Assembly (NCBI RefSeq): GCF_017304635.1
Contig: NZ_JAFKMA010000002.1
Coordinates: 327,244-391,243 of the forward strand
Direction of reading: 5' to 3'
From: Sphingomonas sp.
GTDB lineage: Bacteria > Pseudomonadota > Alphaproteobacteria > Sphingomonadales > Sphingomonadaceae
DNA: 64,000 nt
Part shown: piece after piece, positions 1 through 64,000 of the stretch
Layout: every line of letters starts with the position of its first letter
Numbering within the stretch: position 1 is the first letter of the stretch
Notes under the pieces: model-generated
The model's database searches: none
Told to the model about the DNA's origin: nothing
What the model saw: only the letters and a program-made list of their open reading frames with translations
Made by a program: the position numbers and the translations under genes

Positions 1-1
1 C

Positions 2-226
2 TGGGACGAGGCGCTGAGCGACGCGGTGACCGATCCCGATCCGGCCGTGCGGGCGTCCCGTGTCGCGAACTGGACGGCACTGCCCAACGCGCGCTTCGCG
101 CACCCGCGCGAGGAGCATTTGCTGCCGCTGATGGTGGCGCTGGGGGCCGGCGGCGATGCCCGGGCCCGGCGCGATTTCCGCGACGTCGTGCTGGGCTGGA
201 CCGTCTCCGGCTATCGCTTCGGCTGA
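2..226 (+). CDS. LigB/DODA-type extradiol dioxygenase, 3' end only (5' truncated by window)
   Basis: AHPREEHLLPLMVALGA motif and C-terminal SGYRFG typical of the family; open frame from position 2. Confidence 0.8.
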   Translation, partial: WDEALSDAVTDPDPAVRASRVANWTALPNARFAHPREEHLLPLMVALGAGGDARARRDFRDVVLGWTVSGYRFG

Positions 227-310
227 CGAAACCGGATTGCCGCCAGCGACTTGCTGGTCCATCAGGGCGCCCGGAACCGGTTTCAGACCGGGTGAGGGGA
301 GCGTGAGTTC

Positions 311-1618
311 ATGGCGATCAATCCGGGCGCGACGGCGTCGACCAATCCGGCCGGGACCGGCGACAGCCACCAGGGGATCAACGCCCCCGACCTTCAGCTG
401 TTCGTCTTCGCGCTGTTCTTCATCTTCGGCGGCATCACCAGCCTGAACGACGTCATCATCCCGAAGCTGAAGGAACTGTTCGACCTCAACTTCTTCCGCG
501 CCTCACTGGTCCAGGTATGGTTCTTCGTCGCCTATGCCGTGGTCGGCATTCCCGGCGCGCGGCTGGTCAAGCGGATCGGGTACATGCGCGGGGCGGTCGC
601 CGGGCTGGCGACGATGATTGTCGGCTGTCTGTTGTTCATTCCGGCCAGCAAGACGGCGACGTTCGGTGTGTTCCTGCTGGCCTATTTCGTGCTCGCGACC
701 GGCGTGGTGCTGGTGCAGATCGTCGCCAATCCGCTCATCTCGCTGCTCGGCAAGCCCGAGACGGCGTCGAGCCGCTTGACCTTCGCGCAAGCATTCAACT
801 CGCTCGGCACGACCATCTTTCCCTATTTCGGCGCGATCCTGATCCTCGGCGGCCTCGCCACCGTGACCGCCAAGCAACTGTCCGGCCCAGCGCTCGACGC
901 ATATCGCACGCAGGAATCGCAGGCGATCGTCCACGGCTATCTCGGCATAGCGGCGGCGCTGGCGGTGGTCGCGGCGGTGGTGTGGCTGTTCCGCAACCGG
1001 CTGAAGGGCGAGCAGCACGAAGCGTCGAGCCTGGCGCAGGGCCTGGCGCTGCTCAAGCGCACCCGGTTCGGGTTCGGCGCGTTGTGCATCTTCCTCTACG
1101 TCGGTGCGGAGGTCGCGATCGGCAGCTTCCTGGTCAGCTATCTGGTGCAGTCGAACGTGCTCGGTCTGACGCCGGAAGCGGGCGGCAAGCTGATTCCGTT
1201 TTATTGGGGCGGGGCGTTGATCGGGCGATTCATCGGATCGGCGGTGCTGCGCGTCGTCAATCCGGGCAAGGTGCTGGCGTTCAACGCGGTCGGCGCGATC
1301 ATGCTGATCCTGGTGTCGATCAACACCACCGGCACGACGTCGGGCTATGCCCTGCTGGCGGTCGGGCTGATGAACTCGATCATGTTCCCGACGATTTTCA
1401 CGCTGGCGTGCGAAAAGCTCGGGCGGCGCGCGGCGGACGGATCGGGCATCATCAACGTCGCGATCGCGGGCGGGGCGGTGATCCCCGCGATCTATGGGGC
1501 GCTGGCGGATCATACCAGCCTGCGCCTCGCGCTGGCCCTGCCGATCGCGTGCTACGTCGTGATCGCCGCGTTCGGCCTGTATGCGCGCAAGCCCGCGACC
1601 GATTTCGCCGACGCCTAA
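311..1618 (+). CDS. FucP/GluP-family MFS sugar transporter (glucose/galactose)
   Basis: 435 aa, about 12 hydrophobic segments; ANPLISLLG, AQAFNSLGT, YVGAEVAIGS and SIMFPTIF motifs. Confidence 0.9.
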   Translation: MAINPGATASTNPAGTGDSHQGINAPDLQLFVFALFFIFGGITSLNDVIIPKLKELFDLNFFRASLVQVWFFVAYAVVGIPGARLVKRIGYMRGAVAGLATMIVGCLLFIPASKTATFGVFLLAYFVLATGVVLVQIVANPLISLLGKPETASSRLTFAQAFNSLGTTIFPYFGAILILGGLATVTAKQLSGPALDAYRTQESQAIVHGYLGIAAALAVVAAVVWLFRNRLKGEQHEASSLAQGLALLKRTRFGFGALCIFLYVGAEVAIGSFLVSYLVQSNVLGLTPEAGGKLIPFYWGGALIGRFIGSAVLRVVNPGKVLAFNAVGAIMLILVSINTTGTTSGYALLAVGLMNSIMFPTIFTLACEKLGRRAADGSGIINVAIAGGAVIPAIYGALADHTSLRLALALPIACYVVIAAFGLYARKPATDFADA

Positions 1619-2733
1619 TCGGGCTGGCGTTCGCCGAGGCGCGGGGCGACGCGGCCGAGCGCGAGGTCGGCGTCGGAGAAGCGAATCGGGGTGCGCAGGC
1701 CATCGATCCGCTCGCCCGGCACGACCATGCCGCGTGCGCGGACCTGCGGATCGTTGAGCGCCTGCTCGACGGTGTTGATCGGCCCGACCGGCACGCCGAC
1801 CGCCTCCAGCTTCGCCAGCAGATCGTCGCGGTCGAACCGTGACGTGGTTTCCCGGATCGCGTCGAACAGCGGCTCGCGATGGACGATGCGCCCGGCATTG
1901 GTCGCCCAGCGATCCTCCGGTACGATCCCGACCACGCCGCAGAAGCGCTGGAACTGCGCGTCGTTGCCGACCGCCAGGATGAACCAGCCGTCGCTGGTCG
2001 GGAAGACGGCGTAGGGCGATACGTTCATGTGCGCATTGCCGACCCGCGGGGGCGTGACGCCGCTCGCGAAGTAATTGGCCGCCTGGTTCGCCAGCACGCC
2101 GGTCATCGTGTCGAGCAGCGCCATGTCGATCTGCTGCCCCCGACCCGTCGTCTCGCGCTGGATCAACGCCGCCTGGATGCCGATCACGGCGTAGAGCCCG
2201 GTCGCGATGTCGGCCATCGCCACGCCGATCTTCTGCGGCGCGCCGTCGGGCTCGCCGGTCAGGTCCATGATGCCGCCCATGCCCTGGATGATGAAGTCGT
2301 AGCCTGGGCGCGACGCATAGGGGCCGTCCTGCCCGAACCCGGTGATCGAGCAATAGATCAATCGGGGGTTGATCGCCGACAGGGTGGCGTAATCCAGACC
2401 GTATTTGGCGAGGCCGCCGACCTTGAAATTCTCGATCAGCACGTCGGATTCAGCGGCGAGGCGGCGCACTTCGGCCTGTCCTTCGGCGGTGGTGAAGTCG
2501 ATCACCACCGACGACTTCCCGCGGTTGCACGCGTGGTAGTAAGCGGCGTCGTGCGTCCCGTCGGGGTTCTCGACGAACGGCGGGCCCCAAGTGCGCGTGT
2601 CGTCACCCGCCGGGCTCTCGACCTTGGTGACCTCCGCGCCGAGATCGGCCAGCACCTGCCCCGCCCACGGCCCCGCGAGGATGCGGGCGAGTTCGAGGAC
2701 CTTGAGGCCCTTGAGCGGAGCGTCTTTCTTCAC
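1615..2733 (-). CDS. CaiB/BaiF (family III) CoA-transferase, probably acting on glutarate
   Basis: LARILAGPW, DLGAEVTKVE, NRGKSS, ENFKVGG and PGYD motifs; adjacent to glutaryl-CoA dehydrogenase; GTG start at 2733 chosen because the longer ORF start lies inside a repeat. Confidence 0.9.
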   Translation of the reverse strand: MKKDAPLKGLKVLELARILAGPWAGQVLADLGAEVTKVESPAGDDTRTWGPPFVENPDGTHDAAYYHACNRGKSSVVIDFTTAEGQAEVRRLAAESDVLIENFKVGGLAKYGLDYATLSAINPRLIYCSITGFGQDGPYASRPGYDFIIQGMGGIMDLTGEPDGAPQKIGVAMADIATGLYAVIGIQAALIQRETTGRGQQIDMALLDTMTGVLANQAANYFASGVTPPRVGNAHMNVSPYAVFPTSDGWFILAVGNDAQFQRFCGVVGIVPEDRWATNAGRIVHREPLFDAIRETTSRFDRDDLLAKLEAVGVPVGPINTVEQALNDPQVRARGMVVPGERIDGLRTPIRFSDADLALGRVAPRLGERQPD

Positions 2734-2820
2734 GTCATTCCCGCGAAAGCGGGAACCCATCTCCCGCGCTTTGCCAAGAACAAGCCGTCGATGATGGGCC
2801 CCCGCTTTCGCGGGGGTGAC
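2734..2820. repeat. REP-like double-palindrome element, copy 1
   Basis: GTCATTCCCGCGAAAGCGGGAACCCAT ... ATGGGCCCCCGCTTTCGCGGGGGTGAC; the arms are inverted and each arm is itself a hairpin. Confidence 0.9.
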
Positions 2821-2830
2821 GGTAGAATTT

Positions 2831-4015
2831 TTAGAACGCCGCGATCCCGGTGATCCCCCGGCCGAGGATCAGCGCGTGGACGTCGTGCGCGCCCTCGTAG
2901 GTGTTGACCGTCTCCAGATTCATCAGATGGCGCATGACCTGGTATTCGCCGCTGATGCCGTTGCCGCCGTGCATGTCGCGCGCCGCCCGCGCGATATCGA
3001 GCGCCTTGCCGACATTGTTGCGCTTGACGATCGAGATCATCTCCGGCGCGAACTTGCCCTCGTCCATCAGCCGGCCGACGCGCAAGCTCGCTTGCAGGCC
3101 GAGCGCGATCTCGGTTTCCATGTCGGCGAGCTTCTTCTGGTAGAGCTGGCGCCCGGCGAGCGGCGTGCCGAACTGCTTGCGATCGAGGCCGTATTGCCGC
3201 GCGGCGTGGAAGCAGAATTCCGCCGCGCCCATGCTGCCCCAGCTGATCCCGTAGCGCGCGCGGTTGAGACAGCCGAACGGTCCCTTCAGCCCCTGCACCT
3301 CGGGCAGCAACGCATCCTCGCCGAGCGCGACCTCGTCCATCATCACCATGCCGGTGATCGACGCGCGCAGGGACAGCTTGCCCTCGATCTTGGGCGTCGA
3401 CAGGCCCGTCATGCCCTTTTCGAGCACAAATCCGCGAATGCCGCCGCCGTGCGCGTCGGACTTGGCCCAGATCACGAACACGTCGGCGATCGGGGCGTTC
3501 GAGATCCAGGTCTTGGCGCCCGACAGCGAATAGCCGGTCGCGGTCTTCATCGCGCGCGTCGTCATGCCGCCGGGGTCGGACCCGGCATCGGGCTCGGTCA
3601 GCCCGAACGCGCCGATGAGTTCGCCCGAGGCGAGCTTGGGCAGATATTTCCGCTTCTGTTCCTCCGAGCCGTAGGCATGGATCGGGTACATCACTAAGCT
3701 CGATTGCACCGACATCATCGAGCGATAGCCACTGTCGATCCGCTCGACCTCGCGCGCGACCAGGCCGTAGGCGACGTAGGACGCGCCGACTCCGCCATAT
3801 TCCTCCGGGATGGTCGGGCCGAGCAGGCCGAGCTGGCCCATCTCGCGGAAGATCGCCGGGTCGGTGGTCTCGTTGGCGAAGGCGTCGATGATGCGCGGCG
3901 CGAGCTTGTCCGCGGCATAGGCGCGCGCGGTGTCGCGGACCATGCGCTCGTCGTCGGTCAGCTGATCCTCGAGCAGGAACGGGTCCGCCCAGTCGAAATG
4001 TCCCATGCCGGCCAT
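2831..4015 (-). CDS. gcdH: Glutaryl-CoA dehydrogenase (acyl-CoA dehydrogenase family)
   Basis: FDWADPF N-terminus, [30 protein letters not shown] and [25 protein letters not shown] before ATG 4015. Confidence 0.88.
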
Positions 4016-4072
4016 CTGCCTCTCCTTCGCCTCCGCATTGTCGCGGGCGGCGGCTTGAGGCAAGGAAAAGCG

Positions 4073-4891
4073 ATGAGCGGCTATCGACCCCGGCGCAGCG
4101 CGCTGTTCCTGCCCGCGAGCAACGCGCGCGCGATCGACAAGGCGCGCGGGCTGGCGGCGGACGTCGTGATCCTCGACCTGGAGGATGCGGTTGCGCCGGA
4201 GGCGAAGCCGGCCGCACGGAACGCTGCGGTCGCGGCGGCGGGCGAGGGGTTCGGCACGCGCGAGACGGTGATCCGCGCGAACGCGATCGATACGCCATGG
4301 GGTGACGACGACCTCGCCGCGATCGCCGCGAGCAGGGCGGATGCGGTGCTGGTGCCCAAGGTGCGAAACGCTGCCGATGTCGCGCGGTATCGGGCGGCGC
4401 TGGGCGGCAAGCCGCTATGGCTGATGATCGAGACGTGCGAGGCGATCGGACGGTTGCAGGATATCGCCGAGGCCGGCGCGCAAGGGTTCGTGCTCGGCGT
4501 CAACGACCTCGCGCTCGAACTCGGGGCGCGGCCGGGGGTGGGGCGGGCATGGCTGGCGCCGATCCAGGCGATGGTGCTGGCGGCGGCGCGGTCGCGCGGG
4601 CTGGTCGCACTCGACGGCGTCTGCAACGATTTCAGCGACGATGCCCGGCTCGGTGAGGAATGCGAAGCGGCGGCGGCGATGGGCTATGACGGCAAGTCGC
4701 TGATTCACCCGCGCCAGATCGCCTTCTGCAACGCGGCGTTTGGGCCGAGCCCGGACGAGATCGCCTGGGCGCGCAAGGTCCGCGACGCCTTCGCCGCTAG
4801 CGCCGGCGGCGTCATTCAGGTCGGCGGGAAGATGGTCGAGGCGCTTCACCTGGTGCAGGCCGAAAGGCTGTTGGCCATCGCTGATGCTTAG
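4073..4891 (+). CDS. CitE/HpcH-like CoA ester lyase (malyl/citryl-CoA lyase family)
   Basis: [28 protein letters not shown] and [13 protein letters not shown] motifs. Confidence 0.88.
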
Positions 4892-4899
4892 CCCTTCAC

Positions 4900-5005
4900 G
4901 CCTCCCCGGCGAAGGCCGGGGTCCAGTTGCGAGACGCGCCTTGGTGTGCGATCCGCTTCGTTACTATTGCCTACCCGACTGGGCCCCGGCCTGCGCCGGG
5001 GAGGC
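4900..5005. repeat. REP-like double-palindrome element, copy 2
   Basis: 28-bp inverted arms 4900-4927 and 4978-5005 with 2 mismatches. Confidence 0.9.
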
Positions 5006-5026
5006 TGCTATCATTAGGGGTTTTGA

Positions 5027-5908
5027 ATGACCAGGATCGCGGGCGTCGAACTCGGCGGGACCAAGTGCCTGTGCGTGCTGGCCGAGGACGGCGTGATCGT
5101 CGATCAGGTGCGGGTCGACACCACCGACCCGGTGACGACGATGGCGGGGATCGAGGCGGCGCTCGACGGCTGGCGCGGGTTCGCGGCGATCGGCATCGCC
5201 AGCTTCGGACCGATCGGGATCGATCGCGCGGCGGCCAATTACGGCCACATCACCGCGACGACCAAGCCCGGCTGGGCGAACACCGACGTCGCCGGGCGGT
5301 TGCAGCGGCGCTATGGCGTACCGACCGGGTTTCACACCGACGTCGTCGGCGCGGGTCTGGCGGAGGCGAAGGCGGGCGCGGCACAGGGCTTGGCCGACCT
5401 CGCTTATGTCACGATCGGCACCGGGGTCGGCATCGGGCTGATCGCGGGCGGCCAGCCGGTGGTCGGGCTGACGCATCAGGAACTCGGCCATATCCGGCCG
5501 GTGCGGCTGGCGGGTGACGACTGGCCGGGCATGTGCAGCTTCCACGGCGATTGCGTCGAGGGGCTGGCATCGGGCCCGGCGATCAAGGCGCGCGCCGGGG
5601 TCAGCGCGGACCAGATTCCGCAAGAGTCGCTGATCTGGCGACAGGTCGCGCATCCGATCGCGCAATTGTGCCAGACGCTGGTGCTGACCGGGGTGCCTCG
5701 GCGCATCGTGTTCGGTGGCGGCGTGTCGCTCGGCGTATCATGGCTGTTGCCGATGGTACGTGCGATGTTCGACGAAAGCCTGGGCAGCTATGGCGATCGC
5801 TCGCTGCTCGGCGATCTCGACAGCTATATCGTTCCGGCAGGGCTGGGCGGCGAGGCCGGGCCGATGGGCGCGATCCTGCTCGGCGAACAGGCGCTGGCGG
5901 CTGGCTGA
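5027..5908 (+). CDS. ROK-family sugar kinase (fructokinase-like)
   Basis: GVELGGTK, GIASFGP, YVTIGTGVG, ELGH and CSFHGDCVEGLASG motifs. Confidence 0.9.
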   Translation: MTRIAGVELGGTKCLCVLAEDGVIVDQVRVDTTDPVTTMAGIEAALDGWRGFAAIGIASFGPIGIDRAAANYGHITATTKPGWANTDVAGRLQRRYGVPTGFHTDVVGAGLAEAKAGAAQGLADLAYVTIGTGVGIGLIAGGQPVVGLTHQELGHIRPVRLAGDDWPGMCSFHGDCVEGLASGPAIKARAGVSADQIPQESLIWRQVAHPIAQLCQTLVLTGVPRRIVFGGGVSLGVSWLLPMVRAMFDESLGSYGDRSLLGDLDSYIVPAGLGGEAGPMGAILLGEQALAAG

Positions 5909-5942
5909 TCCCGCCATTTCGGGCGCGATCCGGCGAAGTCGG

Positions 5943-5959
5943 TTTACGCCCTCTTAACC
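5943..5959 (+). promoter_or_regulatory. CtrA-like box
   Basis: TTTA-CGCCCTC-TTAACC, one mismatch to TTAA-N7-TTAAC, upstream of the REC-GGDEF-EAL gene. Confidence 0.55.
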
Positions 5960-6025
5960 CTGCCTGCTTACCCCTCGGCAACGACCATGGGGCGTGGTGT
6001 ACGCCCGCCAATGAAGGGGTGGCCT

Positions 6026-7903
6026 GTGCGCATTCTGATCGTCGACGACGAGCCCGCGATGCACGATTCCTACCGCCGCTGTTTCGCGCGCGGGGAATGT
6101 GCCGAGGACGGTGCGCTGAACGCGATGGCGGCCGAATTGTTCGGCGAGCAGGCGGAACCGCGCGGCGACGTGCCGGCGTTCGATACGGTGCATTGCCTGC
6201 AAGGACTCGATGCCGTGGCGCAGGTCGAAGCGGCAATCGCCGCCGGCGACCCGTTCGCGGTCGCCTTCATCGACATCCGCATGCCGCCGGGGATCGACGG
6301 CAAGGAGACCGCGACGCGGATCCGCGCGCTCGATCCGAACGTCAACCTGGTCATCACCACCGGCTTCTCCGACTTCTCGCCGATCGAGATTTCGAAGGTG
6401 GCGGGGCCGGCCGACAAGATCTTCTACATCGCCAAGCCGTTCGAGGTCGCCGAGGTCGTCCAGACCGCGACCGCGCTGGTCCACCGCTGGGCCGCCGACC
6501 GCGAGCTGGCGGCGGCGATGGCGCAACTGACCGAGCAGTCGGTCGAGCTCGCCGCGAACGAATCCCGCGCGCTGCATCTGGCGACGCACGATTCGCTGAC
6601 CGAGGCGCCCAACCGGCTCGCCTTCGTGAAGGCGCTGGCCGAACAGGCGCGGGGCGGCGGCATGTTCGCGGCGGCGATGGTCGATCTCGATCGCTTCAAG
6701 CTGGTCAACGACACGCTCGGCCATCTGGCGGGCGACGAATTGCTGCGCGCGATGTGCGGGCTGCTCCAGTCCAGCGCACCGGCCGGCGCGACCGTCGCCC
6801 GGCTCGGCGGCGACGAGTTCGGCATCCTGTTCGACACGCCCGGCGAGCAAGCCGCGGTGATGGCGTGCGATCGCATCGTCGCGGCGTGCGCGACCAGTTT
6901 CCGCATCCTCGGCCATTCCGTGCAGGGCAGCGCCTCGATCGGCGTCGTCGTGGTCGAGGGCAGCGACGCGCGCGACCCGGTCGACGTGATGCGCCGCGCC
7001 GACCTCGCGCTCAACCACGCCAAGAAAGCGGGGCGCGGCGTGGTGCGCAGCTTCGACGAGACGATGGACGACAGCGTCCGCTTCCGCCGCCGCATCGAAG
7101 GCGGGCTCGGCCAGGCGATCGAGCGCGGCGAGTTGAGCCTCGCCTACCAGCCGATCGTCGCGGGCGACCGCATGGAAGTGGTCGGGTTCGAGGCGCTACT
7201 ACGCTGGCGGACCGCGGAGTTCGGGCCGATCAGCCCGGCGCTGTTCATCCCGATCGCCGAGGAATCGAACCTGATCCACGAGCTCGGCGACTGGGTGCTC
7301 GACGAGGCGCTGAAGGTGCTGCCCGACTGGCCCGGCCAGTACGTGTCGGTCAATTTCAGCCCGCGCCAGTTCCGTCGCCAGAACTTCGTCGGCCACCTGA
7401 TGGAACGCGTCCAGCATGCCGGGATCGCGCCGAGCCGCGTCCAGATCGAGATCACCGAGACCGCGATCTTCGACAATGCCGAACGCGCCGCCGACACGCT
7501 CTACAAGCTGCGCCAGATGGGGTTCCGCATCGCGCTCGACGATTTCGGGACCGGATATTCGTCGCTCTACAACATCCGCAAGTTCGCGCTCGATTGCCTG
7601 AAGATCGACAAGAGCTTCATCGACGGCATGGGCCGCGAGAAGGAATCGGCGGCGATCGTGCAGTCGATCGTCCATCTCGGCCGCGCGCTGGGGCTGGGCG
7701 TGGTGGCCGAAGGGGTCGAGACCGACGCGCAGGTCCAGGCGCTGCGGCTGGCGGGGGCAAGCCACCTCCAGGGCTATTATTTCTCGCGGCCTGTCCCGGC
7801 GGCGGACGCCAAGGCGATGGCCGAGGCGCGCTTCGTCGGCGGGGCGGACGATCTCGGCGGCGACGAATTCGCGATCCAGGCGGGTAACGGAACGGCGGGC
7901 TGA
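6026..7903 (+). CDS. Response regulator with REC, GGDEF and EAL domains
   Basis: ILIVDDE, FIDIRMPPGIDG and YIAKPF (REC); RLGGDEF; GFEALLRW and IALDDFGTGYSS; start could be 6026 (GTG with AAGGGG RBS), 6011 or 5987. Confidence 0.92.
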   Translation: MRILIVDDEPAMHDSYRRCFARGECAEDGALNAMAAELFGEQAEPRGDVPAFDTVHCLQGLDAVAQVEAAIAAGDPFAVAFIDIRMPPGIDGKETATRIRALDPNVNLVITTGFSDFSPIEISKVAGPADKIFYIAKPFEVAEVVQTATALVHRWAADRELAAAMAQLTEQSVELAANESRALHLATHDSLTEAPNRLAFVKALAEQARGGGMFAAAMVDLDRFKLVNDTLGHLAGDELLRAMCGLLQSSAPAGATVARLGGDEFGILFDTPGEQAAVMACDRIVAACATSFRILGHSVQGSASIGVVVVEGSDARDPVDVMRRADLALNHAKKAGRGVVRSFDETMDDSVRFRRRIEGGLGQAIERGELSLAYQPIVAGDRMEVVGFEALLRWRTAEFGPISPALFIPIAEESNLIHELGDWVLDEALKVLPDWPGQYVSVNFSPRQFRRQNFVGHLMERVQHAGIAPSRVQIEITETAIFDNAERAADTLYKLRQMGFRIALDDFGTGYSSLYNIRKFALDCLKIDKSFIDGMGREKESAAIVQSIVHLGRALGLGVVAEGVETDAQVQALRLAGASHLQGYYFSRPVPAADAKAMAEARFVGGADDLGGDEFAIQAGNGTAG

Positions 7904-9768
7904 TGCCCATCCGCCAGGCGATCGCGCGGGGGCGCCAGAAGGCGACGGCGGCCTCGCTCGGCGGCAAGCTGCTGCTGGTGTTGGCGGCGGTCGGGCTGAT
8001 CGGCTCGGTCGCGCTGACGCTGTTGCTGGCGGCCGTCATCACGCCCAGTTTCAACGCGCTCGAGCATCAGTCGATCGACGGCCATGTCGAGCGCACCCGC
8101 GCCGCGCTCAACGACTTCGCGGTCAAGGTCGAGAATTCGGTGCGCGATTACGGCGACTGGAATTCGAGCTACGACTATATCGTCCACCCGACCAAGGCGT
8201 TCGAAGCGGAGAGTTTTTCGCCGCTCGCGATGGCCAATCTCGACATGGACGGAATGGCCTATCTGCGCCCCGATCGCAGCCTGGTGATCGCGCGCTGGAT
8301 CGATCCGCGGACTGGCCGCGAGCGCGACAATCTGCGCGATGCGATGGTCGCGAAATTGCGCGCCCTGCCGCTCGATGCGGCGATGAAGGGGGGCAGTTCG
8401 GGGCATTTCTACACGCGGCTCGGCGACGTCGTCGCGGCGGTCGGCGTTGCGCAGGTGCGGCGGAGCGACGGTAGCGGGACGCCACACGGGTACGTGCTGA
8501 TGGTGCGGCAACTGACCCCGCGCCAGTTGAGCGGCTTGTTGCAGGTGCGCGCGCGGCTCGACCTCGGCGGTGCGAGCGCGGCGCTGGTCACGACGAACGC
8601 GGACACGTTGCAGATCGCGGTGCCGATCACCGGCCCCGACGGCCGCGCGGTCGCGGCGGCGCGGTTCGCGGTGCCGCGCGACGTGTCCCTGTTGGGGCGC
8701 CACATGCTGTGGCTGGCGGTGGCGGGGGCGACGTTGCTGTTGCTGATCGTGCTGGCGGTGCTGCGGCGGATGATTACGCGGCTGGTGCTGCGCCCGCTCG
8801 GCCGGGTCGAGGCGCACATGCAGCAGGTGAGTGCCTCTGGCAGCCTCGCGCTGCTCGACCGCGACGATGCCGCGCGCGACGAAATCGCCTCGCTCGGGCG
8901 CAGTTTCAACGCGATGCTGGTCCAGCTCAAGGACTTGCGCGAGCAGATCGAGGTGCAGGGGTTCGAGCTCGGCCGTTCCGAAAGCGCGGTCGCGGTGATG
9001 CACAACGTGCGCAACGCGCTAAACCCGATCACCACAATCCTGAGCCAGGGGATCGACCAGCCGGCGCCGGTCGATCGCGCAATGCTCGACCGGGCGATCG
9101 CCGAGCTGGGCGGCGAGACGGAGCCGGACCGGCGCGTGCGGTTGAGCCGGTTCGTCGCCGCCGCCGTCGCCGCCGAGGACCGCCAGCGCGCCGACCGCCG
9201 CGACCAGATGCAGGTCGGCCGCGATGCGATGCGCCAGGTGCTGGAGATCATCGGCACGCAACAGGTGCTGGCGCACGAACGCCCGCCACTCGAACCCTGC
9301 GACGCGACGCAGATCATCGCCCAGAACGCGACGATCGCGCTCCATGCCGGCGACGGCCGCTCGATCGCCTTCGCGTTTCCGGCGCGCCCGCATCCGGTCA
9401 TGGCCAACCGCGTGCTGCTGAGCCAGGTGATCGGCAATCTGTTCGCCAACGCCGCCGACGCGATCGGCGCGGTCGGCGGGTCGGGCAGCATCAAGGTGAC
9501 GGTCGACGATTTGCCAGACGGCCGGGTCGAGATCGCGATCCGCGACAGCGGGGAGGGGTTCGACGCCTCTCGCGCGGCGCAACTGTTCCAGCGCGGCTAT
9601 TCGACGCGGGCGGACAAGTCCGGCGGGCTCGGGCTTCACTGGTGCGCCAATTCGATGATTGCGATGCAGGGCTCGCTCAACCTCGCGAGCGAAGGGCCGG
9701 GGCTGGGCGCCATCGCGAAACTGGTGCTGTGCGCGCCGGAGCCGGCAGCGACGGGGCTCGCGGCCTGA
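7903..9768 (+). CDS. Membrane sensor histidine kinase (CHASE4-like periplasmic domain, HAMP, HATPase)
   Basis: Two TM segments; VRDYGDWNSSY; DEIASLGRSFNAM; H-box MHNVRN; NLFANA, IRDSGEGF and GGLGL; TGATG overlap with the upstream gene. Confidence 0.9.
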   Translation: MPIRQAIARGRQKATAASLGGKLLLVLAAVGLIGSVALTLLLAAVITPSFNALEHQSIDGHVERTRAALNDFAVKVENSVRDYGDWNSSYDYIVHPTKAFEAESFSPLAMANLDMDGMAYLRPDRSLVIARWIDPRTGRERDNLRDAMVAKLRALPLDAAMKGGSSGHFYTRLGDVVAAVGVAQVRRSDGSGTPHGYVLMVRQLTPRQLSGLLQVRARLDLGGASAALVTTNADTLQIAVPITGPDGRAVAAARFAVPRDVSLLGRHMLWLAVAGATLLLLIVLAVLRRMITRLVLRPLGRVEAHMQQVSASGSLALLDRDDAARDEIASLGRSFNAMLVQLKDLREQIEVQGFELGRSESAVAVMHNVRNALNPITTILSQGIDQPAPVDRAMLDRAIAELGGETEPDRRVRLSRFVAAAVAAEDRQRADRRDQMQVGRDAMRQVLEIIGTQQVLAHERPPLEPCDATQIIAQNATIALHAGDGRSIAFAFPARPHPVMANRVLLSQVIGNLFANAADAIGAVGGSGSIKVTVDDLPDGRVEIAIRDSGEGFDASRAAQLFQRGYSTRADKSGGLGLHWCANSMIAMQGSLNLASEGPGLGAIAKLVLCAPEPAATGLAA

Positions 9769-9899
9769 CCTTCACGACCGGAATGTGGCGAAGTTGACGC
9801 GGACGCGGCGTTAAAACGAAATCCAGATATATCAAAGTGCTCTGGTAGGATATTGCGACAAATCCTACATTGCAACCGGCGCCATGCCGACAGACCGGC

Positions 9900-9924
9900 G
9901 GAACGATCCGCCGCCGCTGCCGTT
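9900..9924 (+). promoter_or_regulatory. EcfG/sigma-T (general stress response)-type promoter of ohr
   Basis: GGAAC-N16-CGTT exact match ending 38 bp upstream of the ohr ATG. Confidence 0.65.
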
Positions 9925-9962
9925 GCCCCGACGAACCACTCACCAGCGGGAGACGAGCAGCA

Positions 9963-10388
9963 ATGTCCGTGGACGTGATCTACAAGACGAAGGCGACCGC
10001 CACTGGCGGCCGCGACGGCCATGCCCGGACCGAGGATGGCGATGTCGACGTGAACCTGGTCGTACCCAAGGAGATGGGCGGCCCGGGTGGCGCCGGCGCC
10101 AACCCGGAAAAGCTGTTCGCCTGCGGCTATTCAGCGTGCTTCCTGGGCGCGATGAAGGCGGTGTCGGGCAAAGTCGGCGTCAAGGTGCCGGCCGACGCCG
10201 CCGTCACTGCCGAGATCGGCTTCGGCCCCCGGTCGGAGGGTGGCTACGGCATCACCGCCGACCTGACGATCGACTTGCCGGGCGTTGATAAGGCCGAGGC
10301 CGAGCGCTTGGTCGCCGAAGCGCACAAGGTCTGCCCCTATTCGAATGCGACCCGCAACAACGTCGATGTGGGCCTGACGGTCGCCTGA
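9963..10388 (+). CDS. ohr: Organic hydroperoxide resistance protein
   Basis: ATATGGRDG, NPEKLFACGYSACF and AHKVCPYSNATR with both catalytic cysteines. Confidence 0.95.
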   Translation: MSVDVIYKTKATATGGRDGHARTEDGDVDVNLVVPKEMGGPGGAGANPEKLFACGYSACFLGAMKAVSGKVGVKVPADAAVTAEIGFGPRSEGGYGITADLTIDLPGVDKAEAERLVAEAHKVCPYSNATRNNVDVGLTVA

Positions 10389-10397
10389 CGCGCGGTC

Positions 10398-11519
10398 CTA
10401 CGCGGCCCGGTCGCGTCCCACGGCGTCCTTGCGACGCAGATAGGGCGCGACCAGGTTGCGCGCGCGGAACCATTCCTGCCGCTCCGGGCTCAGCGTCGCG
10501 AAATTGCCGATGACGCGGCGGCAATCTGGCGCGCGGCACTGGCAGATCATGTGCCAGTTCGATTCGGCCAGCGTCGTCGAATAGTCCCAGGCGATCTCCT
10601 CGCCGGCCGCGATCTCGCGCAACGCCACCAGCCGCACGCCGTCCGCCCCGAACCGCAACCCGGCATTGGGCGCGCAGCTATGGTTGATGAGGTCGTCGAT
10701 CCGCCCGGACGGTCCCATGACGTGACTGGGCGTCACCTGGACGAAGCGGTCGGCCCGCCCCCGCGCGAGGCTGGGCAGGCGATCGCTGCGGAAACGGCGG
10801 CCGGTGAACGGCATCAGCGTCTCGCCGCTCGCGAAGTCGCGGCCCGCGAACACGGCACGACCGAGATGCGTTTCGCCGACCCGGAAGGCGTCCCCGGATC
10901 GCGCGCCGAACGCACCGCGCGCCAAGGCCAGCGACCGCCACGGATTGATCGTCGCCAGACCGATCATGAACCAGACGCTCGCATGGCAGGCCAGTTCGAC
11001 CAGGATATAGGCATATTCGCCGACCGGGCTGCCGGGGCTGCGCGCCGCGACCAGCAGGGTCGCGAGGTCGCCGATCGTCCACAATCCCCAGGCCGGCGAC
11101 CGCTCGCGCCCGCGATCGGCGGCGACGCTCGCCCAGGTCGGCCAGAAGCTGACCGGCACCGCCACGACGACCAGCATGTGCGCCCAGAACGCCTCGCGGA
11201 ACACCGCCCACAACGCGATGCTCGACAGGCAGGCGGCCATGCAGACCGTCTCGGTCCGCGACGGCAGGCTCCACGCCGAGCGGCGCCACAACGCCACCGT
11301 GATCGCGACGCAGGCGATGGTCGCGAACGCGAACACCCAGCGTTGCGGCGCGTCCGGATTGACCGCGGCATAGGTCGACGCCTCGACCGCGGTCGCCGCC
11401 GACCAGATCAGCCACGACGCGCGGTTGGGCTCGACCAGATGCCGGCGCAGCCCCGCCAGGTACGCCGCATACCCCGCGAAACTCGCGGCCAGCGCCACCC
11501 CGAACCACGCTCCGATCAT
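10398..11519 (-). CDS. Multi-pass membrane domain fused to a SET/post-SET domain
   Basis: About 195-aa hydrophobic N-terminus; GRAVFA, NHSCAPN, EEIAWDY and CQCRAPDC SET motifs; start ATG 11519 or GTG 11522. Confidence 0.85.
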   Translation of the reverse strand: MIGAWFGVALAASFAGYAAYLAGLRRHLVEPNRASWLIWSAATAVEASTYAAVNPDAPQRWVFAFATIACVAITVALWRRSAWSLPSRTETVCMAACLSSIALWAVFREAFWAHMLVVVAVPVSFWPTWASVAADRGRERSPAWGLWTIGDLATLLVAARSPGSPVGEYAYILVELACHASVWFMIGLATINPWRSLALARGAFGARSGDAFRVGETHLGRAVFAGRDFASGETLMPFTGRRFRSDRLPSLARGRADRFVQVTPSHVMGPSGRIDDLINHSCAPNAGLRFGADGVRLVALREIAAGEEIAWDYSTTLAESNWHMICQCRAPDCRRVIGNFATLSPERQEWFRARNLVAPYLRRKDAVGRDRAA

Positions 11520-11642
11520 CACCCCGCCCGCGAAAACGCCCCGAAAAACAACGCGGCGTTTACCATGTTGGACCGAATCCGTCCATGCGAGGCGCGGAAG
11601 TTTGCGCGGGGCGGGGTGGGAGACTCAGTTCATCTGAACCTC

Positions 11643-11723
11643 GTCATTGCAAGGAGCGAAGCGACGCGGCAATCTAGGCCTCGGGTACGGTGCACGTGGA
11701 CTGCTTCGCTTCGCTTGCAATGA
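11643..11723. repeat. Alphaproteobacterial palindromic repeat (GTCATTGC...GCAATGA type)
   Basis: GTCATTGCAAGGAGCGAAGCGACGCGGCAATC ... GACTGCTTCGCTTCGCTTGCAATGA. Confidence 0.8.
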
Positions 11724-11792
11724 GGCGGAGGTCGGCCCTTCGCTGTCGCTCGGGAATTTTCCGGCGCGGACGTTCGCTGACAGCCGGAAAAT

Positions 11793-11869
11793 TGGTCGGG
11801 AAGAGAGGATTCGAACCTCCGGCCCCTGCCTCCCGAAGACAGTGCTCTACCAGGCTGAGCTACTCCCCG
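11793..11869 (-). tRNA. tRNA-Pro (anticodon CGG)
   Basis: 77-nt cloverleaf CGGGGAGTAGCTCAGCCTGGTAGAGCA...TTCGGGA loop...GGTTCGAATCC...CCCGACCA with encoded CCA. Confidence 0.97.
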
Positions 11870-11984
11870 ACGGAGTACCGGATCGCGGGCCGCTCGGGGG
11901 CCTACCGGTGCTTGGAGGCGCGCCTATAGCCAGCGCGATGCGGGGACGCAAGCGGCTGTAGCGGGCGGGTGGCGACTAAATCTC

Positions 11985-12071
11985 CGTCGTCTCGGCGGAG
12001 AGCGAGGGCGCCGTGTTTTGGGTCGCTCGTTTCCCGATAATCCAGCGGCCCCGGCCTGCGCCGGGGCGACG
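11985..12071. repeat. REP-like element, copy 3 (left arm degenerate)
   Basis: Right arm GCCCCGGCCTGCGCCGGGGCGACG (12048-12071) matches the copy 2 arm; decayed left arm CGTCGTCTCGGCGGAGAGCGAGGG. Confidence 0.65.
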
Positions 12072-12072
12072 A

Positions 12073-13389
12073 TCAGTGTCTGGCCGCCAGCATCGCGTCG
12101 ATGCTCGTCAGCTTCTCGCGCGGGGAGCCGGCACGCGCGGCGGCGATTTCGGCGGCTTCGATCTTCTGCCAGTCGCGGAACGTGACGACGTCGGTGCCGC
12201 GCGTCGCCAGCAGCGCGTCGAGCCCGGCACGGCCCGCCTTGCCGCTCGCGTCGGCCGTGTCGGCGGCGATCTGCTCGGCGATCAGGAAGCCGTCGGGGCG
12301 GTTGGTGCCGATCGTGCCGGTCGGGCCCCGGCGCGCCCAGCCGACCGCATAGAGGCCGGGCGCGATCCGCCCCTCGTCATTGGCGAAGCGGCCGAGCTTC
12401 GCGTCGTATGGGACGCCCTCGATTGGCGGGGTGCGATAGCCGATGCAACTGACGACGAGCGCGGCGGGGATCGCATAGGTCTCGCCGGTGCCGTGCGCGC
12501 CGCCGTCGGCGCCGATCGCCGTCCGCTCGACGATGACGCGTTCGACCTTGCCGTCCCCCTCGATCGCGACCGGCATGGCGTAGAAGTCGAAGTCGATCGT
12601 GATCGGCTTGGCCGCCACCTCCACAGTTGCGAAGTTGCGCAAATGCGTGACCGATTTGCGCAGGCCCGGTTCGAGCGGCGCGTCGTCGGCTTCCGGCGGC
12701 AGGTCGGCGGCATCGACACGCGGCGCGGCGCGCGACAGATGGCCGAGTTCGCCCAATTCCTTCGGCGTCATCGCGATCTGGTGCGGGCCGCGGCGGGCGA
12801 GGATGGTGATGGTCTCGTGGCTCGCGCCGCCGAGATGGTCGAGCGCGTGGCCGACGATATCCGACCCCTCGAACTCCGCCGCCGTCTTGGCGAGGATGCG
12901 CGCGACGTCGAGCGCGACGTTGCCCGCGCCGACCACGACCGCGCCGGGGCCGCTCAGCACCGGGGCGAGGTCGGCGAAATCGGGATGGCCGTTATACCAG
13001 CCGACGAATGCCGCCGACCCGACCACGCCGGGCAAATCGTCGCCGGGAATGCCGAGCGGCCGGTCGGCGGGCGCGCCGGTCGCGAGCACGACCGCGTCAT
13101 AGAGGTCGAGCAGTTCGGGGATGCTCACGTCCTTGCCCACCGTCACGTTGCCGACGAAGCGGACGTTATCGGACAAAGCGGTCGCTTCGTAGCGGCGGCT
13201 GACGCCCTTGATCGACTGATGGTCGGGCGCGACCCCGGTGCGGATCAGGCCGTAGGGGACGGGCAGGCGGTCGATGATGTCGACGCGCACGCCGCCACCG
13301 GCCGCGGCATCGTCGCCGAACTGCTTCTGGCACGCTTCGGCCGTATAATATCCCGCCGGTCCCGAACCGATGATCGCGACGTGCCGCAT
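12073..13389 (-). CDS. FprA/adrenodoxin-reductase-type ferredoxin-NADP+ reductase
   Basis: IIGSGPAGYY, PYGLIRTGVAPDH, FVGWYNGHP, GAGNVALDVAR and GWARRGPTGTIGTN motifs. Confidence 0.9.
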   Translation of the reverse strand: MRHVAIIGSGPAGYYTAEACQKQFGDDAAAGGGVRVDIIDRLPVPYGLIRTGVAPDHQSIKGVSRRYEATALSDNVRFVGNVTVGKDVSIPELLDLYDAVVLATGAPADRPLGIPGDDLPGVVGSAAFVGWYNGHPDFADLAPVLSGPGAVVVGAGNVALDVARILAKTAAEFEGSDIVGHALDHLGGASHETITILARRGPHQIAMTPKELGELGHLSRAAPRVDAADLPPEADDAPLEPGLRKSVTHLRNFATVEVAAKPITIDFDFYAMPVAIEGDGKVERVIVERTAIGADGGAHGTGETYAIPAALVVSCIGYRTPPIEGVPYDAKLGRFANDEGRIAPGLYAVGWARRGPTGTIGTNRPDGFLIAEQIAADTADASGKAGRAGLDALLATRGTDVVTFRDWQKIEAAEIAAARAGSPREKLTSIDAMLAARH

Positions 13390-13491
13390 CATCCTCTCCC
13401 GCTGTTTTGCCGACCCTAGCGGCGCGCGCGAAGACTGGAAAGGCGCAGAAATCCTTGGCCGGAGCGGCCGGTGGCGTTATCTGTGCCGGGG

Positions 13492-14118
13492 ATGCCCTCG
13501 CTCGTCCGCGAATTCCTGAGCGAGATGTCGCCGATCGAGGGCGTCGCGGCGGTGCTCGTCCTCGTCAACGTGTGGCTGGTCGCGCGACGCAGCATCTGGA
13601 ACTATGCGTTCGGTGTCGCCGGGGTCGCCATCTACGGGTGGGTGTTCTTTCACGCCCGCCTCTACAGCGACGCGCTGTTGCAGGTCTTCTTCCTGGTGCT
13701 TAACCTCTACGGCCTCGCCAAGTGGCGCCAGTCGCGGGCCCAGGCCGGCGAGGTGGTCGTCGAGCGGCTCGGCGTCGGCAAGCGCTTTGCCTGGGCGGGC
13801 GGGATCCTGGTTGCGATCGCGGTGTGGGGCTGGCTGATGCACCGCTTCACCGACGCCTCGCTGCCCTGGTGGGACGCCGGCGTCGCGATGACCAGCGTCG
13901 CCGCGCAATTGCTGATGTCGTGGCGCAAGCTGGAGAATTGGTGGCTGTGGATCGCCGCCAACATGCTGTCGATCGGGCTCTACGCCGTGAAGGGCCTGTG
14001 GATCACGATGGCGCTCTACGTCGTGCTGCTCGGATTGGCGATTTGGGGGCTGGCGCGCTGGCGGGCGGCACGGGTAGAGGCGCCGAGGGGCCGTACTCAG
14101 TTGGAACGTGGATCGTGA
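13492..14118 (+). CDS. pnuC: Nicotinamide riboside transporter PnuC
   Basis: RRSIWNYAFG, LYSDALLQVFF, PWWDA and LENWWLWIAAN motifs; the last residues are encoded by the downstream repeat element. Confidence 0.9.
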   Translation: MPSLVREFLSEMSPIEGVAAVLVLVNVWLVARRSIWNYAFGVAGVAIYGWVFFHARLYSDALLQVFFLVLNLYGLAKWRQSRAQAGEVVVERLGVGKRFAWAGGILVAIAVWGWLMHRFTDASLPWWDAGVAMTSVAAQLLMSWRKLENWWLWIAANMLSIGLYAVKGLWITMALYVVLLGLAIWGLARWRAARVEAPRGRTQLERGS

Positions 14119-14355
14119 TCGCTCGGAGCAACCCGCTGGCAAGGAACGCCGCGCCGTCGCGTAGCCAAAGCTACGCGCCAGCAAGTGACGCCGTCCAGCG
14201 GGTTGCTCCGAGCGACCGCTTTGCGGCGGGCCGATTTTGGCGCCGGGCGGCGTCGCTGCGTCAGTCACGATGCTTGCGGCATCGCTCCTTCCTTGCTTCT
14301 GGCCCGACCCCAAAATCGGCGCCGTTACGACCGCGTTCCAACTGAGTACGGCCCC
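14087..14355. mobile_element. MITE-like element with nested inverted repeats
   Basis: Perfect 22-bp terminal IR GGGGCCGTACTCAGTTGGAACG (14087-14108 / 14334-14355); internal 21-bp and 11-bp IRs; no transposase. Confidence 0.75.
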
Positions 14356-14359
14356 TTAG

Positions 14360-14893
14360 ATGAAACTCCGCTCGATCTGCCTGCACGGCCCCGAAAGCAC
14401 GGGCAAGTCGACGATGGCGCCAGAGCTCGCGCGGCATTTCGGGTCGGCCTGCGTGGTCGAATATGGCCGCACTTATACGGAGGCGTTCGGGACCGGCTGG
14501 ACGATGGCCGACCTGGTCGCGATCGCGCAGGCGCACGATGCGCAGACGCGCTCCGCGATCGCCAGCGGCCGCACCCCGGTGATCCTCGACACCGACCCGC
14601 TGATGACCGAGGTCTGGGCGGAGATGCTGTACGGCAAGCACGATCCATGGTTCGATTCGTGGAGCGGGTGCGCCGACCTCTATCTGCTGTTCGAACCCGA
14701 TCTGCCCTGGGTCGATGACGGCACCCGCATGTTCGGCACCCCGGCCAAGCGCGCCAAATTCTACGATCTGTCGAAACAGGTGCTGGAACGCCGCGGCGTC
14801 CGCTGGCTGACGGTCAGCGGCAAGGGCGAGAAGCGGTATCTCAACGCGCTGAAGGCGATCCTGGGCACCGAGAAGGCGATGGCCGACGCCTGA
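14360..14893 (+). CDS. NadR-like AAA ATPase / ribosylnicotinamide kinase
   Basis: [23 protein letters not shown] and PWVDDGTR motifs; adjacent to pnuC. Confidence 0.88.
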
Positions 14894-15005
14894 GAGTGTG
14901 TCGCGAAATTCGCGGAAGGGCGAGTTTCGATGCGGGGCCGATGCCGCCAATCTACACGCTCTCGCTTTGGCTTTGCCGCGCAGCCTGCTATCGGCGCCGC
15001 CAATC

Positions 15006-16802
15006 ATGACCACGCCCCTCGACAAGATCCGCAATTTCTCGATCATCGCGCATATCGACCATGGTAAGTCGACGCTGGCCGATCGCCTGATCCAGCGCAC
15101 CGGCGGCCTGTCTGACCGCGAGATGTCGGCGCAGGTGCTCGATAACATGGAGATCGAGAAGGAGCGCGGCATCACCATCAAGGCGCAGACCGTGCGCCTG
15201 GAGTGGAAGGGCTACGAGCTCAACCTGATGGACACGCCGGGGCATGTCGACTTCGCGTACGAAGTGTCGCGGAGCCTGGCAGCGTGCGAAGGCGCGTTGC
15301 TGGTGGTCGACGCGGCGCAGGGGGTCGAGGCGCAGACGCTCGCCAACGTCTATCAGTCGATCGAGCACGACCATGAGATCGTGCCGGTCATCAACAAGAT
15401 CGACCTGTCCGCCGCCGAGCCGGAGAAGGTGCGGGCCGAGATCGAGGAAGTGATCGGGCTCGACGCGTCCGGCGCGGTGCTGGCCTCGGCCAAGTCGGGG
15501 ATCGGCATCGATGAGATCCTCGACGCGGTGGTCGAGCGCATCCCGGCGCCCAAGGGCGACGCCTTGGCGCCGCTGAAAGCGATGCTGGTCGACAGCTGGT
15601 ACGACCCGTATCTCGGCGTCGTCATCCTCGTCCGCGTGATCGACGGCGTGCTGAAGAAGGGGCAGCAGGTCACCTTCATGCAGGCGGGGACGCAGCATCT
15701 GGTCGATCGCGTCGGCTGCTTCCGCCCCAAGATCGAGCAGTTGAGCCAGCTCGCGCCGGGCGAGATCGGCTTCATCACCGCGCAGATCAAGGATGTCGCG
15801 CAGGCCCGCGTCGGTGATACGCTGACCGATGCGAAGAAGCCCGCCGCCGAAGCGCTGCCGGGGTTCAAGGAAGTCCAGCCGGTGGTGTTCTGCGGGCTGT
15901 TCCCGGTCGATGCCAACGACTTCGAGAAGCTTCGTGAGTCGATTTCGAAGCTGCGGCTCAACGACGCCAGCTTTTCGTTCGAGATGGAGACCTCGGCCGC
16001 GCTCGGCTTCGGGTTCCGCTGCGGGTTCCTCGGGCTGCTCCACTTGGAGATCATCCAGGAGCGGCTGACGCGCGAATACGATCTCGACCTCATCACGACG
16101 GCGCCGTCGGTGGTGTACCAGATCGAGCTCACGCACGGCGGCGGGCATATCGAACTGCACAATCCGGCCGACATGCCCGAGCCGAACAAGATCGAGAGCA
16201 TCGCCGAGCCGTGGATCCTGGCGACGATCTACACCCCCGACGAATATCTCGGCTCGATCCTGAAGCTGTGCCAGGACCGGCGCGGCATCCAGAAGAACCT
16301 GACCTATGTCAGCGGACGCGCGCAGGTGACGTACGAATTGCCGCTCAACGAAGTGGTGTTCGATTTCTACGACCGGCTGAAATCGCTGTCGAAGGGCTAT
16401 GCGAGTTTCGACTACAACCAGATCGGCTACCGTGAGGGTGACCTGGTCAAGATGGGCATCCTGGTCAACGAGGAGCCGGTCGATGCGCTCAGCATGATCG
16501 TCCACCGCGCGACCGCCGAGGTACGCGGGCGCGGCATGGTCGAGCGGTTGAAGGAACTGATCCCGCGCCACCTGTTCAAGATTCCGATCCAGGCGGCGAT
16601 CGGCGGCAAGGTGATCGCGCGCGAGACGATCAGTGCGATGCGCAAGGACGTGACCGCGAAATGTTATGGCGGCGACGCGACGCGCAAGCGCAAGCTGTTG
16701 GAAAAGCAGAAGAAGGGCAAGGCGAAGATGCGCGAATACGGGAGCGTCAGCATCCCGCAGGAAGCGTTCATCGCCGCGTTGCGGATGGGCGACGAGGGTT
16801 AG
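15006..16802 (+). CDS. lepA: Translation elongation factor 4
   Basis: [30 protein letters not shown] and [14 protein letters not shown]. Confidence 0.98.
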
Positions 16803-16846
16803 GCGTAGCCGTCACCCCGGTTCAACGCCGCGGCGACGAGCGCCCC

Positions 16847-17485
16847 TTAGCGCTTGCCGCAACGCAGGCTGGGTTCAACGCTGACCTTGCCGGCGGCATC
16901 GCGCGAGAACAATTGGACGTCCCGGCACAGCTTGCCGCCAACCGTCCGTTCGGCCCCCAGCACTTCCAGCGAGCGTTCGCCGTCGCTGGCGGGGACGTCG
17001 ACGATATCGGGGCTGGCGCTCGCCGAATCGAGCGTGGCGTCGGTCGTGCCGGCGAGCACGGCCGCCGGCGCGTCGCCCGCGGGCATCGCTTCGGCCGGGG
17101 CCGCCGCGACATGTGCGGGCCGGTGCGTGTGGGAAAGGCGTGGCGCGTGCCGCTCCGGCGCCGCGGCCGGGCGATCGGGGATCGCCAACGTTGCCGAATA
17201 GCTGGTCGCCGGGGCGGGCGCGGGAAGCAGCGCGACATAGGTCAGGAACAGCCCGACCGACGCGACCCCGATCAGCACCTTGCCCGGCACCGCTCGCGCA
17301 CCGGTCTGTCCTTCGGCGCCGGTCAGCATCGTGTAGCGATCCTGCACCCGCTCGAACGCGATCCGCCGCGACCCGATGCTGATCGCGAACCGGCTGTGCT
17401 TCAGCGTGCGATGGTAGCTGGGAACGACGCTGCCCTGCGGCCGGGCGGGCGCGGCGACGACGGGCGGACCGCTGGCGATGGTCAT
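16847..17485 (-). CDS. Hypothetical single-TM protein with Pro/Ala linker and C-terminal CR...C motif
   Basis: Hydrophobic VLIGVASVGLFLTYVALL; LCRDVQLF...LRCG; start uncertain (17485 or 17329). Confidence 0.6.
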   Translation of the reverse strand: MTIASGPPVVAAPARPQGSVVPSYHRTLKHSRFAISIGSRRIAFERVQDRYTMLTGAEGQTGARAVPGKVLIGVASVGLFLTYVALLPAPAPATSYSATLAIPDRPAAAPERHAPRLSHTHRPAHVAAAPAEAMPAGDAPAAVLAGTTDATLDSASASPDIVDVPASDGERSLEVLGAERTVGGKLCRDVQLFSRDAAGKVSVEPSLRCGKR

Positions 17486-17605
17486 GACCTTCTCCGACTC
17501 GATGGGAACGAGCCGCGATCAAAGCGCAGCGCGGGGGGCAGCGCAAGGCGGCAGGCCGACCGGGCCGCCGCCGCGACCTTGCGACAATTCGATGCAATTG
17601 CGGCG

Positions 17606-17630
17606 GGAACGCGCTGGAACGGCAGGCGTT
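17606..17630 (+). promoter_or_regulatory. EcfG/sigma-T-type promoter
   Basis: GGAAC-N16-CGTT exact match 50 bp upstream of ATG 17681. Confidence 0.65.
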
Positions 17631-17680
17631 TTCCCTGGGTCCATCCGGACTCATGTGTAACCAGTATCGAGAGGTCCGCC

Positions 17681-17953
17681 ATGAATAAACTTCTGACCGC
17701 AGCACTCGTCGCGAGTGCCGGCATCGCATCGATCGCCGCCATACCCGCCCAGGCCGCCGACGGTTGCGGCCGTGGCTATCACCGTGGCCCGTACGGCCAT
17801 TGCCGCCCCAACATGGGCCCCGGCCCGGTCGTCGTTCGCGAGCCGGGCGTCAATCTGGTCATCGGCAACTACTATCCGCGCCGTGGCTATTGGGACGGCC
17901 GCCGCTATTGGTGGCACCGCGAACGGTGGAACGGCGGCTGGCGCTATCGCTAA
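17681..17953 (+). CDS. Small secreted GCG...CRPN-motif protein with Gly/Arg/Trp/Tyr-rich tail
   Basis: Signal peptide ending AQA; DGCGRGYHRGPYGHCRPN; GAGAGG RBS; 90 aa. Confidence 0.85.
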   Translation: MNKLLTAALVASAGIASIAAIPAQAADGCGRGYHRGPYGHCRPNMGPGPVVVREPGVNLVIGNYYPRRGYWDGRRYWWHRERWNGGWRYR

Positions 17954-17979
17954 GGGCCGGTCCGGCAACGGATAAAGAC

Positions 17980-18009
17980 AGGGCGGCTCCGAGCGATCGG
18001 GGCCGCCCT
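17980..18009. terminator. Hairpin after the small secreted protein
   Basis: 13-bp stem AGGGCGGCTCCGA / TCGGGGCCGCCCT with one G-U pair; weak U tract. Confidence 0.55.
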
Positions 18010-18080
18010 TCGCATGTGCGCCGCCAGCTTGCGAAATGGCGGATTTTGGCGTATCCGCGCTTTCTGTTGCAGTGCACAAT

Positions 18081-18839
18081 ATGACCGCCAGCGCCTCCCT
18101 GCTCACGTCGATCCACGACGTCTCCCCCAAGTTCGAAAGCCAGGTCGATCGCCTGGCCGACTTGGTTTCGCGCGGCATGGACGCGCCGCGTTACGCGATG
18201 CTGGTGGTGCCCGACCATTGGGGCGACGCGCCGATCGTCGCGGGGACGCCGTTTGCCAGCCGGCTGCGGGCGTGGTCGGACGCCGGGGTCGACATGTTCG
18301 TCCACGGCTGGTTCCACCTCGACCGCTCCGAGCATGAAGGTGCGATGGCGCGGTTCAAGGCCAAGCGCATGACCGCGGGGGAGGGTGAGTTTCTCGGCCT
18401 CGACCATGCGACCGCCCGCGCGCGGATGGCCGACGGACGCAAGCTGATCGAGGATATCATCGGCCGCCCGGCGCAGGGGTTCATCGCCCCGGCCTGGCTG
18501 TACGGCGAGGGGGCGCGACAAGCGCTGGGCGAGGAAGGCTTCGCGCTCGCCGAGGATCACATGCGCGTCTGGCGCCCGAGCGACGGCGCGGTGCTGGCGC
18601 GCGGACCGGTCATCACCTGGGCGAGCCGCAGCCGCTGGCGCATCGCCTCGTCGCTGGCGGTGGCGGCGGTGGCGCGCGCGGCGCTGCCGCGGCGGCCGTG
18701 GATGCGGCTCGCCGTTCATCCTGGGGACACCAACGTCCCGGCATTGCTCGACAGCATCGCGAGCACAATCGCCAGTTTGTCGCGGGGGGCGCGTTTCGCC
18801 CGGTACCGCGAGCTTGTCGAACCAGCCGCCGCGGCCTGA
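18081..18839 (+). CDS. DUF2334-like polysaccharide deacetylase-fold protein
   Basis: SIHDVSP, FVHGWFH, EGEFLGL, GFIAPAWL and RLAVHPGD motifs. Confidence 0.8.
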   Translation: MTASASLLTSIHDVSPKFESQVDRLADLVSRGMDAPRYAMLVVPDHWGDAPIVAGTPFASRLRAWSDAGVDMFVHGWFHLDRSEHEGAMARFKAKRMTAGEGEFLGLDHATARARMADGRKLIEDIIGRPAQGFIAPAWLYGEGARQALGEEGFALAEDHMRVWRPSDGAVLARGPVITWASRSRWRIASSLAVAAVARAALPRRPWMRLAVHPGDTNVPALLDSIASTIASLSRGARFARYRELVEPAAAA

Positions 18840-18874
18840 GCGCGGCGAGCACGGGAGGGGTGGACGACGTTCGC

Positions 18875-19822
18875 ATGAACGACGTGGCGGGCACGGTGAA
18901 CGAAGCGGCGGCGGTGCCGGCAGGGCATTGGGCCGTGGCCGCCGACCAGCGCGCGCGGCCGCTCTGGCTGCGTTGGGCCGGGCCGATCCTGTCGATCGCG
19001 ATCATCGGCGCGGTCATCAACGCCTTCGGCGCGCGCGACCTGGTCGAATTGTGGCGGTCGCTGCCGCGCTCGCCGCTGTTCTGGGCGACGCTGGCGCTGT
19101 TGTGGGCGGCGACGCCGGTCGCCGACTTCCTGATCTTCCGCGGTTTGTGGGGATTGCCGCTGGCCGGCCTCGCCGCGCTGTTCCGCAAGGCGGCGACCAA
19201 CGAGCTGGTGTTCGGTTATACCGGCGAGCTGCAATTCTACGTCTGGGCGCGGCGGCATGCCGACATTCCGGGATCGCCGTTCGGCGCGGTGCGCGACGTC
19301 GCGGTGCTGTCGGCGCTGGTCGGCAACGTCGTGACCATCGTGCTGCTGGCGATGGCGCTGCCGGTGCTGGGGCAGGCGCGGATCAACCCGCTCGGTCCCG
19401 ATCTCGTCTGGTCGGCGATCGCGCTGATCGGCTCGTCGATGGCCGTCATGCTGTTCCGCCACCGCCTGTTCGCGCTGAGCCGCTGGCAATTCTGGCGGAT
19501 CGCCGCGATCCACCTGGCGCGCGCGGTGATCGTCACGATCCTGTTCGCGATCCTGTGGTATCTGGTCCAGCCGAGTATTGCGCTCGGTTGGTGGGTCGTC
19601 CTTGCCGCGGCTCGCCAATTCGTCACGCGATTGCCGTTTCTGCCCAACAAGGACCTTGTTTTCGCCGGATTGACTGCCCAGTTGCTGAGCGGAGACCCCA
19701 ACCTGACCGACACCGTGGTATTGGTGGCGACGTTGTTCGCGGCGGGTCAGGTGCTGATCGGAGGCGCGCTCGCGGTGGTCGACTTGGTGCGCGAAGCGGC
19801 GTTGCGACGGAAGGCAGGCTGA
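18875..19822 (+). CDS. Multi-TM protein resembling the LPG-synthase TM/flippase-like family
   Basis: About 8 hydrophobic segments; YTGELQFYVWAR; overlaps the start of the GT gene. Confidence 0.65.
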   Translation: MNDVAGTVNEAAAVPAGHWAVAADQRARPLWLRWAGPILSIAIIGAVINAFGARDLVELWRSLPRSPLFWATLALLWAATPVADFLIFRGLWGLPLAGLAALFRKAATNELVFGYTGELQFYVWARRHADIPGSPFGAVRDVAVLSALVGNVVTIVLLAMALPVLGQARINPLGPDLVWSAIALIGSSMAVMLFRHRLFALSRWQFWRIAAIHLARAVIVTILFAILWYLVQPSIALGWWVVLAAARQFVTRLPFLPNKDLVFAGLTAQLLSGDPNLTDTVVLVATLFAAGQVLIGGALAVVDLVREAALRRKAG

Positions 19823-20994
19823 TGCGGATCGTCGATGTCTGTGCGTTCTACACGCCCGCCGGCGGCGGGGTGAAGACCTATGTCGAGCGCAAGCTGAAGG
19901 CGGGTCCGGCGGCGGGGCACGAGATCGTCATCCTGGCGCCCGGCGCGCGCGACGAGGTCACCAAGGTCGCGCCCGGCGCGATCGTCGCGACGATCGCCGC
20001 GCCGCGTTTCCCGCTCGACCGTAACTATCGCTATTTCGACGACGAGGCCCGGCTGCACGCAGCGCTCGATACCTGGGCGCCCGATCTGGTCGAGGTGGCG
20101 TCGCCTTGGACCAGCGCGTCGATGGTCGGTCGCTGGCAAGGCGCCGCGCCGCGCGCGCTCATCATGCATGCCGACCCGCTGTCGGCCTATGCCTATCGCT
20201 GGCTCGAAGGGCTGATGTCGCGTGAGACGATCGACCGGCGGTTCGACTGGTACTGGCGGCATCTGCGGCGGCTGAACGAGCAGTTCGATTTCGTCGTGAG
20301 CGCCAGCGACAACCTGACCCAGCGCCTGCGCGACGGCGAGGTCGACAAGGCGCGGACGATCCCGATGGGGGTCGAGCCCGGCCATTTCTCGCCGACCCTG
20401 CGCGACGAGGCGGTGCGCGCCGAGATGCTCGCGCAATGCGGCCTGCCCGAGGATGCGACGTTGCTGATCGGGCTCGGTCGGATGGCGCCTGAAAAGCGCT
20501 GGCCGATGGTGATCGAGGCGGTGCTGGCGGCGGGATCGAGCCATGCGATCGGGCTGGTGCTGATGGGGCAGGGCCGCGACCGGGCCAAGGTGATCCGCGC
20601 GACCCAGCGGTCGCCGCATATCGCGGTGCTGCCCCCGGTCGGCGATCGCGCCCGGCTGGCGCGCGTGATGGCGAGCGCCGATGCCCTGATCCACGGTTGC
20701 GAGGCGGAGACGTTCTGCATGGTCGCGGCCGAAGGCGCGGCGAGCGGCCTGCCGCTGATCCTGCCCGACCGTGGCGGCGCGGCGGATCATTTCCGCTGGG
20801 GTCGCGGCGCCCAGTATCTCGCCAACGATACGCGACATCTGGCGGCGCAGCTGACCGACTTCCTCGACGACGATCCCGCCGCGCATCGCCGCCGCGCGAC
20901 GCTCGCCGCACCGCGCGTCCGGACGATGGACGACCACTTCATCGAGTTGTTCGACCTGTATCAGGGCCGCGTCGCGCGGCGTGTCGCCGCCTAA
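19822..20994 (+). CDS. GT4-like glycosyltransferase
   Basis: MRIVDVCAFYTPAGGGVKTY, GRMAPEKR and ETFCMVAAEGAASGLP (EX7E motif). Confidence 0.9.
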   Translation: MRIVDVCAFYTPAGGGVKTYVERKLKAGPAAGHEIVILAPGARDEVTKVAPGAIVATIAAPRFPLDRNYRYFDDEARLHAALDTWAPDLVEVASPWTSASMVGRWQGAAPRALIMHADPLSAYAYRWLEGLMSRETIDRRFDWYWRHLRRLNEQFDFVVSASDNLTQRLRDGEVDKARTIPMGVEPGHFSPTLRDEAVRAEMLAQCGLPEDATLLIGLGRMAPEKRWPMVIEAVLAAGSSHAIGLVLMGQGRDRAKVIRATQRSPHIAVLPPVGDRARLARVMASADALIHGCEAETFCMVAAEGAASGLPLILPDRGGAADHFRWGRGAQYLANDTRHLAAQLTDFLDDDPAAHRRRATLAAPRVRTMDDHFIELFDLYQGRVARRVAA

Positions 20995-21044
20995 GTCGAC
21001 GATCCCGACTTGAAGCGCGGCGCGCGGGGTGCCAAGCGACCGCG

Positions 21045-24000
21045 ATGGCGGAAACCGGCAGACCCGTATTCTACGATCCCTCCGGCCGGCGGCGGCGCCG
21101 TTTCCTGGTCGCGGTCATCGCGTTCGTCGGACTACTGCTGATCTCGGCAACGTTGTTCGCCGCCTCGATCGGGCTCGTCGTCCCGCAGCCGCTGCTGCCG
21201 ATCAGCGCGGAACATCCCGAACAGCACAAGCTGGCGCCGCCACACGACACGCTGCTCGACCGCACACGGCGGACGATCGACTGGTATGCGCGCCGGATCA
21301 CTGGCACGACCCGGCGACAGGTCGCGAAGAGCGCCGGCAACGTGCCGCTGGCGATCGCCTTCCACGTGCCGTGGGACTCGGCCTCGGCCGATTCGCTGCG
21401 CCGGCACATCAACGAGCTCGACTGGGTGATTCCGGGCTGGGTGTCGGTGACGGGGCCGAACCACCAGATCACCACCGACCCCGACACCGCCGGGCGCGCG
21501 GTCATCAACGGCGCGACGCGGCGGCCGCTGATCCTGCCGATGGTCGCCAACATCCAGAACGGCGTGTGGGACCCGACCGGCATCGCCGCGATGCTGCACG
21601 ACCCGAAGCTGCGCAAGAAATTCCTCGACTGGCTCGAACCGTGGCTGGTCGCCAACCATAGCGGCGGCGCCTTCTTCGATTTCGAGCAATTGCCGCCGTC
21701 GTCGCAGGCCGACTATCTCGCCTTCATGCGCGAGGCGAATACACGCTTCGACCGCCATGGCTGGGTGATCGCGATGGCGGTGCCGGTCGGCGACCCGGCG
21801 TGGAAGATCGCCGATTATGCGAAGATCGTCGATCGTGTCTTCCTGATGGCATATGACGAGCACGAGAATTCGGGCGAGCCGGGCCCGGTCGCGTCGCAGT
21901 CGTGGTTCGCCAAGTCGGTCGCCGACGCCGCGCGCGGCGTGCCCGCCGACAAGCTGGTCGTGACGATCGGCAATTACGGCTATCACTGGTATCCCGGCGG
22001 CGGCGATCCGGTGACGGTCGAGGAAGCGTGGCAGGCCGCGCGCGATTCGGACACGGTGCCGGTGTTCGACAAGGCGAGCGGCAATTCGGGTTTCGCGTAC
22101 GAAGGCGACGACGGCAAGCGCAACGTCGTCTGGTTCCTTGACGCGGCGTCCGCCTACAACCAGATCGCGTTCCTCCGCCGCGCCGGCATCGGCGGCGTCG
22201 CGCTGTGGCGATTGGGCGCGGAAGATCCGGGTCTCTGGTCGATCTTCGGCCGGTCGTACCCGACGCTGCCGGCGGCTTCGGTCATCGATACGATCCCGAT
22301 GGGGACGGACATCGACATCGAAGGCGCGGGCGAGATCCTGCGGATCGCGGCGACCCCGGCCGACGGCCATCGCACGGTGATGACCGCGCGCGACGGCACC
22401 ATCGCCGCGGTCGATTTCGAGAAGCTGCCCAGCCAGTACGTGATCGAGCGCAGCGGCTACAGCCCGACCAAGATCGCGCTGACGTTCGACGACGGGCCCG
22501 ATTCGACGTGGACGCCGCAGATCCTCGACATCCTGAAGCGCGAGCATGTCCCCGCCACCTTCTTCATCGTCGGCGAGAATGCGCTGACCGAGCGCGGCCT
22601 GCTCAATCGCATGGTGGCGGAGGGGCATGAGGTCGGCAGCCACACCTACACCCACCCCAACCTGGCCGGCGCGTCCGATACCCAGACCGACCTCCAGCTC
22701 AACGCCACGCAGCGGCTGTTCCAGGCGTTCACCGGGCGCTCGCTCAAGCTGTTCCGCGCGCCCTATTTCGGCGACGCCGAACCGACCACCGCCGACGAAA
22801 TCGGGCCGGTCCTGCAAGCGCAGAAGCGCGGCTACATCTCGGTCGGCCTCCACGTCGACGCCGAGGACTGGCAGCGGCCGGGCGTGCAGGCGATCATCGA
22901 CAATGTCATCAACGGCGTGAAGCTCGGCAATACGGGCTGCGTCGGCGGCGACAATACGAATTGCAGCCACAACATCGTCCTGCTCCACGACGCTGGCGGC
23001 AACCGCGCCCAGACGGTCGAGGCGTTGCCGGTCATCATCGATCGGCTGCGGGCTATGGGCTACACGTTCGTGCCCGTCTCCGACCTGGCCGGGATCAGCC
23101 GCGACGTCGCAATGCCGCCGATCTCCGCCAGCGACCGCACCGCGGCGGAGATCGACCTGTTCCTGTTCGGCACGCTGGGTGCGATCGTCACCGCACTGGG
23201 GTGGATCTTCACCTTCGCCATCTCGATCGGCATCCTGCGCGCGCTGCTGCTGTCGGCGCTGGCTTTGATCCAGGCGCGACGCGAGGGCCGGACAGTGTTT
23301 CCGGCGATCGATCCCGACCGCTTCGTGACCGTGATGATCCCGGCGTTCAACGAGGAGCGCGTGATCGAACGCTCGGTCCGCACCGTGCTCGCCTCGACCG
23401 ACGTGCGGATCGAAGTGATCGTGATCGACGACGGGTCGAAGGACGCGACCAGCGCCATCGTGACCGAGAAGTTCGGCGACGATCCCCGCGTCCGATTGCT
23501 GACGCTGAAGAATGGCGGCAAGGCGCGGGCGCTCAACGAGGGGCTGGAGCTGGCCAAGGGCGAGATCGTCATCGCGCTCGACGCCGACACCCAGTTCGAA
23601 CCGACCACGATCGCGCGGCTGGCGCGCTGGTTCGTCGATCCGAAGCTCGGCGCGGTCGCGGGCAATGCCAAGGTCGGCAACCGCGTCAACGTCGTCACTC
23701 GGTGGCAGGCGCTCGAATACGTCACCGCGCAGAACCTGGAACGCCGCGCGCTCGCCGGGCTGGGCGCGATGATGGTGGTGCCGGGCGCGGTCGGCGCGTG
23801 GCGGCTGGCGGCGATCCGCGAGGTCGGCGGCTATCCGCACGACACGCTCGCCGAGGACCAGGACCTGACGATCGCGATCCAGCGGGCCGGCTGGCACGTG
23901 ACCTACGACCAATATGCCGTCGCCTGGACCGAAAGTCCCGAGAGCTTCCGCGGCCTCGCCAAGCAGCGGTTTCGCTGGGCGTACGGCACGCTGCAATGCC

Positions 24001-24446
24001 TGTGGAAGCACGGCCGCATCCTGCGCACCGGCAAACCGCGCGGGCTGGCGTTCATCGGCGTGCCGCAGGCGATCACGTTCCAGATCGTGCTGGCGGCGAT
24101 CAGTCCGATCATCGACCTCGCGCTCATCATCAGCTTCATCACCACCTGGCTCGCGATCCAGGCGCATGGCTGGGCGCAGACCGAAGGCGACGTGCAGAAG
24201 ATGCTGGCCTATTGGCTGATCTTCACCGCGATCGACATGCTGTCCGCGATCATCGCCTTCGCGTTGGAGCGGCGGGAGAAGTGGCGGCTGCTGTGGCTGC
24301 TGGTGCCGCAGCGCGTCGGGTATCGCCAGATCATGTATTATGTCGTGCTGAAGGCGATCACCCAGGCGGTGCGCGGGCCGAGCGTCGGCTGGGGCAAGCT
24401 CGCGCGGACGGGCCGGGCGACGGCGGGATCGGGACGGGCGGCCTGA
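21045..24446 (+). CDS. GH18-like / NodB deacetylase / GT2 synthase fusion
   Basis: FLMAYDEH and GVALWRLG (GH18-like); LTFDDGP, GSHTYTHP and LLHDAG (NodB); DDGSKD, LDADT, LAEDQD and KQRFRW (processive GT2); flanking TM segments. Confidence 0.9.
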   Translation: MAETGRPVFYDPSGRRRRRFLVAVIAFVGLLLISATLFAASIGLVVPQPLLPISAEHPEQHKLAPPHDTLLDRTRRTIDWYARRITGTTRRQVAKSAGNVPLAIAFHVPWDSASADSLRRHINELDWVIPGWVSVTGPNHQITTDPDTAGRAVINGATRRPLILPMVANIQNGVWDPTGIAAMLHDPKLRKKFLDWLEPWLVANHSGGAFFDFEQLPPSSQADYLAFMREANTRFDRHGWVIAMAVPVGDPAWKIADYAKIVDRVFLMAYDEHENSGEPGPVASQSWFAKSVADAARGVPADKLVVTIGNYGYHWYPGGGDPVTVEEAWQAARDSDTVPVFDKASGNSGFAYEGDDGKRNVVWFLDAASAYNQIAFLRRAGIGGVALWRLGAEDPGLWSIFGRSYPTLPAASVIDTIPMGTDIDIEGAGEILRIAATPADGHRTVMTARDGTIAAVDFEKLPSQYVIERSGYSPTKIALTFDDGPDSTWTPQILDILKREHVPATFFIVGENALTERGLLNRMVAEGHEVGSHTYTHPNLAGASDTQTDLQLNATQRLFQAFTGRSLKLFRAPYFGDAEPTTADEIGPVLQAQKRGYISVGLHVDAEDWQRPGVQAIIDNVINGVKLGNTGCVGGDNTNCSHNIVLLHDAGGNRAQTVEALPVIIDRLRAMGYTFVPVSDLAGISRDVAMPPISASDRTAAEIDLFLFGTLGAIVTALGWIFTFAISIGILRALLLSALALIQARREGRTVFPAIDPDRFVTVMIPAFNEERVIERSVRTVLASTDVRIEVIVIDDGSKDATSAIVTEKFGDDPRVRLLTLKNGGKARALNEGLELAKGEIVIALDADTQFEPTTIARLARWFVDPKLGAVAGNAKVGNRVNVVTRWQALEYVTAQNLERRALAGLGAMMVVPGAVGAWRLAAIREVGGYPHDTLAEDQDLTIAIQRAGWHVTYDQYAVAWTESPESFRGLAKQRFRWAYGTLQCLWKHGRILRTGKPRGLAFIGVPQAITFQIVLAAISPIIDLALIISFITTWLAIQAHGWAQTEGDVQKMLAYWLIFTAIDMLSAIIAFALERREKWRLLWLLVPQRVGYRQIMYYVVLKAITQAVRGPSVGWGKLARTGRATAGSGRAA

Positions 24447-24501
24447 TCTCTGGCGCGAACGAGGAGTAGTGCGGCGACCGGCGGCGATGTATGCCGCTGG
24501 G

Positions 24502-25275
24502 ATGCTTGCTCGTCTTTCCCGTCGTCTGGTGCTCGCCGGTGTCGCGGCCTTGGCGGTCGGCGCCGCGCCGGCGCCCACGGCCCCGGTCGTGCTCGCCGCC
24601 GCGTCGTTGCAGGAATCGATGACCGCCGCCGCCGATGCCTGGGCGCGGGCAGGGCATCCGCGCCCGGTCATTTCGTTTGCCGCATCCTCGACCCTCGCGC
24701 GGCAAGTGGAGGCGGGGGCGCCGGCCGATCTGTTCGTGTCGGCCGACGAGGAATGGATGGATGTGCTGGCGGCGAAGAAGCTGCTCGCGCCCGGCACCCG
24801 CGCCGATCTCGTCGGCAACCGGCTCGTCGTGGTGGAGGCGGCGGGCAGGCATAGTCGGATCCCGCTCGGCGGCGCGGCGCTGGCGCGCGTGCTGGGGGGC
24901 GCCGCACTGGCGATGGCCGATCCCGACAGCGTGCCCGCCGGCAAGTACGGCAAGGCGGCGCTGCAAAAGCTCGGTGCGTGGAACGTCGTCGCATCGCGCG
25001 TCGTGCGAGCGGAAAACGTCCGCGCCGCGCTGGCGCTGATCGAACGCGGCGCGGCGCCGTTCGGGATCGTCTACCTGACCGACGCCAAGGCCTCGACCAA
25101 AGTACGCGTCGCCGGGATCTTCCCCGCGACGAGCCATCCGCCGATCGTCTACCCGATCGCGCGGATCGCGGTGTCGACCAATCCGCAAGGGGAGGGGTTC
25201 CGTCGCTTCCTGCTGTCCGCGACCGGTCGCGCGGTGTTCGCGCGCTACGGCTTTTCCACCCCGCGCAGCCGGTGA
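24502..25275 (+). CDS. modA: Molybdate ABC transporter substrate-binding protein
   Basis: AAASLQE, AASSTLARQVEAGAPADLFVSA and VPAGKYG motifs. Confidence 0.93.
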   Translation: MLARLSRRLVLAGVAALAVGAAPAPTAPVVLAAASLQESMTAAADAWARAGHPRPVISFAASSTLARQVEAGAPADLFVSADEEWMDVLAAKKLLAPGTRADLVGNRLVVVEAAGRHSRIPLGGAALARVLGGAALAMADPDSVPAGKYGKAALQKLGAWNVVASRVVRAENVRAALALIERGAAPFGIVYLTDAKASTKVRVAGIFPATSHPPIVYPIARIAVSTNPQGEGFRRFLLSATGRAVFARYGFSTPRSR

Positions 25276-25278
25276 CGT

Positions 25279-25953
25279 TTGACCGCTGACGAATGGAGCA
25301 TCGTCGCGCTGTCGCTCAAGGTCGGGCTGGTCGCGACCGGGGCGACGCTGCCGATCGCGTTCGCGCTAGCGTGGTTGCTCGCGCGGGGACGGTTTCGCGG
25401 CAAGATCCTGCTCGAGGCGATCGTGTACCTGCCGCTGGTGGTGCCGCCGGTGGTGACCGGATGGCTGCTGCTGCTCGCGTTCGCGCCGGCCGGGCCGCTC
25501 GGTCGGCTCGGCATCGATGTGCTGTTCAAGTGGAGCGGCGCCGCGATCGCAGCAGGCGTGATGGCGTTGCCGCTGATGGTGCGCGCGATCCGCTTGTCGA
25601 TCGAAGCGGTCGATCGCCGGCTGGAGAATGTCGCGCGCACGCTCGGCGCCGGGCGCTGGCGGACGTTCCGCACGATCACGCTGCCGCTGAGCCTGCCCGG
25701 CGTGCTGGCGGGCGCGGTACTCGGTTTCGCGCGCTCGCTCGGCGAGTTCGGCGCGACGATCACCTTCGTGTCGAACGTGCCGGGGGAAACGCAGACGCTG
25801 CCGCTCGCGATCTACGCCGCGTTGCAGCGGCCCGACGGCGACGCGATCGTGCTGCGGCTGTCGGCGCTGTCGGTCGGCGTCGCGCTGGTCGCGCTGATCG
25901 CGTCCGAGCTGCTTGCGCGGCGGATGCGGGTGGGGCAGGTCCATGGCGTTTGA
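25279..25953 (+). CDS. modB: Molybdate ABC transporter permease
   Basis: LPLVVPPVVTG, FARSLGEFGAT and TQTLPLAIY; TTG start. Confidence 0.93.
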   Translation: MTADEWSIVALSLKVGLVATGATLPIAFALAWLLARGRFRGKILLEAIVYLPLVVPPVVTGWLLLLAFAPAGPLGRLGIDVLFKWSGAAIAAGVMALPLMVRAIRLSIEAVDRRLENVARTLGAGRWRTFRTITLPLSLPGVLAGAVLGFARSLGEFGATITFVSNVPGETQTLPLAIYAALQRPDGDAIVLRLSALSVGVALVALIASELLARRMRVGQVHGV

Positions 25954-26545
25954 CCTCGACCTCGCCAAGCGGGTCGGCGACGTCGACATCGCGCTGCGAC
26001 TGGCGGCGGGGGAAGGACTAACGGTCCTGTTCGGCCCCTCGGGTATCGGCAAGACGAGCGTGCTCAACATGGTCGCCGGGCTGCTGACGCCGGATCGCGG
26101 GCATATCCGTGTCGGCGGCGTAACGCTGTTCGACATGGGCACCGACCTGCGCCCGGAGCAACGCCGCGCCGGCTACGTTTTCCAGGAACCGCGCCTGTTC
26201 CCGCACCTGCGCGTGGCGGGCAACCTGCGCTACGCCGGTGCGAAGGAGACGATGATCGACGTCGTCGCGCAATTGCTCGACATCGCGCATCTGCTCGATC
26301 GCTGGCCGCGGACATTGTCGGGGGGCGAGGCGAAGCGCGTCGCGATCGGCCGTGCGCTGCTCAGCGACCCCGCCTTCCTGCTGCTCGACGAGCCCACCGC
26401 CTCGCTCGACCGCGCTCGCGCCGCCGAAGTCGAACGCGCGATCCTCGACATCCGCGACCGGCTCGGCCTGCCGATCCTGATGGTCACCCACGACCGCGCC
26501 GAAGCCGACCGCCTGGCGACCCGTGTGGTGGAAATGGGGCGGTAA
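25943..26545 (+). CDS. modC: Molybdate ABC transporter ATPase (short form, no TOBE domain)
   Basis: GPSGIGKTS, VFQEPRLFPH, LSGGEAKR and LLLDEP. Confidence 0.9.
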   Translation: MAFDLDLAKRVGDVDIALRLAAGEGLTVLFGPSGIGKTSVLNMVAGLLTPDRGHIRVGGVTLFDMGTDLRPEQRRAGYVFQEPRLFPHLRVAGNLRYAGAKETMIDVVAQLLDIAHLLDRWPRTLSGGEAKRVAIGRALLSDPAFLLLDEPTASLDRARAAEVERAILDIRDRLGLPILMVTHDRAEADRLATRVVEMGR

Positions 26546-26552
26546 ACCAGAA

Positions 26553-26580
26553 CGGGCCGGCGGATCGCTCCACCGGCCCG
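26553..26580. terminator. Hairpin between convergent genes
   Basis: CGGGCCGG...CCGGCCCG stem. Confidence 0.5.
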
Positions 26581-26600
26581 CATCAATTTGGCGTCGGCGC

Positions 26601-26981
26601 TTACTTGCCGGCGGTCGTCGCCGGGCCGGTGAACTTGATCGCGGTGCCGGTCGCGTTGGTTTTGCCCCAGCTGAACGCGGTGACGTGCGAATTGCCGTAA
26701 CTGGCCTTGATGACCGCATCTGCGCCCATCTTTTCCGCACGTTCCCACAGTTCGTGGTAGATCTTCTTCTGCGACGCTTCCTTGCTGAAGATCGTCGCCT
26801 TGCGCACACCCGCCTTTACTTCGCCGATCACCGTATAGGGCCGGTCGGTGATGTCGTACGGAAAGACGGGGACGCCCATCTCTTCGTTGACGATGACGTA
26901 TTTCTTGGGATCGTCCTTCGCCATAGCGGTCGTCGCAGCCGCCGCCAGCGCAAGCGCCAGCGTGATCTTCAAAACCTTCAT
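26601..26981 (-). CDS. Secreted small protein, YbjQ/UPF0145-like fold
   Basis: Signal peptide; PYTVIGEV, AEKMGADAVI and ATGTAIKF motifs; 126 aa. Confidence 0.7.
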   Translation of the reverse strand: MKVLKITLALALAAAATTAMAKDDPKKYVIVNEEMGVPVFPYDITDRPYTVIGEVKAGVRKATIFSKEASQKKIYHELWERAEKMGADAVIKASYGNSHVTAFSWGKTNATGTAIKFTGPATTAGK

Positions 26982-27115
26982 TGATCGAACCCCCTTTGAT
27001 TCGGTCGCTTGGACCCGCGACCGTGGCCGAGATTGGCCGATTTCATCGCCGCTCGCAACGTATTGCCCCGGCGACTTGGTTCGTGGCAGCATGCGACAGT
27101 TCAAGGGGGAGCATC

Positions 27116-27718
27116 ATGATCGCGATTTCATTGATGGCGGCGCTGGCCGCCGGGCAGACAGCCGCGCCGGTGCCCGTGGCCGTCACGCCCATCGTAACGG
27201 TACCGGTCGTGGCATCGGCCGCAATCGTCCCGGTCAAGCCGACGATCGTCACCATCCCGACCGATACGCCCGTCGAACTGATGGCGGTGACCGAAGTCAC
27301 CACCGCCAACGTCCATGCCGGCTCTCGCTTCAAGCTGCGGGTCAATCGCGCGATCGAGGTGGACGGTCGCGTCGTCGTGCCGGTCGGCGCCTGGGCGTGG
27401 GGCGAGATCACGAGCGCGCGCGATGCCGGTGGGCTCGGCAAGTCGGGCCAAATGACCGGGCACTTGCTCTATCTTCAGGTCGGCGAGGCGCAGGTGCCGC
27501 TGGAAGGAGATGTCAAGGCGAAGGGGACGGGGGCCGGTTCGGCCGGCGCCGCGGTGCTGATGGCGGGTGTGCTCGGCCTGTTCGCGCGCGGCAACAACGC
27601 CAAAATCAAGGCTGGCGAGATCGTCATGGGCTTCGTGTCCGCGCCGGTGGCGCTCGAGATGGCCGGCCCTGTGCCGCACGCGGTCGATGCGGTCGCCGAT
27701 CGATCGGCGGTCAAATGA
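27116..27718 (+). CDS. Secreted hypothetical protein (beta-rich, TrbI-like core), paralogue A
   Basis: GGGGAG RBS; IPTDTPVEL...VDGRVVVPVG...GEIT.AR..G..GKSG. Confidence 0.75.
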   Translation: MIAISLMAALAAGQTAAPVPVAVTPIVTVPVVASAAIVPVKPTIVTIPTDTPVELMAVTEVTTANVHAGSRFKLRVNRAIEVDGRVVVPVGAWAWGEITSARDAGGLGKSGQMTGHLLYLQVGEAQVPLEGDVKAKGTGAGSAGAAVLMAGVLGLFARGNNAKIKAGEIVMGFVSAPVALEMAGPVPHAVDAVADRSAVK

Positions 27719-28197
27719 AGCGCCACGCTGCGTTGTTGACGATGGCATCGCTCATGGCGTCGTTCCCGGCCGATGCGCGGCAGGTGGCGATCAAGGCCGG
27801 GCAGGAGGTGCCGCTGGCGACCGTCAGGCCACTGTCCAGCGCGAAGCAGGTGATGGGCGAACTGGTCGATTTCGTCACGGCGGCTGATGTCGTGATCGAC
27901 GGCACTGTCGTGGTGCCGATGGGGACGCCTGTCGTCGGCCAGGTAACCGATGCGCGCGATCGCGGTGCGGCGGGTATGTCGGGCAAGCTGGTGATCCGAC
28001 CGCTCTACATGCGCATCGGTAAGGCGATCGTCCGGCTGCGGGGTGGCAACACGCGGCAGGTCGGCATGTCGGAAGGGGAGGTCGCCTCGTTCGTGCTCAA
28101 CCCGCTGTTCTTTACGGGGCACACCGTTCGTATTCCCGCTGGCAGCCCGTTCATCGCAGTGGTCGAGAAAGAGGTGGCGGTGACGGTTAGCGAATAG
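27715..28197 (+). CDS. Secreted hypothetical protein (beta-rich, TrbI-like core), paralogue B
   Basis: ATGA overlap with paralogue A; IKAGQEVPL...IDGTVVVPMG...GQVT.AR..G..GMSG. Confidence 0.75.
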   Translation: MKRHAALLTMASLMASFPADARQVAIKAGQEVPLATVRPLSSAKQVMGELVDFVTAADVVIDGTVVVPMGTPVVGQVTDARDRGAAGMSGKLVIRPLYMRIGKAIVRLRGGNTRQVGMSEGEVASFVLNPLFFTGHTVRIPAGSPFIAVVEKEVAVTVSE

Positions 28198-28248
28198 GGC
28201 GTCCGGTTACTCATCACGTAGCGCCGACCGCTATCGAACAGACAAAAC

Positions 28249-28281
28249 AAAACCGCCGCCCGGGCATTCCCGGACGGCGGT
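28249..28281 (-). terminator. Intrinsic terminator of PEP-CTERM gene 1 (near-identical to the rpoC terminator)
   Basis: AAAACCGCCGCCCGG-gcattc-CCGGACGGCGGT. Confidence 0.75.
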
Positions 28282-28307
28282 GTTTGTCGTCGTAGCGTTG
28301 GTTCGCG

Positions 28308-29033
28308 TCAGATCGCGAAGCGAACGCGCGCGGCGGTCACCGAGCGGCGGCGGAGCATGCCGCCGAGCGCGCCGAACCCGAGCATCATCATCGCCCAGGT
28401 CGCCGGCTCGGGAACCGCACCGCCGACCGTGGTCGAACCGAAGGTGAAGTCGTCGAACACCTGCTGATTGACGGTGCCGCCGAACACGACCGACATCGCC
28501 GTGCCGCTGAAGCCGAGCGAGAAGTTGTTGAACGGACAATAAGCCGCGCCACCCGAGATGTTGGTGTTGCACGTACCCGTGCCGGTCGAGCCGAGCGACG
28601 TGGTCGCGAGTAGCGTGCCGGTGCCGTTCAGACCCGAATAGATGTTGACGGTCGTCGCCGAACCGAACGGGTTGGAATAGACGCCGGCAAAGCCGGTGTT
28701 GAAACCAGCCGCAACGTTCATCGTGGCGCCTGCCGACGGGAAATACAGCGCGCCGAACTGGGACGTGCTGATGCCCTGACCGCCGCGCGAGGTGTTCGAG
28801 CAGGTGGTGCCGGCCGTGTTGAGGCAAAGCAGGGTCGCGCCGGTGGTGAACTGGACGCCGTAATTGGTGCCCGACGTGCCGATGCTCGACGTGCCGCCAT
28901 TGTAATAGTCGCCGATCGAAACGTTGTTATTGTTCGGATAGGGCGCGATATTCTCGAAATCGAGGTAGATCGGCGCCGCATTGGCCACCGCTGGCGTGAG
29001 AATCATCGCCGCCGCAACAAGAACCTTCTTCAT
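28308..29033 (-). CDS. PEP-CTERM (PEPxxWA) sorting-domain surface protein 1
   Basis: Signal peptide; Gly/Thr/Asn-rich body; VPEPATWAMMMLGFGALGGMLRRR. Confidence 0.93.
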   Translation of the reverse strand: MKKVLVAAAMILTPAVANAAPIYLDFENIAPYPNNNNVSIGDYYNGGTSSIGTSGTNYGVQFTTGATLLCLNTAGTTCSNTSRGGQGISTSQFGALYFPSAGATMNVAAGFNTGFAGVYSNPFGSATTVNIYSGLNGTGTLLATTSLGSTGTGTCNTNISGGAAYCPFNNFSLGFSGTAMSVVFGGTVNQQVFDDFTFGSTTVGGAVPEPATWAMMMLGFGALGGMLRRRSVTAARVRFAI

Positions 29034-29062
29034 GGCAATCCCCCGTAGGTTTAGTCCCGATC

Positions 29063-29078
29063 GTTAATCTTCCGTAAA
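29063..29078 (-). promoter_or_regulatory. CtrA-like box
   Basis: Minus strand TTTA-CGGAAGA-TTAAC, 30 bp upstream of PEP-CTERM gene 1. Confidence 0.5.
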
Positions 29079-29191
29079 GGAATCAGTGCCGTTTGCAAGC
29101 GGTCCGGCCTGGCGGGGAAGGTTAACAACAGTGCCATCGCGGGACGGCGCCGGCATCCGGCCGCGCGGCGCGGGGGTGCCCAAGGCCGAAA

Positions 29192-29224
29192 AAAACCGCC
29201 GCCCGGAATGGTCCGGACGGCGGT
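29192..29224 (-). terminator. rpoC intrinsic terminator
   Basis: AAAACCGCCGCCCGG-aatggt-CCGGACGGCGGT; T-run follows on the minus strand. Confidence 0.8.
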
Positions 29225-29257
29225 TCCTTGTTCAGCGATGCGCGCCGACGGCGCCGA

Positions 29258-33538
<4,281 letters not shown>

Positions 33539-33559
33539 TTTTCAGTCCCTCTGAAAGGG

Positions 33560-33775
33560 TTACTTGATCAGTCGGTGGCACAGCGCGGACACTGTAAAGC
33601 TCGCCAGTAGGATCGAGCCAAAACCCAGCATCATCACGTCGAGCCAGAACCTGTGCTGATACCCGAAGGGATCAGTAAGGTCCGCGATGCCCAGCACGAT
33701 AAGGATCAAACCTAGGGCCAAGTCGGCTCTAGCGAACCGGCTCTTGCCACTTTTTGATTCAGTCGCGCTGGGCAA
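33560..33775 (-). CDS. Putative 71-aa two-TM protein between rpoB and rpoC
   Basis: TTG start 6 nt after the rpoB stop; two hydrophobic stretches; about 56% GC by hand count over 33541-33780. Confidence 0.45.
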   Translation of the reverse strand: MPSATESKSGKSRFARADLALGLILIVLGIADLTDPFGYQHRFWLDVMMLGFGSILLASFTVSALCHRLIK

Positions 33776-33781
33776 CGAGCG

Positions 33782-37951
<4,170 letters not shown>

Positions 37952-38020
37952 GTTTTATCTTGCCTCGTCAGCCTAGAATTCGGCCCCGGAACCTCCGGGG
38001 TCAGGCACGCGAACCGACGC

Positions 38021-38069
38021 AAAAAAGCCGCTCGTCCGATCCTTTCTTTCGAGAGGGGACAGCAGCTTT
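38021..38069 (-). terminator. Terminator-like hairpin plus U-run in the rpoB 5' leader (putative attenuator)
   Basis: Minus strand AAAGCTGCTGTCC...GGACGAGCGGCTTTTTT. Confidence 0.55.
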
Positions 38070-38157
38070 CCAGCGTCGAGTTGACCGATCAGCTTCCCAT
38101 TCGCCCGACGCGGTGCGCGACGCCGCATCATTTCCCGAAAGCTGTGGTGGAGCGGCG

Positions 38158-38185
38158 GATATAGGTGCTGTGTTGGATTTGTCAA
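38158..38185 (-). promoter_or_regulatory. Sigma-70-like promoter of rpoBC
   Basis: TTGACA-N16-TATATC on the minus strand. Confidence 0.6.
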
Positions 38186-38356
38186 ACCGCCGGCGCCAGG
38201 TCGATGCGCGCTTTGCCACAAAAAAGTCATCGATCGATTCGGCGGCGGAATCGCCTGAAAAACCGTCGATTATCGCGGCAATCGCACCGTCCGGCTAAAG
38301 TATCGGGCAACCTGGGCAAGGAACCGGACTCGGGTTCCATTCATTGAGTCCGCGTT

Positions 38357-39715
38357 ATGACCCAAGCGAAAAACAAACGCTTCGCCCGCGCACTGGCGCC
38401 GTTCTTCGCCGCCACCGCGCTCGTCTCCATCCCTGCTCTAGCGCAGGACGCGACGCCGCAGACTGCTCAGCCTGTCGTGACGCCGCCGCAAACCGTGACG
38501 GTGCCGATCCCGCCCGTCGTGCCGACCGTGCCGGACAGCGCCACGACGGCGCCGCCGGCCACTAGCGACGAGCCGACCGCCGCGCCGGTCGCCCGCTCGA
38601 CGCGGACGACCGCCACGCGCTCGACGACGGCGACCCGCTCGACCGAGCGTGCACCGGTGCGCAGCGCGTCGACCTCCACCACCACCGCCACCAAGACCAC
38701 GCCGTCGCAACCGGCGGCGACCGCGGCTCCGGCAACGTCATCGACCTCATCGACCACCACGACTTCGACTCCCGCATCCTCCACCGCCGACACGGCGACG
38801 CCGGCTGACACCACGCCCGCCGCCGGTATGCAGTCGGCCGCGACCACGCAGACGACGACGTCGAACGGCATTCCGACCTGGGCGCTGATCGCCGGGGCGA
38901 TCGCGGTGCTCGCGATCATTGCCGGCGCGATCGCGGCGTTGCGTCGCCGCCGCGTCGAGCAAGAATATTATGACGAACCGACCTATGTCGAAGAGCCGTA
39001 TGTCGCGCCCGTTGCCGAGACCCCGGTCGTCGAGGAGCCCGTCGCAGTCGCCCCGGTCGCGGCCGCGCCGCTGGCCGCAGCGCCGCGCAAGGAGCCGGAA
39101 TATCTCCGCGCCGCCGAACCCGCCGCCACGATCGAGCCGGTCGCTGCCGCTGCCGAGGATGTCGAAGTCAGCAAGGTCGCCGACGAGGACGTCGCCGCGC
39201 TGACCGCCGGCGCCGCGGCGGTCGCCGAGCGTCCGTGGCTCGAATTCGCGATGCGCCCGGTCCGCGCCGGCACCAACGTCGACGAGGCTCTGGTCGAGAT
39301 CGAACTGACCGTCGGCAATGCCGGCTCGGTTCCGGCGCAGGACGTCCGCATCTCGACCTTCCTGCTGTCCGGCGATCCGAGCGGGACGGAGATGGAGCGC
39401 CTGCTGGTCGATCCGCCGGCGGAGGCGACCACCGACCCGGTCACGATTAAGCCGGGCGAGGGGACGCGCGTCGATGCGACGCTGGCGCTGCTCAAGTCCG
39501 ACATGGGCGAGAATTTGCCCGCGTCGTTCCGCCCGATCGTCGTCGCCGATGCGCGCTACACGCTGGCCGACGGTAGCGAGGGTCGCACCTCCGCCTCGTT
39601 CGAGATCGGCGTCGAGCCCGAGGAGGGCGGGGCGCTGGAGCCGATCGAACTCGCCCGCGCGTCGATGCACGACAATGTCGCGGCCGAACTCCACGGCGAA
39701 CCGCAACACGCGTAA
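38357..39715 (+). CDS. Type I membrane protein: signal peptide, Thr-rich stalk, TM, cytoplasmic domain (paralogue 1)
   Basis: Signal ending ALA-QD; TM WALIAGAIAVLAIIAGAIAAL followed by RRRR; C-terminal domain homologous to 41942-43153. Confidence 0.85.
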   Translation: MTQAKNKRFARALAPFFAATALVSIPALAQDATPQTAQPVVTPPQTVTVPIPPVVPTVPDSATTAPPATSDEPTAAPVARSTRTTATRSTTATRSTERAPVRSASTSTTTATKTTPSQPAATAAPATSSTSSTTTTSTPASSTADTATPADTTPAAGMQSAATTQTTTSNGIPTWALIAGAIAVLAIIAGAIAALRRRRVEQEYYDEPTYVEEPYVAPVAETPVVEEPVAVAPVAAAPLAAAPRKEPEYLRAAEPAATIEPVAAAAEDVEVSKVADEDVAALTAGAAAVAERPWLEFAMRPVRAGTNVDEALVEIELTVGNAGSVPAQDVRISTFLLSGDPSGTEMERLLVDPPAEATTDPVTIKPGEGTRVDATLALLKSDMGENLPASFRPIVVADARYTLADGSEGRTSASFEIGVEPEEGGALEPIELARASMHDNVAAELHGEPQHA

Positions 39716-39846
39716 CGCCGCGCTGACCTGACGATGGCGCCCGTCCCGGGAGAACGGGGCGGGCGTCGTCGCATCGGCGCCATTGCGCGGTTGTGCTGTA
39801 GCGGCCTAGAACGGCGCATTCTCTTCCTCGCCGGAGCCGCCTCAGC

Positions 39847-41796
39847 ATGTTCAAGACGCTCGCTTTTCTGTCGGTCGCTGCGCTCGCGCTCACCCCCGCC
39901 GTCGCGCAGGATGCGCCCCGAAATGCACCGATGTGGTCGCCCAAGGGCGGCGACGTGCCGGCGAAGTTCACCCCGCCCGAGCGTGGCGTCGCCGATTACG
40001 TCAAGCGCGAGGTGATGATCCCGATGCGCGACGGCGTGAAGCTCTACACCGTGATCGTGATCCCGAAGGGCGCGGTCAACGCACCGATCGTGCTGACGCG
40101 GACGCCCTACAACGCGAAGGGTCGCGCGACGCGCAGCGCCAGCGATCCGTCGATGCTCCGCACGCTGCCGCTCGCCGACGAAGGGTTCGTGCGCAACGGC
40201 TATATCCGCGTCTATCAGGACGTTCGCGGCAAATACGGGTCGGAGGGCGAATATGTCGTGACGCGGCCTGTCATCGGCCCGCTCAATCCGACCAAGGTCG
40301 ATCACGTGACCGACGCATACGACACGATCGACTGGCTGGTGAACAAGGCGAACCTGTCCGAATCGAATGGGCGCGTCGGGATGATCGGGTCGTAGTACGA
40401 GGGGTTCACCGTGGTGATGGCGCTGCTCCACCCGCACCCCGCGCTCAAGGTCGCCGCACCGCAGAGCCCGATGGTCGACGGCTGGATGGGCGACGACTGG
40501 TTCCACTACGGCGCCTTCCGCCTGGCCAACATCGCCTGGCTCGGCGCGCAGACCGGGTACAAGGGCGACGGCAAGGCGCCCTCGACCGGCGGCTGGGACG
40601 ATTACGACAATTTCCGCGAGATCGCCTCGGCGGGGGACTGGGCGAAGAAGTCGGGCTACGACCAGCTGCCCTATTGGACGCGCATGTCGATGCACCCGGC
40701 CTATGACGGCTTCTGGTCGGGCCAGGCACTCGACAAGCTGCTGGCGAAGAGCCCGTCCGACGTGCCGACGATCTGGGAGCAGGGGCTGTGGGACCAGGAG
40801 GACATGTGGGGCGCGATCCACAGTTACGAAGCGCTGACCGGCGCCGGCCACGCGTCGAACAACTTCATCGTGATGGGGCCGTGGCGGCACAGCCAGATCA
40901 ACCGCGTCGGCTACGAGTTGGGGCCGTTCAAGTGGGATGGCGACACCGCGATGCAGTATCGCGAGGACATGATCCTGCCGTTCTTCAACCATTACCTGAA
41001 GGATGGCCCGGCGGTGACGCCGCCCGCGGCGACGATCTACAATACCGGCGAGAACCATTGGGACCGCTTCAGCCAGTGGCCGCTGGCGTGCGAGAGCGGG
41101 TGCCCCTCGCCGCTGACGCCGATCAATTTCGGTGAGGACGGCATGCTCGGTTTCGGCAAGCAGACGGCGGGCGGCGACAGCTACGTCTCCGATCCCGCCA
41201 AGCCGGTGCCGCATCTGCCGCGTCCGGTCAATTTCAACGATGGGCGCTGGGGCGACTGGCTGGTGCAGGACCAGCGTAGCTATGACGGCCGGCCCGACGT
41301 GATGACCTACGAAACGCCGGTACTCGAGCAGGCGGTGCGAGTGTCGGGCGCGCCGATCGCGGACCTGTTCGCGAAGACGACCGGGACCGACGGCGATTTC
41401 GTCGTGAAGTTGATCGACGTCTATCCGACGGAGAATGCGACCGACCCGAAGATGGGCGGGTACCAGCTGGCGGTCAGCCTCGACATCTTCCGTGGGCGCT
41501 ATCGCAAGAGCTTCAGCAACCCCTCTGCGATCCCGGCTAACCAGGTGCAGGAATACAAGTTCCGCCTGCCGATGGTGAACCACGTCTTCCAGCCGGGCCA
41601 CCGCATCATGGTGCAGGTGCAGTCGACGCTGTTCCCGCTCTACGATCGCAACCCGCAGAAATATGTGCCGAACATCTTCTATGCGAAGGCGGGAGACTAT
41701 CAGAAGGCGACGATCACGCTGATGCGCGGCGGTGCGACGCCGAGCCGGGTGTGGTTGCCGGTCGTGCCGCTCGCACCGGCGCAGGTGATCCACTGA
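39847..41796 (+). pseudogene. CocE/NonD-family alpha-amino acid ester hydrolase interrupted by one in-frame TAG (40393-40395)
   Basis: MIGS*YEGFT where the family motif is GSSYEG; both halves are in the same frame; WDQED and GPWRH retained; signal peptide present. Confidence 0.8.
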
Positions 41797-41802
41797 GACG
41801 TC

Positions 41803-41828
41803 GTCGCCCCGGGCTTGTCCCGGGGTCC
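41803..41828. repeat. Single REP-like arm
   Basis: GTCGCCCCGGGCTTGTCCCGGGGTCC directly after the hydrolase stop. Confidence 0.55.
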
Positions 41829-41941
41829 GCCGATCCGCATAGGCGAAGCGCGCGGCGCTAGCGGCACGGTGGAGGATTGCCGGAGCGATTGGCGCTGGCG
41901 GTTGTCAGCGGTTCAGCCAAAGCGGAATAGATGTGGGTGCG

Positions 41942-43153
41942 ATGACGGGTTTCGGGTGGCAGGTGAGGGTGGCGGTGCTGGCGACGGCGGCGCTGGGTCC
42001 GGGCGTGGCGGCGGCGCAGACCAACAGCGCGGCGCCGCAGAGCGTGCCTAACGTGCCGTTCTCGCTGCCGCCGTCGACGCGCCCGACGCCCACGCCGACC
42101 CCGACCTCCGGCCCGGTGGTCGCGCCGTTGCCGACCCCGACACCCAGTGCGACGCCCAGCGCCGCGCCGCCACGTCCGACACCCACGCCCAGCGCCAGCA
42201 GCACGCCGCGACCGACCCCGACCCCGCGCGCCACGCCGACGCCGCGCGCGACGCCTTCGCCGACTCCGACGCCCGGCTCGACGCCGACCGCCGCGCCGAC
42301 CCCCACCGCCACGCCGACGCCGGCCGCCGCGATCCCGGCGCCGGTGCCGAGCGATACCGCGACGCCGCTGCCAGAAGCGACGCCGTCCCCGGTCGCGGTG
42401 CCAGGCGGCATACCGACCGAGGGCTGGCTGGCGATCGTGGCGGCGCTGGCCGCGTTGGGCGCGGCATCCTGGTTCCTGTTCCGCCGCCCACGGCGTCGGG
42501 CCGCCACGCCCGAGCCGATCGTTGTCCGCACGCCGCCCCCGCCATCGCCCGTCGCACCACCTGCGCCGCCGCTGGCCCCGCAACCCGCGCCGCCGCCCGA
42601 GCCGGCGACCAGCTTCCTTACCGTACCGCTTCGTCCACGCAGCCCCGCCGCCGCCAGTGGCGAGCCGCAGGTCGAGATCGTGCTCCAGCCCAAGCGCGCC
42701 GGCACCAACGTCACCAGCGCGGCGGTCGATTATCGCGTGCTAGTCCGCAACGCCGGCGGCGTGCCGGTGCGCGACGTGCGGTTCGCGATGTTCATGCTGA
42801 GCGCCAGCGCCCGCCAGACGCAGGACCTGCAAAGTATCTTCGCCACCCCGATCGACCAGCCCGCGGCCGCGCCGTTCGACCTGCAGCCCAACAGCGAGAT
42901 CGAGCTGACCGGCATGGCGCTGTTGGCGCGCGAGCAGGTCAACGTGATGACGATCGAGGGTCAGCCCTGGTTCGTGCCCGTGCTGGCGATGAAGGCGGAG
43001 TATCGCTGGGGCGAGAATGTCGGCGCGCCGGGCAGCGTCAATGCCGCCTACATGATCGGCATCGATCGCGGGGAGGGGGCGAAGATGGCGCCGTTCCGCC
43101 TCGACGGTGGGCCGCAAATGCATCCGCGCGTGGCGGCGCGGAAGGTCGTCTGA
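41942..43153 (+). CDS. Type I membrane protein: signal peptide, (Pro-Thr)n stalk, TM, cytoplasmic domain (paralogue 2)
   Basis: PT repeats; TM WLAIVAALAALGAASWFLF followed by RRPRRR; RAGTNV and NAGGVPVRDVR shared with paralogue 1; start 41942 or 41933. Confidence 0.85.
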   Translation: MTGFGWQVRVAVLATAALGPGVAAAQTNSAAPQSVPNVPFSLPPSTRPTPTPTPTSGPVVAPLPTPTPSATPSAAPPRPTPTPSASSTPRPTPTPRATPTPRATPSPTPTPGSTPTAAPTPTATPTPAAAIPAPVPSDTATPLPEATPSPVAVPGGIPTEGWLAIVAALAALGAASWFLFRRPRRRAATPEPIVVRTPPPPSPVAPPAPPLAPQPAPPPEPATSFLTVPLRPRSPAAASGEPQVEIVLQPKRAGTNVTSAAVDYRVLVRNAGGVPVRDVRFAMFMLSASARQTQDLQSIFATPIDQPAAAPFDLQPNSEIELTGMALLAREQVNVMTIEGQPWFVPVLAMKAEYRWGENVGAPGSVNAAYMIGIDRGEGAKMAPFRLDGGPQMHPRVAARKVV

Positions 43154-43169
43154 CGTCGGCGGCGTCGGC

Positions 43170-43658
43170 TCAGTTGGGCTTTGCGGTCATCCGGCGGCGT
43201 TCGAGCAACGCGCTGACCTGGTCGGCGAACACCGGCAGCTTGTCCAGATCGGCCTGGACCATCGCTTCGCGCGGGGAACTGTCGAACACGCAGACCGTGC
43301 CGATCCGGGCGCGGTTGGGCGCCTTGATCGGGGCGGCAGCATAGAAACGCACGCCGCCATCCTCGGCAACGAACGGATTGTCGCAGAAGCGGGCATCGAG
43401 CCGGGCGTCGAGCGTGACCGTCACGGCGTCGGTGCCGATGCTGTGCGTGCAGAACGAGATCGCGCGGGGGACGAACGTCGCCGCCACACCGACCCGCGCC
43501 TTGTACCATTGGCGGTCGTCGTCGATGAACGAGATCAGCGCGCGCGGCACGCCGAAGGAATGCGCCATCGCCCGGACCAGGCGATCGAAATCGGGCTCGT
43601 TCGGCGTGTCGAGAATGCCGTAGCTCTTCAACGTGGCGACGCGTTCCGCTTCCTGCAT
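43170..43658 (-). CDS. Stand-alone GAF-domain protein
   Basis: EAERVATLKSYGILDT, QWYKA, SFCTHSI, DNPFV and RFYAAAP...IGTVCV motifs. Confidence 0.85.
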   Translation of the reverse strand: MQEAERVATLKSYGILDTPNEPDFDRLVRAMAHSFGVPRALISFIDDDRQWYKARVGVAATFVPRAISFCTHSIGTDAVTVTLDARLDARFCDNPFVAEDGGVRFYAAAPIKAPNRARIGTVCVFDSSPREAMVQADLDKLPVFADQVSALLERRRMTAKPN

Positions 43659-43802
43659 GACGCCATGGTAACCATATGACGTTGCAAGAGAGTTAAAGCG
43701 GCGGCCATCTAAGCGAACGCAGCTACGAGCCGATCGACGGCACTGGCACGACAAAGAGGCGGCCGGCTTGCGACCGGCGGCCCCTCCATCGACCGTCTAC
43801 GT

Positions 43803-44324
43803 TCAGGCGAAGCGGACGCGAGCGCGCACCGCTGGACGGCGACGCAGCGCGACACCGATCCCACCGAAGCCGAGCATCAGGAACGCCCAGGTCGCCGGCT
43901 CTGGCACGGCGCTGTCGACCTGCGGCGTGATGGTCAGCGTTTCCAGCGGGCCGCCGACTTCGCTGACCGCGATGAAATTGAACAGATCGCCCTTCTGGAT
44001 CGAACCGAAACCGAAATAGCCGTCGAGCATGAAGTTGCCGTTCATCGAGACGAGGTTGCCGGCATTCAGCGTGAAATTGCCGAACACGCCAGCGATCGTC
44101 GCGGTTAGCCCGCTGTACGTCGCCGTGCCCGTCGCCCCGGTGATCTCATAATAATCGCCGTCGTTGGTCGACACCGCATCGTCGGTGGTGAGCAGCGCGT
44201 CGTACGCGATCTCTTCGCCGTTGAAGGCATCGTGCGTGCCGGCGTGCAGGACGAACGTGGCGGCATCGGCCGTCATCGGCGTGAGCGCCATCAGCGCCGC
44301 CGCGGCGATCGATAAGTTCTTCAT
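43803..44324 (-). CDS. PEP-CTERM (PEPxxWA) surface protein 2
   Basis: Signal peptide; VPEPATWAFLMLGFGGIGVALRRR. Confidence 0.93.
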   Translation of the reverse strand: MKNLSIAAAALMALTPMTADAATFVLHAGTHDAFNGEEIAYDALLTTDDAVSTNDGDYYEITGATGTATYSGLTATIAGVFGNFTLNAGNLVSMNGNFMLDGYFGFGSIQKGDLFNFIAVSEVGGPLETLTITPQVDSAVPEPATWAFLMLGFGGIGVALRRRPAVRARVRFA

Positions 44325-44344
44325 TACGCGACCCCTTTTCTGTC

Positions 44345-44359
44345 TTAACGGCGCGTTAA
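44345..44359. promoter_or_regulatory. CtrA-like box (full TTAA-N7-TTAA)
   Basis: TTAA-CGGCGCG-TTAA, 20 bp upstream of PEP-CTERM gene 2. Confidence 0.6.
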
Positions 44360-44433
44360 TCGCGCGGGGCGGCGTCGTCCACTGATTTGGTGGTTAATCT
44401 GTCTATCGGTGGGACGGTGGGTCGGGGAAGAAG

Positions 44434-44469
44434 AAAAGGGCGGCCTCCCGGGGTGGGAGGTCGCCCTTT
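44434..44469 (-). terminator. rplJL intrinsic terminator
   Basis: Minus strand AAAGGGCGACCTCCC...GGGAGGCCGCCCTTTTCTT. Confidence 0.85.
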
Positions 44470-44480
44470 CCTTTGGCCTG

Positions 44481-44597
44481 GTAAGCCGTGACGGGAATTA
44501 ATCCCGTCACGTCGGTCGGGTCGCGGAGCGACCCGCCGGCCGGCCTTGCGTGGTGCGATTTAGCGTTTGCTAAATCGTCTCCACGCCAGCGGCTTAC
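44481..44597. other. Multi-hairpin structured element in the rplL 3' UTR
   Basis: Closing stem GTAAGCCG/CGGCTTAC enclosing three perfect hairpins of 9, 8 and 9 bp. Confidence 0.65.
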
Positions 44598-44974
44598 TTG
44601 AGCTCGACGGTCGCGCCGGCTTCTTCCAGCTGCTTCTTGATCTTCTCGGCCTCGTCCTTGTTGACGCCTTCCTTGACGGCCTTTGGGGCCGACTCGACCA
44701 GCGTCTTCGCCTCGGTCAGGCCGAGACCGGTGATCGCGCGGACCTCCTTGATGACGTTGATCTTCTTGCCGCCGTCGCCGGTCAAGATGACGTCGAATTC
44801 GGTCTTCTCTTCGGCGGCGGGAGCGCCACCGCCGGCGCCACCGGCGGCCGGCGCGGCCGCAACCGCAGCGGCGGCCGAAACGCCCCACTTCTCTTCGAGC
44901 AGCTTCGAGAGCTCGGAAGCCTCGAGGACGGTCAGTTCGCTCAGCTGGTCAACCAGCGCGTTCAGGTCTGCCAT
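44594..44974 (-). CDS. rplL: 50S ribosomal protein L7/L12
   Basis: LTVLEASEL...[15 protein letters not shown] and GLGLTEAK. Confidence 0.98.
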
Positions 44975-45037
44975 GTTCAATCTCCAATTCGGGCACGTCG
45001 GCCCCTCGTTTCTGTCAAAAACCAAAGCGCCCGATAA

Positions 45038-45553
45038 TCAGGCTGCTTCCTTCTCCGCATGCGCCGCAAGGACACGCGCGATCTGGGCCGCCGGAGCCTG
45101 CGCGATCGTCGCGAGCTTGGTGGCGGGCGCCACCAGCAGGCCGACAATCTTGGCACGCAGTTCATCCAGCGACGGCAGCGTCGCCAGCGCCTTGACGCCG
45201 TTCACGTCGAGGGAGGTCGCGCCCATCGCGCCGCCGACGATTTCGAGCTTGTCGTTCGTCTTGGCGAAGTCGACCACCACCTTGGCGGCGGCGACCGGGT
45301 CGATGGAAGTGGCGAGACCGACCGGCCCGGTGAGCAGGTCGCCCAGCGAGAGATAGTCGGTGCCGTCGAGCGCGATCTTGGCAAGCTTGTTCTTCGAGAC
45401 CTTGTAGGTCGCACCGGCCTCGCGCATCTTCGTCCTGAGCTGCGTCGACTGCGCGACGGTCAGGCCGAGGTTGCGGGTGACGACCACCACACCAACCTCG
45501 GAGAAGGTCTGCTTGAGATCGGCAACGGCCGCGGCCTTTTGAGCACGATCCAT
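45038..45553 (-). CDS. rplJ: 50S ribosomal protein L10
   Basis: [14 protein letters not shown] and [18 protein letters not shown]. Confidence 0.98.
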
Positions 45554-45723
45554 GCCATTCTCCACGTTTGGGGAAGCTTACGCCTCCCCGGTTCAACACA
45601 GCCGAACGGGCGGACCCGCGCGGCCAGATTTTCCGTCGATCAAGGGGCATGGCGCCTGGCCGCGCTCGTCATGGAGAAGCGGCAGTCCGACCGCGCATGG
45701 ACGCGCGAGCGGTAAATTCCATT

Positions 45724-45777
45724 CCCCGTCTAGGCAGGGCATTAAGCGGGAAACCCGCACCTGCTGTCTCGGACGGT
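45724..45777 (-). promoter_or_regulatory. L10 leader (ribosomal protein autoregulatory RNA)
   Basis: CCGTCCGAGACAGCAGG...TTAA...CCTGCCTAGACGG upstream of rplJ. Confidence 0.75.
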
Positions 45778-45817
45778 AACGCGAGCGGGCGGCAAGCCGT
45801 CCCCAAGCGAAGGCGCG

Positions 45818-45846
45818 CCGATACGGAGGGAAGGCGGGAAAGTCAA
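45818..45846 (-). promoter_or_regulatory. Sigma-70-like promoter of rplJL
   Basis: TTGACT-N17-TATCGG on the minus strand. Confidence 0.45.
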
Positions 45847-45941
45847 CGGTGGGTGTCGGGCGCACGGCGGCGCTGGGCATTGCGGCAGTTGGGTGGATTG
45901 CGGACGTTGCTCTTCAAACCGTCATGCGGCAACCTATCGCC

Positions 45942-46382
45942 ATGGCCATGCCCGCACGAGGTGCTGACGAAGAACTGCTGGCCTCGTTGGCGAGGTGGAG
46001 CAGTTTAGTGCTCATCCCTGGAATGCTGTTTGTGTTCGGCCTGATATATGCGGTTTCGCCTCGTCATATCCCGCCGACAGCGGAGTGGGCTGATGGCACC
46101 TATACGAACGCATGTTGCGGGCCACTTGTTCTAAAGAACGGAATTATCAAAGCAGGTGGCAGGTTGGCTCACTACGTTGTAGCGGAGGACAAATTTGGCC
46201 GTATGATAAATGTGAGTGAGGGCATCGGTGTCAGCGGCAATGCCGTTAAGTTCGGCGGCACCTTTGTGTTCGTCCATTTCAATGACAACAGCATGGCACA
46301 GCCAGCGATCGGCGAGGCCAAGTCGATGCATCTAACCGGGTTAGATGACGACGCGGATTTCACGTTCGTCAAACAGAAATAA
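45942..46382 (+). CDS. Low-GC hypothetical membrane-anchored protein
   Basis: One TM (LVLIPGMLFVFGLIYAV); about 53% GC by hand count over 45961-46380; start uncertain (45849-45948). Confidence 0.6.
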   Translation: MAMPARGADEELLASLARWSSLVLIPGMLFVFGLIYAVSPRHIPPTAEWADGTYTNACCGPLVLKNGIIKAGGRLAHYVVAEDKFGRMINVSEGIGVSGNAVKFGGTFVFVHFNDNSMAQPAIGEAKSMHLTGLDDDADFTFVKQK

Positions 46383-46518
46383 AAAACGCAGCAGCCTCTC
46401 GCACCGTCTACCATTGGGTCGTTACCCGCCATTGTCCCAGCGTACGACATCGCGCGGTCCCTCGTCACTCCGCCACCATCGCTTGCCCTCGTCCCGCCCC
46501 CCGGCTAATCGCTCGCTC

Positions 46519-46911
46519 ATGAGTATCAACCTCAATCCCTTCACCTGGTGGACCGGCGCGAGCTGGGGCACGATGCTCGGCCTGATCGGCAAGACCAAGG
46601 TCGGGGAGGACGAGCTCGGCAACGTCTATTACGAGGGCGGGCGCGATACCGCGGGGCGGCCGCGGCGTTGGGTGATCTATGTCGGCGCGAACGATGCGAG
46701 CCGGGTGCCGCCCGACTGGTTCAGCTGGCTCCATCACCAGATCGACGACGTGCCCGACCGCGCCTTGCCGCCGCAACGGCGGTGGGAGAAGCCCGCCGTG
46801 CCCAACCTGACCGGTACTGCGCTGGCCTATCGCCCGCCGGGCGCTCTCGAAAAGGGCGGGCGGCGCGCGGCGGCGACGGGCGATTACGAAGCCTGGACGC
46901 CCGACGAATGA
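46519..46911 (+). CDS. NDUFA12-family protein
   Basis: VGEDELGNVYY, RRWVIY and ASRVPPDWFSWLHH motifs. Confidence 0.9.
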   Translation: MSINLNPFTWWTGASWGTMLGLIGKTKVGEDELGNVYYEGGRDTAGRPRRWVIYVGANDASRVPPDWFSWLHHQIDDVPDRALPPQRRWEKPAVPNLTGTALAYRPPGALEKGGRRAAATGDYEAWTPDE

Positions 46912-47588
46912 ACACGCGCCGCGTCGTCGGCATCGCGGCGGCGCTGGCGGGGGTCGGCGCGCTGGGCTGGGCGGGATACGACCATTTCGTCGCGCGCGCG
47001 CCCGCGCCGCAGCAGCAGACCGCGACGGCCGAGCCGCCGGCGACCTCGCTCGACGATATCGGCGTGTCCGGCGGGGTCGAGACGGTCGACGTGTCGGGCG
47101 ACGCCAACCCCGAGGCCGGCACGACGCCGATGAAGGATCGCGTCGCGGTGCTCGGCCTGCTCAACAAGCGTAACGGCCAAGCGCGCGACCTGAAGCTGAA
47201 ACCCGGCGAGGCGGCGCGGGTCGGCAACGTCGTCGTCCGCCTGCGCGCGTGCGAACAGACCGCGCCGTGGGAGGCCGAGCATTATACCGGCGCGTTCGTC
47301 CAGCTCGACATCGAGCAGAGCGACAAGAGCTGGAAGCGGGTGCATTCGGGCTGGCTCTACAAGGAGCGGCCGTACCTCAACGTCGTGCAGGATCCGGTCT
47401 ACGACGTCTGGGTCAAGAGCTGTACGATGTCCTTCCCCACCGGCGGGCCGGACACGGTGTCGGCGGCGGCTGCGGCGGCGAGCGGGGCCAGGCGATCGAG
47501 CGCGCCGAAGTCGCCTACGGCCGGGACGGCGGCGACCGACGATGCCGCGCCGAGCGAACCGAGTGCCGCGCCCAGCAACGCGACGTAA
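46908..47588 (+). CDS. DUF2155-family protein
   Basis: RVAVLGLLNKRNG, RLRACE, GAFVQL, SGWLY and DPVYDVWVKSC. Confidence 0.85.
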   Translation: MNTRRVVGIAAALAGVGALGWAGYDHFVARAPAPQQQTATAEPPATSLDDIGVSGGVETVDVSGDANPEAGTTPMKDRVAVLGLLNKRNGQARDLKLKPGEAARVGNVVVRLRACEQTAPWEAEHYTGAFVQLDIEQSDKSWKRVHSGWLYKERPYLNVVQDPVYDVWVKSCTMSFPTGGPDTVSAAAAAASGARRSSAPKSPTAGTAATDDAAPSEPSAAPSNAT

Positions 47589-48154
47589 TCGCGCCGGCTG
47601 ATCTCGACCGCGCCGAGCGAGGCGAGGTGATCGGTCATGAACTGGCAATCGAGCAGGCGGAAACCCCCGACGCGGAGCCGTGCGACCAGCCAGGCGAGCG
47701 CGACCTTCGACGCGTCGGTCGCGCGGCTGACCATCGATTCGCCGAAGAACGCTTGCCCGAGCGCCAGGCCGTACAGCCCGCCGACCAGCCGTTCGCCGTC
47801 CCAGCATTCGACCGAATGGGCATGGCCACGCGCGTGGAGGGTCGCGAAGACGCGCTCGATCGTGGCGTTGATCCACGTTTCCGGGCGATCGCCGGCGCTT
47901 TCGGCACACAGCGCGACGACCCGTTCGAATGTCGTGTCGGCGGTGACGCGGAAACGGTCGCTCGCGATCGTCTTGCGGAGCGAGCGGGAGAGGTGGAAAC
48001 CGTCGAGCGGCAGGATCGCGCGGCGGTGCGGCTCGACCCAATAGACCCCGGCGGCATCGCGCGCGTCCGCCATCGGGAACACGCCGGCGGCATAGGCGAC
48101 CAGCACGCGGTCGGCGTCGAGCACTTCGTAGGACGGTTCGGGCAGGTGCCGCAT
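47399..48154 (-). CDS. aat: Leucyl/phenylalanyl-tRNA--protein transferase
   Basis: AYAAGVFPMA, SRSLRK, ETWIN, AHSVECW, FFGESMVS, DASKVAL and LLDCQF. Confidence 0.93.
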   Translation of the reverse strand: MRHLPEPSYEVLDADRVLVAYAAGVFPMADARDAAGVYWVEPHRRAILPLDGFHLSRSLRKTIASDRFRVTADTTFERVVALCAESAGDRPETWINATIERVFATLHARGHAHSVECWDGERLVGGLYGLALGQAFFGESMVSRATDASKVALAWLVARLRVGGFRLLDCQFMTDHLASLGAVEISRRDYVALLGAALGSLGAASSVAAVPAVGDFGALDRLAPLAAAAAADTVSGPPVGKDIVQLLTQTS

Positions 48155-48319
48155 CACGATCGCCAAACCTCCGTCATGCCGAACGCGTTTCGGCATCCGC
48201 CGCGCAATAACGCGAGTCGTTGTGTGGGGCACGGTGGACCGTGAAACAAGTTCAGGGTGACGGCTGGGTGAGGGGCGGCCGGCTTATCGCGATCTGCGGC
48301 CTTGCCTTGTTTTTACTTC

Positions 48320-48422
48320 CCACCCCGGCGAAAGCCGGGGCCCAGGTGGGTGACGCCATTAAAGAGCGCTGCGCTCCGTTACCACCACCTTCCCAACTGG
48401 GCCCCGGCTTTCGCCGGGGTGG
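48320..48422. repeat. REP-like double-palindrome element, copy 4
   Basis: Perfect 26-bp inverted arms CCACCCCGGCGAAAGCCGGGGCCCAG (48320-48345 / 48397-48422). Confidence 0.92.
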
Positions 48423-48446
48423 CATCTAAGGCTTGGGGAGACGATC

Positions 48447-49157
48447 TCACGCCAGCCACTGCTCCACCGCGCGCCACAACCCCGCGAACGCCTCCGCCGC
48501 CGGCGAGCGCGGGGCGAAGACGCCGACGGGGGCGCGGCGGACACCCATCTGTTCGATCACACTCGCCATCGGGATGGCGGGCCAGCCGGGCTCGGCATCG
48601 ACCACGTCGCCGTGCAGCTTGCGGCGGCGATCGACCATGACGTGGACCGGCAGCACGCGCTTGGTCGTGCCGAGATAGCCGATCAGCTCCTCGAACGCGC
48701 GACGCGACAGGGGCGAGGGGATCACCGGCACGACGATCAGGTCGGCGGCGCGCATCGCCTGCTTGTTGGTTTCGGTCAGGCCGGGCGGGCAGTCGAGCAG
48801 GATGCGGTCATACTCGCCGGTCAGGTCCTCGAGCAGCTTCGCCAGCCGCTTCTTCTTGTCGAGTTGGTGGAACAGCAGATCGAGCTCGCGCAGCGATGCG
48901 TCGGCGGGAATCAGGTCGAGCCCCGGCGTCGCGGTCGGACGGATCAGTTTGTCGGGGCCGACATCCTTCGAAAAGATCGCCAGCGCCTCGCCCTTCGGCG
49001 CCTTGCGCGCCAGCAGGAAGCTGCTCGCCGCCTGCGGGTCGAAATCCCAGAGCAGGGTGCGGCGCGCCGATTGCGCGGCGGCCGCCCAGGCCAGGTTGAC
49101 CGCCAGCGTCGTCTTTCCGACGCCGCCTTTCAGACTGTAGATCGAGATCGTGGCCAT
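48447..49157 (-). CDS. Orphan ParA/Soj-family ATPase
   Basis: KGGVGKTT deviant Walker A, WDFDPQ and ILLDCPP; no parB neighbour. Confidence 0.9.
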   Translation of the reverse strand: MATISIYSLKGGVGKTTLAVNLAWAAAAQSARRTLLWDFDPQAASSFLLARKAPKGEALAIFSKDVGPDKLIRPTATPGLDLIPADASLRELDLLFHQLDKKKRLAKLLEDLTGEYDRILLDCPPGLTETNKQAMRAADLIVVPVIPSPLSRRAFEELIGYLGTTKRVLPVHVMVDRRRKLHGDVVDAEPGWPAIPMASVIEQMGVRRAPVGVFAPRSPAAEAFAGLWRAVEQWLA

Positions 49158-49233
49158 GTCGGCCACTTGCCCCAGATCAAGCCGGGGATGCAACGGCCCG
49201 CGTTGCCGCGGGCCGTGCCGTTATGGGTTTTTG

Positions 49234-49617
49234 TTATTTGTCGCAGCTCATCGCGTCCTTGCCCGGGCGCGTCAGCTTGATCGTCTTGGCATCGCCGGTC
49301 AGCGACCAGCCGCCGGTGGCGGTCAGCGGCTTGCCGGCGGCGTCGGCGGCCAGCGCGACCGGCTGCGAGCCCGGCGGCGACTGCACGCTGGCGCTCTTGT
49401 CGTCGCTGTAGAAGGTCACATGGACCAGGCTGTTGTCGCCGTGGCAGCGATAGGTCGCTTCCGACTTGATCGACGGCGGCAGGACGATCGGCTTCTTCGT
49501 CTCGGTTGTGGTGGTGTTGGTGGTGGTTGCGTTATCGACCGTGGTGGCGGTCTTGGACTGACAGGCCGTCAGCGCGAGCAGCGCGACGGTGGTTGCGGAG
49601 AGAAGGGGGGTCTTCAT
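49234..49617 (-). CDS. Lipoprotein, hypothetical
   Basis: Lipobox LTAC; Thr-rich linker; TYRC...C pair. Confidence 0.75.
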   Translation of the reverse strand: MKTPLLSATTVALLALTACQSKTATTVDNATTTNTTTTETKKPIVLPPSIKSEATYRCHGDNSLVHVTFYSDDKSASVQSPPGSQPVALAADAAGKPLTATGGWSLTGDAKTIKLTRPGKDAMSCDK

Positions 49618-49690
49618 AGCGGGCGCGCCTTTGCCTAGCGGGAAGGGGAGGTCAAGGCACAATGTCACATGGATCAGCCGGTTCCCGCGG

Positions 49691-51046
49691 TCATTCGTGA
49701 AACTCGTCGAGATCGGGGATGCGGCCGAACGCGATCTTGGTCCCGACGCGGTCGATCCGCCCGCCATGGAAGGGCCCGAGCGAGACGGCGTGGCGGCCGA
49801 ACCGCTCGTTCAGGCGATCCATCGCGCGGCTGAGCGCCAGCCCGCGCGTCTCGCGCGCCAGCGGGTCGTCGGGATCGAGGCGCGCGAACAGCGAGCCCTG
49901 CTCCCCCGCGATCGGCGCGAGCGCGGTCAGCGTCACCCCGACCATCCGCACACGCAAGCTGCCGTGCCGCCGCCGCCCTTCCGCCGCGAGGCGCGGGAAC
50001 AGCGCGTCGAGCGCGCCAAGCAGCTGGAAACTGTCCTGCGTCGCCGCGACCGCGCGGCTGGTCTGCCACACCGTCTTGTCATCCTCGAACCGGACGTGGA
50101 GCACCAGCTGGCGGCTGACATAGCCCTTGCGCCGCAGCCGGCTGGCCGCTTTGAGCGCGAGGCGGCGCGCGGTCAGCCGCACCGGCTCCAGCCCGCGCTT
50201 GTTGGGCGACAATACGTGGCTGTGGCCGATCGATCGCGTCTGCGTCGGCTTGTCGCTGAGATCGACGCCGTGGAGCAGGTACCAGAGCCGGTCGCCATTG
50301 GTTCCGCCCCATGCCGTGCCGGCATCGCGCGGGCGGCGTTCGCACAGTTGGCGGATGTCGTTGACGCCGTCGCGCGCCAGTCGCCTTTCCATCTTCGCGC
50401 CGATCCCGCTGATGTCGCGCAGCTTCAGGTCGTAGAGGCGGTGAGGCAGGTCCTCGGCGGCGAACACGACCAGGCCATCGGGTTTCTGCAGGTCCGACGC
50501 CAGCTTCGCGAGCAGGCGGTTCGGCGCGATCCCGACCGAGGAGGTCAGGCACGCGCCGACATTGGCGCGGATGCCCGCCTTGATCCGCTTGGCCAGCGCG
50601 ACGGCCGCTTGCCGTGAGTTCTCATTGTCGAGCAGACGGCAGGCGACTTCGTCGATCGAACAAACCCTGGTAACGGGTACATGCCGCCAGATCTCGGCGA
50701 CGATCGCGTCGTGGAACTCGACATAACGCTGGTGCTGTGCAGGGGCGATCAGCAGCTCGCGGCACAACCTTTTCGCCTCCCACACCGGGGTGCCGGTCGA
50801 AATGCCGTAGCGCTTGGCCTCGACCGAGGCGGCGATCGCGACCGTGGTGTCGGAGCCGACCGGTGCCACGATCACCGGCTTGCCGCGCAAGGCTGGATCG
50901 AGCTGCTGCTCGACGCTGGCGAAATAGGAGTTGAGGTCGAGGAACAGCCAGCGCAGCGGTCGCGGGGGCAGGGTCAGGTCGTGGACGATGGCATTCGCAG
51001 CGCCGTCGTGGCTGAGGGGGATCGACTCGGCACATAACGACTGCAT
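49691..51046 (-). CDS. Y-family DNA polymerase (DinB-like)
   Basis: FLDLNSYFASVEQ, EAKRYG, CSIDE, LAKLASD and ISGIG; start uncertain. Confidence 0.92.
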   Translation of the reverse strand: MQSLCAESIPLSHDGAANAIVHDLTLPPRPLRWLFLDLNSYFASVEQQLDPALRGKPVIVAPVGSDTTVAIAASVEAKRYGISTGTPVWEAKRLCRELLIAPAQHQRYVEFHDAIVAEIWRHVPVTRVCSIDEVACRLLDNENSRQAAVALAKRIKAGIRANVGACLTSSVGIAPNRLLAKLASDLQKPDGLVVFAAEDLPHRLYDLKLRDISGIGAKMERRLARDGVNDIRQLCERRPRDAGTAWGGTNGDRLWYLLHGVDLSDKPTQTRSIGHSHVLSPNKRGLEPVRLTARRLALKAASRLRRKGYVSRQLVLHVRFEDDKTVWQTSRAVAATQDSFQLLGALDALFPRLAAEGRRRHGSLRVRMVGVTLTALAPIAGEQGSLFARLDPDDPLARETRGLALSRAMDRLNERFGRHAVSLGPFHGGRIDRVGTKIAFGRIPDLDEFHE

Positions 51047-51050
51047 TTCG

Positions 51051-51065
51051 GAACATTAACAGAAC
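51051..51065. promoter_or_regulatory. Alphaproteobacterial LexA (SOS) box
   Basis: GAAC-ATTAACA-GAAC (GTTC-N7-GTTC on the gene strand), 4 bp from the polymerase start. Confidence 0.8.
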
Positions 51066-51082
51066 ATGGCGCCGCCGCCAGC

Positions 51083-51940
51083 TCAGGTGATGATCCCCGC
51101 ACGCGGCATCGGGTTGGCGCGTTCGAGCGCGATGCGCTTGGCGATCTCGCGGTTCAGTTCGGTCGGCTGCTCGCCATACTCGCCGGGCGTCATGCCGGTG
51201 AAATGCTTGAGCTCGCGCGTCAGGTGCGACTGGTCGTAGAAGCCGTCGGCAAGGAGCTGGTCGAGATCGTCGTCGCGCAGCGTCAGCGCGACGGCGGCGC
51301 GCAGCGCGCGATATTTGCGCGCGAGGAGCTTGGGCGGGGATCCGAAATAGCGTTTGCAACTGCGCTGGACCTGCCGCGCCGACAGGCCGCTGCGCGCGAC
51401 CAGCACGTCGACATCGGGCACCGACGCGTCGGCCAGCCAGTCGTTCACCAGCCGGACGAACGCGTGATAGGGTGCGTGCCGCCGCTCCATCAGCGTGACC
51501 AGCATCGCCTGGAAGATCGCGATGCGCGCGTCGAAATCGGCGGTCGCGCGCAATGCCGCCTGCGTCTCGACGACGATGTCGCCGAATAGGTCGCGGGCGT
51601 CGAACGCGCGATTGGCGGCGGCCGACGCGTCCATCGGCACCAGGCTGGCCCAGCCCTCCGGCATCAGCCCGACCCCGATCACGTCGATCACGCCCTCGCC
51701 GCGGATCTGCGACGAGCCGGTGGTCGGGCCGAGGACGTAGATATCGGGCATCGTCTGCGCAGTCCCGTCGACGAAGCGATAGGTGCCGGTATCGCCGCGC
51801 AGGACGAAGCGGAACTGCGCGAAGTCGGCGCGGTCGACCGCTTCGAAAAGGCCGCCGCTCTGGCTGACAGTGTAGAAGAACGAGAAGTGTTCCGCGAGAT
51901 CGGCGCTCGGTTGCCGATAGTCTATGCGAATGTCCGACAT
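51083..51940 (-). CDS. AraC-family transcriptional regulator
   Basis: LSARQVQR...YFGSPPK...R and GFYDQSHLTRELKHFTGMTP. Confidence 0.9.
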   Translation of the reverse strand: MSDIRIDYRQPSADLAEHFSFFYTVSQSGGLFEAVDRADFAQFRFVLRGDTGTYRFVDGTAQTMPDIYVLGPTTGSSQIRGEGVIDVIGVGLMPEGWASLVPMDASAAANRAFDARDLFGDIVVETQAALRATADFDARIAIFQAMLVTLMERRHAPYHAFVRLVNDWLADASVPDVDVLVARSGLSARQVQRSCKRYFGSPPKLLARKYRALRAAVALTLRDDDLDQLLADGFYDQSHLTRELKHFTGMTPGEYGEQPTELNREIAKRIALERANPMPRAGIIT

Positions 51941-51975
51941 ATGCCCGCCGCCCCCCGACGTCGAATTGTTCTACA

Positions 51976-52530
51976 TCATTGTGGTGCTTGGGGAAATCCC
52001 GTCGTTCGCCTGTCTTCGCCGAGAGTTGTACGCAGAGCATCCCATGCGGGTCGTTTCGCGGCGAGGCCGATCGTGTGGAGCGGGCTGCTCGACGGAAGGG
52101 CGATCAGGTCGATGCGGTCGAGGCCGGCCGCGCGCATCTGACGCAGGCCGATCGCCGCCGCGGTGCCGCCGTTGAACGCGATCGCACGCAGATCGGGCAG
52201 GGTGGCGGCGAGCGCGGGCAGGTCGTTGGCGGCGGGATCGCGGATGGCGGCGTCGCTGCTGCCAGTGCGCGCGGCGCTGGCGACGACGTCCCACAGGCCG
52301 ATCTTGGCGGTGAGCAGCGCCGCCAGCCGCGCGTCGTAGTCGAGCGCCACAAGGTCCGTGCCGGCGACCGGCGACAGCAATTGCCAGAACTGGTTCTGCG
52401 GGTGCGCGTAATAGCGCCCCGCCGCCAGGCTGCGCTCGCCGGGCAGGCTGCCGCAGATCAGCAGCCGGGTCGCCGCATCGACCACCGGCGCGAACGATCG
52501 CTTGCGGATATCGGGCGGGGCGGGGGGCAC
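51976..52530 (-). CDS. UDG-superfamily DNA-deoxyinosine glycosylase
   Basis: LICGSLPG, YYAHPQNQFW, GLWDVV, AFNGG and LPSSS motifs. Confidence 0.88.
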   Translation of the reverse strand: MPPAPPDIRKRSFAPVVDAATRLLICGSLPGERSLAAGRYYAHPQNQFWQLLSPVAGTDLVALDYDARLAALLTAKIGLWDVVASAARTGSSDAAIRDPAANDLPALAATLPDLRAIAFNGGTAAAIGLRQMRAAGLDRIDLIALPSSSPLHTIGLAAKRPAWDALRTTLGEDRRTTGFPQAPQ

Positions 52531-52616
52531 AAACGCGGCGTATCGGGCGACGCGCGACGGTGCAACTTGAGTGGCGGCGGCGACACGCTATGCTCGGGGT
52601 CGAGCGGAGGGTGCGG

Positions 52617-52862
52617 ATGAAGCGAACGACGTGCGGGACAGCGGTCGCGCTGCTGGTGCTGGCGGCCTGTGGCAAGAGCAGCGATCCGGTCGGCGAAAAC
52701 TCCGCCGGCTCGGTCCGGACCACGGCGGTCGGCACGATCGTCGGCAGCGAACCGACCGCGACCCCGAGCGCCACGCCGTCGCCGCTGGTCGAGGCGCCGG
52801 CGCCCGACGCGATCACCGGAGCCGACAACGCGACCACCACCGTAACGACCAATGCGCAATGA
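52617..52862 (+). CDS. Small low-complexity lipoprotein
   Basis: GGAGG RBS; lipobox LAAC; Thr/Pro/Ala-rich; 81 aa. Confidence 0.7.
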   Translation: MKRTTCGTAVALLVLAACGKSSDPVGENSAGSVRTTAVGTIVGSEPTATPSATPSPLVEAPAPDAITGADNATTTVTTNAQ

Positions 52863-52890
52863 CCTGTCGGACAGCCCGCTCCGGCCGTTG

Positions 52891-52919
52891 TCGACAAACC
52901 GTGCAATAAACGCTATATA
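52891..52919 (+). promoter_or_regulatory. Sigma-70-like promoter overlapped by two palindromes
   Basis: TCGACA-N17-TATATA, 8 nt before ATG 52928. Confidence 0.45.
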
Positions 52920-52927
52920 GCGTCGCA

Positions 52928-53200
52928 ATGAAGATCGGGACGCGCGATCCAGCCCAGACGGCGCAGCGAGTGAGAGTGGGGGTCTTCGGCCTTGCCGCGA
53001 TCCTGCTGCTGATCGGTATGGCAACGACGATATTCGGGGTGGTCAGCCGGGAGAAACCGGCGACCGCGATCGGCGCGCCGCGCGCCGACGTCGCCGCCAA
53101 CCTGTCCAATTCGGTCGCGCCGTCCGATGCCCCGACCGGCGAGCCGCTGGCCCAAATCGGCATCGCCCCCGCGACCTCCCCGACGCCCGCAGCGCATTGA
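52928..53200 (+). CDS. Small single-TM hypothetical protein
   Basis: QRVRVGVFGLAAILLLIGMATTIF; C-terminal GEPLAQIGIAP. Confidence 0.7.
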   Translation: MKIGTRDPAQTAQRVRVGVFGLAAILLLIGMATTIFGVVSREKPATAIGAPRADVAANLSNSVAPSDAPTGEPLAQIGIAPATSPTPAAH

Positions 53201-53352
53201 GCGTGGGAAAATCCCCCACGGCTTGGGCACGGTCGGGTCAAGTTACTGAAATTACAGCTTTCTCTGTCATTCGGCAGCAATCGACTTTGGTCGAATGCCA
53301 ATCCCTGTTATCCTTCATAATCAATAAGTTAGTCGCTGATCGATCAGACTGA

Positions 53353-53386
53353 CCCATAAAATCCCAAAGATTACCATTGAATCCCA
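53353..53386. promoter_or_regulatory. Four 10-bp-phased TGGG/TGGT repeats (candidate MraZ operator)
   Basis: CCCA at 53353, 53363 and 53383; ACCA at 53373. Confidence 0.6.
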
Positions 53387-53512
53387 TGCGCGTCGTTGGT
53401 ATCCCGATCGGCGAGGATTTGGGGCGTCAATTTTTGCCGAATCATTCGGTGGCGACGGAGCGGCGAGGGTCGTTTCGCCGAGCGAGAAGACGCGCGTTTT
53501 TGGGGTCGAGGC

Positions 53513-54001
53513 GTGGCGGGTCGCGGGATCTACATGGGAACGGCGCTGCAGCTTGTCGATGACAAGAACCGCGTCTCCATCCCCGCGAAGTTCCGCGATG
53601 CGGTAATCGCCAACACCGATCCCGGCGACCTGAAATCCGGCCCGTCCGTCATGATCGGCCAGCATCCCGAATCGCCGTGCCTGATCGCATTCGACCGCAG
53701 CTGGATCGAGAACGAGATGGCGACCGCCGCGACCGAAAATGCCGGCGGCTCGCGCTTCAACACGCTCCGCGCGATCGCCGGCGGTGCCGAGCCGGTCGGG
53801 TTCGATTCGACCGGCCGCGCCGTCCTGGTCAACTGGATGAAGGACGAGGTCGGCATCAAGAAGCACGCCTTCTTCTACGGCTCGATCAACCATTTCGAGA
53901 TCTGGGATCCCGCGACCCTGCTCGCCGCCGATGACGCGTCGGTGCTGCCGGTCGTCAAGAACGCCTGCCGCCGGATCATGGCCGAGAAGGGGTTGGCATG
54001 A
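53513..54001 (+). CDS. mraZ: Division/cell-wall cluster regulator MraZ
   Basis: [23 protein letters not shown] and [11 protein letters not shown]; immediately before rsmH. Confidence 0.88.
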
Positions 54002-54948
54002 CCCCCTCCGCCCCCCATGTTCCGGTCCTCCTCAAAGAGGTCGTCGACGCTCTCCACCCCACCCCGGGCGAGCTCATGGTCGACGCCACCTTCGGCGCCG
54101 GCGGCTATACTAGGGCGATCCTGGCCGCCGGCGCCGTCGTGATCGCGTTCGACCAGGACCCTGACGCGGCCGATGCGGGCCGCGCCATGGCGGCGGCGAA
54201 CGACCGGCTGACTCTGGTCGAGGCGCCGTTCTCGACCATGGCGGCGGAACTCACCGCGCGCGATGTCGCCGGCGTCGACGGCGTGGTCATGGACATCGGC
54301 GTATCGTCGATGCAGCTCGACCAGGCCGAGCGCGGCTTCTCGTTCCAGGCGGACGGTCCGCTCGACATGCGCATGCGCCAAGCGGGCGAGAGCGCGGCGG
54401 ACTTCCTCAACACCGCCGACGAAGCCGATATCGCCGACGTCATCTATCGCTATGGCGACGAACCCAAGAGCCGCCGCATCGCGCGCGCGATCGTCGCGGC
54501 GCGCCCACTGGCGACCACCGCGCAGCTGGCGGGCGTGGTGCGCAAGGCGCTCGGCTACAATCCGTCGATGAAGAAGGATCCGGCGACGCGGACCTTCCAG
54601 GCGATCCGCATCCACGTGAACCGCGAACTGGACGAGCTGGTCGAAGGACTGGCGGCGGCGGAGCGCGTGCTGAAGCCCGGCGGGCGGCTGGCGGTGGTGA
54701 CGTTCCACAGCCTGGAGGACCGGCTGGTCAAGCAGTTCCTGCGGACGCGCTCGGGCGGCGCGCCGGCAGGGTCGCGGCATCTGCCGCCGACGGTCGCGCC
54801 GGCGGCCTCCAGTTTCGAAGCGGTCGGTCGCGCGGTGCGCGCCGGCGAGGGTGAAATCGCCGCCAACCCGCGGGCGCGGTCGGCGACGTTGCGGACGGCG
54901 CGGCGCACCGCGGCGGCACCGTGGGTGAGGGCAGGGGGAGACGCGTGA
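53998..54948 (+). CDS. rsmH: 16S rRNA m4C1402 methyltransferase
   Basis: [34 protein letters not shown] and TFHSLEDR. Confidence 0.97.
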
Positions 54949-55547
54949 TGGTGGTGGTCAGTCGATTCCGCTGGTTCGGTTGGTTTGTGGTGTGCGTCGG
55001 GGTGATCCTCGGCTGTTACCTGATGTCGTCGCGCGTCGCTGCCGAGCGCAATCACCTGAAGGCGGTCGAGCGCGAGATCGCGCGGACGCAGCGCGACATC
55101 CGCGCGCTGGAGACCGAATTCGACACGCGCGCCAACCTCGCCCAGCTGCAACGCTGGAACGGCGAGACGCTGAAGCTGTCGGCGCCGACCGCGACGCAAT
55201 ATGCCCGCAACGACGCGCAACTCGCGATGCTGGTCGATGGCCCGGCCCCGGCGATGCCGCAGACCGGCGGCATGCAGACCGCCGCCGCGGTGATCCCCAG
55301 CGCGCCGACTCCGCCGGCGGTGATCGAGACGATCCCGGCCTCGGTCGGCCCGACCACGTTGCCGGTGAAGGCCACGCCGGCCAAGGCGATCGACAAGCCG
55401 GCGAAGCTGCAAACCGCGTCACTCAAGACCGCCGCGCCGAAGCCGTCCGCGAAGCCCCGGACCCAGGTGGCGTTGCTTGATCGCCGCGTCGGTGGCTCGT
55501 CGCTCGGCGACCTGATGCGCCGCGTCCGCGCCGACGAGACTCGCTGA
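54948..55547 (+). CDS. ftsL: FtsL-like cell division protein with low-complexity C-terminus
   Basis: Position between rsmH and ftsI; one TM followed by a coiled coil (IRALETEF). Confidence 0.7.
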   Translation: MVVVSRFRWFGWFVVCVGVILGCYLMSSRVAAERNHLKAVEREIARTQRDIRALETEFDTRANLAQLQRWNGETLKLSAPTATQYARNDAQLAMLVDGPAPAMPQTGGMQTAAAVIPSAPTPPAVIETIPASVGPTTLPVKATPAKAIDKPAKLQTASLKTAAPKPSAKPRTQVALLDRRVGGSSLGDLMRRVRADETR

Positions 55548-55548
55548 C

Positions 55549-57279
55549 ATGACCGCGATGCTCGCGCGGCCGCTGGCGCCGCGCCGCCTTGCCGATGATC
55601 GAGCCGCCGAGCGCGCCACCGCGCAACGGCGGCTGATGATTATGATGCTGCTGTATTGCGCGGCCGTCGTGCTGGTGATCGGCAAGCTGACCTTCTACGC
55701 GGTATTCGCCAATCCCGCGTCGGCGACGACGTTGCTGGCGAGGGGCGCGCGCGGCGATATCGTCGATCGCAACGGTGCGCCGCTCGCGCGGACCATCGAC
55801 GCCTGGGCGATCGGCGTGCATCCCGAGCAGATCCTGGGCGACAAGCGCGAGGTCGCGCAGCGGCTGGCGGGTATCCTGGGCGTCGACGAGGGCAAGATCT
55901 ACGGCCAGCTCACGGCCAAGAATTTCGCCTATCTCGAGCGTAACGCCTCGGCGACGCTGGTCACCGACGTCAACGCGATCGGCGAGCCCGGCATCGTGTT
56001 CGAGCGCGAGGCGCAACGGCTCTACCCGCAGGCGGAACTGGCGGCGCCGGTGCTCGGCTTCCTCGACATGGCGGGCCACGGCGCGAGCGGGATGGAGCGC
56101 GCGCGGGAGAAGCAGCTGACCAACCCGACCGCGACCGGCCGCCCGATCGCGCTGTCGGTCGACGTTCGCGTGCAGTCGGCACTGGAGAACGAGCTCGGCC
56201 AGGCCGTCACCGGCTTCAAGGCGAAGGGCGGGGCGGGTGTCGTGCTCGACGTGCGCACCGGCGAGATCATGGCGCTGGCGTCGTTCCCGACCTTCAACCC
56301 CAACAATCCGGGTGCCGCGCCCGCGCCGCAGCTCGATGCCAAGGGCAAGCAGCTGCCCGGGCCGTTCTACAACCGTGTGACGACCGCGGCCTACGAGCTC
56401 GGCTCGACGTTCAAGCCGATCACGATGGCCGCGGCGATCGACAGCGGCACCGTGACCTCGATGGCGCGCCGGTTCGATGCGACTCAGCCGCTCCAGATCG
56501 ACGGGTTCAAGATCCACGACCATGACGGCCAGAACCGCTGGCTCGACATTCCGGAGACGCTGATCCACTCGTCCAACATCGCGACCGCGCGGATCGCCGA
56601 CGAGATGGGCGGCGACAAGCTGGCGCGGATGTTCCGCCTGATGGGTTTCGACCAGCCGATGCCGTTCGAACTGCCCGCGCGCGGTCGCACGCTGTTTCCG
56701 CAGAAGTTCAGCCGCGTGACGACGATGACCAGCGCGTTCGGCCACGGCATCGCGGTGACGCCGCTGCACCTGGCGGCGGCCTATGCCGCGCTGGTCAATG
56801 GCGGCGTGTGGCATCCCGCCACGCTCATCAAGGTCGCCGATCCGACCGCGGTGCCCGGTCGCCGCGTCATCAGTCAGGCGACCAGCGATCGCATGCGCCA
56901 GTTGCTGCGGCTGGTGGTGACCGAGGGGACCGGTCGCGCGGTCGACGTTCCCGGCTACCGCGTCGGCGGCAAGACCGGCACTGCCGAAGTCGCGTCGGGC
57001 GGCGGCTATTCGAAGCATACCAACGTATCAACGTTCGCGGCGGCTTTCCCGATGGACGCACCGCGCTATGTGGTGATCGTGATGCTCGACTCGCCCGTCG
57101 CCGCGGTGACGACCGCCGCTTATACTTCCGCTCCGGTGGTCAGCCGGTTCATCACGCGTGCCGGCCCGCTGCTGGGCGTTATGCCCGACGCCAGCCGCGA
57201 CATCGACGTCAGCGAGCTGCTGCCGCTGATCTGGCATCGTCCCGGCGAGCAGACCCAGGCGAAGGTGGACCCCGAATGA
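55549..57279 (+). CDS. ftsI: Septal transpeptidase PBP3
   Basis: RGDIVDRNG; GSTFK (SxxK), SSN and GKTGT motifs. Confidence 0.95.
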   Translation: MTAMLARPLAPRRLADDRAAERATAQRRLMIMMLLYCAAVVLVIGKLTFYAVFANPASATTLLARGARGDIVDRNGAPLARTIDAWAIGVHPEQILGDKREVAQRLAGILGVDEGKIYGQLTAKNFAYLERNASATLVTDVNAIGEPGIVFEREAQRLYPQAELAAPVLGFLDMAGHGASGMERAREKQLTNPTATGRPIALSVDVRVQSALENELGQAVTGFKAKGGAGVVLDVRTGEIMALASFPTFNPNNPGAAPAPQLDAKGKQLPGPFYNRVTTAAYELGSTFKPITMAAAIDSGTVTSMARRFDATQPLQIDGFKIHDHDGQNRWLDIPETLIHSSNIATARIADEMGGDKLARMFRLMGFDQPMPFELPARGRTLFPQKFSRVTTMTSAFGHGIAVTPLHLAAAYAALVNGGVWHPATLIKVADPTAVPGRRVISQATSDRMRQLLRLVVTEGTGRAVDVPGYRVGGKTGTAEVASGGGYSKHTNVSTFAAAFPMDAPRYVVIVMLDSPVAAVTTAAYTSAPVVSRFITRAGPLLGVMPDASRDIDVSELLPLIWHRPGEQTQAKVDPE

Positions 57280-58691
57280 AGCTCGCGCAGCCTGTGACCG
57301 GCGGTGGCGACGCCAGCGTTACCGGCTTCGCGATCGATCATCGGAAAGTCGCGCCCGGCACGATCTTCGGCGCGTTCGAGGGCGTGCGGGTCAATGGCGA
57401 GGACTTCATTCCCGCCGCCGTCGCCGCCGGCGCTATCGCGGTGGTGGCGCGGCCCGGCGCGACGGTGGACGGAGCGCTGCACATCGCCGCCGCCAACCCG
57501 CGCGAGCGGTTCGCGCAACTCGCCGCGCAATTCTTCGCGCCGTTCCCGGCGACGGTGGTGGCGGTCACCGGCACCAACGGCAAGACCTCGACCGTCGAGA
57601 TGACGCGCCAGTTGTGGCGGATGGCGGGCTTCCACGCCGCGTCGATCGGCACGTTGGGCGTCACCACGTCGGACGACAGCGTCTCGACCGGGCTGACCAC
57701 GCCGGACGTCGTCACCTTCCTTTCGAACGTCGCGGGCCTCGCGCGCGAAGGCGTCAGCCATGTCGCGTTCGAAGCGTCAAGCCACGGTTTGTCCCAATAC
57801 CGCACCGAGGGGCTGAAGGTATCGGCCGCCGCCTTCACCAACCTCAGCCGCGACCATCTCGATTATCATGGCGACATGGCGAGCTACCTGACCGCCAAGC
57901 TGCGCCTGTTCTCCGAAGTGCTGGCCGATGACGGCACCGCCGTGGTGTGGGCCGACGATCCGCAGGCTGCGCGGGTGGTCGATCTGGCGCATGCCCGGCG
58001 GCAGCGGCTCATCACCGTCGGCGAGCGCGGCGGGGCGCTGAAGCTGGTTGGGCGCGACCCGACCTTGCTCGGGCAGGGGCTGACGATCGAGGCCGAGGGT
58101 CGCGAGCACACGGTCATGCTGCCGCTTATCGGCGCGTATCAGGCGGCCAACGCGCTGACGGCAGCGGGGCTGGTGATCGCGACGGGCGGCGACGTCGCGC
58201 AGACGATCCAGAATCTCGCGCGGTTGCAGCCGGTTCGCGGGCGGCTGGAACGCGCGGTCATCAATCGCGCGGGTGCGCCGGTCTATGTCGATTACGCGCA
58301 CACGCCCGACGCGCTGGAGGCGGCGATCGCGGCGTTGAAGCCCCATACGGCCGGGCGGCTGATCGTCGTGTTCGGCGCGGGCGGCGACCGCGACCACGGC
58401 AAGCGCGAGCTGATGGGCGAGATCGCGATCCGCCAGGCCGACATGGTGATCGTGACCGACGACAACCCCCGCAGCGAGGACCCCGCCGCGATCCGCGCCG
58501 CGGTGATGCGCGGCGCGCCCGGCGCAACTGAGATCGGCGACCGCCGCCGCGCGATCAGCGAGGCGGTCGCAATCGCCGGGCCGGAGGACATCGTGCTGGT
58601 GGCGGGCAAAGGGCACGAGCAGGGCCAGATCGTCGGCGACCTCGTGCTGCCGTTCGACGATGTCAGCGTCGCGCGCGAGGCTGCGGCGTGA
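57276..58691 (+). CDS. murE: UDP-MurNAc-dipeptide:diaminopimelate ligase
   Basis: VTGTNGKTS, LTTPD, EASSHG, VDYAHTPDA and DNPR. Confidence 0.96.
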   Translation: MKLAQPVTGGGDASVTGFAIDHRKVAPGTIFGAFEGVRVNGEDFIPAAVAAGAIAVVARPGATVDGALHIAAANPRERFAQLAAQFFAPFPATVVAVTGTNGKTSTVEMTRQLWRMAGFHAASIGTLGVTTSDDSVSTGLTTPDVVTFLSNVAGLAREGVSHVAFEASSHGLSQYRTEGLKVSAAAFTNLSRDHLDYHGDMASYLTAKLRLFSEVLADDGTAVVWADDPQAARVVDLAHARRQRLITVGERGGALKLVGRDPTLLGQGLTIEAEGREHTVMLPLIGAYQAANALTAAGLVIATGGDVAQTIQNLARLQPVRGRLERAVINRAGAPVYVDYAHTPDALEAAIAALKPHTAGRLIVVFGAGGDRDHGKRELMGEIAIRQADMVIVTDDNPRSEDPAAIRAAVMRGAPGATEIGDRRRAISEAVAIAGPEDIVLVAGKGHEQGQIVGDLVLPFDDVSVAREAAA

Positions 58692-58714
58692 GGGGGGCGA
58701 CATTCTCCTTCTTA

Positions 58715-58740
58715 AGCCCCTCCCCTTCAGGGGAGAGGCT
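58715..58740. repeat. Hairpin repeat fragment containing the murF RBS
   Basis: AGCCCCTCCCCTTCAGGGGAGAGGCT directly before ATG 58741. Confidence 0.6.
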
Positions 58741-60120
58741 ATGACCGCTCTCTGGACCTCCGCTGCCGTCGCCGAGGCGACCGGCGGCGCCGCTTCGGCG
58801 GCGTTCGATGTTTCGGGGGTCACGTTCGATTCGCGCGAGGTCGGGCCGGGTGACCTGTTCGTCGCGCTGACCGGTGAAAGCACCGACGGGCATCGCTTCC
58901 TCGACCAGGCGTTCGAACGCGGCGCGGCCGGGGCGCTGGTCAGTCAGCCGAGCACGCATCCGACTGTGAAGGTCGCCGACACCTTTGCCGGCCTGGAGGC
59001 GCTGGCGAAAGCGTCGCGCGCGCGGACCGAGGCGCGGCTCATCGGCGTCACTGGGTCGGCGGGGAAGACGGGCACGAAGGAAGCACTGTTCGCCGCGCTC
59101 GATCGCTCACCGTCGCGCCGCGCGCACCGCTCGGTCAAGAGCTACAACAACCACACCGGCGTGCCGCTCAGCCTCGCGCGGATGCCCGCCGACGTCGATT
59201 ACGGCGTGTTCGAGATGGGGATGAACCATCCCGGCGAACTCGCGCACCTGACGACGCTGGTCCGCCCGCACGTCGCGATCGTGACCAACGTCGCGTCGGT
59301 GCACCTCGAATTTTTTCGCGACGAATCCGCGATCGCCGACGCGAAGGCGGAAATCTTCCAGGGGCTCGAACCGGGGGGTACTGCAATCATCCCGTTCGAC
59401 AGCCCTCATCGAGACCGATTGGCCGCCGCCGCTCGACAATATGCCGATCATATCGTCACGTTCGGCAGCGGCGAGGGCGCCGACGTGCGCGTGCTCGAGG
59501 CGATGCGTGTGCAATCCGGCGGCACGTTCGTGACGGCCAAACTCATGACGCGAGAACTCAGTTTCACGGTGGGGTTACCCGGCGCGCATCACGTCGCCAA
59601 TTCGTTGGCTGTGCTCGCGGCTGTCGAGGCGGTCGGCGCAGATGTGGCGTTGGCAGGGTTGGCTCTGGCCGAGCTCGGCGGCCTGCCCGGGCGAGGTGCG
59701 CGGTTTGACGTCGAGTTGCCCGGCGGCGGCAAGGCGTTGATTCTGGATGAAAGCTATAACGCGAATCCTTCGTCGATGCGCGCAACGCTGGCGGTACTGG
59801 CGCAGGAACCCGCCGACCGTAAGGTCGCCGTGCTGGGTGCGATGGGCGAATTGGGCGAAGGAAGCGCCCGGTTTCACGCCGACCTCGCCGACCCGGTGAT
59901 AGCCGCGAACGTCGAAACGGTCATCCTTGTCGGCGAGTCGATGGCGCCGCTCGCCCGCGCGCTTGAGGGGCGGGTCGAAATCATGCATGTCGCCGACGCC
60001 GCCGCCGCGCGCGATCGCCTGACGGCGACGCTCCGCGCGGGCGATGCGGTCCTCATCAAAGGCTCGAACGGGGTCGGGTTGTCGGCGGTGGTCGCCGCGC
60101 TCGGAGGCGGGAAGACGTAA
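58741..60120 (+). CDS. murF: UDP-MurNAc-tripeptide:D-Ala-D-Ala ligase
   Basis: [34 protein letters not shown] and IKGSNG. Confidence 0.96.
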
Positions 60121-61199
60121 TGCTCTACTGGATCGCCGCGCAATTGGGGTTCGCCCATGGGCTCAACCTCATCCGCTACCAGACGTTCCGCACGGGCGCG
60201 GCGGTGGCGACGGCGCTGCTGATCGGGCTCATCATCGGGCCGAAGTTCATCGGCTGGCTGCGCGTGCGGCAGGGCAAGGGGCAGCCGATCCGTACCGACG
60301 GCCCGCAATCGCATCTGTCGAAACGCGGCACGCCGACGATGGGCGGGCTGATGATCCTGACCAGCCTGACGGCGTCGATCCTGCTGTGGATGGACCTGTC
60401 GAACCCTTATGTCTGGGCGTGCCTGTTCGTGACGCTGGGGTTCGGCACGATCGGGTTCCTCGACGATTACGACAAGGTGCGCAAAGCCAGCACGGCGGGC
60501 GTGTCCGGGCGCGTGCGGCTGCTCGGCGAGTTCGTCATCGCCGGGATCGCCAGCACGATCATCATCCACACCAATGCCAAGAACGGGACGCAGCTCTATT
60601 TGCCGTTCTACAACGGGCGCGTGATCGACCTCGGCTGGTGGTACGTCGCATTCGCGGCGTTCACGATCGTCGGGTTCGGCAATGCGGTGAACCTGACCGA
60701 CGGGCTCGACGGGCTCGCGTCGATGCCGGTCATCATCGCCAGCGTGACGCTGATGATTATCGTCTATCTGGCCGGCAACGTGAAGTTCGCCGATTATCTG
60801 GGCATCCCGCACATCCCGCGGGTCGGCGACCTCGCCATCTTCTGCGGCGCGATGATCGGGGCGGGCCTCGCGTTCTTGTGGTTCAACGCGCCGCCGGCGG
60901 CGGTGTTCATGGGCGATACCGGCAGTCTGGCGCTGGGCGGCGCGCTCGGCGCGATCGCGGTGACCGCGCATCACGAGATCGTGCTGGGGATCGTCGGAGG
61001 CCTGTTCGTGGTCGAGGCCTTGAGCGTCATCATCCAGGTGTTCTGGTACAAGCGGACCGGGCGGCGCGTGTTCAAGATGGCGCCGATCCATCATCATTTC
61101 GAACAGCTCGGCTGGGCGGAATCGACCGTCGTCGTTCGGTTCTGGATCGTCGCGCTGGTGCTGGCGCTGGCCGGCCTGTCGACGCTGAAGCTGCGTTGA
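60120..61199 (+). CDS. mraY: Phospho-MurNAc-pentapeptide transferase
   Basis: [32 protein letters not shown] and APIHHHFE. Confidence 0.98.
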
Positions 61200-61224
61200 A
61201 AAAGATGCGAGCATCTTTTCCAAC

Positions 61225-61303
61225 GCATCCCCGCGAAAGCGGGGATCCAGAGCCACAGGCGATGGTCCTTGTAGCCCTGGACTCCCGCCCGTGTGGGAGC
61301 ACG
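61225..61303. repeat. REP-like element, copy 5 (right arm degenerate), inside the dcw operon
   Basis: GCATCCCCGCGAAAGCGGGGATCCAG ... CTGGACTCCCGCCCGTGTGGGAGC. Confidence 0.75.
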
Positions 61304-61308
61304 GCGAG

Positions 61309-62631
61309 GTGATTACGAACCCCGACTGGCGCGGCCAACGCTATGCCGTGCTCGGGCTGGCACGCTCGGGCGCAGCGACCGTGCGCGCGTTGCTGGCGAG
61401 CGGGGCGGAGGTCGTAGCGTGGGATTCGAAGACGCAAGCGCGCGAAGCGCTGGTCGACGAAGTCCAGACGCTGTCGCACACGCTCGACACCGTGATGTTG
61501 TCATTCGCCGACCCGCTCGAGATCGACCTCACCGGGTTCGCTGGCATCGTCGTTTCGCCCGGCGTGCCGCTCAACCGCCATCCGATCGCCGCGAAGGCGC
61601 AAGCGGCGGGCGTGCCGATCATCGGCGACATCGAACTGTTCGCGCAGGCGCGCGCGCACCTGCCGCCGCACCGCGTCGTCGGCGTCACCGGCACCAACGG
61701 CAAGTCGACCACCACCGCGCTGATCCACCATATCGTCGTGGCCGACGGCATCCCGGCGCGGCTGGGCGGCAATATCGGGTTACCAATCCTGGGCGAGGAG
61801 CCGCTCCCGGCGGGCGGTATCTATGTGCTCGAACTGTCGAGCTACCAGATCGACCTGACGCAGAGCCTCGATTGCGACGTCGCGGTGCTGCTCAACATCA
61901 CGCCCGACCATCTCGACCGCTACGACGGGTTCGCGGGCTATGCCGCGTCCAAGGCGCGGCTGTTCGCGATGCAATCGGCCGCCCATGACGCCGTGATCGG
62001 GATCGGCGATGCGGCGTCGGCGGCGATCGCGCGGAGCCTGTCGGCGCGGGGCGAGCATCTCCACAAGATCGCGCCGGGCGTGTGCATGGACCAGTCGCGC
62101 TGGCCGTCGTTGCAGGGGCCGCACAACGCGCAGAACGCGCTGGCCGCGATCGCCGCGTGCCACGCGCTCGACATTCGCGAAGTGGCGATCGACGACGGGC
62201 TGGAGACGTTCCGCGGCCTGCCGCACCGGATGGAGCGTGTCGGCACGGTCGACGGCGTCGCGTACGTGAACGACAGCAAGGCGACCAATCCGGATTCGAC
62301 CGCGCCCGCGCTCGCCGCGTTCGATCGCATCCACTGGATCCTGGGCGGCCAGGCCAAGACGCACGACCTCGATGCGTGCCGCCCGTCGTTCGGCCATGTC
62401 CGTGCGGCCTATACGATCGGCGAGGCCGGGCCGATGCTCCGCGACCTGCTGAGCGCGGAGATGCCCGTCGCTGATTGCGGGACGCTGGCGGAGGCCGTCC
62501 ACGCGGCGCGGGCGGCGGCGGTCGCGGGCGACACCGTGCTGCTGTCGCCGGCCTGCGCGTCGTTCGACCAGTTTCGCGATTACGAGGATCGCGGCGACAC
62601 GTTCCGCGGCCTGGTCGAGGCACTGGCATGA
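61309..62631 (+). CDS. murD: UDP-MurNAc-L-Ala:D-Glu ligase
   Basis: [38 protein letters not shown] and [15 protein letters not shown] start. Confidence 0.96.
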
Positions 62632-63848
62632 ATGCGATGCCGCAGCGGGACGGGCTGCTGACGCGAGTCGCGCGGCGTGGAGGACGCGCCGATCGCTCGG
62701 CGCTGGGCGCGTGGTTCTGGGACATCGACTGGCTGTTGCTGATCCTGACCTTGTTCCTGATCGCGATCGGACTGGTCGCGGTGGCGGCGGCGTCCCCGGC
62801 GACGGCGCAGCGTTACTCGGACACGACGCACAAAATGGCGCCGCTCTATTATTTCTGGCGCCAACTGATGTGGGTCGGTGTGTCGCTGCCGGTGCTGTTC
62901 GTGGTGTCGATGCTGCCCGCCGATCGCGCGCGGCGGATGGCGCTGATCGGGTGTGCGGGATTCCTGGTGATGCTGGCGCTGGTCCCGGTCGCCGGCGTGA
63001 CCGTCAACGGCGCGCGGCGCTGGCTGGGGGTCGGTGTGGCGCAGTTCCAGCCGTCCGAGTTCCTGAAACCGTGCTTCATCGTCGCCGTCGCCTGGCTGTT
63101 GTCGCTAAAGAACAAGGAGGGGCTGTCGCCGGCGATCGTCGGCGCGTTGACCGGCGTGCTGACCGCGATCGTCGCGATGCTGCTGATGTTGCAGCCCGAT
63201 TTCGGGCAGACCGTGCTGTTCTGCACGGTGTGGTTCGCGTTACTGCTGATCTCCGGCGCGTCGGCACGGATGATCGGGTTGCTGATGGGCGCGGTGCCGG
63301 TCGGGCTGTTGTCGGCCTATATCTTCTATTCGACCGCACGGACGCGGATCGACGCGTTCCTGTTCCCGACCACGACCGACCCGGCCGAGCATTTCCAGGT
63401 CAACGCCGCGCGCGCGACGCTGACCGCGGGCGGCTGGCTCGGTACGGGGCCGGGCGGCGGCCAGATGAAGTTCCGCCTGCCGGAGGCGCATACCGACTAC
63501 ATCTTCTCGGTGATCGGCGAGGAGTTCGGGCTGATCGCGTGCGGCATCGTCGCGGTGATCTTCCTGGCGATCGTGGTGCGCGTGTTCGTGAAACTGCTCG
63601 ACGAGCAGGACGATTTCCGCCTGCTCGCCGCCGCCGGGCTCGCGATCCAGTTCGGGGTGCAGGCGCTGATCTCGATGGCGGTAAATACCGGGCTCGCCCC
63701 GTCCAAGGGCATGACGATGCCGTTCATCAGCTATGGCGGCTCGTCGATGATCGCGCTGTCGGCGGGCATGGGGTTGCTGCTTGCATTCACGCGCCGGAAC
63801 CCGTTTGTGCTCCGCTCACCCTATGTCGTGAAATGGAGCGGCGAATGA
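62628..63848 (+). CDS. ftsW: SEDS peptidoglycan polymerase
   Basis: [33 protein letters not shown] and PFISYGGSS. Confidence 0.96.
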
Positions 63849-64000
63849 CGAGAGTGCGGCAGTTCGTGCTGGCCGCGGGCGGGACCGGCGGACACATGGT
63901 CCCCGCCGCTGCCCTGGCCGAGGAACTGAAGCGGCGCGGCCACCGCGTCGCGCTCATTAGCGACGAGCGCGGCGTGCGTTTCCCGGGCCTGTTCGACGGC
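63845..64000 (+). CDS. murG: Lipid II GlcNAc transferase, 5' end only (truncated by window)
   Basis: [11 protein letters not shown] motif after ftsW. Confidence 0.9.

Follow-up and report, generated by a model that had tools for sequence, protein, structure and literature searches.

A Sphingomonas alpha-amino acid ester hydrolase gene with an amber codon at its nucleophile position, probably a recently inactivated pseudogene

Introduction

How should an enzyme gene be read when a single stop codon lies exactly where the catalytic nucleophile is expected and the reading frame is otherwise open to its end? The question is raised by a locus in a 64,000-nucleotide stretch of Sphingomonas sp. DNA (RefSeq assembly GCF_017304635.1, contig NZ_JAFKMA010000002.1, positions 327,244 to 391,243 of the forward strand), which is referred to here as the window and is numbered from its first nucleotide. 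The locus resembles genes for alpha-amino acid ester hydrolases (AEHs; EC 3.1.1.43, peptidase family S15/CocE-NonD), enzymes that hydrolyse or synthesise alpha-amino acid esters and amides and serve in making cephalexin- and ampicillin-type antibiotics. Inspection of the letters by themselves had led to the original prediction that TAG replaces the nucleophile codon of an otherwise intact hydrolase, most simply through a very recent nonsense mutation or a base-calling error, and that selected inactivation or conditional read-through was worth excluding.

Results

An AEH gene with a single interruption

The frame opens with ATG at 39847, runs through 182 sense codons to TAG at 40393–40395, and continues for 466 sense codons to a TGA at 41794–41796. 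The frame beyond the TAG is therefore open, as had been predicted, although the 467 codons then counted include the final stop. When TAG is read through, the 649-residue product matches Pfam families PF02129 (Peptidase_S15; 2.7e-65, residues 62–350) and PF08530 (PepX_C; 7e-22, residues 477–635) and scores 256 bits with the NCBIfam model TIGR00976 (CocE_NonD; cut-off 66). Both parts of the domain build required of an AEH, the S15 alpha/beta-hydrolase and the PepX_C beta-sandwich, are present, and the best matches among solved structures (phmmer against the PDB) are 2b4k, 1nx9, 1ryy and 1mpx, with E values of 1e-246 to 1e-248 over residues 21–641. The positions of the features discussed below are shown in Table 1.

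Table 1. Features of the interrupted AEH gene and of its neighbours, in window coordinates.
Feature	Position	Strand	Basis or remark
Upstream neighbour, 452-aa membrane-anchored low-complexity protein	38357..39715	+	flanks the orthologue in G009/L004 too, 69% identity
AEH gene, S15/CocE-NonD family, single interruption	39847..41796	+	649 codons
Signal-peptide-like N-terminus MFKTLAFLSVAALALTPAVAQ	39847..39909	+	translation judged by eye
Tyr88, first oxyanion-hole tyrosine (RTPYN), intact	40108..40110	+	15-orthologue alignment; role from PMC3890990
TAG replacing the catalytic serine codon, residue 183	40393..40395	+	alignment to AEH structures
Tyr184, second oxyanion-hole tyrosine, intact	40396..40398	+	15-orthologue alignment; PMC3890990
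GTG GTG ATG, possible restart codons 6-8 codons past the stop	40411..40419	+	sequence
Asp217, carboxylate cluster, intact	40495..40497	+	15-orthologue alignment; PMC3890990
WDQED, residues 315-319: triad Asp316, cluster Glu318 and Asp319, intact	40789..40803	+	alignment
His348 of the triad in GPWRH (residues 344-348), intact	40888..40890	+	alignment
Downstream neighbour, 403-aa paralogue of the upstream protein	41942..43153	+	adjoins the orthologue at L004 too, 56% identity

AEHs are defined by a Ser-His-Asp triad, two oxyanion tyrosines, and an Asp/Glu/Asp carboxylate cluster that binds the alpha-amino group of the substrate (PMC3890990). Mapped from the same source, these features correspond to Ser183 (the TAG codon), Asp316, His348, Tyr88, Tyr184, Asp217, Glu318 and Asp319 of the read-through product. 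All eight columns are invariant across 15 aligned Sphingomonas orthologues, and seven of the eight are kept in the interrupted gene; the acid and histidine motifs WDQED and GPWRH, in particular, were correctly described as intact. The spacing from the serine position to Asp316 and to His348 agrees with that of the triad of XrAEH, Ser175/Asp308/His341 (PMC3890990).

The named database matches at 77–85% identity are all from Sphingomonas. Orthology is secure, since in the nearest relative (genome G009, locus L004) the orthologue lies between the same pair of membrane-protein genes. By descent the locus is an AEH orthologue and by function, as judged from its sequence, it is a putative pseudogene.

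The stop codon replaces the nucleophile

Positions 40381–40410 read ATG ATC GGG TCG TAG TAC GAG GGG TTC ACC, or MIGS-stop-YEGFT. In phmmer alignments the TAG codon falls on the second serine of GSSYEG in PDB 2b4k, which is Ser205 of the Acetobacter turbidans AEH, and in 1nx9, the S205A mutant, the engineered alanine shares its alignment column with the TAG codon. The stop thus replaces the nucleophile exactly, as the original prediction held. The catalytic serine of the GxSYxG elbow is absent, codon 183 being TAG here and a serine codon in 23 of 23 relatives compared (TCC in 13, AGC in 7, and TCG in 3).

The nearest orthologue, L004, reads ATG ATC GGG TCG TCG TAC GAG in an identical 21-nt context, so that one C-to-A change suffices to give TAG; the original prediction had likewise placed TAG one substitution away from TCG. 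There are 197 single-base routes to a stop in the gene, distributed over 147 codons, and 134 of them give TAG, which is therefore the expected type of stop. Exactly one of the 197 falls on codon 183 (∼0.5%).

Age of the lesion and fate of the gene in the genus

No further stops or frameshifts occur in the 1947 nt of the gene, leaving TAG as its sole lesion, and GC3 is 0.83 over the 70 codons preceding the stop and 0.97 over the 70 codons following it. Scored against 13 outgroup orthologues, private changes at conserved sites number 13 in this lineage (G000) versus 9 in G009; this is no excess, and gives no sign of relaxed constraint. Assuming ∼0.2 disabling events per neutral substitution, the otherwise open 1947-nt frame suggests less than ∼1% neutral divergence since the gene was hit. 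Similarity searches for a closer allele returned none above 89% identity, and there is thus no sister strain to compare. Together with the TCG codon of the orthologue, the lack of a second lesion and of excess change favour the very recent nonsense mutation that the original prediction had offered beside a base-calling error.

An AEH orthologue is present in 144 of 200 other Sphingomonas species genomes (E below 1e-200), and 143 of the 144 matches have no internal stop. Eight matches in other genomes were flagged for stops, and we read four of these, including all three at >70% identity without a contig-end cut. Pseudogene status for the flagged paralogues and orthologues of several relatives was rejected on reading, since the stops proved to be terminal, G160 excepted: among the four flagged orthologues read, three have terminal stops and one, that of G160, is a true pseudogene, with TAG 11 codons ahead of the serine and a W-to-R change in the conserved DTIDW motif. 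Sequence comparison would accordingly place nonsense loss of the AEH gene at roughly 1 in 100 species. Of the 165 higher-quality Sphingomonas genomes searched, 39 yielded no orthologue, and the gene thus appears dispensable.

Independent assemblies around the stop codon

Logan contigs from runs SRR13325167, 168, 176, 179 and 180 were reached by exact look-up of the two neighbouring proteins, the exact protein of the upstream neighbour being present in 5 runs. These contigs are 100% identical to the window over 37532–40262 and 41245–47270. The stop lies in the gap at 40263–41244, and no independent Logan contig was found over 40393–40395. Exact look-ups of the read-through protein, both of its fragments, and 17 partial products guessed from the observed contig ends and the k-1 overlap found none on record, and a scan of JGI metagenomes and GTDB genomes for exact patterns of 46 nt, the variable base being set to N, gave no match. 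A literature search for the SRR accessions found no paper.

One contig ends at 40034, just where 30-mer blocks common to relatives also end. Genome-internal repeats were considered as the cause of the contig breaks inside the AEH gene and rejected, the terminal 30-mers being unique in this genome. Breakage at 30-mer blocks shared by relatives suggests that the runs are mixed communities, where contigs break up in the conserved middle of the gene. In such a mixture with other Sphingomonas, a polymorphism of TCG and TAG could lie concealed behind the consensus. The assembly itself contains an 83-nt poly-C run, likely an artefact, and shows overlaps of 149 bp between contig ends.

TAG is an ordinary stop in this genome

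None of the 49 tRNAs found by ARAGORN in the 99.9% complete assembly has a CUA anticodon, and PylS was not found in the genome, the best score with TIGR02367 being 18.9 bits versus a cut-off of 178. The RF1 gene prfA is intact (484 bits; cut-off 423), and TAG terminates 401 of 1873 long high-GC3 ORFs (∼21%). The nucleotide directly 3′ of the TAG is T, and no read-through-promoting RNA structure was seen, the fold of 40393–40500 having an energy of -41.9 kcal/mol versus a shuffle mean of -44.4 (z = +0.63). With RF1 intact, TAG in normal use as a stop, and neither PylS nor the suppressor tRNA whose search had been recommended, the suggestion of conditional read-through is left without support.

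Other recently broken genes

The whole genome was scanned for frames that hold one internal stop flanked by coding signal. Of the 117 candidates obtained, almost all proved to be neighbouring genes or antisense frames, and four are genes truly broken by a single nonsense codon: TAG interrupts the AEH gene and a gene for a PEP-CTERM protein, TGA a GH2 glycosidase gene (at LPHD[W]), and TAA the gene of a TonB-dependent receptor. For the GH2, TonB-receptor and PEP-CTERM genes, the truncated products are found letter-for-letter in independent Logan assemblies of SRR13325167, 168, 175, 179 and 180.

The only other S15 + PepX_C gene in the genome (G000:C7:1352293-1354130, minus strand) is ∼40% identical to the AEH gene and is also broken: a perfect tandem duplication of 77 bp, whose end lies 4 codons ahead of the GVSYPG serine, shifts its frame. 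The remaining PF02129 matches were rejected as S15 members; they are S9 peptidases (GWSYGG) and are intact. No perfect tandem duplication other than this 77-bp repeat has a period >41 bp in 3.18 Mb. Two independent k=31 Logan contigs both end at C7:1353741, which lies exactly 30 nt (k-1) into the repeat unit; the graph is expected to branch there if the duplication junction exists in the reads. An origin as a k=77 contig-joining artefact was rejected, given that this is the sole such repeat, that the contig overlaps are of 149 bp, and that the k=31 contigs break where they do. On the upstream side of the duplication, look-ups returned no match for either the N-terminal partial product or the glpX-like neighbour. 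The paralogue is intact in G009, G061, G085 and G160.

Counting the duplicated paralogue with the four nonsense genes, all five broken genes encode exported proteins. This pattern would fit real mutations filtered by selection, whereas random errors would mostly strike cytoplasmic genes.

Three lesions in S15-type hydrolase genes lie at or near the nucleophile elbow, namely the TAG on the serine codon described here, the 77-bp duplication 4 codons before the serine of the paralogue, and the G160 TAG 11 codons before that of its AEH gene. The chance of the G160 stop falling within 11 codons of codon 183 is ∼3.6%.

Discussion

We think it probable that a real and very recent C-to-A nonsense mutation inactivated this AEH orthologue, most likely in the course of neutral decay. 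The intact gene would encode a secreted serine hydrolase in which a Ser-Asp-His triad works with two oxyanion tyrosines, while a carboxylate cluster grips the alpha-amino group of the substrate. A single C-to-A change would have turned the serine codon TCG into TAG, at which RF1 is expected to end translation and leave a 182-residue N-terminal fragment that lacks the nucleophile. Any product of a restart downstream would have neither the export signal nor the serine, and the allele is thus presumably null. The AEH lesion would then belong to a set of at least five young lesions that abolish the function of exported, dispensable proteins in this strain. Three parts of this reading are inferred: the DNA of the strain does carry the stop base, losing the gene was neutral, and the cell makes no full-length protein.

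The placement of TAG on the nucleophile codon is best read as coincidence, because a nonsense change at any site would kill the enzyme equally. If nonsense pseudogenes make up ∼1 gene in 1000 and ∼0.5% of those have the stop on the nucleophile codon, dozens of such stops would be expected by chance in some 250,000 windows, and the finding would be real but ordinary.

Three other accounts of the stop have to be weighed against a neutral nonsense mutation. It is unlikely, though worth keeping in mind, that TAG arose as an error in base calling or in the consensus, or was picked by the assembler from a minority allele in a mixed population, and that the living gene is intact with TCG. Such an account draws on the position of the codon outside every independent contig found, on the related Sphingomonas that the runs also hold (with contigs breaking at 40034 in 30-mers shared by these relatives), on the poly-C run and contig-end overlaps of the assembly, and on the low prior probability of hitting the exact nucleophile position. 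Short-read assemblers invent no k-mers, however, so that TAG was presumably read many times, and the three other nonsense codons and the duplication were reproduced in independent assemblies of several runs. C-to-A changes in a non-homopolymer context, as here, are not typical consensus errors. Nor could a chimera with co-occurring relatives have yielded TAG, since these carry TCC, TCG or AGC at this codon. Decoding of the TAG into a full-length protein, by programmed or conditional read-through, a suppressor tRNA or pyrrolysine-type recoding, is scarcely credible; in its favour are the conspicuous place of the stop and the unbroken frame downstream of it, and against it stand the absence of a tRNA-CUA and of PylS, an intact RF1, and the use of TAG as the stop of about a fifth of long coding ORFs. 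The other nonsense genes of this genome include TGA and TAA stops, the base after this stop is T, the 105 nt beyond it give no more stable a fold than shuffled sequence, and 23 relatives have ordinary serine codons at the position. Near-cognate read-through of UAG is expected to insert Gln, Tyr, Trp or Lys and not Ser, and its product would be expected to be dead anyway.

Loss of the gene could also have been selected, if S15 amino-ester or peptide hydrolase activity were harmful in this lineage, as it might be were it to activate an aminoacyl or peptidyl pro-toxin, and the two family members were each knocked out independently. We regard this as improbable. The genome has just two S15 + PepX_C genes and both are freshly broken, the second by a duplication unique in 3.18 Mb in a paralogue that four relatives keep intact; with four single-nonsense genes genome-wide, a second hit in so small a family would be unexpected if the events were independent. 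Relaxed selection on a shared and now useless function would nevertheless explain the double loss equally well, and the broken GH2 glycosidase, TonB-dependent receptor and PEP-CTERM genes suggest a general decay of accessory envelope functions. Selection would not favour the nucleophile codon over the 196 other nonsense changes, the AEH gene appears dispensable in the genus, and in G160 the AEH gene is broken yet the paralogue is intact. Both S15 genes of the strain are cut near the nucleophile elbow, and this clustering is unaccounted for by neutral decay. That lesions of S15-type hydrolases cluster at the elbow beyond chance is nonetheless quite improbable; the elbow cases are three events noticed post hoc and are unexplained coincidences rather than a pattern. 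Were the clustering true, it could mean either positive selection against the activity in this strain, such as resistance to an enzyme-activated aminoacyl or peptidyl pro-toxin, or a mutational or selective bias for truncation just ahead of the active-site serine.

Taking the neutral nonsense mutation as the preferred reading, the evidence points to an ordinary young dead gene and not to a new reading of the genetic code. The locus should be annotated as a pseudogene of the AEH family that contains an internal stop; beyond that it has little significance. The strain would be unsuited as a source of an AEH biocatalyst, since a catalogue match would be to a dead enzyme. The coherent set of young knock-outs in exported proteins, both S15 hydrolases included, could serve as a case of ongoing gene loss in the community sampled in SRR13325167–180, and the use of truncated products and graph break points in independent assemblies provides an approach for checking lesions without reads.

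The AEHs of A. turbidans (2b4k, 2b9v, 1ryy) and Xanthomonas citri (1mpx) are like the product of this gene in the GSSYEG elbow, in WDQED and GPWRH, in the oxyanion tyrosines and carboxylate cluster, and in the two-domain S15 + PepX_C build; they differ in that the nucleophile codon is a stop here, and no active enzyme is expected from this allele. The A. turbidans S205A protein (1nx9) lacks the same residue, although it is a full-length, folded and inactive laboratory protein, whereas a 182-residue fragment is expected here. Cocaine esterase CocE (PDB 1ju3 and others) belongs to the same fold family (E about 1e-48) and is far more distant than the AEHs, with which the AEH-specific carboxylate cluster groups this gene. 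Decoding of UAG by pyrrolysine or suppressor tRNAs is alike only in the in-frame TAG within an otherwise intact enzyme gene; it differs in that the machinery is absent here and TAG is a normal stop in the genome. Among these systems we note the parallel to the AEH pseudogene of G160 (G160:C101, locus L053), which is 80% identical and likewise has one TAG (of the GAG-to-TAG type, in CCC TAG TCG) in an otherwise open frame. There the stop lies at another codon and is an independent event, accompanied by the W-to-R change at DTIDW and by an intact S15 paralogue.

Genomic context of the AEH gene

The alpha-amino acid ester hydrolase (AEH) gene is bracketed in the window by paralogous membrane-anchored low-complexity proteins at 38357-39715 and 41942-43153, and the same pair brackets the orthologue in the nearest relative, with 69% and 56% identity, respectively. 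This three-gene arrangement is conserved between the window and that relative. An antisense open frame of 745 codons spans the entire AEH gene (Table), and was rejected as a gene, being the usual artefact of high-GC antisense strands.

Table. Features located in the assembly that holds the window (G000) and in another Sphingomonas species (G160).
Feature	Location	Strand	Remark
Antisense open frame	window 39556-41793	minus	745 codons
Tandem duplication, S15 paralogue	G000:C7:1353712-1353865 (locus L002, about 2920-3073)	minus	77 bp, perfect
C run in intergenic spacer	G000:C7:726301-726383		~83 C
GH2 glycosidase, TAT-signal	G000:C7:203526	minus	single TGA at LPHD[W]
TonB-dependent receptor	G000:C6:121184	minus	single TAA
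PEP-CTERM protein	G000:C6:148467	plus	single TAG
AEH orthologue, TAG-interrupted	L053 (G160:C101:31200-33400)	minus	80% identical

Other interrupted genes in the assembly

G000 encodes a single S15/PepX_C hydrolase other than AEH, and this paralogue is frameshifted by the tandem duplication, four codons upstream of the serine of its GVSYPG motif. Two independent Logan contigs terminate precisely 30 nt into the repeat unit. The three further genes with single stops all encode exported proteins, and their truncated products have exact matches in Logan assemblies of SRR13325167/168/175/179/180.

Sequence coverage and assembly

Positions 37532-40262 and 41245-47270 of the window are 100% identical to Logan contigs from several SRR133251xx runs, with the contig breaks falling within the AEH gene. 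One of these breaks, at 40034, coincides with 30-mer blocks common to relatives, and the strain therefore inhabits sequenced mixed communities containing other Sphingomonas. Within G000, two-colour sequencing chemistry probably gave rise to the C run, as a poly-G artefact bridging two contigs. Exactly 149 bp overlap or are common at the contig ends C1/C7, C3/C7 and C1/C4, suggesting either an overlap assembler or an assembly graph built with a very large k, and also that some of the contigs could be joined.

Interrupted AEH sequences in other genomes

The G160 orthologue of AEH carries its TAG (CCC TAG TCG) 11 codons upstream of the catalytic serine, and R replaces the W of its conserved DTIDW motif; the S15 paralogue of this species is intact. 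Elsewhere, five fragments from the N-terminal part of AEH, 179-245 aa long and ending in frameshifted sequence (P0240, P0263, P0304, P0321 and P0337), come from long contigs of other (meta)genomes, and all five keep the nucleophile elbow GSSYEG. These fragments reflect either occasional decay of AEH or long-read indel errors in those (meta)genomes.
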